IMG/VR virus record: IMGVR_UViG_3300045747_000505
Direction: 5' to 3' (one strand)
Source: a virus
Lineage: Duplodnaviria; Caudoviricetes
DNA: 64,000 nt
A model generated the notes under the pieces. It had not been told where the DNA came from. It did no database searches and was given only the letters and a program-made list of their open reading frames with translations. The position numbers and the translations under genes are program-made. Positions 1 through 64,000 of this stretch are shown here, piece by piece; the stretch's first letter is position 1; the number at the start of each line of letters is the position of its first letter.

Positions 1-2
1 TG

Positions 3-746
3 GCGCAGTCCATTCGGCACCTCTCGGTCGCTCGCCACACCTTTGTGCCGCAGACGGGCCTCGCGCCTGGCCTCATCAACTACGTTGGCCTCGGTCTCGT
101 GGCTCAGCTTGAGGAGGCACCGGCTTCACTTCAGCTGCGCGTTGGCGTGCTGCCGCAGGTCGCCTTCAGCCCGTCGCAGTTTGCAATGACGAGCCGCGTC
201 GAGGACCTGGTCGAGTCGTACACGTATCCCTTCAACATCAAGACGCAGGGCAACGAGGAGCTCGTTGCTCCGCTTGACGGCTACGAAACGCTGCTGCTTA
301 ACGGGACACCATACGAAGCCTTCTACGCCAGCGGTAGCCTCGTTGACCTTGAGTGCTTCAACACGATTCCGAGCGTTGACTTCAAGGCCGTTCGGCCAGT
401 CGGTCACCTCGACTATCTTCAGAAGCTGCTCTCCAAAGTTGATGGTGATGACGCCATCGAGTTGTTCAAGCAGACCTTCAACACCACGCGCGATGACTTT
501 ATCATCTTCATTGCACACGCCACCGACGTCAAGGGTCACAGTATCTCATCTGGGCTCGTGTTCTACCCCAGCCTCGACCTGGACATCTCGGCTGACGAGC
601 TGTGCAATGCGGGAACTGCGTGTGGAATCATTGAAATGATCTTCGCCGAGAAGCTGGAAGCTGGCATTCTGAACGCTTCTCAAATCGACGCGGATGAGCT
701 GTTTCAAACTCAAGGTGTTCAGCTCATCTTCTACCAATCAGAATAA
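3..746 (+). CDS. Hypothetical protein, probably 5'-truncated by the window edge
   Basis: The frame of the 45..746 ORF is open back to base 3. Acidic protein with no recognisable motif. Confidence 0.6.
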   Translation, partial: AQSIRHLSVARHTFVPQTGLAPGLINYVGLGLVAQLEEAPASLQLRVGVLPQVAFSPSQFAMTSRVEDLVESYTYPFNIKTQGNEELVAPLDGYETLLLNGTPYEAFYASGSLVDLECFNTIPSVDFKAVRPVGHLDYLQKLLSKVDGDDAIELFKQTFNTTRDDFIIFIAHATDVKGHSISSGLVFYPSLDLDISADELCNAGTACGIIEMIFAEKLEAGILNASQIDADELFQTQGVQLIFYQSE

Positions 747-750
747 ATAG
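744..750 (+). promoter_or_regulatory. TAAATAG late-promoter-like motif
   Basis: Exact copy of the motif that precedes the virion and homing-endonuclease genes elsewhere in the window. Confidence 0.55.
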
Positions 751-790
751 GTAAGCGGCGATTCGACCGCAGAACAATCAAGGAGGTCCT

Positions 791-910
791 ATGGACATTT
801 TCTCACTCACAATCGGCATTGCCGTTGGCGCAGCCTTCGCACCATTCTGGATGATGGTTTGGAAGGGCATCAAGGCAAAGTTCTCAGCTTCAGTTCCGCC
901 GAAGAAGTAA
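791..910 (+). CDS. Small (39 aa) membrane protein not in the ORF track
   Basis: Strong RBS AAGGAGG at 780-786, ATG at 791, TAA at 908-910. Hydrophobic N-terminal half (MDIFSLTIGIAVGAAFAPFWMMVW) and a basic tail. Confidence 0.65.
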   Translation: MDIFSLTIGIAVGAAFAPFWMMVWKGIKAKFSASVPPKK

Positions 911-1144
911 GTGAACTCGTTCGCCATCGCCGGCCTCGTCATCTGGGTCGTCTTCGTCATCATCGCCTTGCTGGTGGTGATGGTGAGCGCCGCACCTGGG
1001 TATCGTCGGCGTCGGTCGGATCCGAATTACACCGGCCCAGAACGTCGAGCAAAGCCGGTGTCAAGCGACGTGTTTGAACAACCACTGCTGCGTCGTCACC
1101 CAGACTCAGAGAAAAAGGATACCGAAAATGGACATGACATTTGA
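911..1144 (+). CDS. Small single-pass membrane protein
   Basis: GTG start abuts the previous stop. One long hydrophobic helix followed by an Arg-rich tail. Confidence 0.6.
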   Translation: MNSFAIAGLVIWVVFVIIALLVVMVSAAPGYRRRRSDPNYTGPERRAKPVSSDVFEQPLLRRHPDSEKKDTENGHDI

Positions 1145-1271
1145 AGTTTTGAATGGCCTGACCTTCGGGCTAGAATATCTCGGTCGCGACGAGGACATTG
1201 ACGAGTCAGCCGTGGTGCTGCACTTTGCCTGCTTCCGTGCCATCCTTTGGCTTGGCGACTACGATAAATAG
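1128..1271 (+). CDS. Hypothetical protein (47 aa)
   Basis: ATG overlaps the end of the previous ORF; same frame as track ORF 1074..1271. Confidence 0.45.
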   Translation: MDMTFEVLNGLTFGLEYLGRDEDIDESAVVLHFACFRAILWLGDYDK

Positions 1272-1296
1272 ACCATCGAACTAAAACAGATTTGCG

Positions 1297-1333
1297 ACGG
1301 GACGTCTGTTTGTAACAGCCGTCCCGTTTTTGT
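1297..1333 (+). terminator. Rho-independent terminator
   Basis: 8-bp stem ACGGGACG (1297-1304) / CGTCCCGT (1320-1327) followed by a T tract. Confidence 0.7.
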
Positions 1334-1375
1334 TACAGCTCTGCGTGTGCAGAGCGCAAAGAACTAGAGTATAAT
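1312..1375 (+). promoter_or_regulatory. Early promoter (GTAAC..GTTAC upstream element, TATAAT), leaderless for the NUDIX gene
   Basis: GTAAC at 1312, GTTAC at 1332, TATAAT at 1370-1375; ATG follows 6 nt later. Confidence 0.7.
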
Positions 1376-1381
1376 GACAGC

Positions 1382-1843
1382 ATGACAACCCAACCTAAAG
1401 ATGACGCTGGCTACGAGAAGCGGTCCCGCGCAGGCCTGATCCCATTCATTCGTGATGGGCACGCCGGTGCGATTCAGTATCTCATGATGGTCAGCTCTGA
1501 CCCGAAGTTCGGCGGGCCTCGCCCGATGATCTCGAAGGGCAAGATCGAAGACGGTGAAACGCCAATCGAGGCGGCGAAGCGTGAGGCCGAGGAAGAGCTT
1601 GGCTTTCGCATGCGCAACTCGCGTGGCCTACCATGCCTCGTGTTCGACGGGCGTCAAGAGCTGTACTCAGGCGCCTATCACCTCACGGTGTATGGTGTCG
1701 AGGTTCAAAGTCGCTGGGACTTTGACAAGTGGTGTGACGAGACAGAGTACACCGTGTGGATGTCGTTGGAGGACTTCAAACAGAAAGGCCGGCGTGACCA
1801 CGTGAAGTTCGTGGAGACGCTGGAGCAAATGGTGACGCAATGA
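1382..1843 (+). CDS. NUDIX hydrolase
   Basis: Canonical NUDIX box GKIEDGETPIEAAKREAEEELG (GX5EX7REUXEEXG). Confidence 0.92.
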   Translation: MTTQPKDDAGYEKRSRAGLIPFIRDGHAGAIQYLMMVSSDPKFGGPRPMISKGKIEDGETPIEAAKREAEEELGFRMRNSRGLPCLVFDGRQELYSGAYHLTVYGVEVQSRWDFDKWCDETEYTVWMSLEDFKQKGRRDHVKFVETLEQMVTQ

Positions 1844-2436
1844 GCCGAATACTCTCGCTAGACTCGCAAGGCACGCCGAACGAGTGGATCTCACATCAGG
1901 ACGCAATCGTCTATCACGCAAAGTCGCTGGTTGCTTGGCAGCTCGGCGAGGGTGAAGGGGACGTGCTGTTCCGTGGTGGCGACAATCGTATCACTGGCCA
2001 GCAGTCACGCATCGTCACGGCGCCGATCATCGCCATCAAGGGCAAGGCGGCTGCGTCCAAGCGTCAGAAGCCACCGTCGCTGACGAACCCATCGCTGTTT
2101 CAGCGTGACGCTCACATCTGCGCCTACTGTGGCGACAAGTTCAGGTTTGACGACCTGACGCGTGACCACGTGGTTCCGACGTCGCGTGGTGGTCGAGACA
2201 TCTGGACGAACGTCGTCACCGCGTGCTCGCCGTGCAACAACGTCAAGGACAACCGAATGCTCGACGAGTGCGGCATGAAGTTGCTCTACGTTCCGTACGC
2301 ACCGAACCTGGCCGAAGCGCTGATCCTCAGCGGTCGCAACATTCTGGCTTGCCAGATGGAGTATCTCCTCGCCTTCATTCCGAAGGACTCACGAGTCCTC
2401 ACGCAACTGAGGGCTGATCAGGTACGTCTCCACTAG
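1840..2436 (+). CDS. HNH endonuclease (McrA-like)
   Basis: CAYCG...LTRDHVVPTSRGG..WTNVVTACSPCNNVK zinc-finger/HNH signature; ATGA coupling to NUDIX. Confidence 0.9.
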   Translation: MSRILSLDSQGTPNEWISHQDAIVYHAKSLVAWQLGEGEGDVLFRGGDNRITGQQSRIVTAPIIAIKGKAAASKRQKPPSLTNPSLFQRDAHICAYCGDKFRFDDLTRDHVVPTSRGGRDIWTNVVTACSPCNNVKDNRMLDECGMKLLYVPYAPNLAEALILSGRNILACQMEYLLAFIPKDSRVLTQLRADQVRLH

Positions 2437-2959
2437 ATTGACGCTTCCGTTCCCAGCTAAGCAACATGCTCGCCCGCCTTCTGTCTCTTGTTTCTTGAGA
2501 TTGAGGTGGGCGATTCTTGGCCACAAGGCGCATGGTCTCAGAAAAGGTTTCGCCACGATCCTTTCCGACCTTAGCCAAACGCATCTTCTCAAGGGTCTCT
2601 GGTGAGTGGGTCTTTCCGAAGAATGGATTCAACTTGCCGGCTTTGTCATAGACGGTCCCACGCTTGGCGACATTGAGGAGCGTTCCTCCCTCGTCAAGAT
2701 GGCTTCGGCCATACTGATCTATCAGCCCAGCTTCTAGATCAACAGCCTCGGTCTTTGTGAGGTCTGTCCGCAGCACTTCAACTATAGGTTCAAGCCCATC
2801 ATCCACAAGGGATTTTATCCACTTCGTCAGACGAGGACTTGCTGTTGTTCGTCCAAGCTTGATCAACCTAAGATGCGAGTACGGACGATCTGGCGAACCC
2901 TCTCCAACATACCGAACCTGAAAAGTCTTAGGACACTTCAACACGTACAGAACCTTCAT
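2399..2959 (-). mobile_element. Free-standing GIY-YIG homing endonuclease with a NUMOD3-like motif
   Basis: N-terminal VLYVL...RYVGEG and C-terminal NPFFGKTHSPETLEKMR. Visibly more AT-rich than its neighbours, antisense insertion, own RBS (GGAGGA) and TAAATAG motif. Confidence 0.85.
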
Positions 2960-2980
2960 GAGTATAATCCTCCTATGGAT

Positions 2981-2987
2981 CTATTTA
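2981..2987 (-). promoter_or_regulatory. TAAATAG late motif for the homing endonuclease
   Basis: CTATTTA on the + strand, upstream of the RBS and the ATG at 2959. Confidence 0.65.
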
Positions 2988-3027
2988 TCGGAGTATCTGA
3001 AGTCTTTTCAACATCTCGCACGCCCAC

Positions 3028-3062
3028 TAGGTGGGTGAGTGAATAAATAGCTCACCCACTTA
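3028..3062 (+). promoter_or_regulatory. Hairpin with the TAAATAG late motif in its loop, adjoining the RBS of the 3073 gene
   Basis: GTGGGTGAG (3031-3039) / CTCACCCAC (3051-3059) is a perfect 9-bp stem, extendable to 12 bp and reaching the start of TAAGGA. TAAATAG sits at 3044-3050. Confidence 0.65.
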
Positions 3063-3072
3063 AGGACCAACC

Positions 3073-3462
3073 ATGACACTGCTCGCAGAACTCCTCGACC
3101 TTCGTGAAGCCAAGGGCACCATCGTCGTCGCCAAGCTTTGGATCGGCTACATCACCGGCGAAGACGAAGAGTCGATGGCCGGCGAAGAAGCCGATCTGAA
3201 TGTCACCGTCTTCTACGACGCCAAGACGCCGGAAGCTGCTCAGGCTCTTGCTGCCAAGATGGGTGCCGATGATGTCGAGATCGATGATGGCGACTGCTAC
3301 GACGCGCTGAACCACTACGCGCAGAACGGTGCGCCGGCTCGCAAGGGCTACTCGAACCTGCACGGCCCTGCCTACGTCACCAGCGTGAAGATCGCCTCGA
3401 AGGAGCCGAAGCTTGCTCAACGCGTCTTCGCGTTCCATCCGGCTGATCTCGGCTTCGAGTAA
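3073..3462 (+). CDS. Hypothetical late protein with a possible cleavable N-terminal leader (MTLLAELLDLRE)
   Basis: RBS AAGGA, late motif upstream, phage-typical codon usage. Confidence 0.75.
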   Translation: MTLLAELLDLREAKGTIVVAKLWIGYITGEDEESMAGEEADLNVTVFYDAKTPEAAQALAAKMGADDVEIDDGDCYDALNHYAQNGAPARKGYSNLHGPAYVTSVKIASKEPKLAQRVFAFHPADLGFE

Positions 3463-3508
3463 GTCCTTTCGTTCCTGTTCAATTTTGTTTAGAGGTTGGA
3501 GAACCGCT

Positions 3509-4051
3509 GTGAATCCTATCGCCTATCTCGTGATGGCCATCTTCAACACGATCTACATCGGGCTGGCCGCATTCGGCCTGCTCTGGGTCTCGTTGTCTGG
3601 TTCGATGCTCGACGCGGTGATCGCGCTCAGTGTCGCTGCCGTCGGCTATCACCTGTCGAAGACCGCTGTGATCATGCTGCTGGCTCACTTCAACATGCCA
3701 GCGCCGATCTCAGCTGGCGCGATGCAGCGCGAGATCGACGAGCTGCTCGAGCTGTCATCGCAGCCTGACTTCAAGGTCACTCAAGAGATTGAGGACCGCA
3801 TGTTCCGAGTTGGCCTCAAGCCTGGCTACGACGTGGCTGATCGTGGTGAGCAGATCGGCACGCAGTTCGATGAGCCGATCTACGAGTGGATCGTCACGCA
3901 AGAGAGTCTGGCTGCGCCGTTGGCTCGCTACAACTACTGTGGTGCGGCTCAGCGCAACAGAGACGGTGTCGCCATCGAGGTCGATCGTGAGGACGTCGTC
4001 TGCTACAAGGGTCAGCTCTACGAGCTGGCGAAGGTCGACGAGAAAGCCTGA
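3509..4051 (+). CDS. Membrane protein (about 2-3 TM helices plus a soluble C-terminal domain)
   Basis: GGAGA RBS before GTG at 3509; hydrophobic N-terminal half. Confidence 0.7.
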   Translation: MNPIAYLVMAIFNTIYIGLAAFGLLWVSLSGSMLDAVIALSVAAVGYHLSKTAVIMLLAHFNMPAPISAGAMQREIDELLELSSQPDFKVTQEIEDRMFRVGLKPGYDVADRGEQIGTQFDEPIYEWIVTQESLAAPLARYNYCGAAQRNRDGVAIEVDREDVVCYKGQLYELAKVDEKA

Positions 4052-4085
4052 ACCTAAACAGCACCAACAACCATTCTCAAAAGTA

Positions 4086-4115
4086 GTGTACAATACACTC
4101 CTGTTCGATAAATAG
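4086..4115 (+). promoter_or_regulatory. Tandem sigma70-like -10 (TACAAT 4089-4094) and TAAATAG late motif (4109-4115) driving the ncRNA-Ro60 unit
   Basis: Both motifs recur at promoters across the window. Confidence 0.65.
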
Positions 4116-4116
4116 A

Positions 4117-4580
4117 ACTGTTGGCGAAAGCCACGCGAGCCGTCCGACCTTACAACGACGGCAAAGAACTAGTGAACCGCTAGGATTGATTATCAATGGC
4201 TGCCGCCGCAAGGCGAAAAGAGACCACTACTCGCAATATGTGGAATTCTCGATCCACCCTTCGTTCACACCCTTTCTAGGTCTTCAACTCTCATTCTGTT
4301 CAACCCAGTGCTAACCGGCTCGTCTTGGTTACCACAAGTGAAATGCGCTTAGGTACCTCTAGCTTCGGCCACGTCTTTTGCGCCGTACGTCAACTCGTTA
4401 ATTGACTAAGTCGTCGTGGCTGAAAACCACGAACGTTAGTGGGTCGAAACCACGCAGGCTATCGCGAGCCAGAAAAGAGCGATGTAGGCGAACCACTGAA
4501 GAGATTCAGCCGCCGAACTTCCGAGGCACAATTTCGTTGCCACTGGTTTGAACACCACTTTGCTGCACATCGCAGCCGTT
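4117..4580 (+). ncRNA. Putative large structured non-coding RNA (candidate Y-RNA-like Ro60 partner)
   Basis: About 480 nt with no credible ORF in an otherwise gene-dense genome. At least 12 hairpins, three with GNRA tetraloops (TGGC-GAAA-GCCA 4122-4133, CGCC-GCAA-GGCG 4204-4215, CTGAA-GAGA-TTCAG 4496-4509), plus long-range complementarity. Lies between a promoter and the Ro60 RBS. Ends are estimated. Confidence 0.6.
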
Positions 4581-4595
4581 CCAAGGAGAAACATC

Positions 4596-6221
4596 ATGTC
4601 AAACGTCTACGCAGAATTCGCATCCGCTGACTCGACTTCCAAGCAGGCTCGCCAGTCCACTTCCCCGACGCAGGTCATCCCGGGCCGTGAGGCCGACATG
4701 TCCGCCAACAACGGCGGTGGCTTCAGCTTCGTCATGACGAAGTGGGGCGTGCTCGACCGCTTCATCATGCTCGGCACCGAGAAGGCCGGCTACTACGTCG
4801 GCCAGAAGGAGCAGACGAAGCAGTCCTTCGACACCGTCAAGGCGTGTCTGAAGGAAGATGGTCTCCGCGTCGTGGCTCGCATCGTCGAGTACTCGCTGGC
4901 TGGTCGTGCTCCGAAGAATGATCCGGCCGTCGTGGCCCTGGCTCTCGCAGCCGTGTACGGTGACGACGCGACCCGCGCAGTAGCCTTCGAAGCGCTGCCG
5001 AAGGTCGCCCGTACCGGCACGTGGCTGTTCCTGTTCGTGTCGATCCTCGACTCGCTGGGCAAGTGGAACGCGGCTGCAAAGCGTGGCGTTGCCGCTTGGT
5101 ACACGACGAAGCAGGTCGACCGTCTGGCCGTTCAGCTGCTCAAGTACCAGTCCCGCAATGGCTGGGCGCACCGTGACGTTCTGCGTCTCGCGCACGTCAA
5201 GCCGTCGTCTGACGTTCAGTCGGCCCTGTTCCGCTACGCGGTGAAGGGTGCCGAGGGCATCGAGTTCGGCACGATGGTGCCGCAGCTGCTCGTCGACTTC
5301 GAGCTCTTGAAGCGCACGACCGACAAGAAGGAAGTGCTTCGCCTGATCGAGTCCAACGACTTCATCAGCTGGGAAATGGTCCCGACGCAGTGGCTGAAGG
5401 ATCCGGACGTGCTGACCCTGCTCGTCAAGAACATGGGCCTCACGGCCGTGATTCGCAAGCTGGGTGCGCTGACGGCCCATGGCGTGATCAAGCCGCTCTC
5501 GAGCGGTCTGAAGGACGTCGTGGCGAAGCTGACGGACTCCGAGCAGCTGAAGCGCCAGCGCGTTCACCCGATCACGCTGCTCCAGTCCCTGAAGCAGTAC
5601 TCGGTCGGCCACGGCGACAAGGGTTCGTTGGTCTGGGTTCCGAACCAGCGCGTCATCGATGCTCTGGACTCGGCGTTCTACGACGCGTTCACGCACGTCG
5701 AAACGAAGGGTGAGAACTACCTCATCGCGTGCGACATCTCTGGCTCGATGCAGGGTGCGAACGTCAACGGTTCTCCGAACCTCACGGCAGCTGAAGTTGC
5801 GGTGGTCATGGCGATGGTTGTTGCGCGCAAGCAGGACAACTACCACATCGTTGGCTACAACCAGCGTTTGGTCGACCTGCACGTCTCGCCGACGATGCGT
5901 CTCGACGCTGCCATGGCTTCGTACAAGAAGCAGCACTGGGACGGCGCCGGTACCGACTGCGCCAAGCCGTTCGAGGCTGCCCTCGCCAACAAGTGGCCTG
6001 TCGACAAGTTCGTCAGCATCACTGACAACGAGGTCAACTCGGGCTCGCAGCACCCGGCGCAGGCTCTGGCCAAGTACCGCAAGGGCTTGAACGCCATGGC
6101 GAAGTCGGTGGTCATCGGCACCTCGGTGTCGGAGTTCACCATCGCCGACCCGAAGGACTCCGGTTCTTTGGACATCGCAGGCTTCGACTCAGCTGCTCCG
6201 CAGCTGATCTCCGACCTGTGA
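4596..6221 (+). CDS. rsr: Ro60 / TROVE-vWA RNA-binding protein (Rsr-like)
   Basis: RBS AAGGAG at 4583-4588. TROVE motifs NNGGGFSF, LDRFIMLGTE, APKNDP, RTGTWLF, KYQSRNGWAHRDVLRLAH. vWA MIDAS DISGS, GTDC, TDNE and C-terminal DPKDSGSLDIAGFD. 541 aa, typical Ro60 length. Confidence 0.95.
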   Translation: MSNVYAEFASADSTSKQARQSTSPTQVIPGREADMSANNGGGFSFVMTKWGVLDRFIMLGTEKAGYYVGQKEQTKQSFDTVKACLKEDGLRVVARIVEYSLAGRAPKNDPAVVALALAAVYGDDATRAVAFEALPKVARTGTWLFLFVSILDSLGKWNAAAKRGVAAWYTTKQVDRLAVQLLKYQSRNGWAHRDVLRLAHVKPSSDVQSALFRYAVKGAEGIEFGTMVPQLLVDFELLKRTTDKKEVLRLIESNDFISWEMVPTQWLKDPDVLTLLVKNMGLTAVIRKLGALTAHGVIKPLSSGLKDVVAKLTDSEQLKRQRVHPITLLQSLKQYSVGHGDKGSLVWVPNQRVIDALDSAFYDAFTHVETKGENYLIACDISGSMQGANVNGSPNLTAAEVAVVMAMVVARKQDNYHIVGYNQRLVDLHVSPTMRLDAAMASYKKQHWDGAGTDCAKPFEAALANKWPVDKFVSITDNEVNSGSQHPAQALAKYRKGLNAMAKSVVIGTSVSEFTIADPKDSGSLDIAGFDSAAPQLISDL

Positions 6222-6345
6222 TACGGTTGATTCGCATGGACAAGTCGAACCGCATGGTTCGACTTGGTCTAGGCCGCAACAACGGCAAGTGGTTCGCTCG
6301 AGTGGATTTGTGGTGGGTCGGCGTTCGACTCACCCGCAACTAAGG
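6222..6345 (+). ncRNA. Putative small structured RNA or processing element downstream of Ro60
   Basis: Perfect 11-bp hairpin CAAGTCGAACC/GGTTCGACTTG (6241-6266) and a 9-bp hairpin GGTGGGTCG/CGACTCACC. Two GTTCGACT T-loop-like sequences. No U tract. Confidence 0.4.
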
Positions 6346-6352
6346 GAATCAC

Positions 6353-6979
6353 ATGAAGGTCTTCATCGGTCCGTACGTCAACTGGATTGGTCCATACCAA
6401 ATCGCTGGCTGGCTTCAGCACGTTGGCGTCAGCGAAGAGCGCTGCCACGAGCTTGGCGAGAAGCTGGCGAACACTTGGGTCAAGCCTGTCTGCGAGTGGA
6501 TTCACGGGCATCAGCACCGTAAGGTCAAGGTGAAGCTTCACCGCTACGACACGTGGAACATGGACTCCACGCTCTCACACATCGTCCTTCCAATGCTCAA
6601 GCAGCTTCACGCGACGAAGCACGGTGCGCCGTCCGTCGATGATGAGGACGTGCCTGAGCACCTTCGCTCCACCTCGGCGCCGCCGAGGGAGAACGAGTGG
6701 GACACGGACGAGAATCACTTCAAGCGCTTCGACTGGTTGCTTGAAGAGCTGATCTGGACCTTCGAGCAGCTTCACCCAGAGTGCGATGGCGAGTCGAAGT
6801 TCTTCTCTGGCGATTCAGATATTCAATTCAACAAGATTGAGGGTAGCGACCTGTACAGCATGGACCGCGGTCCGAAGGACACCTTCAAGATGGATCAAGA
6901 AGGTCTCAACGCCTACAAGGCGCGCATTCAAAAGGGTTGCGAGCTCTTCGGCAAATATTTGCAGGGATTATGGGATTGA
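6353..6979 (+). CDS. Hypothetical phage protein
   Basis: RBS AAGGGA, 208 aa, good codon usage. Resembles conserved hypotheticals of large myophages (YDTWNMDSTL motif); function unknown. Confidence 0.8.
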   Translation: MKVFIGPYVNWIGPYQIAGWLQHVGVSEERCHELGEKLANTWVKPVCEWIHGHQHRKVKVKLHRYDTWNMDSTLSHIVLPMLKQLHATKHGAPSVDDEDVPEHLRSTSAPPRENEWDTDENHFKRFDWLLEELIWTFEQLHPECDGESKFFSGDSDIQFNKIEGSDLYSMDRGPKDTFKMDQEGLNAYKARIQKGCELFGKYLQGLWD

Positions 6980-7648
6980 CTTACAGTTGTTCCCGTGATG
7001 CCTGAAAAAGTTAGGTGCCGTTGTAGAAGTAGTTCGACAATGGACGCATGATACTGGGCAAAAGCCTTTATCGTGCGTCCTATTCGGGTTTTTCTTACAC
7101 ACATCAAAATGCCACCGCAGCATAGTTCTGAGTTGACCCTGTTTTTCACAGTGTGGACATTGAACGGTTTTCGCATTTAGAGCTATGTGTGCTGGTGGCT
7201 TTGGCGGGCCAATAAATTCTTGTGCACGTCGCCCAATGGCTAACTCGCTCTCCCAGTAGGCTTTCGATCGTTGGCGGTGAAGATCTTTAGTTTCATCAGT
7301 CTGAGTCCAAGTCTTCTTGTTTCTTTGGCGAGTCGACAGACTCTTTTGAATTGCCTCTTTAGTCCTTGATGTCGGATTATCACCGCCAGTGCCTGTTTCA
7401 TTCATCAGGTTTGCCCAGTCTTTTGATTCCACAATGTTATTTGCTATAGAATACGAGGTGGCAAAAGACTTGAATTCCTCAAGAGATTCAGTTTGATAAA
7501 TCACGTCGGTGTGAGTGTGATTGCCATGAACCTTCAAATGTCGAAGCCAGTATTTGCCTGAACCAGCGTAGGTAAAAGGGTCCTTGCAGATCTTGCCAAG
7601 GTATTTCATGCCTGTGTCTAAATGCGTCTTCTTGTAGAGGTAGTACAT
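6968..7648 (-). mobile_element. Free-standing Seg-like (GIY-YIG variant) homing endonuclease
   Basis: YYLYKKTHLDTGMKYLGK...YAGSGKYW and LMNETGTGG motifs, C-terminal CPHC zinc fingers. More AT-rich, antisense insertion. Start set at ATG 7648 after AGGAGG and TAAATAG (7674-7680). Confidence 0.8.
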
Positions 7649-7728
7649 CGCAAGATCCAATGTCGAACACCTCCTATTTATACTACCATCACGGTCTCTG
7701 GGACTAAATAACAAGTCGCTGTCAACAC

Positions 7729-7764
7729 ACAACGCCGACGATTCGAAAGGATCGTCGGCGTTGT
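7729..7764. terminator. Strong GAAA-capped hairpin (terminator or processing site)
   Basis: ACAACGCCGACGAT / ATCGTCGGCGTTGT is a 14-bp perfect stem, extended by T-G and C-G pairs around a GAAA loop. No clear U tract. Confidence 0.5.
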
Positions 7765-7776
7765 CGTATGTGCTTG

Positions 7777-7817
7777 CAATTCCTTATTTGCCAACTAATG
7801 CTATTAGAATTGCGCTG
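7777..7817 (+). repeat. 41-bp AT-rich dispersed repeat, copy 1
   Basis: 39/41 identical to 51121-51161; contains the inverted repeat CTAAT-GCT-ATTAG. Confidence 0.9.
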
Positions 7818-7825
7818 TGATGGTT

Positions 7826-7885
7826 GTAACAGCTCTGTCATTGTTACACTTGGGCTGTGTTCTTTCTTCAGGTTCGGTGTATAAT
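7826..7885 (+). promoter_or_regulatory. Early promoter (GTAAC-N12-GTTACAC ... AGGTT ... TATAAT)
   Basis: GTAAC 7826, GTTAC 7843, AGGTT 7870, TATAAT 7880. Confidence 0.75.
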
Positions 7886-7908
7886 GACTCAACATCTAGG
7901 AGAGCTCA

Positions 7909-8151
7909 ATGTCATCTGTTGCAACCGCCATGAGAGATATGCGTACGACGGTCGCCGTCAACTTCGCTGCCATGGCGAAGGAGCTGCTCGAGTCCTACGA
8001 CACCGGCATTCTGCCCGACGGTCAGGTCACCGAAGCCGCTCGCTGGCTCTCACGCCAGCTCAACTACCTGCCCTACTCGCAGACGCTGTCCATCGTCGAA
8101 ACCGAAGTCCAACGCGCTTGCATGCGTGCAGCCGCCGACACCATCCGTTAA
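7909..8151 (+). CDS. Small early hypothetical protein
   Basis: RBS AGGAGA; directly downstream of an early promoter. Confidence 0.7.
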   Translation: MSSVATAMRDMRTTVAVNFAAMAKELLESYDTGILPDGQVTEAARWLSRQLNYLPYSQTLSIVETEVQRACMRAAADTIR

Positions 8152-8167
8152 CTCTGGAGCCCCAATC

Positions 8168-8386
8168 ATGATTGCCATCGCCGTTCCTCACACTGGTCTC
8201 ATCGCCGTTTCACAAGGTGGAATGGGCACGTTCTACATGCGTCAGGACCAGTACGCCCTGTGGCTCGACAAGGCCAACGCCCTGCGCCGTGACCTGAAGC
8301 CTGCCACCCTCGCTGGGATGGCCGAGGTCGCCGTTCTGGTGATGCTCCTCGCCGCCGAGATCATGAACGATCGTGTCACAGCCTGA
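8168..8386 (+). CDS. Small early hypothetical protein
   Basis: RBS GGAG and ATCATG start context shared with neighbours. Confidence 0.65.
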   Translation: MIAIAVPHTGLIAVSQGGMGTFYMRQDQYALWLDKANALRRDLKPATLAGMAEVAVLVMLLAAEIMNDRVTA

Positions 8387-8399
8387 AGGATTTCACATC

Positions 8400-8573
8400 A
8401 TGGAATACACCATCGTTCAGGCCTACTCGCCTGACTCGCTCACCAACGCCGTCAAAAAACTGCTCGCCATCGGTTGGGTTCCGTCTGGCGGTGTCGCCGT
8501 GGGCAAGAGCGGTTCGGAAGGTCAGATCTTCTATCAGACGATGACCCGCCAAGCCGGCTGGAAGCCCCGGTAA
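8400..8573 (+). CDS. DUF1737-like small protein
   Basis: MEYTIV...LTNAVKKLLAIGWVPSGGVAV...YQTM pattern; RBS GAAGGA. Confidence 0.55.
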   Translation: MEYTIVQAYSPDSLTNAVKKLLAIGWVPSGGVAVGKSGSEGQIFYQTMTRQAGWKPR

Positions 8574-8629
8574 CAACTAAGGAACTGTTACACTTTGCCT
8601 GTGTACAAAACCCAGGTTCAGTGTATAAT
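8570..8629 (+). promoter_or_regulatory. Early promoter
   Basis: GTAAC 8570, GTTAC 8587, GTGTAC 8601, AGGTT 8614, TATAAT 8624. Confidence 0.8.
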
Positions 8630-8656
8630 GATCCCATCGACAACTGGAGCCCAATC

Positions 8657-9013
8657 ATGCTGAACATTCTGCCCGCCGCCAAGTCCACCTTCGGTACCAC
8701 CGCCGTGTCCGTCGCTGAAGTCGCTCGCAAGCTTCGCGCTGGCACCATCGTTGTCGCCGACCGCTACAACCCCGATGGCACCGTGACCCGCGTCTTTCTG
8801 GTGACGACCGACAAGGTCAAGCTGCCCGCTCTGTCCTGGCACGACGTCCGCCACGCCACGAACAAGCGCCCGTACGGCCAGCACCACGTGCTGCAGTCCG
8901 TCGCCTTCAAGTTCGACCACGGCATTCTGGTCCTCCCCGACTTCGTGACCTGCTCGCGCGAGTACTGCGAGGTCTGCGACCTGACCGCCACCGTCTTCAC
9001 TCTGGAAGCCTGA
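8657..9013 (+). CDS. Early hypothetical protein, paralog of 10729..11109
   Basis: RBS GGAG with ATCATG; aligns by eye with the 10729 protein (ILPA..., TI...R...G....VFL). Confidence 0.75.
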   Translation: MLNILPAAKSTFGTTAVSVAEVARKLRAGTIVVADRYNPDGTVTRVFLVTTDKVKLPALSWHDVRHATNKRPYGQHHVLQSVAFKFDHGILVLPDFVTCSREYCEVCDLTATVFTLEA

Positions 9014-9015
9014 TC

Positions 9016-9321
9016 ATGTACCTCAAAGAACCACTCACACCAGACACCGCCGTTGTGTTCTTCGGTGTGGCCGCGGTCGTAGTAGCCTTCTACGTGCTCG
9101 AGATGCTGTGGGCCGCCGGCAAGTATCACTGGCGCGCGTGGCGAGTGTCGAAGATCCAAATCCCTGAGCTCAGCGCCGTGGACATGCTCAAGGTGAACAA
9201 GCACTACAAACAAGCCATGACCGAGATCGACGCCTACCTCGCCTTCAAGCAGCGCCTCGACGACAAGAAGGCCAAGGTCGCTCGCCGCGGCCTGAAGTGG
9301 CAAAACCTTCGCAAGATGTAA
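9016..9321 (+). CDS. Small membrane protein
   Basis: One N-terminal TM helix and a basic C-terminus. Confidence 0.7.
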   Translation: MYLKEPLTPDTAVVFFGVAAVVVAFYVLEMLWAAGKYHWRAWRVSKIQIPELSAVDMLKVNKHYKQAMTEIDAYLAFKQRLDDKKAKVARRGLKWQNLRKM

Positions 9322-9364
9322 CGCCGCTCAAGTTTGCGCAGAAGTCCTAGGTTCGTGGTATAAT
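9318..9364 (+). promoter_or_regulatory. Early promoter (half-site type)
   Basis: GTAACGCCGCTCA (identical to 11378-11390), AGGTT 9349, TGG-TATAAT 9359. Confidence 0.7.
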
Positions 9365-9388
9365 GACTTCATGCAAACGGAGAACATC

Positions 9389-9634
9389 ATGAACGGTTTC
9401 AAGGTGGTGATCGAACAAGACGGCTGCTATCGCTGCGACGTCAAGAGCGCTGGCCAAATCGTCACTGGCACCCTCGAGCAGTGCGCTCAGTTCGTCGCCA
9501 ATCACCTGCCGCCCGAAGGCTGGTGGTACAGCCTCTCCGTCTACCCCGTCGAACCCGGTCCGCTGACCAGCTACATGATCCCGGCCCCGACCGTCGCTCG
9601 CCGCCGTCGCATTCACCTCCGCTCTGTTCGTTGA
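9389..9634 (+). CDS. Small early hypothetical protein
   Basis: RBS GGAGA with ATCATG. Confidence 0.65.
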   Translation: MNGFKVVIEQDGCYRCDVKSAGQIVTGTLEQCAQFVANHLPPEGWWYSLSVYPVEPGPLTSYMIPAPTVARRRRIHLRSVR

Positions 9635-9636
9635 GC

Positions 9637-9696
9637 GTAACAACCTCACGGTCTATTACACTTTAGCCAACACGAACCTCAGGGTTGAGGTATAAT
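9637..9696 (+). promoter_or_regulatory. Early promoter
   Basis: GTAAC 9637, ATTACAC 9655, TATAAT 9691. The leader shares TCATGCAAACGGAGAAC with the 9359 promoter. Confidence 0.75.
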
Positions 9697-9720
9697 AGCC
9701 TCATGCAAACGGAGAACGCA

Positions 9721-10044
9721 ATGACCATGACCTACGAAGCCTGGCGCGCCACGCAACAGTGGCCCCACACGTCATTCGACTCCTACCTGTTCGCCCATCC
9801 TGAAGTTCGCGAGTATCAGGTCTTTCGTCTCGACCCGACCACCAAGATGAGCCACATCGAGGGTGAACCGCTGCTCGAGACGGACAATCTGGCCGAGGCC
9901 TGCACCTTCATCTACGACGCGTTTCGCAATGAGGGTGCCGAGCTCTGCGTCTTTCAACCTCGCACTCAGGGCTACTGCGACTACTATCGCAAGAGTAACA
10001 AGCACGCCAAGCGCGCTTCAACTGGCAGATTTGTCAAGGCATGA
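9721..10044 (+). CDS. Early hypothetical protein
   Basis: RBS GGAGA before ATG 9721. Confidence 0.7.
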   Translation: MTMTYEAWRATQQWPHTSFDSYLFAHPEVREYQVFRLDPTTKMSHIEGEPLLETDNLAEACTFIYDAFRNEGAELCVFQPRTQGYCDYYRKSNKHAKRASTGRFVKA

Positions 10045-10268
10045 TCATGGACTGGCCCACTGAAATCGTCGCCAAAGCCGAATTCGAAATTCGCATCTTC
10101 GAGAGCCCCAGCATCGACACCAGCCGCGCGCTCCTCGAAGAAGTGAAAAAGCTCCGTGCCACGCTTCGGCAGCTCGCCGAAGCCACGGACAACCTCGCCG
10201 TGTCACCCACGTCCGTCAACCGCGAAGACGCGCAGGCTATCGCCGAAGCCGCTCGCAAGCTCCTCTAG
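10041..10268 (+). CDS. Small hypothetical protein (coiled coil)
   Basis: ATGA coupling to the previous ORF. Confidence 0.6.
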   Translation: MIMDWPTEIVAKAEFEIRIFESPSIDTSRALLEEVKKLRATLRQLAEATDNLAVSPTSVNREDAQAIAEAARKLL

Positions 10269-10276
10269 GATTCCAC

Positions 10277-10639
10277 ATGGTCTATCAACGCACCCTCAAG
10301 CCCGGCAACCTCGTCACCATCGGCAACTCCAAGGCCGTGCTGCTCGTCGTCCGCTCCGAACGAAAAGTCAGCCGTGACGAGACGCGTGGCGAGAGCTACT
10401 CCGTCGGCGAGATCAGTGTGGTCGACACCGGCTACGAGAGCGAGATCCCGCCCGTCGGCGGCCTGCGCCCGATGATCGCGCCCGCCGAGAAAGCGTACTA
10501 CTTCGAAGGTGGTTCGATGCGTGGCGAAGGCACGTGCATCAAGGACAGCGACGTGACCGTCATCGGCACCTCCGCCCTCACGAAGCGCATCACGACGACC
10601 TACGAGATCGGAAAGGTCGAGCTGTTCTGGCAAGCGTAA
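10277..10639 (+). CDS. Early hypothetical protein
   Basis: RBS AGGA; good codon usage. Confidence 0.7.
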   Translation: MVYQRTLKPGNLVTIGNSKAVLLVVRSERKVSRDETRGESYSVGEISVVDTGYESEIPPVGGLRPMIAPAEKAYYFEGGSMRGEGTCIKDSDVTVIGTSALTKRITTTYEIGKVELFWQA

Positions 10640-10695
10640 CAAGCGACAGGGCGTTACACTTTACCTGTGTACAAACCCTAGGTTCGCGTTATAAT
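10636..10695 (+). promoter_or_regulatory. Early promoter
   Basis: GTAAC 10636, GTTAC 10653, GTGTAC 10667, AGGTT 10680, TATAAT 10690. Confidence 0.8.
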
Positions 10696-10728
10696 GACTT
10701 CATCGTCAACCAGAACCGGAACCACATC

Positions 10729-11109
10729 ATGTCCTACCCGCAAAACTCCTGGGCCATCCTTCCCGCCACGCAATGCCTGCTCGGCAAGACCAAGGCCACC
10801 CTCGAAGAGTGCATGCTCGAGATGGGTCGCTACGGTGGCACCTGCACGATTCTGATCTGCGAGCGGAACTACGAGAACGGCAAGCCCACGCTGGTCTTCC
10901 TGTCCAGCGCCGGCGCCATGAATTACGCCAAGGGCTACCAGCACAAGGCTCATCACGACCAGACGCTGCGCAACCTCGGCTACCACCGTGTTCTGCACGT
11001 CATTCACTACTCAGTGGATCGCCTCGCGCTGGTCGTCGATGCCGAAGGCAACCTCCTCCCTGGCAATGTCACCTTCGACATGAAGGCTCCGCTCTTCGTC
11101 TTCAAGTGA
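10729..11109 (+). CDS. Early hypothetical protein, paralog of 8657..9013
   Basis: ATCATG start after a near-identical promoter cassette; similar sequence to the 8657 protein. Confidence 0.7.
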   Translation: MSYPQNSWAILPATQCLLGKTKATLEECMLEMGRYGGTCTILICERNYENGKPTLVFLSSAGAMNYAKGYQHKAHHDQTLRNLGYHRVLHVIHYSVDRLALVVDAEGNLLPGNVTFDMKAPLFVFK

Positions 11110-11138
11110 TAAATATGGCAACCACTTTCGGAGACACC

Positions 11139-11381
11139 ATGAACCTCGCCCAACTGCACGAAGGCAAGCGCCTCGTCATTCACCGTCGCAATCGCAACCT
11201 CGACTCTGGCTTCGACCAGGTCTCGGTGACGGTGACCGAGGTTCGCTCTGACCGAGTGGTCGGCTTCTCCAACAACGTGCCGAAGACGCCGTTCGACGTG
11301 AAGCTGGCCGATGGCAAGTTCAGCGTCGGCTCTGGCTCTGGCAAGGCAACCTTCTACTTGAGCGACGCCGGCAAGGCGTAA
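11139..11381 (+). CDS. Small beta-rich hypothetical protein
   Basis: RBS GGAGA before ATG 11139; an alternative ATG lies at 11115. Confidence 0.6.
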   Translation: MNLAQLHEGKRLVIHRRNRNLDSGFDQVSVTVTEVRSDRVVGFSNNVPKTPFDVKLADGKFSVGSGSGKATFYLSDAGKA

Positions 11382-11414
11382 CGCCGCTCACTCCTTTCAG
11401 GATCATGGTATAAT
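11378..11414 (+). promoter_or_regulatory. Early promoter (half-site type)
   Basis: GTAACGCCGCTCA then TGG-TATAAT at 11409. Confidence 0.7.
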
Positions 11415-11443
11415 GATCCATCGCATCCCAACAGGAGTTTTCC

Positions 11444-11680
11444 ATGTCCAAGGACCACGGTCAAGGCATCTTCGAGATGTCCGACATCACCCTCGTCTGC
11501 TCCATGTCTAGCCTGCCAAACGCCAAGGTCATCGCCCGTGCTGCGATCGACCGCTCAACGGCGACGCAAGCCAACAAGGACAAGGCGGGTCTGATGGTCG
11601 CCAAGGCCACCTCGCCGACCAAGCTCGCGTTCGGCATGACCAACTTCTCCCTCGCCCATCAAGGTCTCAAGGTTCTGTAA
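11444..11680 (+). CDS. Small early hypothetical protein
   Basis: RBS AGGAG. Confidence 0.7.
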   Translation: MSKDHGQGIFEMSDITLVCSMSSLPNAKVIARAAIDRSTATQANKDKAGLMVAKATSPTKLAFGMTNFSLAHQGLKVL

Positions 11681-11726
11681 CGGTTACACCTTAGCTGTAT
11701 ACGACCACGCGAAAGCGTGGTACAAT
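11677..11726 (+). promoter_or_regulatory. Early promoter
   Basis: GTAAC 11677, GTTAC 11683, TGG-TACAAT 11721; spacer hairpin CCACGC-GAAA-GCGTGG. Confidence 0.7.
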
Positions 11727-11751
11727 GACACATCGTCATCTGGAGATCATC

Positions 11752-12072
11752 ATGGGATTCCGCACCGTAGTAGTTCTGAGCAACGACCAGCCCTGGGATC
11801 GTGATCCCGACCTCGGTCGCAAGATCAGCGAAGCCGCTTCGTACCTCTCGTCCGGCCGTCGTGATGGCTTCTTCATCGGTGGCAACGTCATCGAGCAGGT
11901 CCACGCCGACACGAACACGCTGATGGTCATCGACAGCCTGAGCGGCACCGCCATGGCTCGCGGTCACTGGCACTCTGGCCAGACCGACCAGCAGCGCAAC
12001 TTCGACCTCCTCAAGGAGATGGCCGAGCGCATGGGCTACGGTCTTCGCAAGCTCCCCGCCAAAAAGGCCTGA
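11752..12072 (+). CDS. Early hypothetical protein
   Basis: RBS GGAG with ATCATG. Confidence 0.7.
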   Translation: MGFRTVVVLSNDQPWDRDPDLGRKISEAASYLSSGRRDGFFIGGNVIEQVHADTNTLMVIDSLSGTAMARGHWHSGQTDQQRNFDLLKEMAERMGYGLRKLPAKKA

Positions 12073-12074
12073 TC

Positions 12075-12392
12075 ATGAGCCTCCACTTCGACTCAGCCTT
12101 CATCGGCACGATCCCTGGTGCCAAGCCGGCCAATGAGCTGCCCACGCTCTACGAAGCCTACCTCGCCGTCGCGCCGTCCGAGCTCGATCTCGAGTTCCTG
12201 GCGCAGTCAACGGCTGAGCAGCGACACGAGTACTGGTCGAACCCGCTGAACATCGCGCGGCAACAGCGCTCCACCATGCTCGGCGCCGAGATTCGCATGC
12301 TCGCTGCCAACCACTACGGTCTGATCGGCGCTGGGTCGGTCGATGAAATCATCGCCATCCTCTCCGTCTGCACATTCCCCACGAAAGCCTAA
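12075..12392 (+). CDS. Hypothetical protein
   Basis: Tightly packed in the operon. Confidence 0.65.
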   Translation: MSLHFDSAFIGTIPGAKPANELPTLYEAYLAVAPSELDLEFLAQSTAEQRHEYWSNPLNIARQQRSTMLGAEIRMLAANHYGLIGAGSVDEIIAILSVCTFPTKA

Positions 12393-12395
12393 ATC

Positions 12396-12797
12396 ATGTC
12401 CCTCGAACACCCCATCGACTGGTACCTTGGTCGCGACCTCAAGCTTCCGACCAGAGCCGACTTCACGACCTACTACGTCTATCGCAAGGGCGAGGTCATC
12501 TTCAAGGGCACCTCCGACGAGTACAAGGTCAACCAGGCATCTGTGACGCCTGGCGCCGTGCTCGAGCGCGTCGTCGATGAAGAAGCCCTTCGCGCAGCGC
12601 AAGTCCTCGTCTACGCCGAGCGCAAGCTCCGCAACGAGGTCTATCGCCGCGACGTCTGGGCCGAGCACGGCATGATGGGTCATCCCAAGGTCAATGCCGT
12701 CTGGGAGCTCACGCTCGCCATCGCCACTCGCCACGGCATCGAGCACGAAAACGTCGAAGAACTCTTCGGCGACATTGCCAACCTTCTCAAGGACTAA
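12396..12797 (+). CDS. Hypothetical protein
   Basis: Tightly packed; good codon usage. Confidence 0.7.
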   Translation: MSLEHPIDWYLGRDLKLPTRADFTTYYVYRKGEVIFKGTSDEYKVNQASVTPGAVLERVVDEEALRAAQVLVYAERKLRNEVYRRDVWAEHGMMGHPKVNAVWELTLAIATRHGIEHENVEELFGDIANLLKD

Positions 12798-12800
12798 ATC

Positions 12801-13037
12801 ATGAAGTCACGCGGTTTCACCCTCATCGAGCTCATCATCGTGCTCGCCGTCATCGGCATCTTTGGCACCATCGCCATCAACGCCGGCCGTGGCCTCATCG
12901 CCGAGCGCGCAGCCAAGGCCGACGTCCACACCTATCAAGCGCCGACCACTCAGCCGCATCCGAGCTGCATGAACGGCCACCTCATGATCGACGAGCAAGC
13001 CGTCACGGACAAGAACGGCGACGCGGTCCACTGCTAA
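12801..13037 (+). CDS. Mini type IV pilin / pseudopilin-like protein
   Basis: MKSRG|FTLIELIIVLAVIGIFGTIAI is a class III signal with the prepilin peptidase site and Glu+5. Two C-terminal cysteines. Confidence 0.85.
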   Translation: MKSRGFTLIELIIVLAVIGIFGTIAINAGRGLIAERAAKADVHTYQAPTTQPHPSCMNGHLMIDEQAVTDKNGDAVHC

Positions 13038-13039
13038 GC

Positions 13040-13083
13040 GTTACGCTTGTTACGGTTGCGCAGCGCGTAGGTTGGTGTATAAT
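13040..13083 (+). promoter_or_regulatory. Early promoter
   Basis: GTTAC at 13040 and 13049, TTGCGC, AGGTT 13069, TATAAT 13078. Confidence 0.7.
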
Positions 13084-13109
13084 GGCACCAACAACCTTGG
13101 AACCCCATC

Positions 13110-13472
13110 ATGCCCAAGTACACCTACACGCTGCAAGACCGGACGGTCCCCAACATCGACCTCGCCCTGTGGGTGAAGTTCAAGACGCGTAACACGCTGA
13201 ACGCCAAGATCGTGCTGAGCATCGTGCGCGGTCTGAAGGCAGACACGCCGTGGTGCCCAGGCGTCGGCATCGTCGACGACCCTGAGGACGCCGGCCCGTT
13301 CTGCTCCGTCCTCATCGAGCACGAACCGAACCAGTACGAAGCGCTCTTTCGCCAGTGGGATGAGCACGCCGCACTGCTCGACCGTGCCGTTGCCGGTGAT
13401 GCCGAAGCGGCCATCGAGTACTGCAAGCTCGAGAAGGCTGGCAAGGTCTATCACGGCTGCTTCGCCGGCTGA
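13110..13472 (+). CDS. Early hypothetical protein
   Basis: ATCATG start after the promoter. Confidence 0.7.
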   Translation: MPKYTYTLQDRTVPNIDLALWVKFKTRNTLNAKIVLSIVRGLKADTPWCPGVGIVDDPEDAGPFCSVLIEHEPNQYEALFRQWDEHAALLDRAVAGDAEAAIEYCKLEKAGKVYHGCFAG

Positions 13473-13474
13473 AG

Positions 13475-13774
13475 GTGGCAAAAGTGATAACCCTACCCAC
13501 CGACCTCGCCACGCTGAAGTGCATGCTGCACCGCTTCGCCGATGCCAAGCTCCTCGACGCTCCCGCTCCATTGGTTCATCAGGCCGTGCAGGACCTCACC
13601 AGGGCCCTCGAAACCCTGGACCTGAATGATCCTCAACTCTCCGCCTGCGAATGTCTCTGCGGTCTCATGCTGCTGAACGCTCTCGAAGTGGCAATTCACA
13701 ATCAGAACCAAGCTGACTGGGGTCGTTACAACGAGACGTTTGTTACACTTCAAGATGACAGCATGTCGTCCTGA
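13475..13774 (+). CDS. Hypothetical protein
   Basis: GTG start fills the gap between genes; weaker codon bias. Confidence 0.5.
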   Translation: MAKVITLPTDLATLKCMLHRFADAKLLDAPAPLVHQAVQDLTRALETLDLNDPQLSACECLCGLMLLNALEVAIHNQNQADWGRYNETFVTLQDDSMSS

Positions 13775-13785
13775 TGGTGTATAAT
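13725..13785 (+). promoter_or_regulatory. Early promoter, leaderless for the HD hydrolase
   Basis: GTTAC at 13725 and 13742, TATAAT 13780, ATG 6 nt downstream at 13792. Confidence 0.7.
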
Positions 13786-13791
13786 GGACCC

Positions 13792-14448
13792 ATGGAAAAG
13801 CTCACCAACTTCGACAAGCTCTCGATCTCAGCTCGCTACTGGCTCCTCGGCCTGGCGGAGACCGAGCCAGCCTACTTCAAGGTCATCGAGGCGATGGAGC
13901 TCTGTCTCCGTCATCACGATGGCAAGCGCAACGGTGGTGAACCCGAGGCCATTCATCAGCTCGGCATCTTCCACTCGGTCCGCACGCAGCACAAGCACAT
14001 TCGGCATCCGATCATCGTCTACACGCTGATCTTTCTGCACGACGCGCTCGAGGATCCGAACCAGAAGACGAAGGCGTTCATTTCGCCTGAAGTGATTCGC
14101 GAAGCGTTCGGCGACGTCGTGCTGGCCAAGCTGCTCAAGATGTCCAAGAACGTCCTGGGCCAAGTCAACCCAGCCTACTCGCTGACGACCATCTTCGATG
14201 ACGAAGACTGCTCCATCGCCAAGGGTGGTGATCGCGTCAACAACGTCTCGTCCATGGTCGGTGTCTTCAATCGTGCACGGCTCACGCGCTACGTCAAGGA
14301 AACGTCCGAAGAATTCCTGCCACGGCTCAAGTCTGCTCGTCGCAAGTTCCCGCATCAAGAGGCGGTGTACGAAGCGATGAAGATGGAGCTCGTCCATCAG
14401 CTCACCCTCATTCAACACCTCGTCGAAGGTCTGGAGATTCCCGAATGA
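13792..14448 (+). CDS. SpoT/Mesh1-type HD-domain hydrolase (small alarmone hydrolase-like)
   Basis: HHDGKRNGGEPEAIH, LHDALED and KGGDRVNN match the RelA/SpoT hydrolase pattern H..Q.R..GEPY..H / HD..ED / K.ADR..N. No synthetase domain. Confidence 0.8.
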   Translation: MEKLTNFDKLSISARYWLLGLAETEPAYFKVIEAMELCLRHHDGKRNGGEPEAIHQLGIFHSVRTQHKHIRHPIIVYTLIFLHDALEDPNQKTKAFISPEVIREAFGDVVLAKLLKMSKNVLGQVNPAYSLTTIFDDEDCSIAKGGDRVNNVSSMVGVFNRARLTRYVKETSEEFLPRLKSARRKFPHQEAVYEAMKMELVHQLTLIQHLVEGLEIPE

Positions 14449-14729
14449 AGATTTCACTTGTCCTCCATCTCATCTCTTTCGACGGCTGCACCGCCCTCGA
14501 GGTCTACTCGTCGCCGACACCGATCACTGTCGAGACCGACGATGAAGCCGAATCCATGTTCATCGAGTTTCAATCGCACGTCGCCAGCAAGGCGCAGCAC
14601 GCCGCATCCGGACACACGCCCGACGTGCTGGTGGTCTATGGCCGCGAGCAGAAGTTCGACGAGATCATGATCGCCGCCACGACCTGGCGCAACACCATCG
14701 CCCGTGTCTACCTCGAGGTGCACGAATGA
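14445..14729 (+). CDS. Hypothetical protein
   Basis: ATGA coupling. Confidence 0.6.
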   Translation: MKISLVLHLISFDGCTALEVYSSPTPITVETDDEAESMFIEFQSHVASKAQHAASGHTPDVLVVYGREQKFDEIMIAATTWRNTIARVYLEVHE

Positions 14730-14956
14730 CCGCCGCCCAAATTCAGGACGTCTTGGCCACTGCTTTTATTTCCAGCTATCTGGATTCGAGCAACCCAGAC
14801 TACACGGTCCACTTCGACGTTGGCACTCGCGCCTTCTACTTTGATAGCGATTTCGACGGCGTCTGGGACCTTATCGAGATCGGTCACAGCACCAATCTCG
14901 GCTCCGCAACAACCCCCGAAGAAGCCGCTCAGCTCCTTCGCCAGCTTCTGGCCTGA
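14726..14956 (+). CDS. Small hypothetical protein
   Basis: ATGA coupling. Confidence 0.6.
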   Translation: MTAAQIQDVLATAFISSYLDSSNPDYTVHFDVGTRAFYFDSDFDGVWDLIEIGHSTNLGSATTPEEAAQLLRQLLA

Positions 14957-14958
14957 CC

Positions 14959-15543
14959 ATGACCATTCGCATGATTCTGTCGCTCGACCGAGCGAACGCC
15001 ATCGGGTACAGCGACGGGCGCCTAGCCTATCGCCTGCCCGCCGATCTGAAGCGCTTCAAGACGCTGACGACCAACGGCACCGTGGTCATGGGCATCAACA
15101 CGTTCATCTCGCTGAACCGCATCGACGGTCTGCCCAATCGTCGCAACATCGTGCTGTCGCACCGTCCGTACAGCGAGATTCGCACGCAGGTCGGCCTCGG
15201 CATCGAGATCATCTCGAGCCTCGACTGGATCGTCAAGCACGACGAAGCCGCACACCGCACGGTCGCCAACACTGATCGCGAGCCGGCCTGCCCATGGATC
15301 ATCGGCGGCGCCACCGTCTTCGATGACGCGCTGGCCAAGGGCATCGTCGACGAGATCTATCTGACGCTCGTCCACTCGACGTGCGACGCTGACGTTCGCC
15401 TCACGACAGACCTCGCCGCTTGGAAGCTCTTCATTCTGAGCGAAGCCAAGCTCGGTCGCCTCTGGGATGCGATCGTCGATGAGCCGATCTGGGACGGTGA
15501 GCATCAAACCACCTACATCACTCTGCGCAAGGCAAAATCATGA
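14959..15543 (+). CDS. frd: Dihydrofolate reductase
   Basis: AIG...LPADLKRFKTLT..GTVVMG..T, LPNRRNIVLS, WIIGGATVF, EIYLTLV. Confidence 0.92.
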   Translation: MTIRMILSLDRANAIGYSDGRLAYRLPADLKRFKTLTTNGTVVMGINTFISLNRIDGLPNRRNIVLSHRPYSEIRTQVGLGIEIISSLDWIVKHDEAAHRTVANTDREPACPWIIGGATVFDDALAKGIVDEIYLTLVHSTCDADVRLTTDLAAWKLFILSEAKLGRLWDAIVDEPIWDGEHQTTYITLRKAKS

Positions 15544-15965
15544 TCGACTGGTCCAAGCTCAAGTTCCGTCCGAAGTCTCACAAGGCGCCGAAGATTCAAG
15601 GCTTCGACACCCTCATCGCCTACGGGTCGCTGCTGACCGGCACCCTTCAGATCGGCGCCGGTATCACCGTCGTTGACGCCAACATGAAGGGTGAGCAGAT
15701 CAACGCCGGCCAAGAGCCGATGCCTGAGACGATGCTCGTGCTCGGCACGAAGTCCGTCATCAAAGTCGATCGCATCGACGTGCCGACCCTCGTCGCCAAC
15801 GGCAATCTGAACGTCAACATCATCGATGTCGAAACCCTCTCGCTCGGCCCCAACGCCGACGTCACCGCCCGTGTCATTCGCTATCAGAACCTCGTGATGG
15901 CGGCAGGCTCCGTCCTCAGCGGCGACCTGCGCAACAATCGCCACGCCGCCGCTTCGGCAGCCTGA
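15540..15965 (+). CDS. Bactofilin-like (polymer-forming cytoskeletal) beta-helix protein
   Basis: TLIAYGSLLTGTLQI..GITVVD..MKGEQI...VIKVD.IDV..LVANGNLNVNIIDVETLSLGPNADV..RVI.Y..LVM..GSVLSGDL follows the bactofilin repeat register. Confidence 0.65.
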   Translation: MIDWSKLKFRPKSHKAPKIQGFDTLIAYGSLLTGTLQIGAGITVVDANMKGEQINAGQEPMPETMLVLGTKSVIKVDRIDVPTLVANGNLNVNIIDVETLSLGPNADVTARVIRYQNLVMAAGSVLSGDLRNNRHAAASAA

Positions 15966-16052
15966 ACCTAAATCGCCTCGTTAGAGGTCGAGTGACGGCA
16001 TAGAATACAATCACCGTCCCAAGTTCCCTTCATCCACCAGGAGTTCCCACGC

Positions 16053-18011
16053 ATGTCAGCTCTCTCCTCGCTCGCAGCATCCTTCGCCGCCAAGTTCGCG
16101 CAACCCGAGGTGATGAGCCTCGAAGCCTACCTGGCCCTCTGCAAGACCGACACCCTCGCCTACGCCACGATGGCCGAGCGCATGGTCGCCGCCATCGGTC
16201 AACCCGAGGTCGTCGACACCAGCTCGGACCAGCGCCTGTCCCGCATCCACTCGAACAAGAAGGTTCGCATCTACAGCGCCTTCAAGGACTTTCAGGGCAT
16301 TGAAGACGCCGTCGAGCGCATCGCAGCCTACTTCCGCAACAGCGCGGCCGGCCTCGAAGAGTCCAAGCAGATCCTGTACCTGAAGGGTCCGGTCGGCGGT
16401 GGCAAGAGCTCGCTCGTCGAGCGCCTCAAGTTCCTGGCTCAGCAGCATCCGATCTACGTCCTGTTCGACGAGTCCGAGAAGAATCTCGAGCTGCAGCTCT
16501 CGCCGGTGTTCGAATCGCCCCTCGGCCTGTTCAACGCCTTCGAGCACGGCGACTGGCTCGACGCCGAGTTCGGCATTGCGCCGCGCTACCTCAGCACGGT
16601 GATGTCCGGTTGGGCGCAGCAGAAGCTGCAAGAGTTCGGCGGCGACCTGTCCAAGTTCAAGGTCATGAAGCTCTACCCGAACAAGGACCGCCAGATCGGC
16701 GTGATGAAGGTCGAGCCGGGCGACGAGAACAATCAAGACGTCTCAGTGCTCATCGGCAAGACCGACCTGCGCAAGCTCGAGAAGCTCGCTCAGAACCACC
16801 CGTACGCCTACAGCTACAGCGGCGGCCTGAACCGCACCAATCAAGGCCTGATGGACTTCGCCGAAATGTTCAAGGCGAACATCAAGACGCTGAACCCGCT
16901 GCTCATGGCCACTCAAGAGCACAACTACCAGGGCACCGAAGCCATTCCGGCCATGCCCTACACCGGCGTCATCGTTGCACACAGCAACGAAAGCGAATGG
17001 TTCGCCTTCCGCAACAACAAGACCAACGAGGCCTTCCTCGACCGGGTCTACATCGTCGACGTGCCGTACTGCCTGCGCACCGAAGAAGAAGTCAAGATCT
17101 ACGAGAAGATGCTGCGTGGCTCGAGCCTGGCCAAGGCCCCGATCGCTCCCGGCACCCTCAAGATGCTGGCTCAGTGGTCCATTCTGACCCGCCTCAAGGA
17201 GCCGCAGAACTCGACCGTCTACGCCAAGCTGCGCGTGTACAACGGCGACAACGTGAAGGACACCATGCCCAACGCGAAGTCGCTCGAAGAGTACCGTAGC
17301 AAGGCCGGCATCGACGAGGGCATGGCTGGCATGTCGACGCGCTTCGCCTTCAAGGTGCTGTCCGCCGTCTACGACCTGCGTCCCGAAGAGCAGCAAGCCA
17401 ACCCGATCGACCTGATGTACGTCATCGAAGAATCCGTCCGCAAGGAAGGTCTGCCCGAAGAGCAGTTCAACAAGTACATGTCCTTCATCAAGGACTGGCT
17501 GCAGCCGAAGTACTTCGACTTCGTCGAGAAGGAGCTGCGCACGGCCTACCTCGAGTCCTACCGCTCGTTCGGTCAGAACATGTTCGAGCGCTACGTCCTG
17601 TTCGCTGACGCCTGGATCGAGGACAGCCAGTGCCGTGATCCCGAGACGCACGTCATTCTGAACCGTGACGCGCTGAATCAGAAGCTCGAAGAAATCGAGA
17701 AGGCCGCTTCGATCACCAACGCCAAGGACTTCCGCAACGAGATCGTCAACTACGTCCTCAAGTACAAGGCCAAGCACGAAGGCAATGCGCCGGCCTGGGA
17801 TGCCTACGAGAAGATGAAGACCGTCATCGAGAAGCGCATGTTCTCGGCGACCGAGCAGATCATGCCCGTCATCGCCTTCGGTCCGAAGCAGGACAAGGAC
17901 ACGCAGGACAAGCACGAAGGCTTCGTCTCACGCATGGTCGAGCGTGGCTACACCACCGAGCAGGTCAAGATCCTGGTCAGCTGGTTCACCGCCAACCGCA
18001 AGGCCTCCTAG
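16053..18011 (+). CDS. prkA: PrkA/YeaG AAA+ ATPase (annotated as a serine protein kinase)
   Basis: Walker A GPVGGGKSS, SPVFESPLGLF, KVEPGDENNQDVSVLIGK, GGLNRTNQGLMDFAEMFKA, EGMAGMSTRFAFK; 652 aa. Confidence 0.95.
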   Translation: MSALSSLAASFAAKFAQPEVMSLEAYLALCKTDTLAYATMAERMVAAIGQPEVVDTSSDQRLSRIHSNKKVRIYSAFKDFQGIEDAVERIAAYFRNSAAGLEESKQILYLKGPVGGGKSSLVERLKFLAQQHPIYVLFDESEKNLELQLSPVFESPLGLFNAFEHGDWLDAEFGIAPRYLSTVMSGWAQQKLQEFGGDLSKFKVMKLYPNKDRQIGVMKVEPGDENNQDVSVLIGKTDLRKLEKLAQNHPYAYSYSGGLNRTNQGLMDFAEMFKANIKTLNPLLMATQEHNYQGTEAIPAMPYTGVIVAHSNESEWFAFRNNKTNEAFLDRVYIVDVPYCLRTEEEVKIYEKMLRGSSLAKAPIAPGTLKMLAQWSILTRLKEPQNSTVYAKLRVYNGDNVKDTMPNAKSLEEYRSKAGIDEGMAGMSTRFAFKVLSAVYDLRPEEQQANPIDLMYVIEESVRKEGLPEEQFNKYMSFIKDWLQPKYFDFVEKELRTAYLESYRSFGQNMFERYVLFADAWIEDSQCRDPETHVILNRDALNQKLEEIEKAASITNAKDFRNEIVNYVLKYKAKHEGNAPAWDAYEKMKTVIEKRMFSATEQIMPVIAFGPKQDKDTQDKHEGFVSRMVERGYTTEQVKILVSWFTANRKAS

Positions 18012-18032
18012 GAATACTTTTGCTGAAATCGC

Positions 18033-18039
18033 TAAATAG
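18033..18039 (+). promoter_or_regulatory. TAAATAG late motif
   Basis: Upstream of RBS AGGAGA and the endonuclease start at 18061. Confidence 0.65.
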
Positions 18040-18060
18040 ATCATCCAACAGGAGAAGTCT

Positions 18061-18867
18061 ATGAAGCGAGCTGATCAGCGAAAGTACCACTACATCTACA
18101 AGATTACCCGTATAGACGGGAGTGGCAAATACTACTTCGGGATGCATAGCACCGATGATCTTGATGACGGATACTTCGGGAGCGGCACGCGACTCTGGAA
18201 GTCGATCAGAAAACACGGTAAGGATAAGCACTCCAAGGAGATCTTGGAGTTCCTTCCTTCTCGTGATGCTCTGAAAGCTCGCGAGAAGGAGCTCGTGACC
18301 GAACAGATGCTTGATGACGAGCTATGCATGAACATTGTCCCAGGCGGCCACGGGAACTCTCCAAGAGCGCACTGGAAAACTGAGCCAATGTGGGAGGTCA
18401 TCTCGGCTAAGCTAAAAGATCATTGGGCGGATCCAACCGTTAGAGAAGCGGCTTCTCGGCGCGCTATCGCACAGTGGTCCAACCCTGAAGCCCGTGAGGT
18501 GCAAAGCCAACTCAAACATCAACAGTATGAAAGTCAAGAGCTTCTGGATAAGATCAGTGCTGCGTCAACAGTAGCGTGGGCCTGTCCAGAGCTTCGTGAG
18601 GCCCAACGACAGATGTTGATGATGAAGTGGCAAGACCCCGAGTATCGGGCTAAGAATCTCAAGTCTCAAGCTGAACTCAAGAAAACACCAGCCTTCATCG
18701 AGGCTCAACGAGCGGCGAAGCTCGGTAACAAGAACCCCCACTATGGCACTATGTGGGTTCACAATGACAATCTTCAACGGTCAATGCGGGTTCGCAAGTC
18801 TGAACCCATTCAAGATGGCTGGCAGCCAGGAAGAAGGATGTATAATCAATCATGTTCAAACACATAG
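18061..18867 (+). mobile_element. Free-standing Seg-like (GIY-YIG variant) homing endonuclease
   Basis: YHYIYKITR...KYYFGMHST...GYFGSG; helical W.DP/NPE.R repeats; C-terminal GNKNPHYGTMWVHN. Inserted within the prkA-yeaH-spoVR cassette. Confidence 0.85.
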
Positions 18868-19163
18868 TCAACTTCAACACGTGGTTCGATGGCCTGCCTG
18901 GAGACAAGCGCTTTGGATTGTTCATGGCGGCGATGATCACCGCCATCTTCCCAATGCAGCTTGGCTTCAAGTTTGGCTATCCGATCATCGGCCTGCTTGG
19001 GCTCACGTGGTTCTCAGTCATCACTTTCGTCGGCGCGATTCGAGCCCTCGGTATTCAGCGGCACAAGCTGCTTCATGCCATTGTCTCTATCACCATGATG
19101 TTGATGTTGCTGGCCATTGTGCTGAAGTTTGCCATTGACACGGTCTATGGAAATTCGGTGTAA
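18852..19163 (+). CDS. Small membrane protein (about 3 TM helices)
   Basis: Three hydrophobic segments; overlaps the 3' end of the endonuclease. Confidence 0.6.
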   Translation: MFKHIVNFNTWFDGLPGDKRFGLFMAAMITAIFPMQLGFKFGYPIIGLLGLTWFSVITFVGAIRALGIQRHKLLHAIVSITMMLMLLAIVLKFAIDTVYGNSV

Positions 19164-19167
19164 ATAG
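19161..19167 (+). promoter_or_regulatory. TAAATAG late motif upstream of yeaH
   Basis: Exact motif, followed by RBS AAGGAG at 19188-19193. Confidence 0.6.
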
Positions 19168-19199
19168 TCAAGCTGAGACAGATTCGCAAGGAGAACCCT

Positions 19200-20552
19200 A
19201 TGTCAGATTCGCCAGCATTGGCCACGTTCATCTTCGTTGACCGCCGGACCACGGGACGAGGTAAGTCCCTTCCAAATCGTGAGAAGCTGCTCCATCGCAT
19301 CAAGGAGAGCATTCGACAATCCCGACCACAAGACATCGACTCGTCTGGCGTCAAGGGTGGCGCCACCGCTCAGAAGCAGCTCGCTGGTCCCGTGAAGGTC
19401 GCGCGTCAAGCGCTGGCCGAGCCGAACTTCTGCTATGACCGCAACAGCGGCGAGCGTGAGATCGTTCTGCCCGGCAATGACCGTTGGCTGAAGGGCGACG
19501 AGTTTCCGATGGGTGGCGATAGCGACGACGCCGGTGGCAACGGTGACGGCTCCGGTCCCGGCGAGGATGGTGAGGACGACTTCATCGTCAACATCAGCCG
19601 CGACGAGTTCCTCAACGTCTACTTCGAAGACTGCGAGCTGCCGGACCTCGAGCAGACCGCGCAGAAGGAGCTGCCAGAGGCAGTTCGCAAGCCAGCCGGC
19701 TTTCAGAAGGAGGGCAACCCAGGCCAGTTCAGCGTCATTCGCTCGTATCGCAACTCGATCGGCCGGCGCCGTGCGCTGACCACCGACGATCGCGAGGAGA
19801 TCGAGGTGCTCGAGGAGGAGTACAAGGGTCTGATGCTCGACCTCGTCGATGGCATCGATGCTCACGAGCGCATGGCCTGGATCGAGGCTCGCATCGAAGA
19901 GCTGCGCACCAAGATGGCCGCCATGCCGCTGTTCGAGCGCGTGGATCACCGCTATCGCAAGACTGAGCGCGTCATGGTCAAGCAGGCGCAAGCCGTGCTG
20001 ATGATGGCCATGGACATCTCAGGCTCGATGGACGAGGAGCGCAAGCGGCTCGCTCGCAAGTTCTTCTCGCTGCAGTATGCCTTCATCGTTCGCAAGTACC
20101 CGAACACCGACCTCATCTTCGTCTATCACACAGACAAGGCTGAGGAGGTGAACGAAGAAGAATTCTTCACGAGCCGCAAGAATGGTGGTACAGTAGCATC
20201 AACGGCTTTCGTGCTTGCCAATCAGATCTTCACCGAGCGCTACGACCCAACTCAAACGAACCTCTACCTGTCCTACGCAACCGACGGCGACAACTGGTCG
20301 AGCGACAACTCAATCGTCATCGACACGCTCGAAGGCAAGGGATTGCTCGCCAAGCTGCGCCACGCCGTGTACATTCAGGTTGGCGCCGAGATGGGTGGTC
20401 AGTGGGGTGGTGGCGGTCAAGCAGCGTTCTGGAACGTGATGACCTCGATCAGCAAGACATCGCCGAAGCTGCACGCCGTCAAGGTTCACACCGACGACGA
20501 AGTGTTTAAAGAGTTCAAAACCGTTTACGCCAAAAAGCCAACGAAGGCCTGA
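19200..20552 (+). CDS. yeaH: YeaH/YhbH (DUF444) vWA-domain protein
   Basis: FVDRR..G.GKS..NR, PGNDRW.KGD, GEDGEDDF, MDISGSM (MIDAS), GGTVAST, DGDNW. Confidence 0.93.
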   Translation: MSDSPALATFIFVDRRTTGRGKSLPNREKLLHRIKESIRQSRPQDIDSSGVKGGATAQKQLAGPVKVARQALAEPNFCYDRNSGEREIVLPGNDRWLKGDEFPMGGDSDDAGGNGDGSGPGEDGEDDFIVNISRDEFLNVYFEDCELPDLEQTAQKELPEAVRKPAGFQKEGNPGQFSVIRSYRNSIGRRRALTTDDREEIEVLEEEYKGLMLDLVDGIDAHERMAWIEARIEELRTKMAAMPLFERVDHRYRKTERVMVKQAQAVLMMAMDISGSMDEERKRLARKFFSLQYAFIVRKYPNTDLIFVYHTDKAEEVNEEEFFTSRKNGGTVASTAFVLANQIFTERYDPTQTNLYLSYATDGDNWSSDNSIVIDTLEGKGLLAKLRHAVYIQVGAEMGGQWGGGGQAAFWNVMTSISKTSPKLHAVKVHTDDEVFKEFKTVYAKKPTKA

Positions 20553-20553
20553 C

Positions 20554-22038
20554 ATGACCGAACCACTGTTGATTACCTCTCGCTGTGACTGGACACCCGA
20601 GCTGATCGCTCGCGTGTACAGGGAGATCGAGACCATCGCCTACGAGGAGCTCGACCTCAAGGGCAAGGTCTATCCCAATCAGCTCGAGATCATCACGACC
20701 GAGCAGATGATGGACGCCTACGCCTCCATCGGCCTCCCAGTCCACTACAACCACTGGTCCTTCGGCAAGGACTTCCTCAAGACCGCCAAGGGCTACGAGT
20801 CCGGCCGCACTGGCCTCGCCTACGAGATCGTCATCAACTCCAAGCCTTGCATCAGCTATCTGATGGAGGACAACAACATGATGATGCAGGCGCTCGTGAT
20901 CGCTCACGCCGCCTTCGGTCACAACGCCGTCTTCAAGAACAACGAGACGTTCAAGCAGTGGACCAACGCTGGCAACATCGTCGACTACATGATCTTCGCT
21001 CGTGACTACATCCGTCAGTGCGAGGAGCGCTACGGTCCTGAGGAGGTCGAGCAGCTGCTCGACGCAGCGCACGCACTGGCACCGCACGGCATCGACAAGT
21101 ACAAGCGCAAGCATCGGCCGAAGCTGTCCGACGAAGCTCGTCTGAAGAAGCTGATCGAGCGCGACGAGCAGCGCCAGCGCGAGCTCGACATCATCATGCA
21201 GAAGACGTCGTTCCGCGACCCAGAGCTCGACGACGAGATCGAGCACGACGAGCAGGAAGAGAACTTGCTCTACTACCTGATGAAGAACTCGCCGATTCTG
21301 GAGCAGTGGCAGCGCGAAGTGCTGCGCATCGTGCACAAGATCAATCAGTACTTCTATCCGCAGACGCAGACGCAGGTGCTGAACGAGGGCTACGCATCCT
21401 TCGTGCACTACTACATCATGACGCGCCTCGAAGAGAAGGGCATTCTGTCGGCCGACGCGTTCATCGCCTTCCTTCAAAGCCACAGCGGCGTGATCTATCA
21501 GCCGCCGTACAACTCGCGCCGCTACAGCGGTGGCCTGAACCCGTACTACCTCGGCTTCAACATTCTGATGGACGTCAAGCGCATGATCGAAGCGCCGACG
21601 GACGAGGACCGTGAGTGGTTCCCGCACCTCATGGGCCGCCGCTGGCAAGAGGTCGTGCAAGAGGCCTGCTTCGAGCATCGCGACGACAGCTTCATCATGC
21701 AGTACCTGTCGCCGAACGTCATTCGCAAGCTCGGCCTGTTCAGCGTGAAGATCGATCGCAACGACGACGGTGATCCGCAAGCGTTCGTCTCCGAGATTCA
21801 CGATGACGTCGGCTACAAGCAGCTGCGCATCAATCTGGCTCGCAGTCGTGAGCGCATCAACGGTGTGCCGGTGATCAAGGTCATTGGCGCCGACATGGAG
21901 GGTGATCGCACTCTCAGTCTTGCCTACGTCCCGTACAAGGGTCGTGAGCTGGATCGTGACAGCGCTACGCAGGTCGCCGACTACATCGACTATCTGTGGG
22001 GCTACCCAGTTGAACTCGACGACGGAACGGAGGAGTGA
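20554..22038 (+). CDS. spoVR: SpoVR/YcgB family protein
   Basis: YPNQLEIIT.EQMMDAYASIGLPV.Y.HWSFGK, GLAYEIVINS.PCI.YLME.N, HAAFGHN..FKNN, QTQVLNEGYASF, NPYYLGF. Confidence 0.95.
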   Translation: MTEPLLITSRCDWTPELIARVYREIETIAYEELDLKGKVYPNQLEIITTEQMMDAYASIGLPVHYNHWSFGKDFLKTAKGYESGRTGLAYEIVINSKPCISYLMEDNNMMMQALVIAHAAFGHNAVFKNNETFKQWTNAGNIVDYMIFARDYIRQCEERYGPEEVEQLLDAAHALAPHGIDKYKRKHRPKLSDEARLKKLIERDEQRQRELDIIMQKTSFRDPELDDEIEHDEQEENLLYYLMKNSPILEQWQREVLRIVHKINQYFYPQTQTQVLNEGYASFVHYYIMTRLEEKGILSADAFIAFLQSHSGVIYQPPYNSRRYSGGLNPYYLGFNILMDVKRMIEAPTDEDREWFPHLMGRRWQEVVQEACFEHRDDSFIMQYLSPNVIRKLGLFSVKIDRNDDGDPQAFVSEIHDDVGYKQLRINLARSRERINGVPVIKVIGADMEGDRTLSLAYVPYKGRELDRDSATQVADYIDYLWGYPVELDDGTEE

Positions 22039-22307
22039 TGAACCTAGGTGACTTGCTAAATCTGCCACCGAACACGGTGGAGTGGGAAGCCGAGCGCGCT
22101 CGGCTTATCAACGATGCCATCAACGAAGCTGGTCCAGAGCTTCGTCCAAAGCTCACGGCGCTTCAAGCCAGCCTCGACGTGCTGCGCGAGACGATGCCGC
22201 CCGACCAGTTTCTGCGCTATCTGATGCTCGAGATTCAAGAGAACCTCGAGAACATGTCAGATCAGTTCGTGATGCTCAAGAACACGGTGCTGCAGACCGG
22301 AGCTTAA
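22035..22307 (+). CDS. DUF3135-like small helical protein
   Basis: Pattern E.ER..LI...I..A.PE.R.KL..LQ..LD resembles DUF3135; coupled to spoVR. Confidence 0.45.
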   Translation: MMNLGDLLNLPPNTVEWEAERARLINDAINEAGPELRPKLTALQASLDVLRETMPPDQFLRYLMLEIQENLENMSDQFVMLKNTVLQTGA

Positions 22308-22990
22308 ATCCAGACGATGTCGAAGATGCTCCAGTTCAGCGAGTCGCCGGAGACTGGAGCGTCAATCGTTGCGCCAATCTGCACTATCACCTGAGATGGC
22401 ACAACGTTCGTCAGGGTTGCTGTCGCGATGGCTCCGGTAACCGTGGTGTAGGTGTTTGACCGAAGCACCATAGTTGTCCAGCTCGTGCCCGCGTTGATTG
22501 AGTACGAGATGAAAAAGGCGTTGATGAAGTTGCTGCCTGCACCAGACCCCGCCGAGGCGGTGTATCGAACGCTGAGCGTTCCAGATTGTGCCGTCGACCC
22601 AGCAAACGGGAATTGAACGTTGTTTGCCTGAGTGCCTTGAGTCGGGTCGCCAGCTATTGCCAGCGTAGCGGCGGTAGTGGAGTCCACCGATGCAGCCGTA
22701 GTATCGTATGCATTCGCCAAATTCGCAAACGTAGACAGCGTTGACGACTGTGTGATGCTCGATGACACCGGTCTAAGTGCCGCCGGCGTCTTCGTCATGC
22801 TACGAAACATCCCCATTCGAATAGGTGAGGCGGTGGTGGTTGGAATGGCGACGGTGTCGGTGGTTGAGGTCGCCTGATTAGCTGGGACAAAGGATCCGCC
22901 CTTCACATACTCTGACACAGCGATTGGATTGGTCCCGCCAAACTCTGTCTGAATGGCGGCCAGCGTCACGCCAGTGGCGGCGATTGTCAT
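22304..22990 (-). CDS. Virion-associated protein (fibre-linked)
   Basis: N-terminus L..IQTEFGGTNPI..SEY..GG is typical of small genes next to tail fibres in large myophages; coupled to the upstream fibre gene. Confidence 0.7.
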   Translation of the reverse strand: MTIAATGVTLAAIQTEFGGTNPIAVSEYVKGGSFVPANQATSTTDTVAIPTTTASPIRMGMFRSMTKTPAALRPVSSSITQSSTLSTFANLANAYDTTAASVDSTTAATLAIAGDPTQGTQANNVQFPFAGSTAQSGTLSVRYTASAGSGAGSNFINAFFISYSINAGTSWTTMVLRSNTYTTVTGAIATATLTNVVPSQVIVQIGATIDAPVSGDSLNWSIFDIVWI

Positions 22991-25518
22991 GCTTGCTCCT
23001 TAGCTTCCAGCATCGCGAGGCGTGCCTTCAGCTCGAGATTCTCTTGACGCAGCTCCTTGATCGCCTCGATCAGCAGACCAGCGAGGTTGCCGTAGTTGAC
23101 ACCCATCGTGCCGTTCTCTGGATCGATCGCGTCGCGAACCACAGCTTCTGGCAGCACCGCCTCGACCTCTTGAGCGATGACACCGGTTGAACGCTTGCCA
23201 CGCTCGAGGTCACCATTGTCAGTGCGCGTGTAGGTGACACCACGAATTCGGCAGACCTTGTCGAGAGCGTTCGGAATGACCTCGATGTTCGTCTTGATGC
23301 GCGCGTCAGAGAAGGCGGTGACATCGCCGTTCGAGTAGAGCGTACCGGCGGTGACCTGACCAGACACACCAACACCGCCAGTCACGACGAGCGTACCAGT
23401 GCCAGTTGTAGTTGACGCAGTGCCAGCCGTCATCGTCACCGCGCCTGAGGCAGCCAGCGTACCGATGCCAGCAACGTTGAGCGTTGCGGAGGCGCGGTTG
23501 ATGGCGACTGAGGTCGTGCCAAGGAAGAACGCCTGATCGCTCAGCGCCAGCGTACCAGTGGTTGCTGGCAGCGAGATGGTTGGCGTGCCTGCAACGGCGG
23601 TGGCTTGCAGCGTGGCTGTACCAGACGTGGCGCCAGGGAAGGCGACGCTTGAGATGCCAGTGAGCGCAAGGTTTGCCGTCGTGCGGTTGATCGCTACCGA
23701 GGTCGTGCCGATGAACATCGTTTGATTGTTCAGGGCGACCGTACCGGTGGTGGCAGGCAGCGTGATCGTCGTCGCGTCGGTACCAGCCAGCGTGATGCTG
23801 TTGTTGACCGTCAGCGTCTTGGTAGCGGCAACTGCCACTGCAGCGCTGTCAACAATCTCGTACCATGGCATCACCGTCGTGCCGAGGGTGGCGGTCGAGG
23901 AGATTGGGGCGTTGAAGATCTTGCCCGCGTTTGCTGTGCCTTCGTCCACCGACACCGTGGCGCCAGCGATCTCACCGATGGTGTCAGCGTCAAGAGCGCG
24001 CGTCCAGGCACCAGCGGCGACAACGTAGATGCCGTTGGTTGGTGTTGAGGCTTGATTCTTGACGAGCACACGGTCACCAGCCACGAGGACTACACCGTCA
24101 ACCGTTTGCGGAGCTGACAGGGTGATGGCGGCCGTAGTAGCAGCACGAACTGCCTTCTTGACCCAGGCGCCAGGCATGTTGTCAAGAGCGAGCGTCGTCC
24201 AAGCCGGCAGCGTGCCAGTTGAGACCAGCGCCTGACCTGCGGTGCCGACGGTCAACTTTGACAGGGCGGTGGTCGTAGAGGCGTAGAGCACGTCGCCAAC
24301 GGCGTAGACGGTTTGTCCAGTGCCGCCAGTCGTGGCGACCACGGTCCCAGTGACGTTCGACGCAGTGCCAGTGGTGTTCTGATTGAGCGTTGGGAAGTCA
24401 GCAGCAACAGCAATCGTCAGCGCACCAGTTGTCGTGGTGCTCTTGAGAATGCCAGTGACGAGCGCTGAGGTGCCGGCCGAGTAGTCGGTGCCAGCGACTG
24501 CAATGGTGTGCGCGCCAGTTGTCGTCGTGTTCTTCAGCAGACCGGTGGCGAGAGCCGTCGTTGGTTCAGCGTAGTCGGTGCGAACCGTGGCAATCGTGTG
24601 GGCGCCGGTTGTGACAGTGTTCTTCAACAGACCAGTGGCAAGACCCGTCGTTGGTTCTGCGTAGTCAGTACGAACCGTGGCAGCGCTGATCGCGGTGCCA
24701 TTGCCCTTCAGCAGACCAGTGATGGTCGTTGTCAGCGTGATGGCTGGTGTCGAAGTGGCGGTAGCGACGGTGCCAGCGAAGCCATTGGCAGAGACGACAG
24801 ACGCTGAAGTCACGGTACCAGCTGCTACTGTCGTCCATGTTGGTGGCGCATTGCCAGCCGACGTCAACACCTGGCCTGAGGTGCCGTAGCCAGTGCCGCT
24901 GGATCCGAACGAGACGCCACCAAGCGCCGTAACTCGAATTCTTTCTGTGGCGGCGGTGTAGAATACCAGAGGCAGCGACAGTGCGCCCTCCATAAAGGCA
25001 CCAGTAGCGTCAACCCCGAAATAGGCATTGCCCACCGTGTTTTGGGCATTGAAGAATGCATCTGCCGTGCTGTTGGAGTTCTCAACTCGAATGTCGACAG
25101 TGCCTTGTTGGCGGACGTGTACTCGGCTTAGAGCGGTGACACCTTGGCCTACAGTGATATTTCCAGCCTCAGTGATGCACATGCGTTCCGTCACGCTGGC
25201 ACCCAAAGTATTCGGGGTCGTAAAAAACTTCATGCGGGCTGGGGTCGTTGAAACGTCAATGCCTGCGATGGTCCAGTTAGAGGTTGGCGTTACCTCAATT
25301 GCCGCCCCAGGGTAAATGCTATAGCCGAATTGAATTTGTCCGATACCGCCAGCCGTCGTTGGTGCCGCAGCTGTCTGTAGCACGCACCCGCCACCAAGTG
25401 GGCCAATGTTGATGAGGTTAACACCAAGCGTGCTCTGATATCCTCCACCCATCGTAGCAATGATTTCGCCGCCTGAAGTGATGCCGTTTTTGACTTTGAA
25501 GTCGAGATTTGTAGCCAT
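22987..25518 (-). CDS. Tail fibre with a C-terminal intramolecular chaperone (Peptidase S74-like)
   Basis: Gly/Thr/Ala-rich; FSDARIKTNIEVIPNALDKVCRIRGVTY...GVIAQEVEAVLPEAV...VNYGNL plus a terminal coiled coil. Confidence 0.85.
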   Translation of the reverse strand: MATNLDFKVKNGITSGGEIIATMGGGYQSTLGVNLINIGPLGGGCVLQTAAAPTTAGGIGQIQFGYSIYPGAAIEVTPTSNWTIAGIDVSTTPARMKFFTTPNTLGASVTERMCITEAGNITVGQGVTALSRVHVRQQGTVDIRVENSNSTADAFFNAQNTVGNAYFGVDATGAFMEGALSLPLVFYTAATERIRVTALGGVSFGSSGTGYGTSGQVLTSAGNAPPTWTTVAAGTVTSASVVSANGFAGTVATATSTPAITLTTTITGLLKGNGTAISAATVRTDYAEPTTGLATGLLKNTVTTGAHTIATVRTDYAEPTTALATGLLKNTTTTGAHTIAVAGTDYSAGTSALVTGILKSTTTTGALTIAVAADFPTLNQNTTGTASNVTGTVVATTGGTGQTVYAVGDVLYASTTTALSKLTVGTAGQALVSTGTLPAWTTLALDNMPGAWVKKAVRAATTAAITLSAPQTVDGVVLVAGDRVLVKNQASTPTNGIYVVAAGAWTRALDADTIGEIAGATVSVDEGTANAGKIFNAPISSTATLGTTVMPWYEIVDSAAVAVAATKTLTVNNSITLAGTDATTITLPATTGTVALNNQTMFIGTTSVAINRTTANLALTGISSVAFPGATSGTATLQATAVAGTPTISLPATTGTLALSDQAFFLGTTSVAINRASATLNVAGIGTLAASGAVTMTAGTASTTTGTGTLVVTGGVGVSGQVTAGTLYSNGDVTAFSDARIKTNIEVIPNALDKVCRIRGVTYTRTDNGDLERGKRSTGVIAQEVEAVLPEAVVRDAIDPENGTMGVNYGNLAGLLIEAIKELRQENLELKARLAMLEAKEQA
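24390..24730 (-). repeat. About 3.5 tandem 90-nt (30-aa) repeats inside the fibre gene
   Basis: TGLLK(N/G)T.TTGAHTIA..(R/G)TDY.(E/A).T..L repeated at a 90-nt period. Confidence 0.8.
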
Positions 25519-25548
25519 TTGAGTTCCCTATCCCTCTAGTGGTGAATG

Positions 25549-28500
25549 TTAGACTGTCAGCGAGGTCGCATAGACCTTCACAGACTTCGTGGTAGCAGCT
25601 GTTGCAGTGAACTGCAGGTTGAGCGTGCCGGTCGTGATTGAAGCGTCGAACGTACCGAGCGCGCCGTTGGTGCTGACCTCAGCATACTCGGTCTTGAAGA
25701 CCGTTGTGCCGTTGTGAATGACCAGAATCTCGACGGCGTGGTACTGCGAGTTCGTCGTGTCAGTGACCTGAACGAGGAACTTGGCAGTGCGATACGCTGC
25801 GGCGGTGAATGAGGCAATGGTTGTCGCCGTCGTTGTCGTGACTGCTGTCGTCGCGGTGTCAAGCAGCGCAACTGAGTCGATGGTCACTGATGACGGCGTC
25901 AGCGCGCTGGTGCCGAGGGCACCAGCGACGTCGGCTGCGACAACTGGAGTGTTGCCAGCAACACGACCGTAGGCGTCAAGCACAATCTTCGAGAACGTCT
26001 TGCCAGTGGTGAGGACGTCTTGCGTTACTGTCGCCAAGTCGATGTTGTCAGCGTTGACAACGATGCGAGCAGTGGAGGCGGTGCCAACGGCAACACCGTT
26101 ACCGCTCACCACAAGACCAGCACCAGCTTGAAGCGCAGCGATGGTCATGAACTGAGTGAACGCCATGGCGTCGGTGCCAACCGTTGTGATGGCAGCAGTC
26201 TGCGTCCAGCAGGTGTCGGCGTTCGTTGTGCCTTCTTCAACCATCAGCGCTGCCGAGTTGACCTCGTCAAGTGGTGAGACGCTGTCGAAGTCGGTAGCGC
26301 GGACCCAAGCAGCGGCAGCAACAATGTAGACGCCGTTCTGCGAAGCGGTCGTTTGATTCTTGACCAGGACACGGTCACCTGCAATGACAGCGATGCCGTC
26401 AATCGTTTGCGGTGCGCTCAGCGTGATGTTGGCGGTTGTCGCAGCACGAGCCGGAGCCTTCCACGACAGACCGAGAATGGCGTTGTCGACGTAGCCCTTG
26501 GTTGCCAGGTGCGTGGTGAGCGTTGGTGTAGCGCCGATGACGTTGCCAGTGAAGGTCGCAAGACCGGTGCTGTCGATGCGCAGGCGCTCAGTTGGCTCCG
26601 CCGCACCAGCCGCCGTTGTGCTGAACACAAGGCGACCAGGCATGATGTTGGCGCCAACGGTACCTTCGCAGACGCCAACGATTTCAGCGGCCTTCGTGCG
26701 AATGTCTGTGCCGTCGGCACCAGAGAAGGCGATGCCGCCGAGCGTCATACCGGTCGTCACGAGCGTGACAGCACCGTCTGAAGCGCCGTTGGTGCGGGCG
26801 AGATTGATCGACGCGCCGAGCGTTGCAGACACGTTGTCATTGCGGACGATCGTGATGCCTGAGTACTGATTGGCCGTTGAGGTCTCGATGTTCAGCGCGT
26901 TGATCGAACCAGCGGTGCTGCCACCAGCGACCTCGATTGCGCGTGGAGCCAGATCGCTGGCACTGCCGAGCATCACAAGGCCGACGCCGGTGATGCGCAT
27001 CTTCTCAGAAGCAGCCGCTGCGGAGGTCGTCGAGAACGCCATATCGCCAGTAGCATTGCCAGTCGTGACAGCGCCAGTAGCGACGACGTTGATGCCACCC
27101 AGCGTGACGCCTGCGCCGCCGTTGGTTGCCGTTGCGAAGTTCAACGAGACGCCAGTACCAACGAGATTGCCAAGGTTCTGCAACACTGCGAGAGTTGCAG
27201 ATGCGCCATTGCTTGTCGTCGAGACAAGCAGCTTTTCGCTGCCCGTTGGAGCTGTTGCTGATGGGCTGATGACGAGCGAACCGCCAGAGGTGAAGACACC
27301 AAGGTTGTTCGTACCGTTGCGGAACACCATCAAGTTGGTGAACGTTGCCGACGTTGAACCGCCGAGCTGAATGTTCGGACCATCGTTGATACCATTGCCA
27401 CCAGAGATTGACAGATAACCAGCGGTCGAGTTGCGAGCGATGGTCGTGTTGCCAGAGCGCGTGAGCGTGATGTGCCCACCGAATGTTGTGTCTTGTGCGA
27501 CGGTCATAGCGCCAGCACCGTCGATGCGCAGGCGTTCAGTGTTGTTCGTCAGCAGCACGAGCGGTGCGTTGCGAATGACATTCAGAAACACGCCACTTGG
27601 GTCTGGCGAGTGCGTGCTGCTGTGATGGTACAGCACTGCGCCTTGAGTGACGGCAGTGCCATCGTACGACATCAGCTCCATACCGCTGAGGACGTCGGTG
27701 CCAACGGTGGCAGTTGATGTTGCGCGGTAGATAGCGCGAGTGCTGCTGAACAGCTCGATTGGACGAGCCAGTGTGCTGCTGCCACCGCCGACGCCGAAGA
27801 GACCAGCGCTGTCAATGCGAGCCCGCTCACTACCATTCGTGTAGAATGTCAGTGCATTGGCGCCAGACACGAACAACGCAGCTGTACCGGCAAGGGTATT
27901 GCCAGTACCACGCATCACGAGACCGGCGGTGTCAGTACCATTCGATGCCACGAGACGAGCGTCGGCGCTGGTGCCAGTGTGTGCATTCGTGATTTGAATA
28001 GCTGAGAGAGCATTGCCGGACTTGGTGACATCGAGGGCCTGCGCTGGCGTCATACCGATACCGATGAGACCAGCACCATCAATGCGCATGCGCTCGACAG
28101 CTGCGGTCGAGAATCGCATCGGCATTGCAGCCTGCGAAGAAATCAGGTGCAGACCGGTTGACGTTGCGCTTGCGCGAATAAAGGCTTCGCTTGCATCACC
28201 ATAGCTTGAACCGCCAGCGTACGTCGAGCTGTTCGAGCCAATGTGCAAGCTGCTTACGTCAGAGGTGACTGCAACCAACGATTGCGCTGTCGTGCCAGCA
28301 TTCGAGTTCGCGAAGGCAGCAAGCGAAGTGAGCGCATTAGCACTGTCGGCAACCGTGAACTTTGCGGCAATGACAGGTCCAGTCGCGCCAATCATCACTT
28401 GACCGGTGCTGTTGATGCGCATCTTTTCGCTAGTGCCAATCTGGAATCGAATACCAGTTGAAGCGCTATCGGCGTTGAGAACGAGACCGCCCGACAGGCC

Positions 28501-31500
28501 AGATGCCGTGTTGATGATACCAGAGTCAGCCCAACCAGCGATTGCGGTATAGCCAGCGCTGACTGCTAGCATGCCAATCGAGTCAGCGACCGTGGCACCG
28601 CTGCGAGCGTAGATGCCAGCACGAGCAGCGGTGCCGCTGGTGATGTTGGTAGCGTAGAGATCCGTTGAAGCGTTCTGATCGACACGAATGTCGAGTGGAC
28701 CCGTCATCGTGTCACCTGCCTTGGCAACGTAGGTGCCGCCGATGACTGATGAGTGGTTCAGGTCCGTGAGGACCTTCTGCCAAGCAGACCAAGTTTCAAC
28801 ATTCGGCGTGCCAGAGGTCCAGGTTGTGATCTTGCGGAAGTAGAGGTCTGTATTGGCTGAAGCGCTAGAAGAGTAGATTTGAAATGTGCCAAGATCTGAG
28901 CTAGATCCCGACGATGAGCGACGGGCTTCGATCGCGAGGCCGGCAGTAGACTGGAAGTTTGTCGAGCCGGTCGTGTTGGTCAACAACAGCAGACCAGGAT
29001 TACGCTCAGTGTTCGCGTCAGCCACCGCGAAGGCGTTGATCGAGCCAGTGAGCGATGTGCCCGTGATGGTGCCACCGGCATTGATAGTGCCGACGGTCGT
29101 GACGTTGCCAGAAGCAGCCAGCACCTTGAAGGTGTTGGTAGTGGTGCCTGGGCTGTAGATGTAGAAGCCAGAGTTCAACGAGGTGCCAGTCGAACCACGG
29201 AACATGCGAATGATGGACTCGTCGGCAGATGTGGCTGGGAATGCGTCAAGGTCAATGAACGCCTGCGTGCCGTTCTGATAGCCCTCGATCGAGGCGCCAC
29301 CAGTTGATGACGCTGGGCCGAAGACACCGTAGCCACCGGCAGTGATCGACGTGGTGCGAATGTTGCCAACGACTTCGAGCTGGTCAGCTGGCGTTGCTGA
29401 GCCAGTGTTGATGCCAACGGTACCAGCAGCGCTGATGCGCATGCGTTCAACCGCAGCAGTGCCAGAGGTGACGCTCGTGTTCGTTGCGAAGGTGATGAAG
29501 CCGTCGTTGGCATTGTTACCACGATAGAACGCAATCTCAGACGAGGTGCCAGTCGGATCGTAGTTGAAGCGATTCATCGTGATCGCGCCAATCTTCGAAG
29601 CCGCGCTGCTGTGATCACCCTTGAATACAAAGGATGCTGGAATACCGAGAACCTGCTGAAGGATTGTTTGCGCACCCTCGACGCGCAGCTTCTCAGTGCC
29701 GTTGATCTGCAGCGAGATTGGCGTCGTGGCCGCACCCGTCAGAATCTCAAGGCTGTTCTGACGGCTAGTTGGACCAGTCGCGAACGTGGAGCCGATGTAC
29801 TGAATCTGGCCGTATGAAGTGTCAGTGTCATTGTTGACACGAATGGTCGAGTTCGATGCTGTGCCAGCGGTGATTGCCTGAATGCGCACGTTGGCGATGG
29901 CTGTGCCACCAACGCCAAGATTGCCAGCGCTGTCGATGCGAGCGCGTTCGGTACCGCCAGTGCTGAGCGCCAGCGTGTTGACCGTGCTGGCATTCGAGAT
30001 GCCGAAGGTAGCTGGGACGACTGAGCCACTTGGGACGGTGCCAGCGTCGAGCGTCAGCGTGGCGACGCCGGAGTGATTGGCTTCGACCTTGACGTAGTAT
30101 GTAACAGAGTTTGCAGAGTGACCGAAGCGCAGGTACGGCGTACCAGTGGTGTTGTCGTAGTACCAGATCGCCGTGAAGGTACCGATTCCGCTGGTGTTTG
30201 AGTTGTCGATGACGCGGTCGACTGTGAAGTAGGCATTCGCACCGGTGGCGTCACCAGAGCGTGACACGTGATACTCGATGGCAACGTGATTGACACCAGA
30301 CACGTCGTTGACGTTGCGACCCATCACCACACGAACGACGGCGTTGTAGTTGATGCCAGCGACTGGAGCTGGGAGCGTCAGCAGCGCGCGCTTGCCAGCG
30401 ACGGCATCAGCGTTGACCAGCGCTTGAGAGAACGTCTGCTCTGTCCAAAGACCCATCGTGATGGCGCCGGTGCTGCTGATGCGCATGCGCTCAACTGGGG
30501 CGATGGTGCCGTCAGCAGAGGTTGCGAACACCAGGCGACCTGGCATGTCAGCGACACCAGGAGTGCCGTCAACGAAGGCGGTAATGCTTGCAGCTTCGCC
30601 GATGTTCGTGACGCCATCGGCACCAGCAAACTTGATGGAGCCAAGAGCGTCATCGGCTTGCACGATGGTAACTGCACCAGCGGTCGTGCCACGTGACTTG
30701 CCAAGCGACAGCACAGGCTGATTGGCGTCAGCGGTGTTACGCATGAGCGACAGACCTACGTTCGAACCACCCTCGATCTGAACGAGACGAGTGCCACCAG
30801 CTACAGACTGCGCAGTCGTGGTGCCAATCAGCAGCTGACCAGCGTTGGCGATGCGCATCTTCTCGGTGGCGCCCGTCTGGAAAGTCAGATTGCCGGAATT
30901 GGTGGTGAAGAGCGTCGTGTTGTTGACGTTCGTGTGGCCGGTGCCATAGAGAATGAGACCGGCTGTGTCAGCGCTGTTCTTCAGCTCAAGACGCGCGTCG
31001 GCGCCAGCTGCAGTGCTGGCGTTGAGCAGCGAAATCTTCGAGGAGGCACCCTGCGTCTTGGTGATGTCAAGCGCGTTGACTGCGGTCATTCCGATACCGA
31101 GACCAGTGGTCGACAACATGGCCATCGTAGTGCCGTTGTTGGCGAACTGCATTGACGAGATCGTGGCGTCGACGCTGCCAACGTACATCACGTCAGAGGC
31201 GTTGATGCCAACCATTCGGGTGCTGGTGCCAGCAGCGATCTTCGAACGCAGATAGACGGCGTTGTCGAGAATCAGGTCGCCAGACATCGTGTCGCCGGTG
31301 ACGTTGACGTAGGTGCTGTCAAGTGCGGTGCCGAGAGCGGTAGTGATGTCGGCGGCCGTGACAGCCGAGGTGGCGGTGACGCGACCCCAGTTGTCGGTTG
31401 TGATGCGCTTGAATGAGTCGCTGACGGCGGTGCCGACGGTAGCGAGGTCGATGTCATCAACGTTGACGACGATGCGACCGACGTTGGCGGTGTTGACACG

Positions 31501-34332
31501 GAAGTCGTTGCCAACGAGCGTCATGCCCGTGCCAGCGGTGTATGAGCCAGCGCCAGAGAATTGAACGAAGCCCATTGCGTCCGTGCCGACGGTGGTGATG
31601 GCGTTGATCTGTGTCCAGCCAGTGTCAGCGAGCGTCGAACCAAACGAGACGAACACGGCGGCGGAGTTGACCTCGTCGATTGGTGAGGTTTCATCGAAGT
31701 CAGTGGCGCGTGACCAGAGACCAGTGCTGTTGACGACGTAGACGCCATTCTCGGTTGCGGTGGTCTGGCTCTTGACGAGGACGCGGTCATTGTTGACAAC
31801 GGCAACACCGTCGATGGTCATCGTGCCAGTGAGCGAGATGTTGCCCGTCGTGGCAACGCGAGCTGGGTGCTTCCAAGTCAGACCTGCAAGCGCGTTGTCA
31901 ACGTAGCCCTTGGTTGTGAAGTGAGACGCGGTGGTAGGCGTCACGCCAGTGACCGCGTTGTTGAACGCCCAAGTGCCAGTGATCGTCTCGTTGGCGCTGA
32001 TGCGCGGGTAGACGGAGCCGTCGGTGATCTGCGTTTCAGCGATGGAGATGGTTGTGTTGGTCACGCCAGTGACGCGACCCGTGAGGTCAGTCGTGAGGAC
32101 CGGAACAGACGATGCGGAGCCGTAGGTGCCGGCGGCGCCTACGTTGGTGAGGCTCGCCGTGAGCGTGTTGCCGGCGTCGTCATAGGTGACGGTCACGCCG
32201 TTGGAGCCGCTGAGGAAGGCGCCAACCGTGTCTTGAGTTGCCTCAGTGAAGTCAGTGATGACGGAGGCTGGGAATGAGATGCTGACCTCTTGAGCGGCGG
32301 TGATGCGACCCTTGCCGTCGACGGTGAACTGACCGACCTTGGTGGCGGTGCCGAAGGTGCCGACGTTCGTGTTGACGGTTGGCAGCGTGGCGGTGATTGC
32401 GGTGGTGCCAGAGCCAGAGACGTCGCCAGAGATGGTGATGGTCTCGTTGGTGGTGAGAAAGGTCGAGGTGTCGAGCGTCCAGGTATCCGCCGCAGTCTTC
32501 TTGAGCAGACCGCTTGTGCCAGCCAGAGCGGCGATGGCTGTCAAGTCAGCGTCAAGTGGCTGAGCGTCGGTGATGCCCCAGCCAGCGAGCGTGGTTGCAC
32601 GACGATCTGACAGGACCTGAACTGCGACGGTGCCGGCCGTGTTCATGACGAAGTGCAGCACCTCGTCGACGCTCATCTGATAGTTGGCACCACCGAGCAG
32701 GCGAATGCTCGAGTTATGCGAAAGCGTGGTTTGGCCGTTCGAGCTGCGAACGTAGAATTCCTGGTTCGAGATGCCATTGGCGAAGCTGGTCACCGTGGTT
32801 GCAGATGCGTTGCCGAATGTCAACAGACGCACGCCCTTGATGCTTGGCGTTGCGGTGAGCGATGACTCGCTGTTGCCGGTGGAAGCGAGGGCTAGATTGG
32901 CAATCTGAATGAACTGGCCGGTGGCATCCAAGCGCAGGCGCTTGGTGGCATCTTCGGTCTCGATGTACAGGTCGTCGGTGTTGCCGTTGGTGAAGATGCT
33001 CCAAACCGAGGCGTCGGTGTTGTCAAGGAAGCGAACCTTCTTGCCATTCCAAAGAGCGATATCTTGTGAGAACTGAGCGCGAACGTTGGGCAGACCGAAC
33101 TTCGGCATGTCATCGCGGTCACCAACCATCACGACACCGCGGAAGTGACTTGACACAGCCTGATAGTCGCGAATGAATGTCCAATCAACACCACCGTCAT
33201 TGACCGTGCCAGTAGCGTGTGATGGCAGCGTGGCGCCAGTGGTGCCGGTGGAGGCAGCTTGATAGAGGTGGAAAGAGCCAAGGCAATAATCACCGGTGGT
33301 GATTGACATGCCAGTGCGCCAGCCGCCCTTCATTGGAGTGCGCCAAGCCGAGTCGCTGTAGTCGAAATAGTGGAGGTGCAGTGGGGTGGCGCTTCCAGCG
33401 GCACCGTCAGAGAAGCCGAACTGCATTGTTGGGAAGACGCCAAACTGGTTGGTGACACCCTTCATGCCGATGACGCCGATACCATTCGTGCCAGTTGTGG
33501 TGGCTGCGTCAGCAGCGTCGTAGGTCTTCGTGAAGAAGTTGAGAATGCGATAGCCGAGGGCGCCGTCAGCGTCATACGGGTCAAGCATCAGGTCGAGCTT
33601 TGAGGCGGTGCCGGTCACGTAGCCGTTTGGCTCGATGTGGACGCGGGTGGCTTGCGTGGCACGCGCATCGCGCACGAGCAGGTGACCACCACCGGCTTGA
33701 GTTGACTTGCCAATGCCGACGTTGGATGAGATGAGACGATTGCCAGCAACGTCGAGCACCGTGATGGCATTCGGGATTGTCACGGCTGAAAGGTCGAGCG
33801 AGCTGCCCTTCGGATTGACGATGCCACCAGCGCTGCTCAGCGAGGTCATGGCGGCTGTCCAAGCCGTGGCAGCGGAGCCTGAGGAGGTCAGCGTCCCGAA
33901 AGTCTTGAGATTGACCAAGCCGAGAATGTCCTCGACTGCGGTGGTGAAGTCATTGACCTGAGTCGACGCGATGTCGATGGTGGTGTTTGTGGCGGTGGTG
34001 ACACGGCCCTTGGTGTCAGTGCTGAACACTGGAACCGCAGAAGCCGAACCGTACGAGCCGCTGGTACCAACCGCTGCCAGCGTCAGGTCGTCTGTACCGC
34101 CGTTGATCGTGCCAGTCACGTCGCCAGTGATGGTGTACGTCGCCGTACCGCCACCGCTGCCAGACACGCTGATCCAGCTTTCGCCGTTGTAGACATAGAG
34201 GGCTTCGTTCGCACCATCGGTGCGGTAGAACAGCTCGCCTTCAGATGGAAGGTCTGGAAAGGCAGTGCCTGACGCGACGGTCATGTTGCTGATTGTGGAG
34301 CCTTCTTGAAGCTGAATGCCGAATGTTTTCAT
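25549..34332 (-). CDS. Giant (2927 aa) tail fibre / virion structural protein
   Basis: About 11 E(R/K)(M/L/A)RI...G fibre repeats and two RAATT.NI.L...TIDG...DRVLVK.Q modules; late motif upstream. Confidence 0.85.
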   Translation of the reverse strand: MKTFGIQLQEGSTISNMTVASGTAFPDLPSEGELFYRTDGANEALYVYNGESWISVSGSGGGTATYTITGDVTGTINGGTDDLTLAAVGTSGSYGSASAVPVFSTDTKGRVTTATNTTIDIASTQVNDFTTAVEDILGLVNLKTFGTLTSSGSAATAWTAAMTSLSSAGGIVNPKGSSLDLSAVTIPNAITVLDVAGNRLISSNVGIGKSTQAGGGHLLVRDARATQATRVHIEPNGYVTGTASKLDLMLDPYDADGALGYRILNFFTKTYDAADAATTTGTNGIGVIGMKGVTNQFGVFPTMQFGFSDGAAGSATPLHLHYFDYSDSAWRTPMKGGWRTGMSITTGDYCLGSFHLYQAASTGTTGATLPSHATGTVNDGGVDWTFIRDYQAVSSHFRGVVMVGDRDDMPKFGLPNVRAQFSQDIALWNGKKVRFLDNTDASVWSIFTNGNTDDLYIETEDATKRLRLDATGQFIQIANLALASTGNSESSLTATPSIKGVRLLTFGNASATTVTSFANGISNQEFYVRSSNGQTTLSHNSSIRLLGGANYQMSVDEVLHFVMNTAGTVAVQVLSDRRATTLAGWGITDAQPLDADLTAIAALAGTSGLLKKTAADTWTLDTSTFLTTNETITISGDVSGSGTTAITATLPTVNTNVGTFGTATKVGQFTVDGKGRITAAQEVSISFPASVITDFTEATQDTVGAFLSGSNGVTVTYDDAGNTLTASLTNVGAAGTYGSASSVPVLTTDLTGRVTGVTNTTISIAETQITDGSVYPRISANETITGTWAFNNAVTGVTPTTASHFTTKGYVDNALAGLTWKHPARVATTGNISLTGTMTIDGVAVVNNDRVLVKSQTTATENGVYVVNSTGLWSRATDFDETSPIDEVNSAAVFVSFGSTLADTGWTQINAITTVGTDAMGFVQFSGAGSYTAGTGMTLVGNDFRVNTANVGRIVVNVDDIDLATVGTAVSDSFKRITTDNWGRVTATSAVTAADITTALGTALDSTYVNVTGDTMSGDLILDNAVYLRSKIAAGTSTRMVGINASDVMYVGSVDATISSMQFANNGTTMAMLSTTGLGIGMTAVNALDITKTQGASSKISLLNASTAAGADARLELKNSADTAGLILYGTGHTNVNNTTLFTTNSGNLTFQTGATEKMRIANAGQLLIGTTTAQSVAGGTRLVQIEGGSNVGLSLMRNTADANQPVLSLGKSRGTTAGAVTIVQADDALGSIKFAGADGVTNIGEAASITAFVDGTPGVADMPGRLVFATSADGTIAPVERMRISSTGAITMGLWTEQTFSQALVNADAVAGKRALLTLPAPVAGINYNAVVRVVMGRNVNDVSGVNHVAIEYHVSRSGDATGANAYFTVDRVIDNSNTSGIGTFTAIWYYDNTTGTPYLRFGHSANSVTYYVKVEANHSGVATLTLDAGTVPSGSVVPATFGISNASTVNTLALSTGGTERARIDSAGNLGVGGTAIANVRIQAITAGTASNSTIRVNNDTDTSYGQIQYIGSTFATGPTSRQNSLEILTGAATTPISLQINGTEKLRVEGAQTILQQVLGIPASFVFKGDHSSAASKIGAITMNRFNYDPTGTSSEIAFYRGNNANDGFITFATNTSVTSGTAAVERMRISAAGTVGINTGSATPADQLEVVGNIRTTSITAGGYGVFGPASSTGGASIEGYQNGTQAFIDLDAFPATSADESIIRMFRGSTGTSLNSGFYIYSPGTTTNTFKVLAASGNVTTVGTINAGGTITGTSLTGSINAFAVADANTERNPGLLLLTNTTGSTNFQSTAGLAIEARRSSSGSSSDLGTFQIYSSSASANTDLYFRKITTWTSGTPNVETWSAWQKVLTDLNHSSVIGGTYVAKAGDTMTGPLDIRVDQNASTDLYATNITSGTAARAGIYARSGATVADSIGMLAVSAGYTAIAGWADSGIINTASGLSGGLVLNADSASTGIRFQIGTSEKMRINSTGQVMIGATGPVIAAKFTVADSANALTSLAAFANSNAGTTAQSLVAVTSDVSSLHIGSNSSTYAGGSSYGDASEAFIRASATSTGLHLISSQAAMPMRFSTAAVERMRIDGAGLIGIGMTPAQALDVTKSGNALSAIQITNAHTGTSADARLVASNGTDTAGLVMRGTGNTLAGTAALFVSGANALTFYTNGSERARIDSAGLFGVGGGSSTLARPIELFSSTRAIYRATSTATVGTDVLSGMELMSYDGTAVTQGAVLYHHSSTHSPDPSGVFLNVIRNAPLVLLTNNTERLRIDGAGAMTVAQDTTFGGHITLTRSGNTTIARNSTAGYLSISGGNGINDGPNIQLGGSTSATFTNLMVFRNGTNNLGVFTSGGSLVISPSATAPTGSEKLLVSTTSNGASATLAVLQNLGNLVGTGVSLNFATATNGGAGVTLGGINVVATGAVTTGNATGDMAFSTTSAAAASEKMRITGVGLVMLGSASDLAPRAIEVAGGSTAGSINALNIETSTANQYSGITIVRNDNVSATLGASINLARTNGASDGAVTLVTTGMTLGGIAFSGADGTDIRTKAAEIVGVCEGTVGANIMPGRLVFSTTAAGAAEPTERLRIDSTGLATFTGNVIGATPTLTTHLATKGYVDNAILGLSWKAPARAATTANITLSAPQTIDGIAVIAGDRVLVKNQTTASQNGVYIVAAAAWVRATDFDSVSPLDEVNSAALMVEEGTTNADTCWTQTAAITTVGTDAMAFTQFMTIAALQAGAGLVVSGNGVAVGTASTARIVVNADNIDLATVTQDVLTTGKTFSKIVLDAYGRVAGNTPVVAADVAGALGTSALTPSSVTIDSVALLDTATTAVTTTTATTIASFTAAAYRTAKFLVQVTDTTNSQYHAVEILVIHNGTTVFKTEYAEVSTNGALGTFDASITTGTLNLQFTATAATTKSVKVYATSLTV

Positions 34333-34358
34333 TGTGTTCGCCTATCGATGAGGATGGT

Positions 34359-34398
34359 CTATTTATTGGATTCTGATTCTGGGGACAGGCATAAATAG
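34359..34398. promoter_or_regulatory. Divergent pair of TAAATAG late motifs
   Basis: CTATTTA at 34359-34365 (minus, giant fibre) and TAAATAG at 34392-34398 (plus, 34424 operon). Confidence 0.75.
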
Positions 34399-34423
34399 AA
34401 CACCAACATACCGGAGAACCCCG

Positions 34424-34714
34424 ATGTCGATCCTTCAAGAACTGCTCACAATCCTCGACGAATCCAAGATGGCTGAGAAGCATCAAGACCTGCAAGACGC
34501 CATCTGCGACGAGTTCAACCTCGAGGACACCGACAAGATGGTCGGCAAGATCATGGCCTATCTGACCGACAACGAAGAGGACGACGCGGTCGATGACTTC
34601 CTCTTCAGCCACTTCGAGAAAGACATGCCGTACGGCACGGCGAAGGCTCGCTCTGGCGACCCGAAGAACTGGATCGCCGACCACATGTCGCAGATCTTCA
34701 AGGACAAGTACTAA
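34424..34714 (+). CDS. Small acidic late protein with a leader-like N-terminus (MSILQELLTILDE)
   Basis: RBS GGAGA; late motif upstream. Confidence 0.75.
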   Translation: MSILQELLTILDESKMAEKHQDLQDAICDEFNLEDTDKMVGKIMAYLTDNEEDDAVDDFLFSHFEKDMPYGTAKARSGDPKNWIADHMSQIFKDKY

Positions 34715-34717
34715 GTC

Positions 34718-35818
34718 ATGATCACCTTCAAGCAATACCTGCTGCTGGAAGGCGGCAACGTTCAGATCGATGGCACCGAAGCCGAGCGCATCGACCTGAC
34801 GAAGCATGAGCGCAAGGTCGTTGTTGCGAAGGTCGACGCTGGCCTTGCCGCTATCAACAAGGCCTTTCAAAAGCAGATGGGCAAGCCAATCTGGAATGCA
34901 GAGCTGTTCGCCTCGAAGGCGTTTCTGTCTGGCTCAGCGTTCCACTTCTTCAACGGCAAGATTGACGACAAGACCTTCACGAAGGTCAAGAGCTCGGTCG
35001 GCGACATCGACACGCAGGTCGACAAGGAGCTTGACGCTCAGCTCAAGGAATTCCTCACGCAGAACAAGGGCAAGACCTTTGGTCCATTCACGCTCGTCGG
35101 CTTCAAGACCAGCGCTGGTCAGCACATCTCGCTGTGGCATCTCGACGAACCAAGCATCAACATTCAAGTTGACCTTGAGATGGTTGACTTCAATGAGAAG
35201 GGTCATCCGACCGAGTGGAGCAACTTCAGCCACTCAAGCGCTTGGGAGGACATGACGAAGGGCGTCAAGGGCGTCGCGCACAAGTATCTGCTGCGCGCTC
35301 TTGAAGCACCAAGCGTCAAGGATGTTGTCATCAAGGCGAAGACAGCGCGTGGCACCGACAAGGTCGTCAAGAGCTCGACGCACGCGTTCAGCGTGACGCA
35401 CGGGCGTCGTCAGAAGCTGAAGCCAGTCATGGACGAGAACGGCAAGCAGGTCATGGTTGACAAGATGCCGGCGTATCACGAGATGAGCACGAGCGAATCG
35501 AAGGGCACGACGAGCCTCGTCGAGATCTTCACGGCCTACTTTGGCCACGCACCAACTGCGGCTGAGGTCAAGAAGATGGGTAGCTTCACTGGGCTCATCG
35601 ACCTCATCAAGGCGAACCTCGACAAGATCGATTGGCAGAAGATCACCGACGGCTTCGGCAACACGCTGTGGGGTGGTGGCGCTCAAGGTCTGTATCGCGG
35701 TGACCCGGACAAGGACCGTGAGGAGAAGGACTCGATGTTCAAGGTGCTGCTCAAGGACCTCGGAACAAAGGACACCTTCGCCAATCAGCGTGAGGCTTTC
35801 TACAAGGCGTACAAGTGA
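34718..35818 (+). CDS. Putative Pol-beta-superfamily nucleotidyltransferase with a capsid-targeting-like leader
   Basis: LSGS...GDIDTQVD and a later IQVDL fit the hG(S)..DhD..hDh pattern with an insertion; N-terminus MITFKQYLLLE|GG. Confidence 0.55.
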   Translation: MITFKQYLLLEGGNVQIDGTEAERIDLTKHERKVVVAKVDAGLAAINKAFQKQMGKPIWNAELFASKAFLSGSAFHFFNGKIDDKTFTKVKSSVGDIDTQVDKELDAQLKEFLTQNKGKTFGPFTLVGFKTSAGQHISLWHLDEPSINIQVDLEMVDFNEKGHPTEWSNFSHSSAWEDMTKGVKGVAHKYLLRALEAPSVKDVVIKAKTARGTDKVVKSSTHAFSVTHGRRQKLKPVMDENGKQVMVDKMPAYHEMSTSESKGTTSLVEIFTAYFGHAPTAAEVKKMGSFTGLIDLIKANLDKIDWQKITDGFGNTLWGGGAQGLYRGDPDKDREEKDSMFKVLLKDLGTKDTFANQREAFYKAYK

Positions 35819-36729
35819 TCACCTTCAAGCAATTCCTGCGTGAGGCCAGCGAGGTCGCCACGACCACGCGCAAGTCGATGATGCATCTGCAGGCAATGAA
35901 GCCGGTTGAGTTCGTTCAGTGGGCGCAATCGTTGCACAGCGACTTCAACGGCGTTCTCAAGGACCTGCGCGTCACGCTGAAGGTCGATGGTCTTGGTGCT
36001 CGCTTCGGCAAGGACAAGGACGGTCGCTTCTTCTTCGAGGGCAGTCGCACTGGTCCAGTGTTTGACGCCAAGGCGTTCAGCACCTACGTCTCATCGAAGG
36101 GTGGCAATGAGGAGAGCGTAGCTCGCGCTGGACACTACGACGACATGTTCGACCTGCTCAAGGGTTCGAAGCTGCTGAAGCTCGTGCCGAACAACGCTAA
36201 GGTCGTCTGCGAAATCTTCTACAACCCGATGGCGAAGGATGCTGGCGACGGTCACGTCTCGTTCGTCACGGTGAAGTACGACAAGTCAAAGCTCGGGAGA
36301 GTGATGACGCTCATTCCAATCAGCGTGCTGGACGCCTCATCTGGTGAGGTGCACGCTCAAGCTCGCGCCCTCCTGGACAAGCTCATTGGCGCCTCAACGC
36401 CAGACGTGAAGGTCATCGACGCTCGGCTGAAGGCGAGTGAGATTGACGTGAAGGCGTACATCAAGGACATGCTGAATCTTGGCGACCGTGAGCTCGCCGT
36501 CGTGAAGAGTCTGAAGGCCGCTGACAAGCCAGAGAAGACAGCCTTGCTCGCTGCGATTCAGCAGGCCAAGGACAAGCTTGCCGAGTACCTGTTGAACCAC
36601 AAGGGTATCGTCGGCAAGGACAAGCTCGGCAAGGACATCGAGGGCCTCGTGCTCTCAATCGGCGATCAGCCGATCAAGGTCACGACGCAAGAGTTCAAGG
36701 ACTCTAAGAAGAAGCCTGTCAGTACTTGA
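35815..36729 (+). CDS. Putative ATP-dependent (RNA) ligase-fold protein with a capsid-targeting-like leader
   Basis: TLKVDG (motif I KxDG), VVCEIFY (III), DIEGLVL (IV), PIKV (V); N-terminus MITFKQFLRE|AS. Confidence 0.55.
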   Translation: MITFKQFLREASEVATTTRKSMMHLQAMKPVEFVQWAQSLHSDFNGVLKDLRVTLKVDGLGARFGKDKDGRFFFEGSRTGPVFDAKAFSTYVSSKGGNEESVARAGHYDDMFDLLKGSKLLKLVPNNAKVVCEIFYNPMAKDAGDGHVSFVTVKYDKSKLGRVMTLIPISVLDASSGEVHAQARALLDKLIGASTPDVKVIDARLKASEIDVKAYIKDMLNLGDRELAVVKSLKAADKPEKTALLAAIQQAKDKLAEYLLNHKGIVGKDKLGKDIEGLVLSIGDQPIKVTTQEFKDSKKKPVST

Positions 36730-39700
36730 TGATTGGCAGCAAGGCCACGTTGCGTGGTCGAGTTTCTGTGCCACCAGTGGAATCAGTGGCTGCGGTTGCT
36801 GCGTTGCCGAAGTCTGTTCTATTTGGTGGCAGCACAGTACCGTTGATGTCGTTCATCGAGATTGCAAACGTTCGGGCACCACTAATCGTGTGCGCGTGGG
36901 TCTTGAACAAGTCGCTCTGCCAGCTGCCGATAACGCGTCCAGCATCAACACCACGCCCAAGGTCGGCACCGCGAATGAACTCACCACGCAGGTCTGGAAG
37001 TCCAAAGGTGGTCGAGTTGCCACCGTAGGTGTTGCCAATCGCCGCATACAACGCTGGATAGGACGCTGCGCTAAGCGCAGCACCATCACACACCAAATAG
37101 CCAGCCGGTGCTGAAGTTCCGCCATACCACGAGATCGTACCTGGAACAACTTGTGTAGCCGACAAGGCATTGATCTGCGATTGAAGACTTGTCACTGCCG
37201 CGTTGACCGCTGCAGTAATAGCAGCGCTGACCTGCGTTGGCGTCGAAACTTGATTGTTGGTCCAGTTCGACCCGCTCCACAGCAGACCGTCGCCAACGAC
37301 CTTGTTCGTGACGGCAACGTTCTCAAGGTCCTCGATTGCATCGTGCTGCGCAATGGCGTAGTTCACCTGACCGACAATGCGTGACGCGTCGGTCGTGACC
37401 TTGGCGAGCAGCACGCGAGAGAACGATGACGGCAGCTGCAACCCAGAGACTGTGACGTCAATGAGGCTACGGTCTGCCGCATTGCGAGCCGCATAGATGT
37501 AGTTGTCGGTGTTCGGTTGCAGCACAACAGACTGCGTCGCCATTGTTGAGTAGTAGCCGCCGAGGAAGATTGGGAATGCCGAGAGGTAGGCAACAAGACC
37601 AGTTGCGCTCTCCGTGGTAATCCACACCTCGTAGCGAGTTGCAGAGTGATTGAACCACTGGTCCTCAGTGAGCGGCGCTCCAACACCACGAACGTCGATA
37701 GACGAGCAGAAGAAGGCTGCATCAAAGACGCTGGTGGCTGTGTAGCGGTAGTAGCCGAGGGTAGTGCTGTAGCCGAACGTCGAGCCAGGGTAGCCACCAA
37801 CGTTGCCATACTTGCCTGGTCCAGTGCCAAGCGGCGCAAACTGCGACAGCGTGCCGTAGGTGACAGCGTTGGTGTTGATGTCGAAGCAGCCCCAGTACCA
37901 GAATGTTCCGCCAGTGACGCTGATGGAGAAGTTGAATAGAAAGCGACCATTCCCAGTGAGCAATGGGTGGCCAGACACTATGGTGATTGTGATGTTGTTG
38001 AGGGCGTCACCGCGGCTTGTCTTGCCAGCGTCGATTGGTACTTGAAACATGTTGCCGCTGACAATGGTCCAGTTGCCACCGACGTTCTTTGCCATGTAGG
38101 CCATGCCAGTAGTGTCGCGAACAACAGCCCACCAGACTGGCGTGATAGCATCGCCATTCCACGCCACGCAGTCTTGGTCAACAACGCCGGTCAGAGCGTC
38201 GATTGCCGACGGCACAATTGGCATTGTCACGCCAGTTGAGGTGAAGTTGCGAATCGAGCCGGTTGCTGTGATGGTATAGACGAGGCTGCCGCCATTGCAG
38301 AAGTAGTGTGTCGGCACGCCACCAATCACGACGGTGCCCATGTTACCAGCTCTGAAGTTAGAGTTCACTACGGCAGGCCAGGTAGTTCCAGAGACTGAGC
38401 CTGGATTGATGATTGCACCAGCGCTATCCAGCTTCAGCGTGTCATTGGTCACGCCAGCTTGAACAGATGAGAAGGACGAAGTGTCGAACGTTGTTTGAAC
38501 GTACACGTCGCCGTAGCGAGTGCTGTTCGTCCGCATCAGAATGTTGTTGCCAATGACGTGGCCGTGGTAGGTATAGAGGACCTTCGACCAAGGTGAGCCG
38601 TCTGGAATCGAGATGCCGCCACCAAGCGTGAACTGGCCAGCGAAGTTGGCGTTGCTGTCAAGCGTCTGATAGACGTGGCCAGCGTTGGCCTTGTAGCGAT
38701 AGACGTTATTCGCCGCGAGTGCAGCTGTGAATGAACCCTTGTAGGTGAACCACATGTCGCCAGAGTATTCGTCTGTAATGAGCGAACCGTTGGCGCCGCC
38801 AACGAAGGTAGAAGACATGCCGCCAGTCACGGTGCCCCACGTAGGGTCGCTCAGCATGTTGTAGCGATACGTTCCAGCCTTGGTCGGAATGTTGTTGACA
38901 ACGGTACCGACACCGCTATCAAGCCAAGTGCGTGGAATCGAAAATGAGATGTTGAGCCCGATGCCCTGCCCGATAGCGGCACCAGCGCTGCTGTCATAGG
39001 TGAAGTACGAGTTGAAGAGCTGATGGAATGTTTCGTTGAACGGATTCCAAGTGAAACCGTAGGTAACGCCAAGGCCGCTGTAGTTGATGAGACCAACATT
39101 GTTGTGCGTAAAGTTTGACACGCGGCCTGCGCCGGTCGTGTCAGACATGTCCGCCATCAACAAACTGTCATAGAGGTCAAGTGAGCGCAGCAGCGTCAGC
39201 GCAGCATCGTAGACGTTCAGAATGATTCTGTAGGTGCCGCCAGACGAACCAGTGCAGGTGTGAAGAATGCGGTCTCCACTCACCGTTGGTACTAGACCGA
39301 AGTTCGAGCCAGTGAAGGCGTTGGCAATTGTCGACACGTCGTAGGCAAAAGCCCAATCGTTGCAGTCGGATGACCCGTTGGTCTTGACGATGACGGTGCG
39401 AGTTTTCGTCAGCGGGAAGGCAATGGTGCCGAGCCACAGCACGGCACAGTTGGTGCCCATGTTGGTGATGGCATAGACCTTCTCGGTCTGCAGCGCGAAT
39501 GAGACGCTCACTGGGATGTTGTCATAAACCCAGGCATCGGCGTCAGAGTAGCGGTAGGCGCGATAGCAGAACACTGCGCCGACTGGCGTGTTCGTGTCGT
39601 AGAAGGCAACCTGTTTACCGTGGCGGTCGACCCACGTAAAGGTTCCTGTGTTCCAACGACCCTGTGAGAATGGAAAGTCGGCGTAGACCGGAACCTTGTT

Positions 39701-40531
39701 GTCCTTCAGCGTGCCGGCGAACGGCGAGAAGTTCAGATAGTCAGCGGTGTTGGTTTGAGTTGTGGTCAGCGCATCTGTGATGCCAAAGCCAGCAATCGTC
39801 GTCGGCTTGCTCGTGACATTAGTCCACGTGACGGCGTTAGCTACGCCAGCGGTCGTTGCGAAGGTCACAGATGCTGACACCGTAGAGTGCGCCACGTTCA
39901 GCGATGTGGCATTGACCCAGATTGGTGCGCCAGCGCCAGCCGATGCCAGCACCTGCCAGTTCTGAGCGATGCCGGTGCCTGAGGTTGCTGTGCCAGCCGC
40001 TGTGGTTGCGATGGCTGTTGCCGTTCCGTAGGCGACGCCACCAGCAGTGACGGTCGTGCTGTTCGTACCACCCTTGGCGATGCCGAGCGTGCCACCGATG
40101 CTGTTGATTGCCAGCTCGGCTTCATTGACGCTGAGAGTGAGGTTGAAGTCGGCCGTCGTGCCAGCGACGCTGGTGAAGGTCAGACCATTGCCCTCAAGTA
40201 GCGCTATATTGTTGTAGGCGCCGACCCCAGTACGATTGACAAAACCGAGCTTTGCCTGTGTAGACAAGGCATCCAGATTGACGCTCTGTGGTTCGAAGTA
40301 GGACGAAGCGTGTCCGCCAAGCGTAGCGGCATCTACACCAGCCGCTGTCGCGGTCTCCCACTTGTAGCCAGCCTGCTCACCAATTGTTCCGAAGTTCGAG
40401 TCGCTGGAGAATCGGTGAATGTGAAAGCCTGTGTCCACGCCCTGCGTGACGTAGAAGACCGAACCATCTGGGACCGAACCGGTCGGCGGTAGATTCGGGC
40501 CGTAGTTGACGATGGTGTTTGAGTTGCGCAT
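36719..40531 (-). CDS. Tail fibre with a C-terminal tail-collar domain
   Basis: VPGTISWYGGTSAPAGYLVCDG...YPALYAAIG..YGG..TTFGLPDLRGEFIRG...ETRPRNVALLPIIKY. Confidence 0.9.
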   Translation of the reverse strand: MRNSNTIVNYGPNLPPTGSVPDGSVFYVTQGVDTGFHIHRFSSDSNFGTIGEQAGYKWETATAAGVDAATLGGHASSYFEPQSVNLDALSTQAKLGFVNRTGVGAYNNIALLEGNGLTFTSVAGTTADFNLTLSVNEAELAINSIGGTLGIAKGGTNSTTVTAGGVAYGTATAIATTAAGTATSGTGIAQNWQVLASAGAGAPIWVNATSLNVAHSTVSASVTFATTAGVANAVTWTNVTSKPTTIAGFGITDALTTTQTNTADYLNFSPFAGTLKDNKVPVYADFPFSQGRWNTGTFTWVDRHGKQVAFYDTNTPVGAVFCYRAYRYSDADAWVYDNIPVSVSFALQTEKVYAITNMGTNCAVLWLGTIAFPLTKTRTVIVKTNGSSDCNDWAFAYDVSTIANAFTGSNFGLVPTVSGDRILHTCTGSSGGTYRIILNVYDAALTLLRSLDLYDSLLMADMSDTTGAGRVSNFTHNNVGLINYSGLGVTYGFTWNPFNETFHQLFNSYFTYDSSAGAAIGQGIGLNISFSIPRTWLDSGVGTVVNNIPTKAGTYRYNMLSDPTWGTVTGGMSSTFVGGANGSLITDEYSGDMWFTYKGSFTAALAANNVYRYKANAGHVYQTLDSNANFAGQFTLGGGISIPDGSPWSKVLYTYHGHVIGNNILMRTNSTRYGDVYVQTTFDTSSFSSVQAGVTNDTLKLDSAGAIINPGSVSGTTWPAVVNSNFRAGNMGTVVIGGVPTHYFCNGGSLVYTITATGSIRNFTSTGVTMPIVPSAIDALTGVVDQDCVAWNGDAITPVWWAVVRDTTGMAYMAKNVGGNWTIVSGNMFQVPIDAGKTSRGDALNNITITIVSGHPLLTGNGRFLFNFSISVTGGTFWYWGCFDINTNAVTYGTLSQFAPLGTGPGKYGNVGGYPGSTFGYSTTLGYYRYTATSVFDAAFFCSSIDVRGVGAPLTEDQWFNHSATRYEVWITTESATGLVAYLSAFPIFLGGYYSTMATQSVVLQPNTDNYIYAARNAADRSLIDVTVSGLQLPSSFSRVLLAKVTTDASRIVGQVNYAIAQHDAIEDLENVAVTNKVVGDGLLWSGSNWTNNQVSTPTQVSAAITAAVNAAVTSLQSQINALSATQVVPGTISWYGGTSAPAGYLVCDGAALSAASYPALYAAIGNTYGGNSTTFGLPDLRGEFIRGADLGRGVDAGRVIGSWQSDLFKTHAHTISGARTFAISMNDINGTVLPPNRTDFGNAATAATDSTGGTETRPRNVALLPIIKY

Positions 40532-40560
40532 GTGATTCTTTACAAGTGAAGGTTGCGTCG

Positions 40561-41766
40561 TTAGTTGGCAGGTGGTGGCGGTGTCAGGTCAGCGACGACG
40601 ATGGCGAAGTCTCTGAAGATTGCCGTCACAACAGGGCCTGAAGCGTGAGAGCCGACTGGGTGTTCAGTGAGAACGCACGAGGTGTGAAGCGTGTGCGTGC
40701 CGTCTGGAAGATTCGCAATGGTGATGTCCGGTCGGGCTGTGGTCATTCCAGTCGTTGACACGGTGACACCGCCACCTGCTGAGACGCTGACGTTCCAAAC
40801 GACGGTTGTTCTGACCGCTGTGGCCCGCGAAATGTACGACTCTTCCCAACCACCGAAGGCGTTGACCTCAAGTGGAATGGTTGCTGTCGCCACACCAGCA
40901 CCAGCGCTATCAAGCGAAACTAGACCATACGGCGCACCGCCAACTGCACTGTCGAATGGAATATAGATGTTGCCACGATAGAACGGATTGAAATTGGTTG
41001 TTGCGATAGCCTGACCCCAACGAACAATGACCATGCCGTTTGTGCCATTCTGCGGTGGAAGCGATGGCACTGAGTTTTCACCGCTGCGTCCTTCGCCACC
41101 TGCACCAGCGGCGCCAGTAACCGCATAGCCAGTTTGAACGCTGCCTGTGATTGTGTAACCGTTAATCACCTGACCGTTGCTTCGGCCAACGTTTCGGCTC
41201 TGGTTAACATTGGTGATGCAACCGTCTTGTCCGTTTGGCAGACCAGCGCGGCCATTGCCAAAGGTAAGCCATGGCGCGTGGAATGGAAACTCACCATTGT
41301 TGTCGCCCTGTCCAGTGTTGTTCGCCCAGTCCTCAATGGTGCCCTTGTCACCGTGGCCGCCACCGCCAGACATGCCGCCGCCCCAGCCGCCAGTGGCAAT
41401 GGTCGTCTCGAAGCCTGTGATTCTTGAGGTGCCACCACGACCACCAGTGTAGCGATTGCTGTTCAGCGGATTGAAGATGCCGTCATACGAACCAGAGGCA
41501 CCACCAGAGCCGACCACCACTGAGAGGACTTGTCCTGGCGTCACGGAGATGGTTTGAGTTGAGTAGCCGCCAGAGCCGCCAATACCACCTTGGTGTCCAT
41601 CGCCACCGTCCTTGTGCCCACCACCACCGCCACCACCACCAACGGTTGTAACGTTGAGCGTGGTGTAGCCAGCCGGCACAGTGAATAGGGCGGTGCCTGG
41701 CGCGGTGAAGGTCTGTGTCCCAGGAAGAGCGCGTCCACCACCGAGCAGCGTCTGTTGAACTCCCAT
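40561..41766 (-). CDS. Glycine-rich virion/fibre-associated protein
   Basis: TFTAPGT..FTVPAG...L.V..VGGGGGGG glycine-rich domain. Start set at ATG 41766 (TAATG coupling). Confidence 0.75.
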   Translation of the reverse strand: MGVQQTLLGGGRALPGTQTFTAPGTALFTVPAGYTTLNVTTVGGGGGGGGHKDGGDGHQGGIGGSGGYSTQTISVTPGQVLSVVVGSGGASGSYDGIFNPLNSNRYTGGRGGTSRITGFETTIATGGWGGGMSGGGGHGDKGTIEDWANNTGQGDNNGEFPFHAPWLTFGNGRAGLPNGQDGCITNVNQSRNVGRSNGQVINGYTITGSVQTGYAVTGAAGAGGEGRSGENSVPSLPPQNGTNGMVIVRWGQAIATTNFNPFYRGNIYIPFDSAVGGAPYGLVSLDSAGAGVATATIPLEVNAFGGWEESYISRATAVRTTVVWNVSVSAGGGVTVSTTGMTTARPDITIANLPDGTHTLHTSCVLTEHPVGSHASGPVVTAIFRDFAIVVADLTPPPPAN

Positions 41767-43439
41767 TAGGTGATTCCAGTACCAGAGATAGACCAAGAGT
41801 TTGGACCGAACTTGACGAACGTGACTTGAGCAACATTGCTCAGCGTGAACGTATGTCCAGTGTAGGTGTCGACGCCGACGTGAAGGATTGTCACGCCATT
41901 CGATACTGCGATAGTTGTATTGACGACTGAGGTCATCGAGATGATGGTGCCATTCGGAATGGCGGAGCCAAATCCGGCTGTGGTTTGTGCATCAGTCTGA
42001 AGATACTGTGTTGAAGAGCCGAAGACGTAAATCATGCAGCCGGCATCTGTCGGACGAAGCTCTCGTGAGATGTCCGTTTGAACGATTGGCGTGCGACGAG
42101 CAGAGTCGGCGATGATTGACGGCGGGTTGGTCGCGATCCACGTTGGGATCGCGAGATCAACGTAGCCCATCGTAGCGGCGTCTGTGCTAACAGTCGGCGT
42201 TCCAAGATTCGTAATCTTGTTGGTGCCCATGTTGAGCGCACCGCTCATCGTGTCGCCAGACTTGGCGAGGAAGCTGCTCAGACCAAGCGCTGCCGCCACG
42301 TGAGCGACGCTTGCACGACGAAGATTGCCATCACCAGTGACGCCAACGACGAACTGACCGACTACTGGATTTTCGCTGTCGTAGACGTGCATCTTGAAGT
42401 AGCGAGCTTCGAGGTCGCCAGCTGCAGTGCGAACTGCAACCGTGTTGTTGCTCTCAGTCGTGTCTGGCGAGTTGCCACCAAGCTTTGCCGAATCGCCAAC
42501 AACGAGCGAGGTAGTTGTCCATGACTTTGTCGTGAGACCGTCATCTGAACCCCAGACGCGCGTCGGCTGACCAGACGCGACAGGCGTCCAAGAGAAGGTC
42601 ATGTTGCCAGCACCGCTGGTGATTGATGCAGCGTTGGATGAGACGACCGATGAGACCGTTGCCCAAGTTGGAACGCCGCTGGCATTCGTGATGAGCATCT
42701 GACCGTTGGTGCCAGCAGTGGTGGTGAGCGAGGTGCCTGATGCGGCGTAGACGATGCCGTTCGTCGTCACCGTGGTCATGTTGGTGCCGCCGCGGCTGAT
42801 GCCGAGGGTCCCAGCCGTTCGCGTGTTGAGTGGAATGGACCAAGGGTCGCCGATTGGGTCATTCAGCGTGCTGCGTTGAATGAAGTCAGCAGCGTGCAGA
42901 CCATCAAGCAGGTCAGCGTCAAGCGTCGAGCCATCACCATCATTGCCGGCGTGCCAGACAAGCTGATCAAGAATTCGCAGCTCACCGGCGCGCGTCAACT
43001 TCAACACTGATGACGAGGTCGCGAAGTCATCTGGGCGCGTTTGAATCTGAAAGACACCAGCGTCAGCAACGACCAACCAGTCCTTGCCGTTGAGCGGTTG
43101 ATCAGTCTCAGTGAGACGGATTCCTGGCGACGTTGACGAGATGCGAACACCTGGGGAATTGCCAGGAACGATTGACAGCATGCCAGACATCGGCAGCGAA
43201 CCGTCGCGGGCAACGTAGCTTGAGAGACGTGAGGTCAGCACCCAACCGAATCCAACCTGGTCGCCTACCGAACCGACGTTCGAGTCGCCGACGAATGAAT
43301 AGACGTACAACCCAGGCTCATTTGAGACGCCATCTGGGTCGAACTTCGTCTTGAAGAAGAGAGCGCCGTTCGACAGCGCCGTCGCTGGTGGCAGCAGCGG
43401 ACCATAGTTGATTGGGGCGCCGGAGAACAGTTTGGTCAT
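41766..43439 (-). CDS. Tail fibre-like virion protein
   Basis: WHAGNDG.GS.LDADLLDGLH fibre motif; N-terminal module shared with the 36719 fibre; late motif at 43466-43472. Confidence 0.8.
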   Translation of the reverse strand: MTKLFSGAPINYGPLLPPATALSNGALFFKTKFDPDGVSNEPGLYVYSFVGDSNVGSVGDQVGFGWVLTSRLSSYVARDGSLPMSGMLSIVPGNSPGVRISSTSPGIRLTETDQPLNGKDWLVVADAGVFQIQTRPDDFATSSSVLKLTRAGELRILDQLVWHAGNDGDGSTLDADLLDGLHAADFIQRSTLNDPIGDPWSIPLNTRTAGTLGISRGGTNMTTVTTNGIVYAASGTSLTTTAGTNGQMLITNASGVPTWATVSSVVSSNAASITSGAGNMTFSWTPVASGQPTRVWGSDDGLTTKSWTTTSLVVGDSAKLGGNSPDTTESNNTVAVRTAAGDLEARYFKMHVYDSENPVVGQFVVGVTGDGNLRRASVAHVAAALGLSSFLAKSGDTMSGALNMGTNKITNLGTPTVSTDAATMGYVDLAIPTWIATNPPSIIADSARRTPIVQTDISRELRPTDAGCMIYVFGSSTQYLQTDAQTTAGFGSAIPNGTIISMTSVVNTTIAVSNGVTILHVGVDTYTGHTFTLSNVAQVTFVKFGPNSWSISGTGIT

Positions 43440-43465
43440 TGGAATCGTCCTGAGGATCGTGTTCT

Positions 43466-43472
43466 CTATTTA
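43466..43472 (-). promoter_or_regulatory. TAAATAG late motif
   Basis: CTATTTA upstream of the fibre operon. Confidence 0.7.
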
Positions 43473-43550
43473 TGCCGTTCAACCAATCTTGAAGTTCGCT
43501 CTCAGCTCGATTCGTGATACAGTACATCAGAACTACGAAAGACATTCGAA

Positions 43551-45302
43551 ATGAGCTACACACCACAGATCCTAGAAGCGTTTGACAAGTTTGGGTTCAA
43601 ACCGCGCGACCGACAGGTCGAACACATTCAACGGATTGTGGGCGCCTTTCTCGATGACGGGATGCGCCATGTCATTTTGTCGGCGCCAACGGGCACGGGC
43701 AAGTCGATCATCGGCGTCGTCACAGCTGAAGTGGTTCACTCAATCAAGAACCCACATCAACCGGCGAATGCCGGTTTCTTGTTGACTGCGACGAACGCAC
43801 TTGGACAGCAATACCACGACTCGTTCTCCAACAAGGATGATCCGCGGGACACCACCTTCCGCTTCATCAAGGGCGCAGGCAACTATGCGTGTTCAGCTCT
43901 TACGACGGATGACGAACCGCAGACTGCCGAGAACTGCTCGCTTCGCCTGTTTCAGAAGACGGGCATGGATCAGCTCATCGCCGAACACTGCAATCGCTGC
44001 GAGTTCCAGACGAACAGAATGCTGCGTGACAAGAGCAGGATGTTGGCGACCAACTACAGCTACTACTTCACCGATCGCCTGGCGATGGAGCTGCTCGCGC
44101 ATCGCACCGTCTGCGTCTTCGACGAAGCGCACCTGCTCAACGACCTCTACACCGATCACTGCGCAGTTCAGTTCACCGAGAAGGGGTTGATGCTGACGGC
44201 GCAGGAGGTCACCGACAATCTGCAGCTTGGTCCCACTGACCTGTTCAAGCAGCTCAAGATGGTGACGAGCCACCTCGCACACGAGAAGATCGACGACAAC
44301 AGCTACATGACCTACGTGCGCGTGCTGGCGGACATCTACACGCAGATCGGCGAGGAGGCGCAGCTTCAGGCGGAGCGCAACGTTCGTCAGCCAGCCAAGT
44401 ACCTCAAGCTGACGAAGCTCAGTCGCAAGTACGTCGGGCGCGCTGGCAAGATCCTCGACCTGCTCGAGCACGAGTACCCACACGTCTTCGAGTACAAGCC
44501 GAAGAATCCGAAGACGGGTCAGGCGGATCACGAGGTCACGGTCAAGCCGATCTTCGTCTCGAGCATGTTCGAGAAGCTCTGCAACGCCGACCACAACCTG
44601 CTCATGTCAGCGACGATCAGCGAGCAGTACGCCAAGCGCACGCTGACGCTGGAGCCGAGCGACAAGGTTCGGCACATTCGCCTTGAACCTCAGTTCCCAC
44701 GTGAGAACAAGAAGGTAGTCTTCTTCAAGCCGATGTCGCTCAACTACACGTCGATGAAGGATCCTGAGACCGTCAAGAAGCTGTGCGGTCACGCCTTTCA
44801 GATCACGAAGCATCACTTCGACAAGGGCGAGCGTGGCATCATTCTGGCGCCGTCGTTCGCCATCGTCGAGTCGATTGCTGGCACGCTGCGCGGTGCGCTG
44901 CCGCGTGGAGTGCGCGTGTTCGAGCACGTGCGTGGTGAGAAGCTTGTTGACTGGGTTGATGCGTTCAAGAGCTACAGCGGCGGTCCCGCCGTGCTGCTGA
45001 CACCATCAGGGTTCGAGGGTCTTGACTTGCCTGGTGAGCTCAGTCGCTTCACGATCATCGTCAAGGCGCCCTTCGCCTCGCTCGGTGATCGGCGCATCAA
45101 GGTCATTCTCGACACCTACCCAGACATCTACTCGCTCACCGCGCTGATGAAGATCGTTCAGGGTGGTGGGCGCAGCGTTCGCTCAATGGAGGACCACGCC
45201 GTGACCTACATGCTCGATCAAGGCATTCAACGGCTGTGGACGGCGAAGAACAACGAGTGGAGCGACGAGTTCGCCACCTCGTTCTCGTCCCAATTGACGT
45301 GA
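43551..45302 (+). CDS. DinG/YoaA-like superfamily 2 helicase
   Basis: Q motif PRDRQ, Walker A APTGTGKS, DEAH, LMSATI, EGLDLPG, QGGGRSVRS. Confidence 0.85.
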   Translation: MSYTPQILEAFDKFGFKPRDRQVEHIQRIVGAFLDDGMRHVILSAPTGTGKSIIGVVTAEVVHSIKNPHQPANAGFLLTATNALGQQYHDSFSNKDDPRDTTFRFIKGAGNYACSALTTDDEPQTAENCSLRLFQKTGMDQLIAEHCNRCEFQTNRMLRDKSRMLATNYSYYFTDRLAMELLAHRTVCVFDEAHLLNDLYTDHCAVQFTEKGLMLTAQEVTDNLQLGPTDLFKQLKMVTSHLAHEKIDDNSYMTYVRVLADIYTQIGEEAQLQAERNVRQPAKYLKLTKLSRKYVGRAGKILDLLEHEYPHVFEYKPKNPKTGQADHEVTVKPIFVSSMFEKLCNADHNLLMSATISEQYAKRTLTLEPSDKVRHIRLEPQFPRENKKVVFFKPMSLNYTSMKDPETVKKLCGHAFQITKHHFDKGERGIILAPSFAIVESIAGTLRGALPRGVRVFEHVRGEKLVDWVDAFKSYSGGPAVLLTPSGFEGLDLPGELSRFTIIVKAPFASLGDRRIKVILDTYPDIYSLTALMKIVQGGGRSVRSMEDHAVTYMLDQGIQRLWTAKNNEWSDEFATSFSSQLT

Positions 45303-45440
45303 GTACACGGGGTTCGATTCAGTGTAGAATCACCCCATGACATTACGCTTCAATCCCGTCGATCTCACTTTCAATCGCAGTTGGGGTGGCGGGTATGAAC
45401 CGCGTGATGAACTGCCTTTCAACACAACCAAGGATCCTAA

Positions 45441-45770
45441 ATGGTCATTCGCACTCGAGACTCAGCCGAACTCATCACTGAACCCATTCACGCCTCGGAC
45501 AATCCCCGAGGTAGTCGAACCCACCTCGTTCGACTGACCGACGAGCAGGTCGACCTCATCGGCGCGTTCGCCGCGCTGACCGGAATGGGCCAAGGCCTCT
45601 ATCAGCAGGCGATGAGCGGCTTCCACGACATTCTGGAGTCGATCACCGACGATCCGGACTACCCACTCTACGCGTGCGACGTCGTTCAACTGACCGTCGA
45701 CTACCACTCGGCCGATGGGCACACGCTCTATCAGGTCATCGCCACCGACTGCATCACGATCAACGTATGA
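45441..45770 (+). CDS. Hypothetical protein
   Basis: RBS AAGGA before ATG 45441. Confidence 0.65.
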   Translation: MVIRTRDSAELITEPIHASDNPRGSRTHLVRLTDEQVDLIGAFAALTGMGQGLYQQAMSGFHDILESITDDPDYPLYACDVVQLTVDYHSADGHTLYQVIATDCITINV

Positions 45771-45997
45771 ACCTCTTTCCTATCCCTGAAGACGTCGCCT
45801 ACGAGCTCGGTCGCACTGACATCGACTACGACTGCGACGATGTGCCACGGCTGAACCGTGTCTGCAAGCTCTGCGGTGCCGACGGCCTGATGTGGGTTCG
45901 GCATGAGCTCGAGGCTGGCAGCGGCTGGGTCCTCGCCTACTCGTACGGTCCGCTCGCCAACAAGCTGCACGCCTGCGAATCGAAGTACCGCCCATGA
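45767..45997 (+). CDS. Small possible Zn-ribbon protein
   Basis: CKLCG...HAC; ATGA coupling. Confidence 0.55.
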   Translation: MNLFPIPEDVAYELGRTDIDYDCDDVPRLNRVCKLCGADGLMWVRHELEAGSGWVLAYSYGPLANKLHACESKYRP

Positions 45998-46497
45998 GCT
46001 ACGCCACTCTGACCGAAGCGCAGCAGCGCAAGTTCGCCAAGCGGCTGGTGATGCGGCGCAGCGCTCACGTCGAGTGGGTTCGCGAGGGCTACATCGACGA
46101 GTGGCGCGACATTCTGATCGTTGGTGATCAGCCTGGACCACGCGCTCCGGACAACGTCGAGTATCATCACACGCCGTTCTACTCGAAGCTCTACAGCGGC
46201 GGGTGGTTGAACGAGCAGCTCGTGCTGAACGACATCGCTGAAGATCGACTGATGTGGATCAACTCCGCCAGCAAGGCCGGCTACCCAGCGCCGCCCGACA
46301 TTCTCAAGGCCAAGAAGTGGACCGCCGTCATCGCCCTCGGCAACAACGCCTATCACTGGGTGCATCTGCACGGCATGGTCGAGGCCATCAAGGTCTCGCA
46401 CCCACAGTTCCACAAGCGGTTCAAGGCCGCCGAGCGCTACGTCCTCCTCGACGTGCTTGAAGGTCTAACCAAGGTGCAGGTCGAAGCCGTCGGCTAA
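45994..46497 (+). CDS. Uracil-DNA-glycosylase-superfamily fold protein
   Basis: ILIVGDQPG, WINS, VIALGNNA and HPQF match the UDG-family pattern VG..PG / N / VIALG..A / HP. Confidence 0.6.
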   Translation: MSYATLTEAQQRKFAKRLVMRRSAHVEWVREGYIDEWRDILIVGDQPGPRAPDNVEYHHTPFYSKLYSGGWLNEQLVLNDIAEDRLMWINSASKAGYPAPPDILKAKKWTAVIALGNNAYHWVHLHGMVEAIKVSHPQFHKRFKAAERYVLLDVLEGLTKVQVEAVG

Positions 46498-46534
46498 GGT
46501 GATACAATGAAGCCTACCACTCAACGGAGGCTTC

Positions 46535-47182
46535 ATGATTCCACAGTTCAATCGTCCCACCCTCGTCACTATCACCGGCCCAACCTGCTCAGGCAAGACC
46601 TTTCTGCGCGAGCGAGCCGAAAGCCGCTACGGTTGGAACCGCATCGTCTCGACCACCACTCGCCCAATGCGAGATGGTGAGGTCGAAGGCGTTGACTACT
46701 ACTTCATCTCTGAAGAGCAGTCGCGCAGCCTCGAAGCTGGTGGCCAGCTTGCTGAGCTCGTCGAGTTTCGTGGTGTTCGCTACGGCGTGACCGTCGCTGA
46801 GATGCACACCAAGTTCAATCGCGGCAACGCCGTCGCCACCGTCATTCTTGAGCCGAACGGCCTCGTTCAGTACCGCAAGCTCTGTCAAGAGCAGGGCGTC
46901 GACGTCTTCTCGATCTATGTGCACGTGGTCGAGGAGCAGCTGCTCGGTCGGCTACACTGGCGCGCGATGGCCGACGAGGAGCTTCGGTCGCCTGAGAACA
47001 TCGCCGGCATTCGCAAAGCCTACGAGGATCGCAAGAACTCGATCAAGGGCGAGGAGCGTCGTTGGCTCAACACCAACATCTGGAATGCGATCGTGCCAGG
47101 CGACGACGTCTTCAAGGCGATGGACATGATCGAGCTCGGCATTCAGTGGCACAATCGTCGCAACGAACAAGTCGCAGCCTAA
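46535..47182 (+). CDS. Guanylate-kinase-like nucleoside monophosphate kinase
   Basis: GPTCSGKT P-loop; VSTTTRPMRDGEVEGVDYYF; YGV. Confidence 0.88.
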   Translation: MIPQFNRPTLVTITGPTCSGKTFLRERAESRYGWNRIVSTTTRPMRDGEVEGVDYYFISEEQSRSLEAGGQLAELVEFRGVRYGVTVAEMHTKFNRGNAVATVILEPNGLVQYRKLCQEQGVDVFSIYVHVVEEQLLGRLHWRAMADEELRSPENIAGIRKAYEDRKNSIKGEERRWLNTNIWNAIVPGDDVFKAMDMIELGIQWHNRRNEQVAA

Positions 47183-47191
47183 GGAGACACC

Positions 47192-47815
47192 ATGATCAAC
47201 GTTGACCTCGCCCGTACTTGCATCACCAAGCAGCTCGCCGCTCTTGACCGCCTCTACTCGGTCATCACCACCGACACCTACGCCGAGCTGCTTGAGGTCG
47301 TCATCAACACGGCTGGCTACACCTCTCGCAATCTGCTCATCGCTGGCGTTGGCAAGAACGCCGCCGTCGCCTCCAAGGTCGCCGACACCTTCTCAAGCCT
47401 GGGCATCCGAGCCTTTGCGCTCAACGTTTCGCATTTGGGTCACGGTGACTACGGTCGCATCGGCGTGCAGGACGCCATCATTCACCTGTCGCGCTCTGGC
47501 AAGACGCGCGAGATGCTTGAGGCCATCGAGCACATCAAGCTCATTCGTCCGTGGTGCTATCAAGCGCTGGTGCACTGCAACCCGCAGATCTACAAGCCAG
47601 CGCACCTCAACCTCGAGCTCTGCCTTGGCAGAGTCGAGGAGGCCGACGAGCACGGGCTCGCACCAACCTCAACGACAACGGCGCTCCTCTGCCTGATGGA
47701 TACAATAGCAGTTCAGGCCAGTCATGATCTCGCCTTCACACGGCTTGACTTTTTGAAGAACCATCCAGACGGAGCGCTCGGCGCCCTGTTGAAGGCCGAG
47801 CAGGAGGCATCATGA
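47192..47815 (+). CDS. SIS-domain sugar-phosphate isomerase (KdsD/GutQ arabinose-5-phosphate isomerase-like, no CBS domains)
   Basis: GVGKNAAVASKVADTFSSLG, HGDYG.I, SRSGKTRE, APTSTTT, DF..NHPDG.LG. Confidence 0.88.
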   Translation: MINVDLARTCITKQLAALDRLYSVITTDTYAELLEVVINTAGYTSRNLLIAGVGKNAAVASKVADTFSSLGIRAFALNVSHLGHGDYGRIGVQDAIIHLSRSGKTREMLEAIEHIKLIRPWCYQALVHCNPQIYKPAHLNLELCLGRVEEADEHGLAPTSTTTALLCLMDTIAVQASHDLAFTRLDFLKNHPDGALGALLKAEQEAS

Positions 47816-47986
47816 TTTGCATCAAGTGCGGGAAGTCGATGTTCGAGATTTGTGGATTCCTTACTCGCGTGAATGACAAGGGCGAGAACGGTATCTGGGA
47901 ATGCAGTCCGTCGTGCAATGCTGAGCTCACACAAGAGCAAGCGCTGCTTGCTGCAATCGAAGGACCTGAGCAGGAGGCATCATGAT
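47798..47986 (+). repeat. 19-nt direct repeat GAGCAGGAGGCATCATGAT flanking a 57-codon ORF
   Basis: Identical copies at 47798-47816 and 47968-47986. Confidence 0.9.
47812..47985 (+). CDS. Small Cys-rich (possible Zn-finger) protein, not in the ORF track
   Basis: RBS AGGAGG; MICIKCG...WECSPSC; 57 aa. Confidence 0.6.
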   Translation: MICIKCGKSMFEICGFLTRVNDKGENGIWECSPSCNAELTQEQALLAAIEGPEQEAS

Positions 47987-48167
47987 CTACGCAACACTAG
48001 AGACCGAGCACGGCGAGCGCAGCGTTCACCTCATTCACGGGAACGCCGAGATCGGCATCATCTCGAACGAAGGCGGTGAGTACGCGTTCTACGCGCACGA
48101 CACCACCCCACTCACGATTGACCTGCTCGAGTGCATCATCAACTTTCTACGGACACTCAACGTATGA
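47982..48167 (+). CDS. Small hypothetical protein
   Basis: RBS AGGAGG; ATGA coupling. Confidence 0.65.
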   Translation: MIYATLETEHGERSVHLIHGNAEIGIISNEGGEYAFYAHDTTPLTIDLLECIINFLRTLNV

Positions 48168-49819
48168 CCCACCTCGTTATCGTCGCCGGCGGCCTCGCCT
48201 CTCGACTGGCGCCGCTCACCAACTACATGCCGAAATTCTTCGTGAACATCGGCAAGGAGACCGGCTACGTCGAGATGCTGCGCTACTGGACGTCGCAGAT
48301 CGACTTTCACTGGCCTGATTCGACAGACCTCACCGAGGACGAGATCGCTGAGTTTCGCGCCAACACGCCGACGCTCACCGTCATCGTGCACTCGAAGTAC
48401 GTGTCGATGGTCGCCGAGTATCACAAGATCTACTTTCCGAAGCTGCCACTCCTCATCAAGACGGTCGACGAAGCCAACGGCTCAGCACACGCCATTCTCT
48501 CGACGTGCTCGCACCTCGACGGCAAGCCAGTGCTGTTCACGTGGTGTGACGTCATTCCAGTCGACCCACTGCCGGTCTTCGACCTTGGTGAGATGTACCA
48601 CGGCTCCAACGTCGTCTTCACCAACTACAACGCCTCCAATCGCTACGAGCTCGTGCGCACTGGCAAGGGCTGGGCTGACGTCAAGCCAGCGCTGAGCCCA
48701 ATCGAGCGTGGCGGCATCTTCGGCCTGTACTACGTCGACAAGTTCCGCACCAATGCCGACTTCAAGCCAGGTCAGGACTTCGTCGAGGTCATCGAGCAGT
48801 ATGGTCCCATTCGCGAGCATCGCCTCGACCGCATCGTCGACTTCGGCGACCTGCCAAAGCTCGAGCGCGTGCGCGACACCGCTGACGCTGGTCGCAGCTT
48901 CAACAGCATCGAGTTCGTCGGCGACTACGTGAAGAAGACGGCGCTCAACGAGCAGGGCATGAAGGTCATTGGCGGCGAGCTGCTGTGGTATCGCAAGCAC
49001 GCCGAGATGGTGCCGAACCCAGACAATCGCCTGCCAGTGCCGAAGGTCTGGATCTCGCCGGACGAGGACAGTCTGTTCATGACGCGTGCCAAGGGTACGC
49101 CGATCTGGCAAGCGTGGCCGAAGCTGAGCCCAGTCGATCGCCTTCACGTGCTGACGCAGCTCGTTGGCGCCAGTGAGCGCACGTTCGAGGCGACCGAGTT
49201 CGACGTACGGCTTGATCGTGCGCTGACAGACGTGCGCATCGAAACGCTGACCAAGCTGCAGAATCGCTACAACGAGATTCGCGGCATCATCGACGCCTTC
49301 GGTCCAGTCAGCATGGTCAACGGCGTTCGCCTCACGCACTCGCCAGAGCAGATGTTCACGCTGCTGCACGCCGCGCTTGAAAGCTTCTACACGAGGACGC
49401 CAGCATCGTATGGTTTGATTCACGGTGATCTGCAGCTCAGCAACTCGCTGGTCGATCTTGAGACGATGAAGGTCTCCATCATCGATCCACGCGGCTACTT
49501 CGGCGAGACGAAGGTCGTCGGGCTTCAAGACTACGATCGCGCCAAGCTGTTCTACTCACTGTCGGGCTACGACACGTTCAACTACGACCGCAAGTTCTGC
49601 ATCAACAAGGTTCTCGACGAGATCGAGTTTGACATTCGGCCGCTGGACTTTGAAGGCATCGAGGACTTCGTACAGGCGAACTTTGGTCTTGAGCACGAGC
49701 TGTGGCTGGCGGTGATTTGGATCGCGCTTGGTCAGTACATCAAGAACGATCCGATCAAGGCGATCGCCGCGCACTATCACGGCATGACCCTTGGCGAGAA
49801 GGTTCTCGCTAGCCTATGA
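48164..49819 (+). CDS. Fused sugar-phosphate nucleotidyltransferase + APH/choline-kinase-like phosphotransferase
   Basis: N-terminal IVAGGLASRLAPLT..MPK, NGSAHAI, TWCDVI. C-terminal HGDLQLSN and IIDPRGYFG (Brenner-type motifs). Confidence 0.85.
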   Translation: MTHLVIVAGGLASRLAPLTNYMPKFFVNIGKETGYVEMLRYWTSQIDFHWPDSTDLTEDEIAEFRANTPTLTVIVHSKYVSMVAEYHKIYFPKLPLLIKTVDEANGSAHAILSTCSHLDGKPVLFTWCDVIPVDPLPVFDLGEMYHGSNVVFTNYNASNRYELVRTGKGWADVKPALSPIERGGIFGLYYVDKFRTNADFKPGQDFVEVIEQYGPIREHRLDRIVDFGDLPKLERVRDTADAGRSFNSIEFVGDYVKKTALNEQGMKVIGGELLWYRKHAEMVPNPDNRLPVPKVWISPDEDSLFMTRAKGTPIWQAWPKLSPVDRLHVLTQLVGASERTFEATEFDVRLDRALTDVRIETLTKLQNRYNEIRGIIDAFGPVSMVNGVRLTHSPEQMFTLLHAALESFYTRTPASYGLIHGDLQLSNSLVDLETMKVSIIDPRGYFGETKVVGLQDYDRAKLFYSLSGYDTFNYDRKFCINKVLDEIEFDIRPLDFEGIEDFVQANFGLEHELWLAVIWIALGQYIKNDPIKAIAAHYHGMTLGEKVLASL

Positions 49820-50593
49820 TCACATGAAGCCGAGGGCTTCAGCGTTGAAGATGACTGCGCCGTGACTGGCAAGCGGATCGAGATACACGAACTGCTTGCC
49901 GCGCATGGCGAAGTTGTCCTCAGCGAAGTCAAGAGTGCCGCCGTGCTTCTTTGCGATGATGGCTATCTCCTTGAGCAGCCAAGCCGCTTTACCGGTCTCC
50001 TCGCTGACCTGCGAGATGTAGCGCATGAAGTCGAACTTGAGATTGCGCAGCTTCGAGTGCGCGTCAAGCACTACGGCAATGTTCTTGCTGTAGTTGTTGT
50101 CGAGCAAACCCTTCTCTGCGAGATCGCCAACGTATGAGGCGTCGAGCGTGTTCGCCACGTGCAGCGGAACGTTCGCAGCCTTGGCGGCTTCGGTCAGCGC
50201 AGCGAGAGCTGGATTGTGATTGAAGATCGACCAGTATGGAATGGCGTTGGTCTGGCTCAGCTTCTCCATCTGAACGTACTTGAGACGATTGCCAACCTTC
50301 TCACGAGCCTTGTCGCTGACCTTGAAGAACAGCGGCATCGTCTTGATCTTCGTGTAGTACTTCGGCAGCTCTGGCACCTTGGGATTGGCACGGCAGTAGT
50401 CGACCCACGCGTCGAAGCATGGGTCGTAGAGCCAGAACTTGTAGACGATCGTGCCGTTCGTGACGGCAACGGCGTTCGCGCCCGCACCCAGATAGCGCAG
50501 CTTACCCTTGCCCTGCCCGTCGAAGAGCTCATCGACGATGTCTGAGGCTGATTTGTCGGCGTACTTCTTGACGCCTAGAAGTTCTGTGAGCAT
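49820..50593 (-). CDS. Protein-kinase-like protein, late-expressed
   Basis: Gly loop LGAGANAV, VYKF, MEKL hinge, catalytic DFAEDN, LDP; TAAATAG at 50615-50621. Confidence 0.65.
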   Translation of the reverse strand: MLTELLGVKKYADKSASDIVDELFDGQGKGKLRYLGAGANAVAVTNGTIVYKFWLYDPCFDAWVDYCRANPKVPELPKYYTKIKTMPLFFKVSDKAREKVGNRLKYVQMEKLSQTNAIPYWSIFNHNPALAALTEAAKAANVPLHVANTLDASYVGDLAEKGLLDNNYSKNIAVVLDAHSKLRNLKFDFMRYISQVSEETGKAAWLLKEIAIIAKKHGGTLDFAEDNFAMRGKQFVYLDPLASHGAVIFNAEALGFM

Positions 50594-50630
50594 GCTGAAC
50601 CTGAGTTGATTTTTCTATTTACAGACAAGC

Positions 50631-50690
50631 GTAACAGACGAGGGACTGTTACGCTTTCGGGCAACCTGAAATCTAAAAGCGTGATAGAAT
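50631..50690 (+). promoter_or_regulatory. Early promoter
   Basis: GTAAC 50631, GTTAC 50648, TGA-TAGAAT 50685. Confidence 0.75.
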
Positions 50691-50719
50691 GGACACATCC
50701 AATCAAAAGGAACCCAATC

Positions 50720-51112
50720 ATGGCCCGCAAAACAGTCGCTCAACAACGTCAAGAAGAAGCCGCTCAACGCCTCGCCGAGTTTCAAGAGCTCGAGAAGACG
50801 CTGCCCAAGCAGCTCTTCGACCTTCAAGTGCGCGCCTCGAGGCTCAACTGGCTCACGATGCTGACGCTGTCCCCAGTTGGATACACCGTCGAGTTCCTCA
50901 ATGGAACGCACGACTCGCTGCTCACCGTCGAGATGCCACTGCGAATGGGAGACACCGAGCAGTGGCAGCTGGACGCCGTCGCCAACGTGCTGAAGACTCG
51001 CGAGGACGAGCTGGCTGAAGAAGCTGCCCGTCGCGAGCTGGCCAACACGGCTCTCGCCAAGCTGACCAAGGAAGAGCGCGCCGCACTGCGCCAACACTCC
51101 CACTTCCTCTGA
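50720..51112 (+). CDS. Early hypothetical protein
   Basis: RBS AAGGA with ATCATG. Confidence 0.7.
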   Translation: MARKTVAQQRQEEAAQRLAEFQELEKTLPKQLFDLQVRASRLNWLTMLTLSPVGYTVEFLNGTHDSLLTVEMPLRMGDTEQWQLDAVANVLKTREDELAEEAARRELANTALAKLTKEERAALRQHSHFL

Positions 51113-51120
51113 ACCGCACA

Positions 51121-51161
51121 CAATTCCTTATTTGCCTACTAATGCTATTAGAAGTGCGCTG
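51121..51161 (+). repeat. 41-bp AT-rich dispersed repeat, copy 2
   Basis: 39/41 identical to 7777-7817. Confidence 0.9.
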
Positions 51162-51193
51162 AGTGGTGTTAGTACGGCATCTCCTTTCATAGG

Positions 51194-51508
51194 GTGAAAA
51201 TGATCAATCTGAATCAGAAACCTGCCGAGGTCTTCAACCTCAAAGAAGGCGATCATGTCCTGCTCAATGGGATAGAATGCGTCATGTACTGTCAAGAGCT
51301 GACCAACGAGATCTTCTTCTCGACTGCGGACTCGCGCTTGGCTGAGTATCAAGCGCTTTGGGCTCACGGCGAGGGCCACAGTACTCGCTACACCGACTAC
51401 GTCCGCCACGCTCGCATCGGACGCCCTGCCGTCAATTCGCGCGCCGAGTTTCATCAAGCGCTGCTCAACGACCAAGTCGTCATCGACCCGCCGTTCATCG
51501 GCATCTAA
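51194..51508 (+). CDS. Hypothetical protein
   Basis: Fills the gap between genes; start is GTG 51194 or ATG 51200. Confidence 0.55.
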   Translation: MKMINLNQKPAEVFNLKEGDHVLLNGIECVMYCQELTNEIFFSTADSRLAEYQALWAHGEGHSTRYTDYVRHARIGRPAVNSRAEFHQALLNDQVVIDPPFIGI

Positions 51509-51517
51509 GGATTCCAC

Positions 51518-51964
51518 ATGTCTCTCCTCATTCGCATCAAGGCTGACCAACTTCAGGCTCGCAAGGGCAAGATGACCATGGTTGCCGCTCTGCTCACGAC
51601 CCTCATCGGCGAAGCCGAAGCCATCGGCAAGAACGCCGGCAACCGTGCCACGACCGATGACGAGGTCCTGGCCCTCATCGCCAAGTTCATCAAGAATCTC
51701 GACGAAACGATTCGTCTGCTTCCCGACACCGACGAGCGCAAGCTGTCGGCGATCTGTGAGCGCACCTGCCTCATGCAGTACCAGCCACGGCAGCTGACCG
51801 AGGCCGAGCTGAAGGACCACGTGCGCGCCATTCACGCCGGCCTGCTCGGCATGCAAGCCAAGGCTTCGATGGGCGACATCATAGGCGTGCTCAAGTCGCG
51901 CTTCGGCGGTCAGTACGACGGCAAGCTCGCTTCGGCCATCGTCAAGGCGGAGCTGGCATCATGA
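51518..51964 (+). CDS. GatB/YqeY domain protein
   Basis: L..RIK.D...ARK.K....L.TL.GE......TDDEV...I.K.IK...E, QYQPRQLTE.EL, MGDIIG.LK....G.YDGK..S.IVK. Confidence 0.85.
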   Translation: MSLLIRIKADQLQARKGKMTMVAALLTTLIGEAEAIGKNAGNRATTDDEVLALIAKFIKNLDETIRLLPDTDERKLSAICERTCLMQYQPRQLTEAELKDHVRAIHAGLLGMQAKASMGDIIGVLKSRFGGQYDGKLASAIVKAELAS

Positions 51965-52176
51965 GATTTCACGACATCACCGGTCAGGGCATGATCGACG
52001 TTGACGAGATCGCCTTCGTCGGCGTCGTGCTGACCGACGAGCGGACCTACATCAACTGGCCGTACTCCATCGTGATTCGCCTGCGCGCCACCGACTCGAT
52101 CATTCTGTCCTTCAAGGACAAGGGCGACGCAATCGAGGCCCGCCGAAGCCTTATCACAGCCTGGGGTGATGTATGA
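51961..52176 (+). CDS. Small hypothetical protein
   Basis: ATGA coupling on both sides. Confidence 0.6.
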   Translation: MRFHDITGQGMIDVDEIAFVGVVLTDERTYINWPYSIVIRLRATDSIILSFKDKGDAIEARRSLITAWGDV

Positions 52177-53696
52177 AGTTCGAGTTCGACCGTGTTCTGA
52201 ACACCTCACTGAAGGTGTACTCGCAGCTCTACGTCGGCATTCGGCCGTACGCCGAGGGTCAAGCCACCGACCGTGCGCCGCTCGCCTTCGCCACGCCGTA
52301 CGAGAACACCGCCGCCGGCAAGAAGCGGCAGGACTCCGTGAACAGCTGGAACCGTGAGCAGATTCGCGAGGACAACAAGTGGGTCTACAAGAACGGCATC
52401 ACCAAGATCGTCGACAACAAGCCGCGCGGTGGCTTTCGCATCACCGATGACGTCAAGCGCGTCTACTGGGGTGGCGGCAACGTCGTGTTTCGCGTCGAGG
52501 ACCCAGACGGTTGGGAGGTCGAGATTCAATCGTCCAACCTCATGGCGCTGATTCAGGTCAGCGGCATCAACGAGGGTGGCCTCATCCCCGGCTACTGCAT
52601 GTGGGGTCGTGATTCGACCGGCAAGAACATTCTGCTGCATGAGCGCAGCGACGAGTACAAGAACGCCATTCTGGCTGCCGAAGCCGTGGCCAAGCCGAAG
52701 CAGCTCGGCGTCGGTGGTCGTGAGCTCGGCAGCGTGTATCGTCTCAAGGACGGTCAGGCTGGCGCCTACCTCGGCAAGGTCTGGGTTGTGCCTGAGCGCT
52801 ACGCCGACGACTACGACACTCGCTATCGCAGCGAAGCCATTGGCATGCGCGGTGTCGGCAAGTTCATCGCCAAGGACCTTCAAGGTGAAACGGCGATGTT
52901 CGACGTCGAGCTGCACGGCTCTGGCTACAACAGCGACAAGATTCTCGGCGAGCCCGAGCAGTTCGAAGCCGTTCGCATCGTCAGCGACGACAGCGAGACC
53001 GTTCGCCTCTACAAGAAGGCCTATCTCATCGAGCTGATTCAATCGAAGCTGTTCGACCTCACCCCCGAGACCGCCGCCGACTGGGCCAATCAACACAAGC
53101 TCGAGTGGGCTGGCGGCGGTCGCAACGACAGCCCGCGCTGGTGCTTCGCGACGAAGCCGGAGAAGCCCGTCTACGATCTGGCGCCAGTGTCCGAGCAGCT
53201 GGTTCAGCTGGCCATCGACAAAACCATTGAAGTCCAGCGCCGCTCTCGTGGCTACGCCTACAACGGCGTCAACACTCGCTGGATTCCGAATAGGCCATCC
53301 TACGGCCTGGCCAACATCGTGCAGAAGGTCGATGGGCAGCTCGTCAGCGACGTGCTGACCTGCACTCGGCCGAACGTGCTGATCCAGAGCGAGCTTCATC
53401 AGCTTCACAAGGACGGCTACTCACACGAGAACGACGTGCTCTACGGCCTGCCGTTCTTCATCATCAAGGACGGTACTGGCACTCGTCAACTCCGTGCTCG
53501 CCACGTCTGGAACGGTCGCGACAATCGTCAGCGCCCGATCTCCTACTACGGCGCAATGCCGACGCCGGTCATCGCGCAAGGCACGCAGCGCATGCCGCTG
53601 CTCCCAAGCTTCAGCACCGAGGAGCTCCTCACCGACTACCTCGAAACCCACTACAAGCACGACCTCTTTCAGGTCATCGTCAAGGATTCAGCATGA
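52173..53696 (+). CDS. Large hypothetical phage protein
   Basis: 507 aa with strong codon bias; no motif recognised. Confidence 0.8.
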   Translation: MKFEFDRVLNTSLKVYSQLYVGIRPYAEGQATDRAPLAFATPYENTAAGKKRQDSVNSWNREQIREDNKWVYKNGITKIVDNKPRGGFRITDDVKRVYWGGGNVVFRVEDPDGWEVEIQSSNLMALIQVSGINEGGLIPGYCMWGRDSTGKNILLHERSDEYKNAILAAEAVAKPKQLGVGGRELGSVYRLKDGQAGAYLGKVWVVPERYADDYDTRYRSEAIGMRGVGKFIAKDLQGETAMFDVELHGSGYNSDKILGEPEQFEAVRIVSDDSETVRLYKKAYLIELIQSKLFDLTPETAADWANQHKLEWAGGGRNDSPRWCFATKPEKPVYDLAPVSEQLVQLAIDKTIEVQRRSRGYAYNGVNTRWIPNRPSYGLANIVQKVDGQLVSDVLTCTRPNVLIQSELHQLHKDGYSHENDVLYGLPFFIIKDGTGTRQLRARHVWNGRDNRQRPISYYGAMPTPVIAQGTQRMPLLPSFSTEELLTDYLETHYKHDLFQVIVKDSA

Positions 53697-54214
53697 GCCA
53701 CAACTTTCGCCTCTACACCTTCGTCGCCGGTCTGTACCTCAGCGAGCTTCAGAAGGGTCTGCAGACCGCTCACGTGGTCGGCGAGCTGCACACGCTCTAT
53801 CGCTCGTACAGCGGTGCTGAAGAACGCGAGACGGCCATTCTCGACGAGTGGGCCGAGCTCGACAAGACCATCATCATTCTGTCGGCTGACAACCAGGCTG
53901 GTGTGCTGAACGCCTTCAACATGTTCGCCCCAGTCGCCATGGCCTCGCTGCGACTGCCGATGGCCCTGTTCTACGAGGACAAGGAGTCGATGAACGGCAT
54001 GGCCACGGCCTGCGGTGTCATCGTGCCGCAAGTCCTGTGGGACGTGACCTTCACGCCGTCGCAGTCGTTCTCTGGAGCTGAGGGCAAGATGCCAAGCTGG
54101 AAGCCCGCCTTCTACCAGCACATTCCGACCAACGGCGACCCGACCATCATCTACGGCGAGGGCTCTGACGAGTTCTCCTTCTGCAAGCTCCTCAAATCCT
54201 ACAGGTTCGCATAA
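53693..54214 (+). CDS. Peptidyl-tRNA hydrolase 2 (PTH2)-like protein
   Basis: LSELQKGLQTAH, W...DKTIIIL and F.ED.....TA.G resemble the PTH2 pattern GK.AAQ.AH / W....K.VL / TALG. Confidence 0.5.
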   Translation: MSHNFRLYTFVAGLYLSELQKGLQTAHVVGELHTLYRSYSGAEERETAILDEWAELDKTIIILSADNQAGVLNAFNMFAPVAMASLRLPMALFYEDKESMNGMATACGVIVPQVLWDVTFTPSQSFSGAEGKMPSWKPAFYQHIPTNGDPTIIYGEGSDEFSFCKLLKSYRFA

Positions 54215-54606
54215 TGCTTCGTCTCTCACAGCTCATCGCCTCCCTTCAGGCGTGTCAACAGATGTACGGCGACGTCGAGGTCATGAAGAATGATTTCGAG
54301 GACGGCATCATCCCTATTGCGCCACACGTCGAGTATCGGCGCGTGGCGCTCGATCTCGCCAACGGCAAGACCTCTGAGCTGCTCAGCGCCGCGGACTACT
54401 TCATGGCGCACGACGCGGTGCAGAATCACAACCACACTGTGACCGAGATTCAAGAGATCGTGGACAACTGGGAGATGCTGGGCGCCGAGCTGCGCGGCGT
54501 CTTCACCGATCCCAAGGAGCTCATGGACATGCACATGGTCGCCCACTGGCGGAACATCGCCATCGTGCAGGCCTGGGACAACTCGCCAGTCGTGCTGGTT
54601 CTGTAA
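54214..54606 (+). CDS. Hypothetical protein
   Basis: TAATG coupling. Confidence 0.65.
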   Translation: MLRLSQLIASLQACQQMYGDVEVMKNDFEDGIIPIAPHVEYRRVALDLANGKTSELLSAADYFMAHDAVQNHNHTVTEIQEIVDNWEMLGAELRGVFTDPKELMDMHMVAHWRNIAIVQAWDNSPVVLVL

Positions 54607-54651
54607 CAGCCGGCAATCGTTACACCTGAACCAACGATTGTGTGGTACAAT
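54603..54651 (+). promoter_or_regulatory. Early promoter, leaderless
   Basis: GTAAC 54603, GTTAC 54619, TGG-TACAAT 54646, ATG 6 nt downstream. Confidence 0.7.
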
Positions 54652-54657
54652 GCAGAC

Positions 54658-54900
54658 ATGCAATCGGAGCTTCAAGTGACCAAAGACCAAAAGGCCAAGC
54701 TGTTCTTCTACGCGATCACGATCGTCGCCTTCCCTGGCTTTCTGATCCTGCTCGCCTTGATGCTGATCAACCCGTTCTGGTTTCGCCAGGACATGATTCA
54801 GTGGCTCATTCGCCTCTCGAAGCGCTTCGCCACCTATCGGCGCGAGACGGTCGAGGACATTCGTCGTGGTTACGTTCTCTTCGTGGACTGCTCAAAATGA
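54658..54900 (+). CDS. Small membrane protein
   Basis: Leaderless ATG; hydrophobic segment LFFYAITIVAFPGFLILLALMLI. Confidence 0.7.
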   Translation: MQSELQVTKDQKAKLFFYAITIVAFPGFLILLALMLINPFWFRQDMIQWLIRLSKRFATYRRETVEDIRRGYVLFVDCSK

Positions 54901-55106
54901 AACTTTTCCTCGCCACCTTTCGCCTCGAGCACAATCCCTACATGGGCCGGACCCGTGTTGACAAGGAGGTGTCCATGCGGCTGATCTGGGCCGCCAGCGA
55001 CGACGAGGCGGAGAAGAAGCTGTACGCTGCACTGGAGAAGCCGGCGCGCCCTGGCGACGACTCTACGTACGTCAAGGACCTGGACATCAACGAGGCCATT
55101 TCGTAA
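54897..55106 (+). CDS. Small hypothetical protein
   Basis: ATGA coupling. Confidence 0.65.
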   Translation: MKLFLATFRLEHNPYMGRTRVDKEVSMRLIWAASDDEAEKKLYAALEKPARPGDDSTYVKDLDINEAIS

Positions 55107-55177
55107 CATGTCCATGGTAGGTAACATGGACATGTTACACTTTCGCCTGAGCCAGGATGCTCAGGCTGAAGTATAAT
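55103..55177 (+). promoter_or_regulatory. Early promoter with a 14-bp perfect inverted repeat
   Basis: GTAACATGTCCATG (55103-55116) / CATGGACATGTTAC (55125-55138); TATAAT 55172. Confidence 0.8.
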
Positions 55178-55204
55178 GACTCACCGTCAACCAAGGACCC
55201 AATC

Positions 55205-55786
55205 GTGATCGCACAAGACATCACCACCAAGAAGTTCATCGCCGTCTTCCCGCTCAGCCAGATCTGCGCTCAGTGGAAGGGCTACGTCATCGACGCCGCC
55301 GGCACCATCTACTCGAACCGTCAGACGAAGGACCCCAAGACCGTCAAGAAGATGCTCGGGACTCGGGTCTACGGCTCCAGTCAGCGCAACTTCACGCTGA
55401 ACAAGGTCAACCACCGTGGTGACCGTGTGCTGGCTCAAGCCAAGCGCGCCTCGACCTGGGTCAGGGAAACCGACCCGAAGCAGCTGGAGGTGCCGGAACT
55501 GCCGGCCGAAGCCAAGCCGCAGTGGCCGTTCCCGACCGACAAGGCGCAGAGCGATGCCTACCTCGGCAAGAAGCAGGACGTTCTGCAAGCCGTCAAGGAC
55601 CGTGGCCACGTCATCGCCTCCATCACCGAGGGCAAGCTGACCTTCGGTGCCGAGCCGAAGATTCACTCGACTCTGAAGTCCGTCGACGAAGAGGTCGCTC
55701 GTCTGGCCAAGCTGATGCCCGGCACCGTCTTCGTCAAGCTGCTCATCACCGGTGCCGTCGTCGCCGGTGGCCTGACCCACCTCTGA
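55205..55786 (+). CDS. Early hypothetical protein
   Basis: RBS AAGGA before GTG 55205. Confidence 0.7.
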   Translation: MIAQDITTKKFIAVFPLSQICAQWKGYVIDAAGTIYSNRQTKDPKTVKKMLGTRVYGSSQRNFTLNKVNHRGDRVLAQAKRASTWVRETDPKQLEVPELPAEAKPQWPFPTDKAQSDAYLGKKQDVLQAVKDRGHVIASITEGKLTFGAEPKIHSTLKSVDEEVARLAKLMPGTVFVKLLITGAVVAGGLTHL

Positions 55787-55803
55787 ATCCAGGAGTCGTC
55801 AAC

Positions 55804-56379
55804 ATGTACCAATCCGCATCAATCGCTGGCAAGCTGTCCGGCTCCGATCGTCTCGGCCTGGGTGCTGCCCGCTCCGCCGAAGCCGCGCCAAGCTGGGCTC
55901 GTCCTGGTCAGGCCGCTCGCTGGGCAGCGGCCGCTCCCAAACCGTTGCCCGAGTGGGTCAGCGGTCCCGAGTTGACCGAGGCCGACAAGCCGCTGATGGA
56001 TCCCGCCGAGCAGATCCTCGACATCGCGCTGGCCGGCTCCGCCATGCTCGCTGACGTCTGGCGCGTCAAGACGATCGACGCCATCAACGACACCATCGAC
56101 AAGTTCCTGCGGCCGAAGAGCAACGAGTTCTTCAAGTTTCACGACCACGGCACTCGTGAAGGTCTCATCATGACGAAGATGAAGGCCGTCCCACCAGGCG
56201 GTCGTGTCATCATCGCCCCGCACCGCGCGTTCTCCATGGGCGGCCCCAATGACGTGGACCGTGGGTTGGTCGTCATGGGCGGCCTCGGTCAACACGCCGA
56301 GGTGAACTCGTTTCGTCGAGAGATGATCGAGGAAACGTTCTACGATCTGGCCAGCGCGCCGTATTCGACCGGCTACTGA
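55804..56379 (+). CDS. Hypothetical protein
   Basis: RBS AGGAG before ATG 55804. Confidence 0.7.
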   Translation: MYQSASIAGKLSGSDRLGLGAARSAEAAPSWARPGQAARWAAAAPKPLPEWVSGPELTEADKPLMDPAEQILDIALAGSAMLADVWRVKTIDAINDTIDKFLRPKSNEFFKFHDHGTREGLIMTKMKAVPPGGRVIIAPHRAFSMGGPNDVDRGLVVMGGLGQHAEVNSFRREMIEETFYDLASAPYSTGY

Positions 56380-56382
56380 GTC

Positions 56383-56444
56383 GTTACACCTTCCACGGGT
56401 TGTTACACTTTACCGGTGTACAACCCGTCAGGGTATGGTAGAAT
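56383..56444 (+). promoter_or_regulatory. Early promoter
   Basis: GTTAC at 56383 and 56402, GTGTAC 56416, TGG-TAGAAT 56439. Confidence 0.75.
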
Positions 56445-56469
56445 GGTCTCACCAACCGAGAACCTCACC

Positions 56470-56742
56470 ATGCGCCTCATCCTCTCCTTCAACGTCTCCG
56501 ACGACTGCACGTTCTCCTACACGGAGACGGTGCCGATCGAAGCCGAATCACCCGAAGCGGCAATCGTCGAGTTCGAAGAGCAGTGCACCGCCGCCAAGGC
56601 TCGGTGTGAGAAGTCCTGGTTCGACGGTGAGTTCACCGCCTTTGGTCGCACGTTCGACACGACCAACTTCTACTCTGGCGGTCTGATTCAGCTGCCATCC
56701 ATTCAAACCTTCGACGAGTGGTTCGAAGCCAACAAGGAATAA
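56470..56742 (+). CDS. Small acidic hypothetical protein
   Basis: First ATG downstream of the promoter. Confidence 0.65.
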   Translation: MRLILSFNVSDDCTFSYTETVPIEAESPEAAIVEFEEQCTAAKARCEKSWFDGEFTAFGRTFDTTNFYSGGLIQLPSIQTFDEWFEANKE

Positions 56743-56744
56743 TC

Positions 56745-57005
56745 GTGAAGCACGAACCCGCACCCTACCGCCGCGTTCGGCAGCAGGAATCCTGGCTCTC
56801 GCCGCTCCATCACCCGCCGACGCCCAGCACCGTGTACTGGATCTCGTACGGCGACCTGCTCGGTCACGATGACCGCATGCAAGCCTACTACACGGCTGGT
56901 TGTGAGTGGCGTCGGATCCGTATCAACGGCGACGGCACTCGCGAGCTCGGTCCCAAGCTGACTCGAACCCAAGGCCTCGTCTACCTGACCCTGCTCATCG
57001 CGTGA
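56745..57005 (+). CDS. Small hypothetical protein
   Basis: RBS AAGGA before GTG. Confidence 0.55.
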   Translation: MKHEPAPYRRVRQQESWLSPLHHPPTPSTVYWISYGDLLGHDDRMQAYYTAGCEWRRIRINGDGTRELGPKLTRTQGLVYLTLLIA

Positions 57006-57055
57006 GACGTCCCGCAGGCCGTGATAAGATACGACCTGACAACTCCATCAAAGCC

Positions 57056-59035
57056 ATGATCAAATCCAATCAGAAGTCCGTCGAGCAAAAGTACAAGAAG
57101 CTCTCAGAGGTCGAGCACGTTCTGCTTCGACCTGGGCGCTACATCGGCTCCATCACGCCGCACACCGCCGTTGAGTGGGTGCCGGCTGACCAAGCAACGC
57201 GCATGGTCCAGCGTGAGGTCACGTACAACCCTGGCTTTCTGAAGATCTTCGACGAGATCATCACGAACTCGTCAGACCACAGCAAGACGGCGGAGGGCAA
57301 GCACCTTGACGTCATTCGTGTGGATGTTGATCAGGCCACCGGCGAGATCACCGTCTACGACAACGGCGGCATCCCCGTCGTCAAGCACTCCGAGTACGAG
57401 CAGTGGATTCCGGAGATGATCTTCGAACTTCGCGCTGGCTCCAACTTCGACGACGAAGACCAAGCTCAGCTCGCTGGCCAGAACGGCGAGGGTGCCGCGC
57501 TGACCTGCATCTTCTCGACCAAGTTCCGCATCGAGACGTGCGACGGCAAGAACCGCTTTCTGATGACGCTCACCGACAACAGTCAGGGTGGGCGCGATCC
57601 CAAGGTCAACAAGACCGACCAAGCCGGCTTCACGCGCATCACCTACCGTCCTGACTTCGAGAAGCTCGGCTTGCCCGGCATCGATGACAGCAACTTCGCA
57701 ATGCTGTACGCTCGCACGGTCGAGGTCGCCGCCACCAACACGCACCTCAAGGTCTACTTCAACGGCAAGCGGATCATGACCCGCTCGTTCAAGGACTACA
57801 TCGAGCTGTTCACCGACGGCGCCGAGTACGCGTTCGACGAGGGCGACGCCTTCAAGGTCGGCGTGGCCAAGTCTGTCGATGGCTTTCAGCACACGTCCTT
57901 CGTGAACACGTCGAAGACCAAGATCGGCGGTACGCACATTCACTACATCATCAATCAGATCGTCGACGGTCTGCGCGGTGCGCTCGAGAAGAAGGCCAAG
58001 GTCAAGATCGCGCCGGCCGACATTCGCAATCACCTGCACCTGTTCGTCGACGCCACCATCGTCAATCCGCGCTACTCGTCGCAGACGAAGGACGAGCTCA
58101 TCACCGAGCCGAGCGCCTACGGCCGTGGCTGGAAGTGCCCCGACAAGCTCGTGCAGAAGATTCTGAAGACGGACATCGTTCAGTCGGTGCTCGACTGGGT
58201 CGAGGCGAAGAAGGTCCTCGAGGACATGAAGGCGGTCAAGGCCGCTGGCAAGGAGATTGGCAAGGCCGACCCACGCAAGATCGAGAAGTTCTCCGACGCC
58301 GCCGAGCGCAATCAACGCATCAAGTGCATTCTGTTCCTCTCAGAAGGTGACTCGGCTGCCAAGTCCATTCAAGGCGGTCGCGGCAACAATCCGTACATCG
58401 GCTCGTTCCCACTGAAGGGCAAGCCGGCCAACGTTCGTGAGAAGGACGTCATCAAGGTCCTCGGTCTCGATCGCGAGAAGAAGGACAAGGACGGCAAGGT
58501 TCAGCCGAACGAGATTCAGAAGATTCTGACCATCATCGGCCTGAAGATCGGCACGCCGGTCACCTCGCTCGATCAGCTCCGCTTCGGCAAGGTAGCGATC
58601 GCCTCCGACGCCGACGTCGACGGCTTTCACATCTGCGGCCTCCTCATGAACATGTTCGACCGCTTCTGGCCTGAGCTGTTCACCCTCGGCTTCGTCCACA
58701 TTCTGCGGACCCCTGTCGTGGTCGTCACGCTGAAGGACAAGACCACGCTCGAGTTCTTCACCGAGCGCGAGTACAAGGACTGGGAAGCCAAGAGCGGCGC
58801 CAAGACCAAGGGCTGGACGATGAAGTACTACAAGGGTCTGTCGACGTGGAGCACGAAGCAGTTCGGCGCCTTCCTCGGCGACCTCGAGAAGTACCTCTAT
58901 CGCATCGAGCACATCGACGGCGAGGATGACGAGGCGATCGACCTGGCTTTCAACTCTCAGCGCGCCGACGACCGCAAGGTCTGGCTCGAAACGCCCGCCG
59001 CTGAGTTCGATGACTTTGTGACGGAGACAGCATGA
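57056..59035 (+). CDS. DNA topoisomerase II, ATPase/TOPRIM subunit (T4 gp39+gp60 equivalent, unsplit)
   Basis: EHVLLRPGRYIGS, FDEIITNSSD, GQNGEGA, EGDSA, PLKGK, DADVDGFHI, KYYKGL. Confidence 0.95.
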   Translation: MIKSNQKSVEQKYKKLSEVEHVLLRPGRYIGSITPHTAVEWVPADQATRMVQREVTYNPGFLKIFDEIITNSSDHSKTAEGKHLDVIRVDVDQATGEITVYDNGGIPVVKHSEYEQWIPEMIFELRAGSNFDDEDQAQLAGQNGEGAALTCIFSTKFRIETCDGKNRFLMTLTDNSQGGRDPKVNKTDQAGFTRITYRPDFEKLGLPGIDDSNFAMLYARTVEVAATNTHLKVYFNGKRIMTRSFKDYIELFTDGAEYAFDEGDAFKVGVAKSVDGFQHTSFVNTSKTKIGGTHIHYIINQIVDGLRGALEKKAKVKIAPADIRNHLHLFVDATIVNPRYSSQTKDELITEPSAYGRGWKCPDKLVQKILKTDIVQSVLDWVEAKKVLEDMKAVKAAGKEIGKADPRKIEKFSDAAERNQRIKCILFLSEGDSAAKSIQGGRGNNPYIGSFPLKGKPANVREKDVIKVLGLDREKKDKDGKVQPNEIQKILTIIGLKIGTPVTSLDQLRFGKVAIASDADVDGFHICGLLMNMFDRFWPELFTLGFVHILRTPVVVVTLKDKTTLEFFTEREYKDWEAKSGAKTKGWTMKYYKGLSTWSTKQFGAFLGDLEKYLYRIEHIDGEDDEAIDLAFNSQRADDRKVWLETPAAEFDDFVTETA

Positions 59036-59376
59036 GCTCAGCGGGACACTACATTGGACGTGACGACACGTCGGCAGAACCAACCAGGAAGCCGCTAGGG
59101 ATTGAGGGAGCACGGGATGGTGTTCTCAGTGTCGACCGCCTGAGCAAGCTCCCTGCCGTCGAACACCTGGCCGTCCTCGTCGAGAAGCCGTTCTCAGGAC
59201 CCGACGGCTACGGTGGAACCGAGTACGGTCACCTGCTCGAGTACCTCGCCTTCGAAAGTGAAAAAGCCCTCGAGGGCTGGATCCTCGCCGCCACCAAGCG
59301 GAACGATGTGTTTCGCATTCTTCGCACGAAGAAGCTAAGTTACACTGTTCACGCGTCAATCTCACTCGAAGCGTGA
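59032..59376 (+). CDS. Hypothetical protein between the topoisomerase subunits
   Basis: ATGA coupling; no motif recognised. Confidence 0.55.
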   Translation: MSSAGHYIGRDDTSAEPTRKPLGIEGARDGVLSVDRLSKLPAVEHLAVLVEKPFSGPDGYGGTEYGHLLEYLAFESEKALEGWILAATKRNDVFRILRTKKLSYTVHASISLEA

Positions 59377-59388
59377 TATAATCCTACC

Positions 59389-60768
59389 ATGGCACGAATC
59401 ATCAAAACCGACCACGGTCACACGACTCGCCGACGCATTCGCGTTCGCGATTATTTCAATTCGAGCGTCAAGACGTTCTCGCTGCACGACAACGTTCGCT
59501 CCATTCCACTGCTCACCGACGGCATGAAACCGTCGCAGCGCAAGTCCATCTGCGGCGCCCTGTCACGTGGCGAGACCGCTGGTGAGCTGCAGCTCGAACG
59601 GCTGGCTTCACTCATTGCCGCTCACACCGACTACCACCACGGCGCCGCGTCGCTCGTCGGCACCATCGTGGGCATGGCCAACGACAAGATGCCGGGCATG
59701 AACAACATCAACCTGTTCGTTCCGTCCGGTCAGTTCGGCTCTCGTCTCACCTCCGAGCCAGGCGCTGGTCGGTACATCTTCACCTATCTCAGCCCGTACT
59801 TCCGCGAGCTGTTCCGCAAGGACGACGACTGCATTCTCGATCCCATTCTGGTCGACGGCGAGAAGATCGAGCCGCACACCTACATTCCGCTGCTCCCGAT
59901 GTCGCTGGTCAACGGCGCGTCAGGCACCGGCACGGGCCATGGTTGTGAGATCTTCAGCTACCATCCTGAGAAGCTGCGCGACGCCATTCTGTCCGTGCTC
60001 GCCGGCCGAAAGCTGAAGCCGATGGGGCTGACGCCCTGGTTCCGTGGCTATCACGGCACCGTTGCTCGCAACCCTGAGACCAATCAGGTCACGACCACCG
60101 GCACGATCGAGATCGTCAACTCGACGACCATTCGCATCACCGAGCTGGCGCTTGGCGTCTACCTCGACTCGTACAAGAAGGTCCTCAACGACCTCGAGGA
60201 GGAAGAATTCATTCGGTCGTACGACGACGCTTCAACCGAGGATGGCTTCCACTTCACGTGCACCGTGCCGCGCTCGACCACAGCGCTCGACGAGGCCACG
60301 CTGCTCAAGAAGTTCAAGCTCATCGGTCGTGGCACCGAGAACTACACGCTGTGGAACACCGAGGGCACACTGCAGAAGTTCGACTCGCCCGAGGCGATCA
60401 TTGAAGCGTTCGTCCCATGGCGCCTCGCTCGCTACGAGGACCGTCGTCAGAAGCACATCGCTGATACGCGCGAGGCGATTCGCCTGCAGTCCGAGATTGT
60501 TCGCTTCATCCGCTTCTATCTGGCGAACACCAAGGTGTTCAAGGACACCGGCCGCGCCGACCTGATCGCCCTGCTGCTGTCGAAGAACTTCGTCGACTAC
60601 GATCGCCTGCTCTCGATGCCGATCTGGAACCTGACGAAGGACAAGATCGCCGAGCTCGAGCGAAAGCTGACCGACCTCAAGGCGCAGCTCGCCGCCCTCG
60701 AAGCCGACACGGCGAACGACATGTACGCTCGTGAGCTCAAGGCCTTCAAGTACAAGGAACGTCTGTGA
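59389..60768 (+). CDS. DNA topoisomerase II, breakage-reunion subunit (T4 gp52 equivalent)
   Basis: RSIP..TDGMKPSQRK, YHHG..SL, GQFGSR, catalytic GRYIF, PLLPMSLVNG..GTGTG. Leaderless after TGA-TATAAT at 59377. Confidence 0.95.
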   Translation: MARIIKTDHGHTTRRRIRVRDYFNSSVKTFSLHDNVRSIPLLTDGMKPSQRKSICGALSRGETAGELQLERLASLIAAHTDYHHGAASLVGTIVGMANDKMPGMNNINLFVPSGQFGSRLTSEPGAGRYIFTYLSPYFRELFRKDDDCILDPILVDGEKIEPHTYIPLLPMSLVNGASGTGTGHGCEIFSYHPEKLRDAILSVLAGRKLKPMGLTPWFRGYHGTVARNPETNQVTTTGTIEIVNSTTIRITELALGVYLDSYKKVLNDLEEEEFIRSYDDASTEDGFHFTCTVPRSTTALDEATLLKKFKLIGRGTENYTLWNTEGTLQKFDSPEAIIEAFVPWRLARYEDRRQKHIADTREAIRLQSEIVRFIRFYLANTKVFKDTGRADLIALLLSKNFVDYDRLLSMPIWNLTKDKIAELERKLTDLKAQLAALEADTANDMYARELKAFKYKERL

Positions 60769-60947
60769 TCATCGCTGCAGTCCTCATCGTCTGGCTCATC
60801 GTCTCGATCATCTGGTCAACCTACATGCCGGTGCCGCCGGCTCACAGTTGGCGCGCCGACGCAGAGCTTCTCATCTGCCTGCCGTCCATTCTGCTGATCG
60901 TCCTGCTCTTCTGGGTCCTCACCCTCCTCCGCCGCTTCCCCAAATAA
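60765..60947 (+). CDS. Small membrane protein (2 TM helices)
   Basis: Two hydrophobic stretches; GTGA coupling. Confidence 0.55.
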   Translation: MIIAAVLIVWLIVSIIWSTYMPVPPAHSWRADAELLICLPSILLIVLLFWVLTLLRRFPK

Positions 60948-60954
60948 ATAAGCC

Positions 60955-61440
60955 ATGGCACTCTCACTTCAAACCTTCGGCTCAGCACCTGCGGCGATCT
61001 ACCTCGTCGAGCTGTTGAACGAGCGCAACAACGAGCGGTTGACACGCAAGGTCAGCCGCACGCTCTCCAATCAGCGTGAGGTTCTGAAGGACCTGACGTG
61101 CGCTCACCTGTGCGGCGTCATGTCGCTGTCGTCCTTCTGCGCGCTGCTCGAGCTGATGTCCAAGAACAATCAGGCCGAGGTGACCAAGGCGATCGCCACT
61201 GAGGATCAGTTCATCGCGAACCTCGTCGTCAACGTTCTCGAGGGTGGCGTCAAGGCTTGGAAGCGGCGCGCTCAAGAGGCGGCTCGTCAGCGCAGCACGA
61301 TCGCTCGCAAGACTCCAGCCGGCCAGTCCGTCGAGGACCCGTTGGCCAACTGGTTGGACGATGAGAAGACTCCGGCCGACCTGATCAAGCGTTCAAAGGC
61401 CTATCTTGCGCGCAAGGGCAAGAAGGACACTCTCTACTAA
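60955..61440 (+). CDS. Hypothetical protein
   Basis: Preceded by the late-motif variant TAAATAA (60945-60951). Confidence 0.7.
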   Translation: MALSLQTFGSAPAAIYLVELLNERNNERLTRKVSRTLSNQREVLKDLTCAHLCGVMSLSSFCALLELMSKNNQAEVTKAIATEDQFIANLVVNVLEGGVKAWKRRAQEAARQRSTIARKTPAGQSVEDPLANWLDDEKTPADLIKRSKAYLARKGKKDTLY

Positions 61441-61446
61441 GACACC

Positions 61447-62307
61447 ATGGCTCAAGACTACTACGCAACTCTCGGCCTCGACAAGAACGCCAACGACGAG
61501 GACATCAAGAAGGCCTATCGCCGGCTCGCCTCAAAGCATCACCCAGACAAGGTGCCTGAGGCTGAGAAGGCTTTCGCCACGGCGAAGTTCAAGGAGATCT
61601 CCACCGCGTATGACACGCTGAGCAACGCGGCCAAGCGACAAGCGTACGACAACCCACAGGCTCGTGGCTTTGACCGCAGCGACATGGAGGACATTCTCAA
61701 CGCGATGCGCGCCGCTCACGGACAGCGAGCGCAGGAGATGTACGCCATCGTTGTGACCATCTCGCTGAAGGACGCCTACACTGGCAAGACGCTCAATCTG
61801 AACCTCAACGGTTCGTCCGACTCCGTCGACCTGCCCGCTGGCGTTCCGCACCTCGCTCAAGGCCAGTACACGTCGAAGAACGGCAAGCTCGTCAACATCA
61901 CGGTTCGCATTCAGTCCGAGCCGTTCGCGATGAAGCCGATTCAAGAGGCGACGCGCATCGTCAACGCCGCCGGCAATGCCTTCACTGGGTCGATCGACAC
62001 CGGCGACCTCGAGCTGCGCGTTGACATCGACGCGCTCGACCTCATCATCGGCAAGTGGATCAAGGTCACCGACTTCCTCGGCGAAGAGCTACAGGTTCGC
62101 GTGCCGGGTGGCTTCAACCAGAGCAATCGTCTCAAGGTCAAGGGCAAGGGCTACGTTCACTGGTCGATCGAGAAGGCCGCAGCCGAGCCGCATCGCGCTG
62201 ACCTCTTCGTGCGCATCAACCCAATCTTCTCGCCGATCAGCAAGCTGAACAAGGACCGAGTTCAAGAGCTGCACGACGCGGTGTTCCCCAAGGAGAAGAC
62301 CGAGTGA
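61447..62307 (+). CDS. dnaJ: DnaJ-like co-chaperone (J domain plus C-terminal domain, no Zn finger)
   Basis: DYYATLGL...[16 protein letters not shown]...FKEI..AY.TLS; C-terminal GKGY...DL.V.I. Confidence 0.9.
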
Positions 62308-62882
62308 CGCTTCAGCTGTCATATGGTGGTCTGCACACCGTCATCTCTGGCGGTCAAACTGGCGCCGATCAGGGTGGACTGCTCGCTGCTTGGCAGCACT
62401 GCGTCAAGACGGGCGGCACGGCGCCAGGTCGCTATCAGACGCAGAACGGTCCCAACCTGCTGCTTCGAACGCTTGGTCTCACCGCCGTCGGCACCTACGC
62501 CTCGCGCACCAAGGTCAACGTTCGTGATGCGGATGCGACCGTCATCATCGCCTACAACCCCGCCTCACCTGGCACGGCGCTGACCGTTGGTGCCTGCGTC
62601 GCGCTCAACAAGCCCTATTTGATCCTCGACGTTCGTGGCAACGTCAACATCGAGCTCGGCATCGATGAGGGCGACCGTTGGACGCTGATTCAACCACACT
62701 GCGTGGCTCTCTACGACTTCTGCATCAAGCACGGTGTGCTCATCCTCAACGTTGCCGGCAATCGAGAGATCCTCGCCATCGACAAGACCGTCACTCCAAT
62801 CGTGACCTCCATCGCTGAGGACATCGTCTTCGGCGCGCTTGAGCTCCTTCGACAGGACGATTTGCTCATTTTCAAACCGTAA
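62304..62882 (+). CDS. SLOG-superfamily protein (putative molybdenum-carrier/YpsA-like)
   Basis: [16 protein letters not shown]...[29 protein letters not shown]. Confidence 0.85.
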
Positions 62883-62906
62883 ATACACGAGCACTACAGC
62901 TCGCGC

Positions 62907-63794
62907 ATGGATTACTACACGACCCTTGGTCTGTCCAAGACCGCCACCCCTCAAGAGATCACGAGAGCTTATCGCAGACTGGCGATGAAGCATCACCCTG
63001 ATCGTAATGAGGGGTCTAAGGTTGCTGAGGAGAAGTTCAAGGAGATCAAGCAAGCCTACGAGACGCTGAGCGATGATGCCAAGCGACGGGCGTACGACAG
63101 CAAGCCCGCGTCATCAACCTCATCGTTCTCGCCTAGTCAGAAGTGGTCGCCACCAGAGTCGGCGTTCAAGGGCTACTACAACGAGAAGACGCGCGGCAAG
63201 CAGTGGATGAACGACGCACCGCCAGTGCGTCCGCCGGTGACCGTTCGTGCAATGCCGTCTGGCGACAGGCATCAGGTCGCGCGCGTCAGCATCGCCGAAG
63301 CGTATCGCGGGTTCAACTGTCTAGTTCAAGTTGGTCCTCGCATTCACAACATCAAGGTTCCCGCTGGCGTTCCACACGGGCTGACGTTCGAGATCGGTGG
63401 CGACACCGTGATGATTCTCTTTCAAGCGAATCAGTACTCGCCAACGCCGTACTCAACGTCGCCAAAGTCCATCGAGATCAACAAGGCAACCAATCAACCA
63501 TCGATCGTTCGCCGTTGCGGTCCACTCTATCTGATGCACACCATCGAGGAGCGAATGTCTGGTCGTTGGAAGCCCCCGCTGCCAACCAGCGTCACGCTCA
63601 CCGACTTTCTCGGTGAGTCCTTCAGCGTCAAGGTTCCACTTGGACTCTCGTCGGACCAGATTCGAACCCCAATCGAGGTTCCACGCCGTGGGTACGTCGA
63701 TTGGTATTCAGACGAGGCGCGCTGCGCCACCACCCGATCCCCACTCTTCGTCACTCTCAACCTTGTTGAGAAGTCCTTCGACACCTTCGCGTGA
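62907..63794 (+). CDS. dnaJ: Second DnaJ-like protein
   Basis: DYYTTLGL...[17 protein letters not shown]...[13 protein letters not shown]; diverged C-terminal domain. Confidence 0.88.
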
Positions 63795-63805
63795 TACAAT
63801 ACACT

Positions 63806-64000
63806 ATGTCTACAAAACGCTCCGTCTACCTTTCATACCTCCTTCGGCACAAGCCCGAGACCGCTCACCTGACCCTCGACAAGGATGGTTGGTGCGACCT
63901 GAAGCAGCTGCTCGCCAACACGGACTTCACTCTTGAAGAGCTCGAGGACATCGTTGCCAAGGATGCCAAGCAGCGCTACTCCTTCTGGCCGGCGGCGTTG
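63806..64000 (+). CDS. kptA: RNA 2'-phosphotransferase Tpt1/KptA, 3'-truncated by the window edge (not in the ORF track)
   Basis: Translation MSTKRSVYLSYLLRHKPETAHLTLDKDGWCDLKQLL...TLEELEDIVAKDAKQRYS matches the Tpt1 N-terminal S..LRH...L.LD..GW and KQR motifs. Leaderless after TGA-TACAAT at 63795. Confidence 0.85.
   Translation, partial: MSTKRSVYLSYLLRHKPETAHLTLDKDGWCDLKQLLANTDFTLEELEDIVAKDAKQRYSFWPAAL

What the first reader, a model, noticed from the sequence alone, without database searches (positions are those of the whole stretch)
4117..6221. Phage Ro60 preceded by a ~460-nt structured ncRNA: candidate new Ro60 ribonucleoprotein with a giant Y-like RNA
Seen in sequence: in a genome where genes usually overlap or sit a few bp apart, about 480 nt between tandem early/late promoter motifs (4089, 4109) and the Ro60 RBS has no credible ORF. 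It is packed with hairpins: 4122-4133 (GAAA), 4139-4162, 4169-4183, 4204-4215 (GCAA), 4240-4257, 4389-4406, 4415-4431, 4439-4453, 4457-4470, 4487-4514 (GAGA), 4525-4541, 4544-4557 and 4562-4576. It also has a pyrimidine-rich linker (41 of 54 nt, 4253-4306). Established: Ro60/Rsr proteins work with Y RNAs encoded next to the gene; characterised bacterial Y RNAs are much shorter (roughly 80-150 nt) and tether Ro60 to nucleases such as PNPase. Inference: this is a Ro60 partner RNA about 3-4 times the usual size, possibly a multi-domain scaffold or decoy used to protect or repair RNA during infection. I could not match it to any RNA class I know.
Basis: partly seen in the sequence, partly recalled or inferred. 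Interest (0 to 1): 0.9.

Follow-up and report, generated by a model that had tools for sequence, protein, structure and literature searches.

The report
Tandem Y-RNA-like modules before phage Ro60
The 480-nt gap before this jumbo-phage Ro60 gene encodes a conserved structured RNA made of two Y-RNA-like stems with animal-type hallmarks (bulged C, UUAUC), the second unusually large, so it is very probably the Ro60 partner RNA.

Summary
Window 4052-4595 is non-coding and lies directly 5' of a canonical Ro60 gene (4596-6221). About 41 distinct relatives from phage and metagenome contigs carry the same RNA in the same place.

It is not one giant fold of local hairpins. It is two adjacent stem-closed modules, M1 (4164-4284) and M2 (4298-4553). 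Each module has:
- a closing stem;
- a lower helix with one bulged C (NAAC[C]G / UG UUN);
- an upper helix;
- a conserved UUAUC;
- an apical domain, about 190 nt with several hairpins in M2.

All these helices covary strongly (0/10000 permutations; CM alignment 93% paired vs 65% when shuffled).

Rfam gives no hit for the window itself. A family member's M1 scores 37.0 bits against the nematode stem-bulge (Y RNA homologue) family, whose threshold is 38. A more distant phage Ro60 locus passes that threshold. YrlA (tRNA-like) features are absent.

The same module flanks many distant phage Ro60 genes on the Ro60 strand. It also sits inside tRNA arrays of related 343-368 kb phages.

Metatranscriptome contigs cover only the RNA plus Ro60. 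One contig is a 263-nt cycle that matches M2.

Verdict: a new variant of Y RNA. Ro60 binding is inferred, not shown.

The parts
4089..4117 (+). Promoter-like boxes: TACAAT at 4089-4094 and GATAAATAGAA at 4107-4117
   Evidence: The second box aligns with the conserved TATAAAATAGC box that starts the conserved block in relatives. No sigma-70 consensus site was found. The transcription start is not determined.
4122..4162 (+). 5' hairpins: P1a (4122-4125/4130-4133, GAAA loop) and P1b (4139-4144/4157-4162)
   Evidence: Hairpins at the same place have different sequences in relatives. P1b examples: GCAGACC/GGUCUGC in L086, GUGGGC/GCCCAC in L013, GUAGC/GCUAC in L007. Clade 1 has a GNRA-capped hairpin here.
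4164..4284 (+). Y-like module 1. Closing stem P2 is 4164-4171/4277-4284. The lower helix is 4172-4177, bulged C4178, G4179, paired with C4262 and 4263-4268. The upper helix is 4183-4189/4249-4255. UUAUC is at 4190-4194. Apical hairpins are 4204-4215 and 4224-4227/4240-4243.
   Evidence: 13 of 13 scored positions pair in the window. There are 21 distinct lower-helix and 27 distinct upper-helix strand pairs in the family. Cognate strands beat non-cognate ones (0/10000 permutations). P2 gives the same result (0/10000). RNAalifold found 14 pairs, 11 with compensatory changes. On the CM alignment 92.9% of cells pair, against 65% when shuffled. Model R1 aligns the window's M1 on these same helices, but at only 10 bits.
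4285..4297 (+). Short pyrimidine-rich linker between the two modules
   Evidence: It lies between two independently closed stems. The cyclic metatranscriptome contig starts at 4292.
4298..4553 (+). Y-like module 2, the large one. Closing stem P4 is 4298-4310/4541-4553. The lower helix is 4312-4315, bulged C4316, 4317-4318, paired with 4534-4539. The upper helix is 4322-4328/4521-4527. UUACC is at 4329-4333. The apical domain is 4334-4520, with hairpins P7 4389-4406, P8 4413-4434, P9 4439-4453 (GUCGAAA loop), P10 4461-4465/4479-4483 and P11 4487-4514.
   Evidence: 12 of 13 scored positions pair. P4 is 10-24 bp long with unrelated sequences across lineages: mean cognate duplex energy is -16.8 kcal/mol against -7.7 for non-cognate pairs (0/10000). 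Lower and upper helices give 0/10000. RNAalifold recovers the upper helix, P9 and P10 with compensatory changes. A constrained fold gives a long stem plus a multi-hairpin apical domain.
4562..4576 (+). 3' hairpin P12 (GCUGC ACAUC GCAGC), followed by conserved CCG
   Evidence: It is conserved as UUUGCUGN...NCAGCCG across the family, with a UA/CG exchange at the inner pair. No U-tract follows it, so it is not an intrinsic terminator.
4583..6221 (+). Shine-Dalgarno AAGGAG (4583-4588) and the Ro60 gene (ATG 4596, stop 6219-6221; 541 aa)
   Evidence: Pfam vWA_Ro60 at 5e-47 and TROVE at 4e-23. PHROG 850 RNA-binding protein. Matches to solved Ro60 structures: 9nen 9e-95, X. laevis 1yvp 5e-92, D. radiodurans Rsr 2nvo 1e-90.

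Best explanation
The gap encodes two tandem Y-RNA-like modules on the transcript that also carries Ro60. They belong to a jumbo-phage lineage whose relatives have 343-368 kb genomes.

Each module is a long stem closed by pairing of its own 5' and 3' ends. Going up the stem there is:
- a closing helix;
- a lower helix with a single bulged cytidine, 5'-NAAC[C]G(A)-3' paired with 5'-(U)U GUUN-3', the geometry of the Ro60-binding helix of animal Y RNAs;
- an asymmetric internal loop;
- an upper helix;
- an almost invariant UUAUC;
- an apical domain.

M1 (121 nt) is a normal-sized Y RNA. M2 (256 nt here, up to about 390 nt in relatives) carries an apical domain of about 190 nt. That domain is an array of hairpins with CGAA/UGAA-containing loops, several followed by RUAGG-like tails.

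Inferred mechanism: each bulged-C stem binds one Ro60 ring on its outer surface. The apical domains recruit or gate other factors, for instance a host 3'-5' exoribonuclease such as PNPase, as in the bacterial RYPER complex and the phiLo phage complex. This would give the phage its own Ro60 RNP for handling structured or damaged RNA during infection.

The modules are probably cut out of the precursor. Sister copies in relatives sit between tRNA genes, where RNase P and RNase Z would release them.

Shown: conservation, covarying structure, linkage to Ro60, and presence in RNA libraries. Inferred: Ro60 binding, processing and effector recruitment.
For: 1. Homology. An nhmmer profile finds the RNA in about 41 distinct loci. 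It is always on the Ro60 strand and 5' of Ro60 orthologues of 55% identity or more. The window scores E 1.7e-54.

2. Motif. Both copies of the motif NNNNNC[C]GN...N7-8 UUAUC, with matching 3' strands, are present in 27-35 of the 41 sequences.

3. Covariation.
- Cognate versus non-cognate strand complementarity gives 0/10000 permutations for the lower and upper helices of both modules and for closing stems P2 and P4.
- RNAalifold independently recovers the M1 helices, with 11 of 14 pairs compensatory, and the M2 upper helix.
- On the R1 alignment 92.9% of cells pair against 65% when shuffled. The covariation score is 0.586 against 0.157 (0/500). Slid controls pair at 27-49%.

4. Class.
- M1 of family member L107 aligns end to end with Rfam RF01656, the nematode sbRNAs, at 37.0 bits against a threshold of 38.
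- A Y-like RNA before a more distant phage Ro60 (L045) passes that threshold at 40.1 bits.
- sbRNAs are Y RNA homologues. The vertebrate Ro60 site is a lower-stem helix with a single bulged cytidine, and UUAUC is conserved in Y RNAs and sbRNAs (PMC4726728).
- The hY4 5' strand GGCUGGUCCGAUGGUAGUGGGUUAUC (PMC6096425) resembles the family consensus UUGGAACCGAUCGGUGAUGGUUAUC.

5. Linkage to Ro60. R1 hits 24 of 100 further phage Ro60 loci (Ro60 about 33-45% identical). Of the 32 hits, 31 are on the Ro60 strand. They lie up- or downstream of Ro60, sometimes as 2-3 tandem copies.

6. Independence from the leader position.
- In complete relatives, further R1 modules sit inside tRNA arrays, abutting tRNA genes on the same strand.
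- In L021, L022, L026 and L100 a conserved gene of about 70 aa separates the RNA from Ro60.

7. Expression. In four freshwater metatranscriptomes, contigs lie only on 4078-6048 (RNA plus Ro60) and not on the flanking genes.

8. The protein is a canonical Ro60.
Against: - No binding data exist. Ro60 binding is inferred from architecture and linkage only.
- The window itself gives no Rfam hit, even at E<=10. Its M1 scores only 10 bits with R1.
- The best Rfam score for a family member is just under threshold (37.0 against 38).
- The resemblance to animal Y RNAs could be convergence on Ro60's binding surface.
- The 3-nt bulge on the opposite strand of the vertebrate site is replaced here by a 5-8 nt asymmetric loop. 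The upper-stem GUG/CAC motif is not conserved.
- There is no terminator and no demonstrated processing site between the RNA and Ro60, so a purely cis-acting role is not excluded.
- The metatranscriptome evidence is from assembled contigs of strains 90-97% alike. DNA carry-over cannot be ruled out, and one contig runs about 106 nt upstream of the putative promoter.
Confidence: 0.75

Rival explanations
1. Cis-acting leader. The structured region is a 5' UTR that controls Ro60 synthesis. For example, Ro60 could bind the bulged-C stems of its own mRNA and repress translation (autoregulation), without the RNA acting as a free Y RNA.
For: The RNA, the RBS and Ro60 are contiguous with no terminator between them. 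P12 and the conserved CAGCCG lie 7-20 nt before the SD in nearly all members. Metatranscriptome contigs X16-2 and X22-5 run linearly from M2 into the leader and the CDS.
Against: The same module occurs away from any Ro60 start. It lies downstream of Ro60 in several loci and inside tRNA arrays in complete relatives. In one subclade a separate conserved gene lies between the RNA and Ro60. The SD is not sequestered by any conserved helix. Autoregulation could still coexist with a trans-acting role.
Confidence: 0.12
2. A large structured RNA that works with something other than Ro60, and is merely co-located with it. It might be a sponge or decoy for a host RNA-binding protein, nuclease or defence sensor, or a scaffold for the conserved small proteins nearby.
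For: The M2 apical domain is an array of 4-6 similar hairpins with CGAA/UGAA loops and RUAGG-like tails, an arrangement typical of protein-titrating RNAs. A conserved 35-aa ORF follows Ro60 and a conserved ORF of about 70 aa precedes it in some relatives.
Against: This does not explain why the conserved core is exactly the Ro60-site geometry plus UUAUC. It does not explain why the module tracks Ro60 genes across about 33-77% protein identity, with 31 of 32 hits on the Ro60 strand. Known Y RNAs use their apical parts for second partners anyway, so this overlaps with the main explanation.
Confidence: 0.08
3. No functional RNA. The gap holds unannotated small genes or is spacer whose hairpins are chance.
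For: The MFE z-score is only -0.89. Short ORFs of 42-63 aa can be drawn in the gap.
Against: The block is conserved across about 41 loci, with indels that are not multiples of three and no conserved ORF. Six helices show strong compensatory variation.
Confidence: 0.02

Closest known systems
Animal Y RNAs and nematode stem-bulge RNAs (Rfam RF00019, RF01656)
   Same: The 5' and 3' ends pair into a lower and an upper stem. The lower stem has a single bulged C in a C[C]GA / UUG context. UUAUC follows directly after the 5' strand of the upper stem, and the apical part is variable. They partner with a Ro60 protein. A family member aligns over the whole RF01656 model at 37.0 bits (features from PMC4726728).
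   Different: These RNAs are phage-encoded and co-transcribed with Ro60 or with tRNAs, rather than made as Pol III genes. Two modules sit in tandem. M2 has an apical domain of about 190 nt or more. The upper-stem GUG/CAC motif is not conserved. The opposite-strand 3-nt bulge is replaced by a 5-8 nt loop. The window's own copies fall below Rfam detection.
Bacterial and phage YrlA (Rfam RF02553)
   Same: It is encoded next to Ro60/rsr on the same strand, is modular (a Ro60-binding stem plus an effector domain), and often comes as two RNAs from one precursor upstream of rsr (PMC4201824).
   Different: YrlA is defined by a tRNA-like T/acceptor/D domain and a GNCGAAN0-1G motif. The positive control, phage Cali, scores 36 bits, and distant phage loci L056 and L053 score 35-39 bits. 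The window and 16 family loci give no YrlA hit. Only P9 (GUUG-stem-GUCGAAA-stem) loosely recalls the T arm.
Thermus phage phiLo Yrl1 and Yrl2 with phiRo60 (PMC12135203)
   Same: Two Y-like RNAs lie upstream of a phage Ro60 gene. There, Ro60 binding and a ternary complex with host PNPase were shown, and that is the working model adopted here.
   Different: phiLo Ro60 is only distantly related to this protein (E 2e-6, against 1e-90 to 1e-95 for Rsr and vertebrate Ro60). Yrl1 and Yrl2 were defined by CGAA motifs in an internal bulge, not by a bulged-C helix plus UUAUC. No large apical domain is reported for them.
D. radiodurans Yrn1 in the RYPER complex (Ro60 / Y RNA / PNPase)
   Same: A Y RNA tethers Ro60 to an exoribonuclease through its non-Ro module. 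Several Y RNAs are encoded upstream of rsr (PMC4201824, PMC4726728).
   Different: No sequence or CM similarity was detected, and the effector for the phage RNA is unknown.
Large structured phage RNAs (GOLLD, ROOL and similar)
   Same: Large size, phage origin, and proximity to tRNA genes in relatives.
   Different: No Rfam match at any threshold. The architecture here is two Y-type stems, not those folds.

Membership tests
Y RNA, animal / sbRNA type (RF00019, RF01656) | The 5' and 3' ends pair to form a lower stem that contains a single bulged cytidine (the Ro60 site) | tested here: met
   Both modules have it: C4178 and C4316 in the window. The helix flanking the bulge covaries, with 21 and 26 distinct strand pairs and 0/10000 permutations. 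On the CM alignment, helix 1 is 99.3% paired.
Y RNA, animal / sbRNA type (RF00019, RF01656) | An upper stem separated from the lower stem by an internal loop | tested here: met
   The upper helices are 4183-4189/4249-4255 and 4322-4328/4521-4527. There are 27 and 25 distinct variants, with 0/10000 permutations. All 9 pairs show changes on both sides.
Y RNA, animal / sbRNA type (RF00019, RF01656) | A conserved UUAUC motif at the start of the loop domain | tested here: met
   UUAUC is at 4190-4194 and UUACC at 4329-4333. UUA[UC]C directly follows the upper-stem 5' strand in both modules of most members. GGTTATC is a near-invariant block.
Y RNA, animal / sbRNA type (RF00019, RF01656) | Scores at or above the Rfam gathering threshold | tested here: not met
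   Window: no hit at E<=10. The best family member, L107 M1, scores 37.0 bits against 38. The more distant phage locus L045 scores 40.1 bits, above threshold.
Y RNA, animal / sbRNA type (RF00019, RF01656) | Bound by Ro60 | not testable with these tools
   Only genomic linkage is available. The module is adjacent to Ro60 on its strand in about 50 loci.
Y RNA, animal / sbRNA type (RF00019, RF01656) | Size of about 100 +/- 20 nt | tested here: inconclusive
   M1 is 121 nt, with core spans of 56-141 nt in relatives, so it fits. M2 is 256 nt, with core spans of about 209-342 nt in relatives, so it does not fit.
YrlA (RF02553) | A tRNA-like domain (T arm, acceptor-like stem, D arm) detectable by the family CM | tested here: not met
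   No hit in the window or in 16 family loci. The controls do hit: Cali, L056 and L053.
YrlA (RF02553) | The GNCGAAN0-1G motif in the Ro60-binding stem | tested here: inconclusive
   The family has (G/A)ACCGA(N), with two Cs as in the animal GGUCCGA. Some members read CCGAA(N)G. The exact bacterial motif is not general.
YrlA (RF02553) | Encoded within a few kb of Ro60 on the same strand | tested here: met

The most novel reading that the evidence does not exclude
Module 2 is cut at the base of its closing stem and its ends are joined. This would give a circular (or end-joined) Y RNA of about 263 nt that resists exonucleases and serves as the working Ro60 scaffold.

The lead is one metatranscriptome contig, X5 record 7, the contig with the highest depth figure among those laid. 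Its last 30 nt (k-1 for k=31) repeat its first 30 nt (window 4292-4321), so it is a 263-nt cycle in the assembly graph. Starting at 4292, 263 nt ends at 4554, and the M2 closing stem spans 4298-4553.
Probability: 0.15. Interest if true: 0.9.

Novelty: new variant of a known kind. Interest (0 to 1): 0.72.

Why it matters
[quoted passage not shown] Here a large, well-supported family of phage RNAs next to canonical Ro60 genes carries the two animal hallmarks: the bulged-C lower stem and UUAUC. This has several consequences.

- Ro60-site geometry. The geometry of the Ro60 site is shared between animal Y RNAs and these phage RNAs. Whether by common descent or by convergence is open.
- UUAUC. UUAUC, so far linked to DNA replication in animals (PMC4726728), may have a Ro60-related role.
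- Effector domains. The family supplies natural variants, from core spans of 56 nt to 342 nt, for dissecting how the effector domain of a Y RNA evolves. These include a multi-hairpin domain of unknown partner.
- tRNA arrays. Y-like modules embedded between tRNA genes suggest that tRNA-processing enzymes release them.
- Annotation. The family is missing from Rfam, so these RNAs are currently unannotated in jumbo-phage genomes.

Tried and rejected
- Rfam on the whole window at gathering thresholds, and on 3900-6500 at E<=10: nothing.
- Rfam on 5 family loci and 11 family loci: only the L107 sbRNA hit.
- Single-sequence folding: not better than shuffles.
- blastn of the gap against 50,697 phage records: no match. 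Only the Ro60 CDS weakly matched mycobacteriophages.
- Whole genome of the window: not held.
- tRNA scan of the window: none.
- MAFFT plus RNAalifold on mixed M1 sets gave no structure, because the 3' strands were misaligned by 3 nt between subclades. Splitting the set solved it.
- A naive all-against-all column covariation screen was dominated by G/U-rich conserved columns and was not used.
- Per-segment MFE folds were inconsistent.
- Sigma-70 promoter scan: none. Terminator scan: nothing credible between the RNA and Ro60.
- RtcB ligase (PF01139) in five related phage genomes: absent. A phage-encoded RtcB therefore cannot explain the cyclic contig; a host enzyme would be needed.
- Pfam and PHROG scans of neighbours: NUDIX, HNH and unknowns only, with no nuclease, ligase or PNPase next to the locus.
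- The motif scan of the 64-kb window found no further convincing module: two marginal hits at 8130 and 22085, with 11-12 of 13 positions paired.
- The downstream 'structured element' was rejected as RNA and reassigned to a small ORF.
- Complex prediction and structure prediction were not used; they do not address RNA binding.
Full report
**The locus**

The ORF at 4596-6221 is a canonical Ro60.
- Pfam gives vWA_Ro60 at 5e-47 and TROVE at 4e-23.
- It matches PHROG 850.
- It is about equally close to the solved Ro60 of entry 9nen, to X. laevis Ro60 and to D. radiodurans Rsr (E 1e-90 to 1e-95). It is far from the Thermus phage phiLo protein (2e-6).

The 544 nt before it (4052-4595) have lower GC and hold only short ORFs that are not conserved. 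There are no tRNAs and no Rfam match even at E<=10. The pyrimidine count of 41/54 for 4253-4306 is exact. The single-sequence MFE is not better than shuffles (z -0.89), so hairpin density alone proves nothing.

**Relatives**

No isolate phage in the 50,697-record collection matches the gap. Protein-guided scans of viral and metagenome contigs gave 160 Ro60 loci. An iterated nhmmer profile finds the upstream RNA in about 41 distinct loci.
- It is always on the Ro60 strand and 5' of Ro60 orthologues of 55% identity or more.
- The window scores E 1.7e-54.
- The conserved block begins at a TATAAAATAG-like box, which aligns with window 4107-4117, and runs to the Ro60 start.
- Related contigs include complete genomes of 343-368 kb with terminal repeats, so this is a jumbo-phage lineage.
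- The runs that hold this stretch are mostly pond, wetland, lake and other freshwater metagenomes.

**Structure**

Comparative reading of the alignments shows two adjacent modules built on one plan. The plan is:
- a closing stem;
- a lower helix 5'-NNNNC[C]G(N)-3' paired with 5'-(U)(U/C)G NNNN-3', with one bulged C;
- a 1-5 nt / 5-8 nt asymmetric loop;
- an upper helix of about 7 bp, often with a one-base bulge;
- UUA(U/C)C;
- an apical domain.

In the window the coordinates are as follows.

| Element | M1 (4164-4284) | M2 (4298-4553) |
|---|---|---|
| Closing stem | P2: 4164-4171 / 4277-4284 | P4: 4298-4310 / 4541-4553 |
| Lower helix | 4172-4177, [C4178], G4179 / C4262, 4263-4268 | 4312-4315, [C4316], 4317-4318 / 4534-4539 |
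| Upper helix | 4183-4189 / 4249-4255 | 4322-4328 / 4521-4527 |
| UUAUC motif | UUAUC 4190-4194 | UUACC 4329-4333 |

The M2 apical domain holds hairpins P7 to P11. Hairpins P1a and P1b precede M1. Hairpin P12 (4562-4576) and the SD follow M2.

Five use bases that covariation assigns to the long-range helices or to P10.

**Covariation**

- Across the family there are 21 (M1) and 26 (M2) distinct lower-helix strand pairs, and 27 and 25 distinct upper-helix strand pairs.
- Cognate 5'/3' strands pair far better than non-cognate ones. Means are 5.4 vs 3.7 and 5.5 vs 3.5 out of 6 for the lower helices, and 6.7 vs 4.5 and 6.7 vs 5.5 out of 7 for the upper helices. None of 10000 permutations reaches the cognate mean.
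- The closing stems were tested with the same unbiased duplex search on cognate and non-cognate flanks. P2 gives -9.6 vs -6.7 kcal/mol and P4 gives -16.8 vs -7.7 kcal/mol, each 0/10000. P4 reaches 17-24 bp of unrelated sequence in several lineages.
- RNAalifold on ten short M1 sequences recovers both helices unaided, with 11 of 14 pairs compensatory. On 15 full-length sequences it recovers the M2 upper helix, P9, P10 and P12.
- A covariance model built from that alignment (R1) finds M1 in 26 family loci.
- On the R1 alignment 92.9% of cells pair, against 65.0% in shuffles. The covariation score is 0.586 against 0.157 (0/500). Slid controls pair at 27-49%. That alignment is fitted to the model, so the permutation tests and RNAalifold are the independent support.
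- The window's own M1 is a weak R1 match (10 bits), but it is aligned on exactly these helices.

**What class it is**

YrlA is excluded. Rfam's YrlA model detects the control phage Cali (36 bits) and distant phage loci L056 and L053. It detects nothing in the window or in 16 family loci.

The module is instead the animal Y RNA / nematode stem-bulge architecture.
- The literature defines the vertebrate Ro60 site as a lower-stem helix with a single bulged cytidine. It reports a conserved UUAUC in the loop of Y RNAs and sbRNAs (PMC4726728).
- All characterised Y RNAs have a long stem, formed by their 5' and 3' ends, that holds the Ro60 site (bioRxiv 10.1101/312249).
- M1 of family member L107 aligns over the full RF01656 (sbRNA) model at 37.0 bits, against a threshold of 38, with E 6e-4 in a 59-kb search.
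- The small RNA before a more distant phage Ro60 (L045) passes the threshold at 40.1 bits.
- The family's 5' strand consensus UUGGAACCGAUCGGUGAUGGUUAUC resembles hY4 CUGGUCCGAUGGUAGUGGGUUAUC (PMC6096425).

This is resemblance plus a near-threshold CM score. It is not proof of homology.

**Linkage to Ro60 and independence from the leader**

- R1 hits 24 of 100 further phage Ro60 loci (Ro60 about 33-45% identical). Of the 32 hits, 31 are on the Ro60 strand. They lie either just upstream or just downstream of Ro60, sometimes as two or three tandem copies.
- In complete relatives, additional R1 modules lie far from Ro60 inside tRNA arrays. They are on the tRNA strand and abut tRNA genes. For example, L167 1382-1466 lies between tRNA-Phe and tRNA-Leu, and L170 1750-1834 lies between tRNA-Tyr and tRNA-Leu.
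- In L021, L022, L026 and L100 a conserved gene of about 70 aa lies between the RNA and Ro60.

Together these results argue for trans-acting RNAs that are released by processing, rather than a mere translational leader.

**Expression**

Logan contigs of four freshwater metatranscriptomes, from strains 90-97% alike, lie only on 4078-6048 (RNA plus Ro60). None lies on 3000-4056 or 6171-7500.

These are contigs, so levels, ends and strand cannot be read, and DNA carry-over is possible. One contig extends about 106 nt upstream of 4078.

One contig (X5 record 7; word depth 36.5, the highest figure among the contigs laid) needs separate mention.
- It equals 4292-4488, then 66 unmatched letters, then 4292-4321 again.
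- That makes it a 263-nt cycle whose span coincides with M2 (closing stem 4298-4553).
- Contigs from other runs are linear across both boundaries.
- It could reflect a circular or end-joined M2, template switching on an abundant processed RNA, a tandem duplication in that strain, or an artefact.
- No RtcB is encoded by five related phages.

**Mechanism**

Shown: a conserved, covarying two-module RNA with Y-type stems, co-located and co-oriented with Ro60, and present in RNA libraries.

Inferred: each bulged-C stem binds a Ro60 ring. The apical domains engage other factors. This holds especially for the M2 hairpin array, with CGAA/UGAA loops and RUAGG-like tails. A host exoribonuclease is the leading candidate, by analogy with RYPER and with phiLo Yrl/PNPase (PMC4726728, PMC12135203).

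Rivals:
- an autoregulatory leader, which is compatible with the trans role and less likely as the sole role;
- a scaffold or sponge unrelated to Ro60;
- no function, which covariation refutes.

**Novelty**

Y RNAs next to phage Ro60 genes are known (PMC4201824, PMC12135203). The new points are:
- a large family, absent from Rfam, with animal-type hallmarks;
- the tandem arrangement in the Ro60 leader;
- an oversized second module with a multi-hairpin effector domain;
- sister copies embedded in tRNA arrays.

I class it as a new variant of a known kind.

Noticed in passing
window 6236-6343 (+): The gap after Ro60 is not a structured RNA. It is a conserved 35-aa ORF (MDKSNRMVRLGLGRNNGKWFARVDLWWVGVRLTRN). 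The peptide core NRMVRLGFGRNNGRWFARVDLWWVG is kept in L001, L002, L004, L012, L094, L111 and L116, in nearly all of them soon after the Ro60 stop. Nucleotide identity is 70-81%, higher than for the upstream RNA. It could be a small basic, Trp-rich partner of the Ro60 RNP.
   Followed up: partly
L167 1382-2068; L168 1950-2383; L169 1807-1889; L170 1750-1834; L171 1689-1781; L172 1707-1837: In complete related jumbo phages (343-368 kb), extra Y-like stem-bulge modules sit inside tRNA arrays. They are on the tRNA strand and mostly directly abut tRNA genes, as if released by RNase P and RNase Z.
   Followed up: partly
window 4292-4554 (metatranscriptome run X5, contig record 7): A 293-nt RNA-library contig has a last 30 nt that repeat its first 30 nt, giving a 263-nt cycle that coincides with module 2. 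Its 66 middle letters did not align to the window. The cause is unexplained.
   Followed up: partly
L021 1734-1949; L022 1512-1751; L026 1706-1945; L100 870-1016: In one subclade a conserved small gene (48-79 aa as read; motif ...LTDSQCEQWF..., Lys-rich tail) lies between the RNA and Ro60.
   Followed up: no
L045 1829-1894; L056 1836-1910; L053 1774-1905: More distant phage Ro60 loci carry either a compact sbRNA-type Y RNA (above the Rfam RF01656 threshold) or a YrlA-type RNA just upstream of Ro60, often after a tRNA array. Phage Ro60 genes therefore pair with at least two different Y RNA types.
   Followed up: partly
window 1382-2436 (+): A NUDIX hydrolase (1382-1843) and an HNH endonuclease (1840-2436) lie upstream of the locus. 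The gene after the small ORF (6353-6979) matches PHROG 11543, of unknown function.
   Followed up: no
A3 alignment, region upstream of P7 (e.g. L002 AAGG ... CCUU; L001 GAGG ... CCUC; L004 AGGG ... CCCU): A possible pseudoknot: 4 nt upstream of hairpin P7 covary with 4 nt in the P7 loop. It was seen by eye only, and it is not evident in the window.
   Followed up: no
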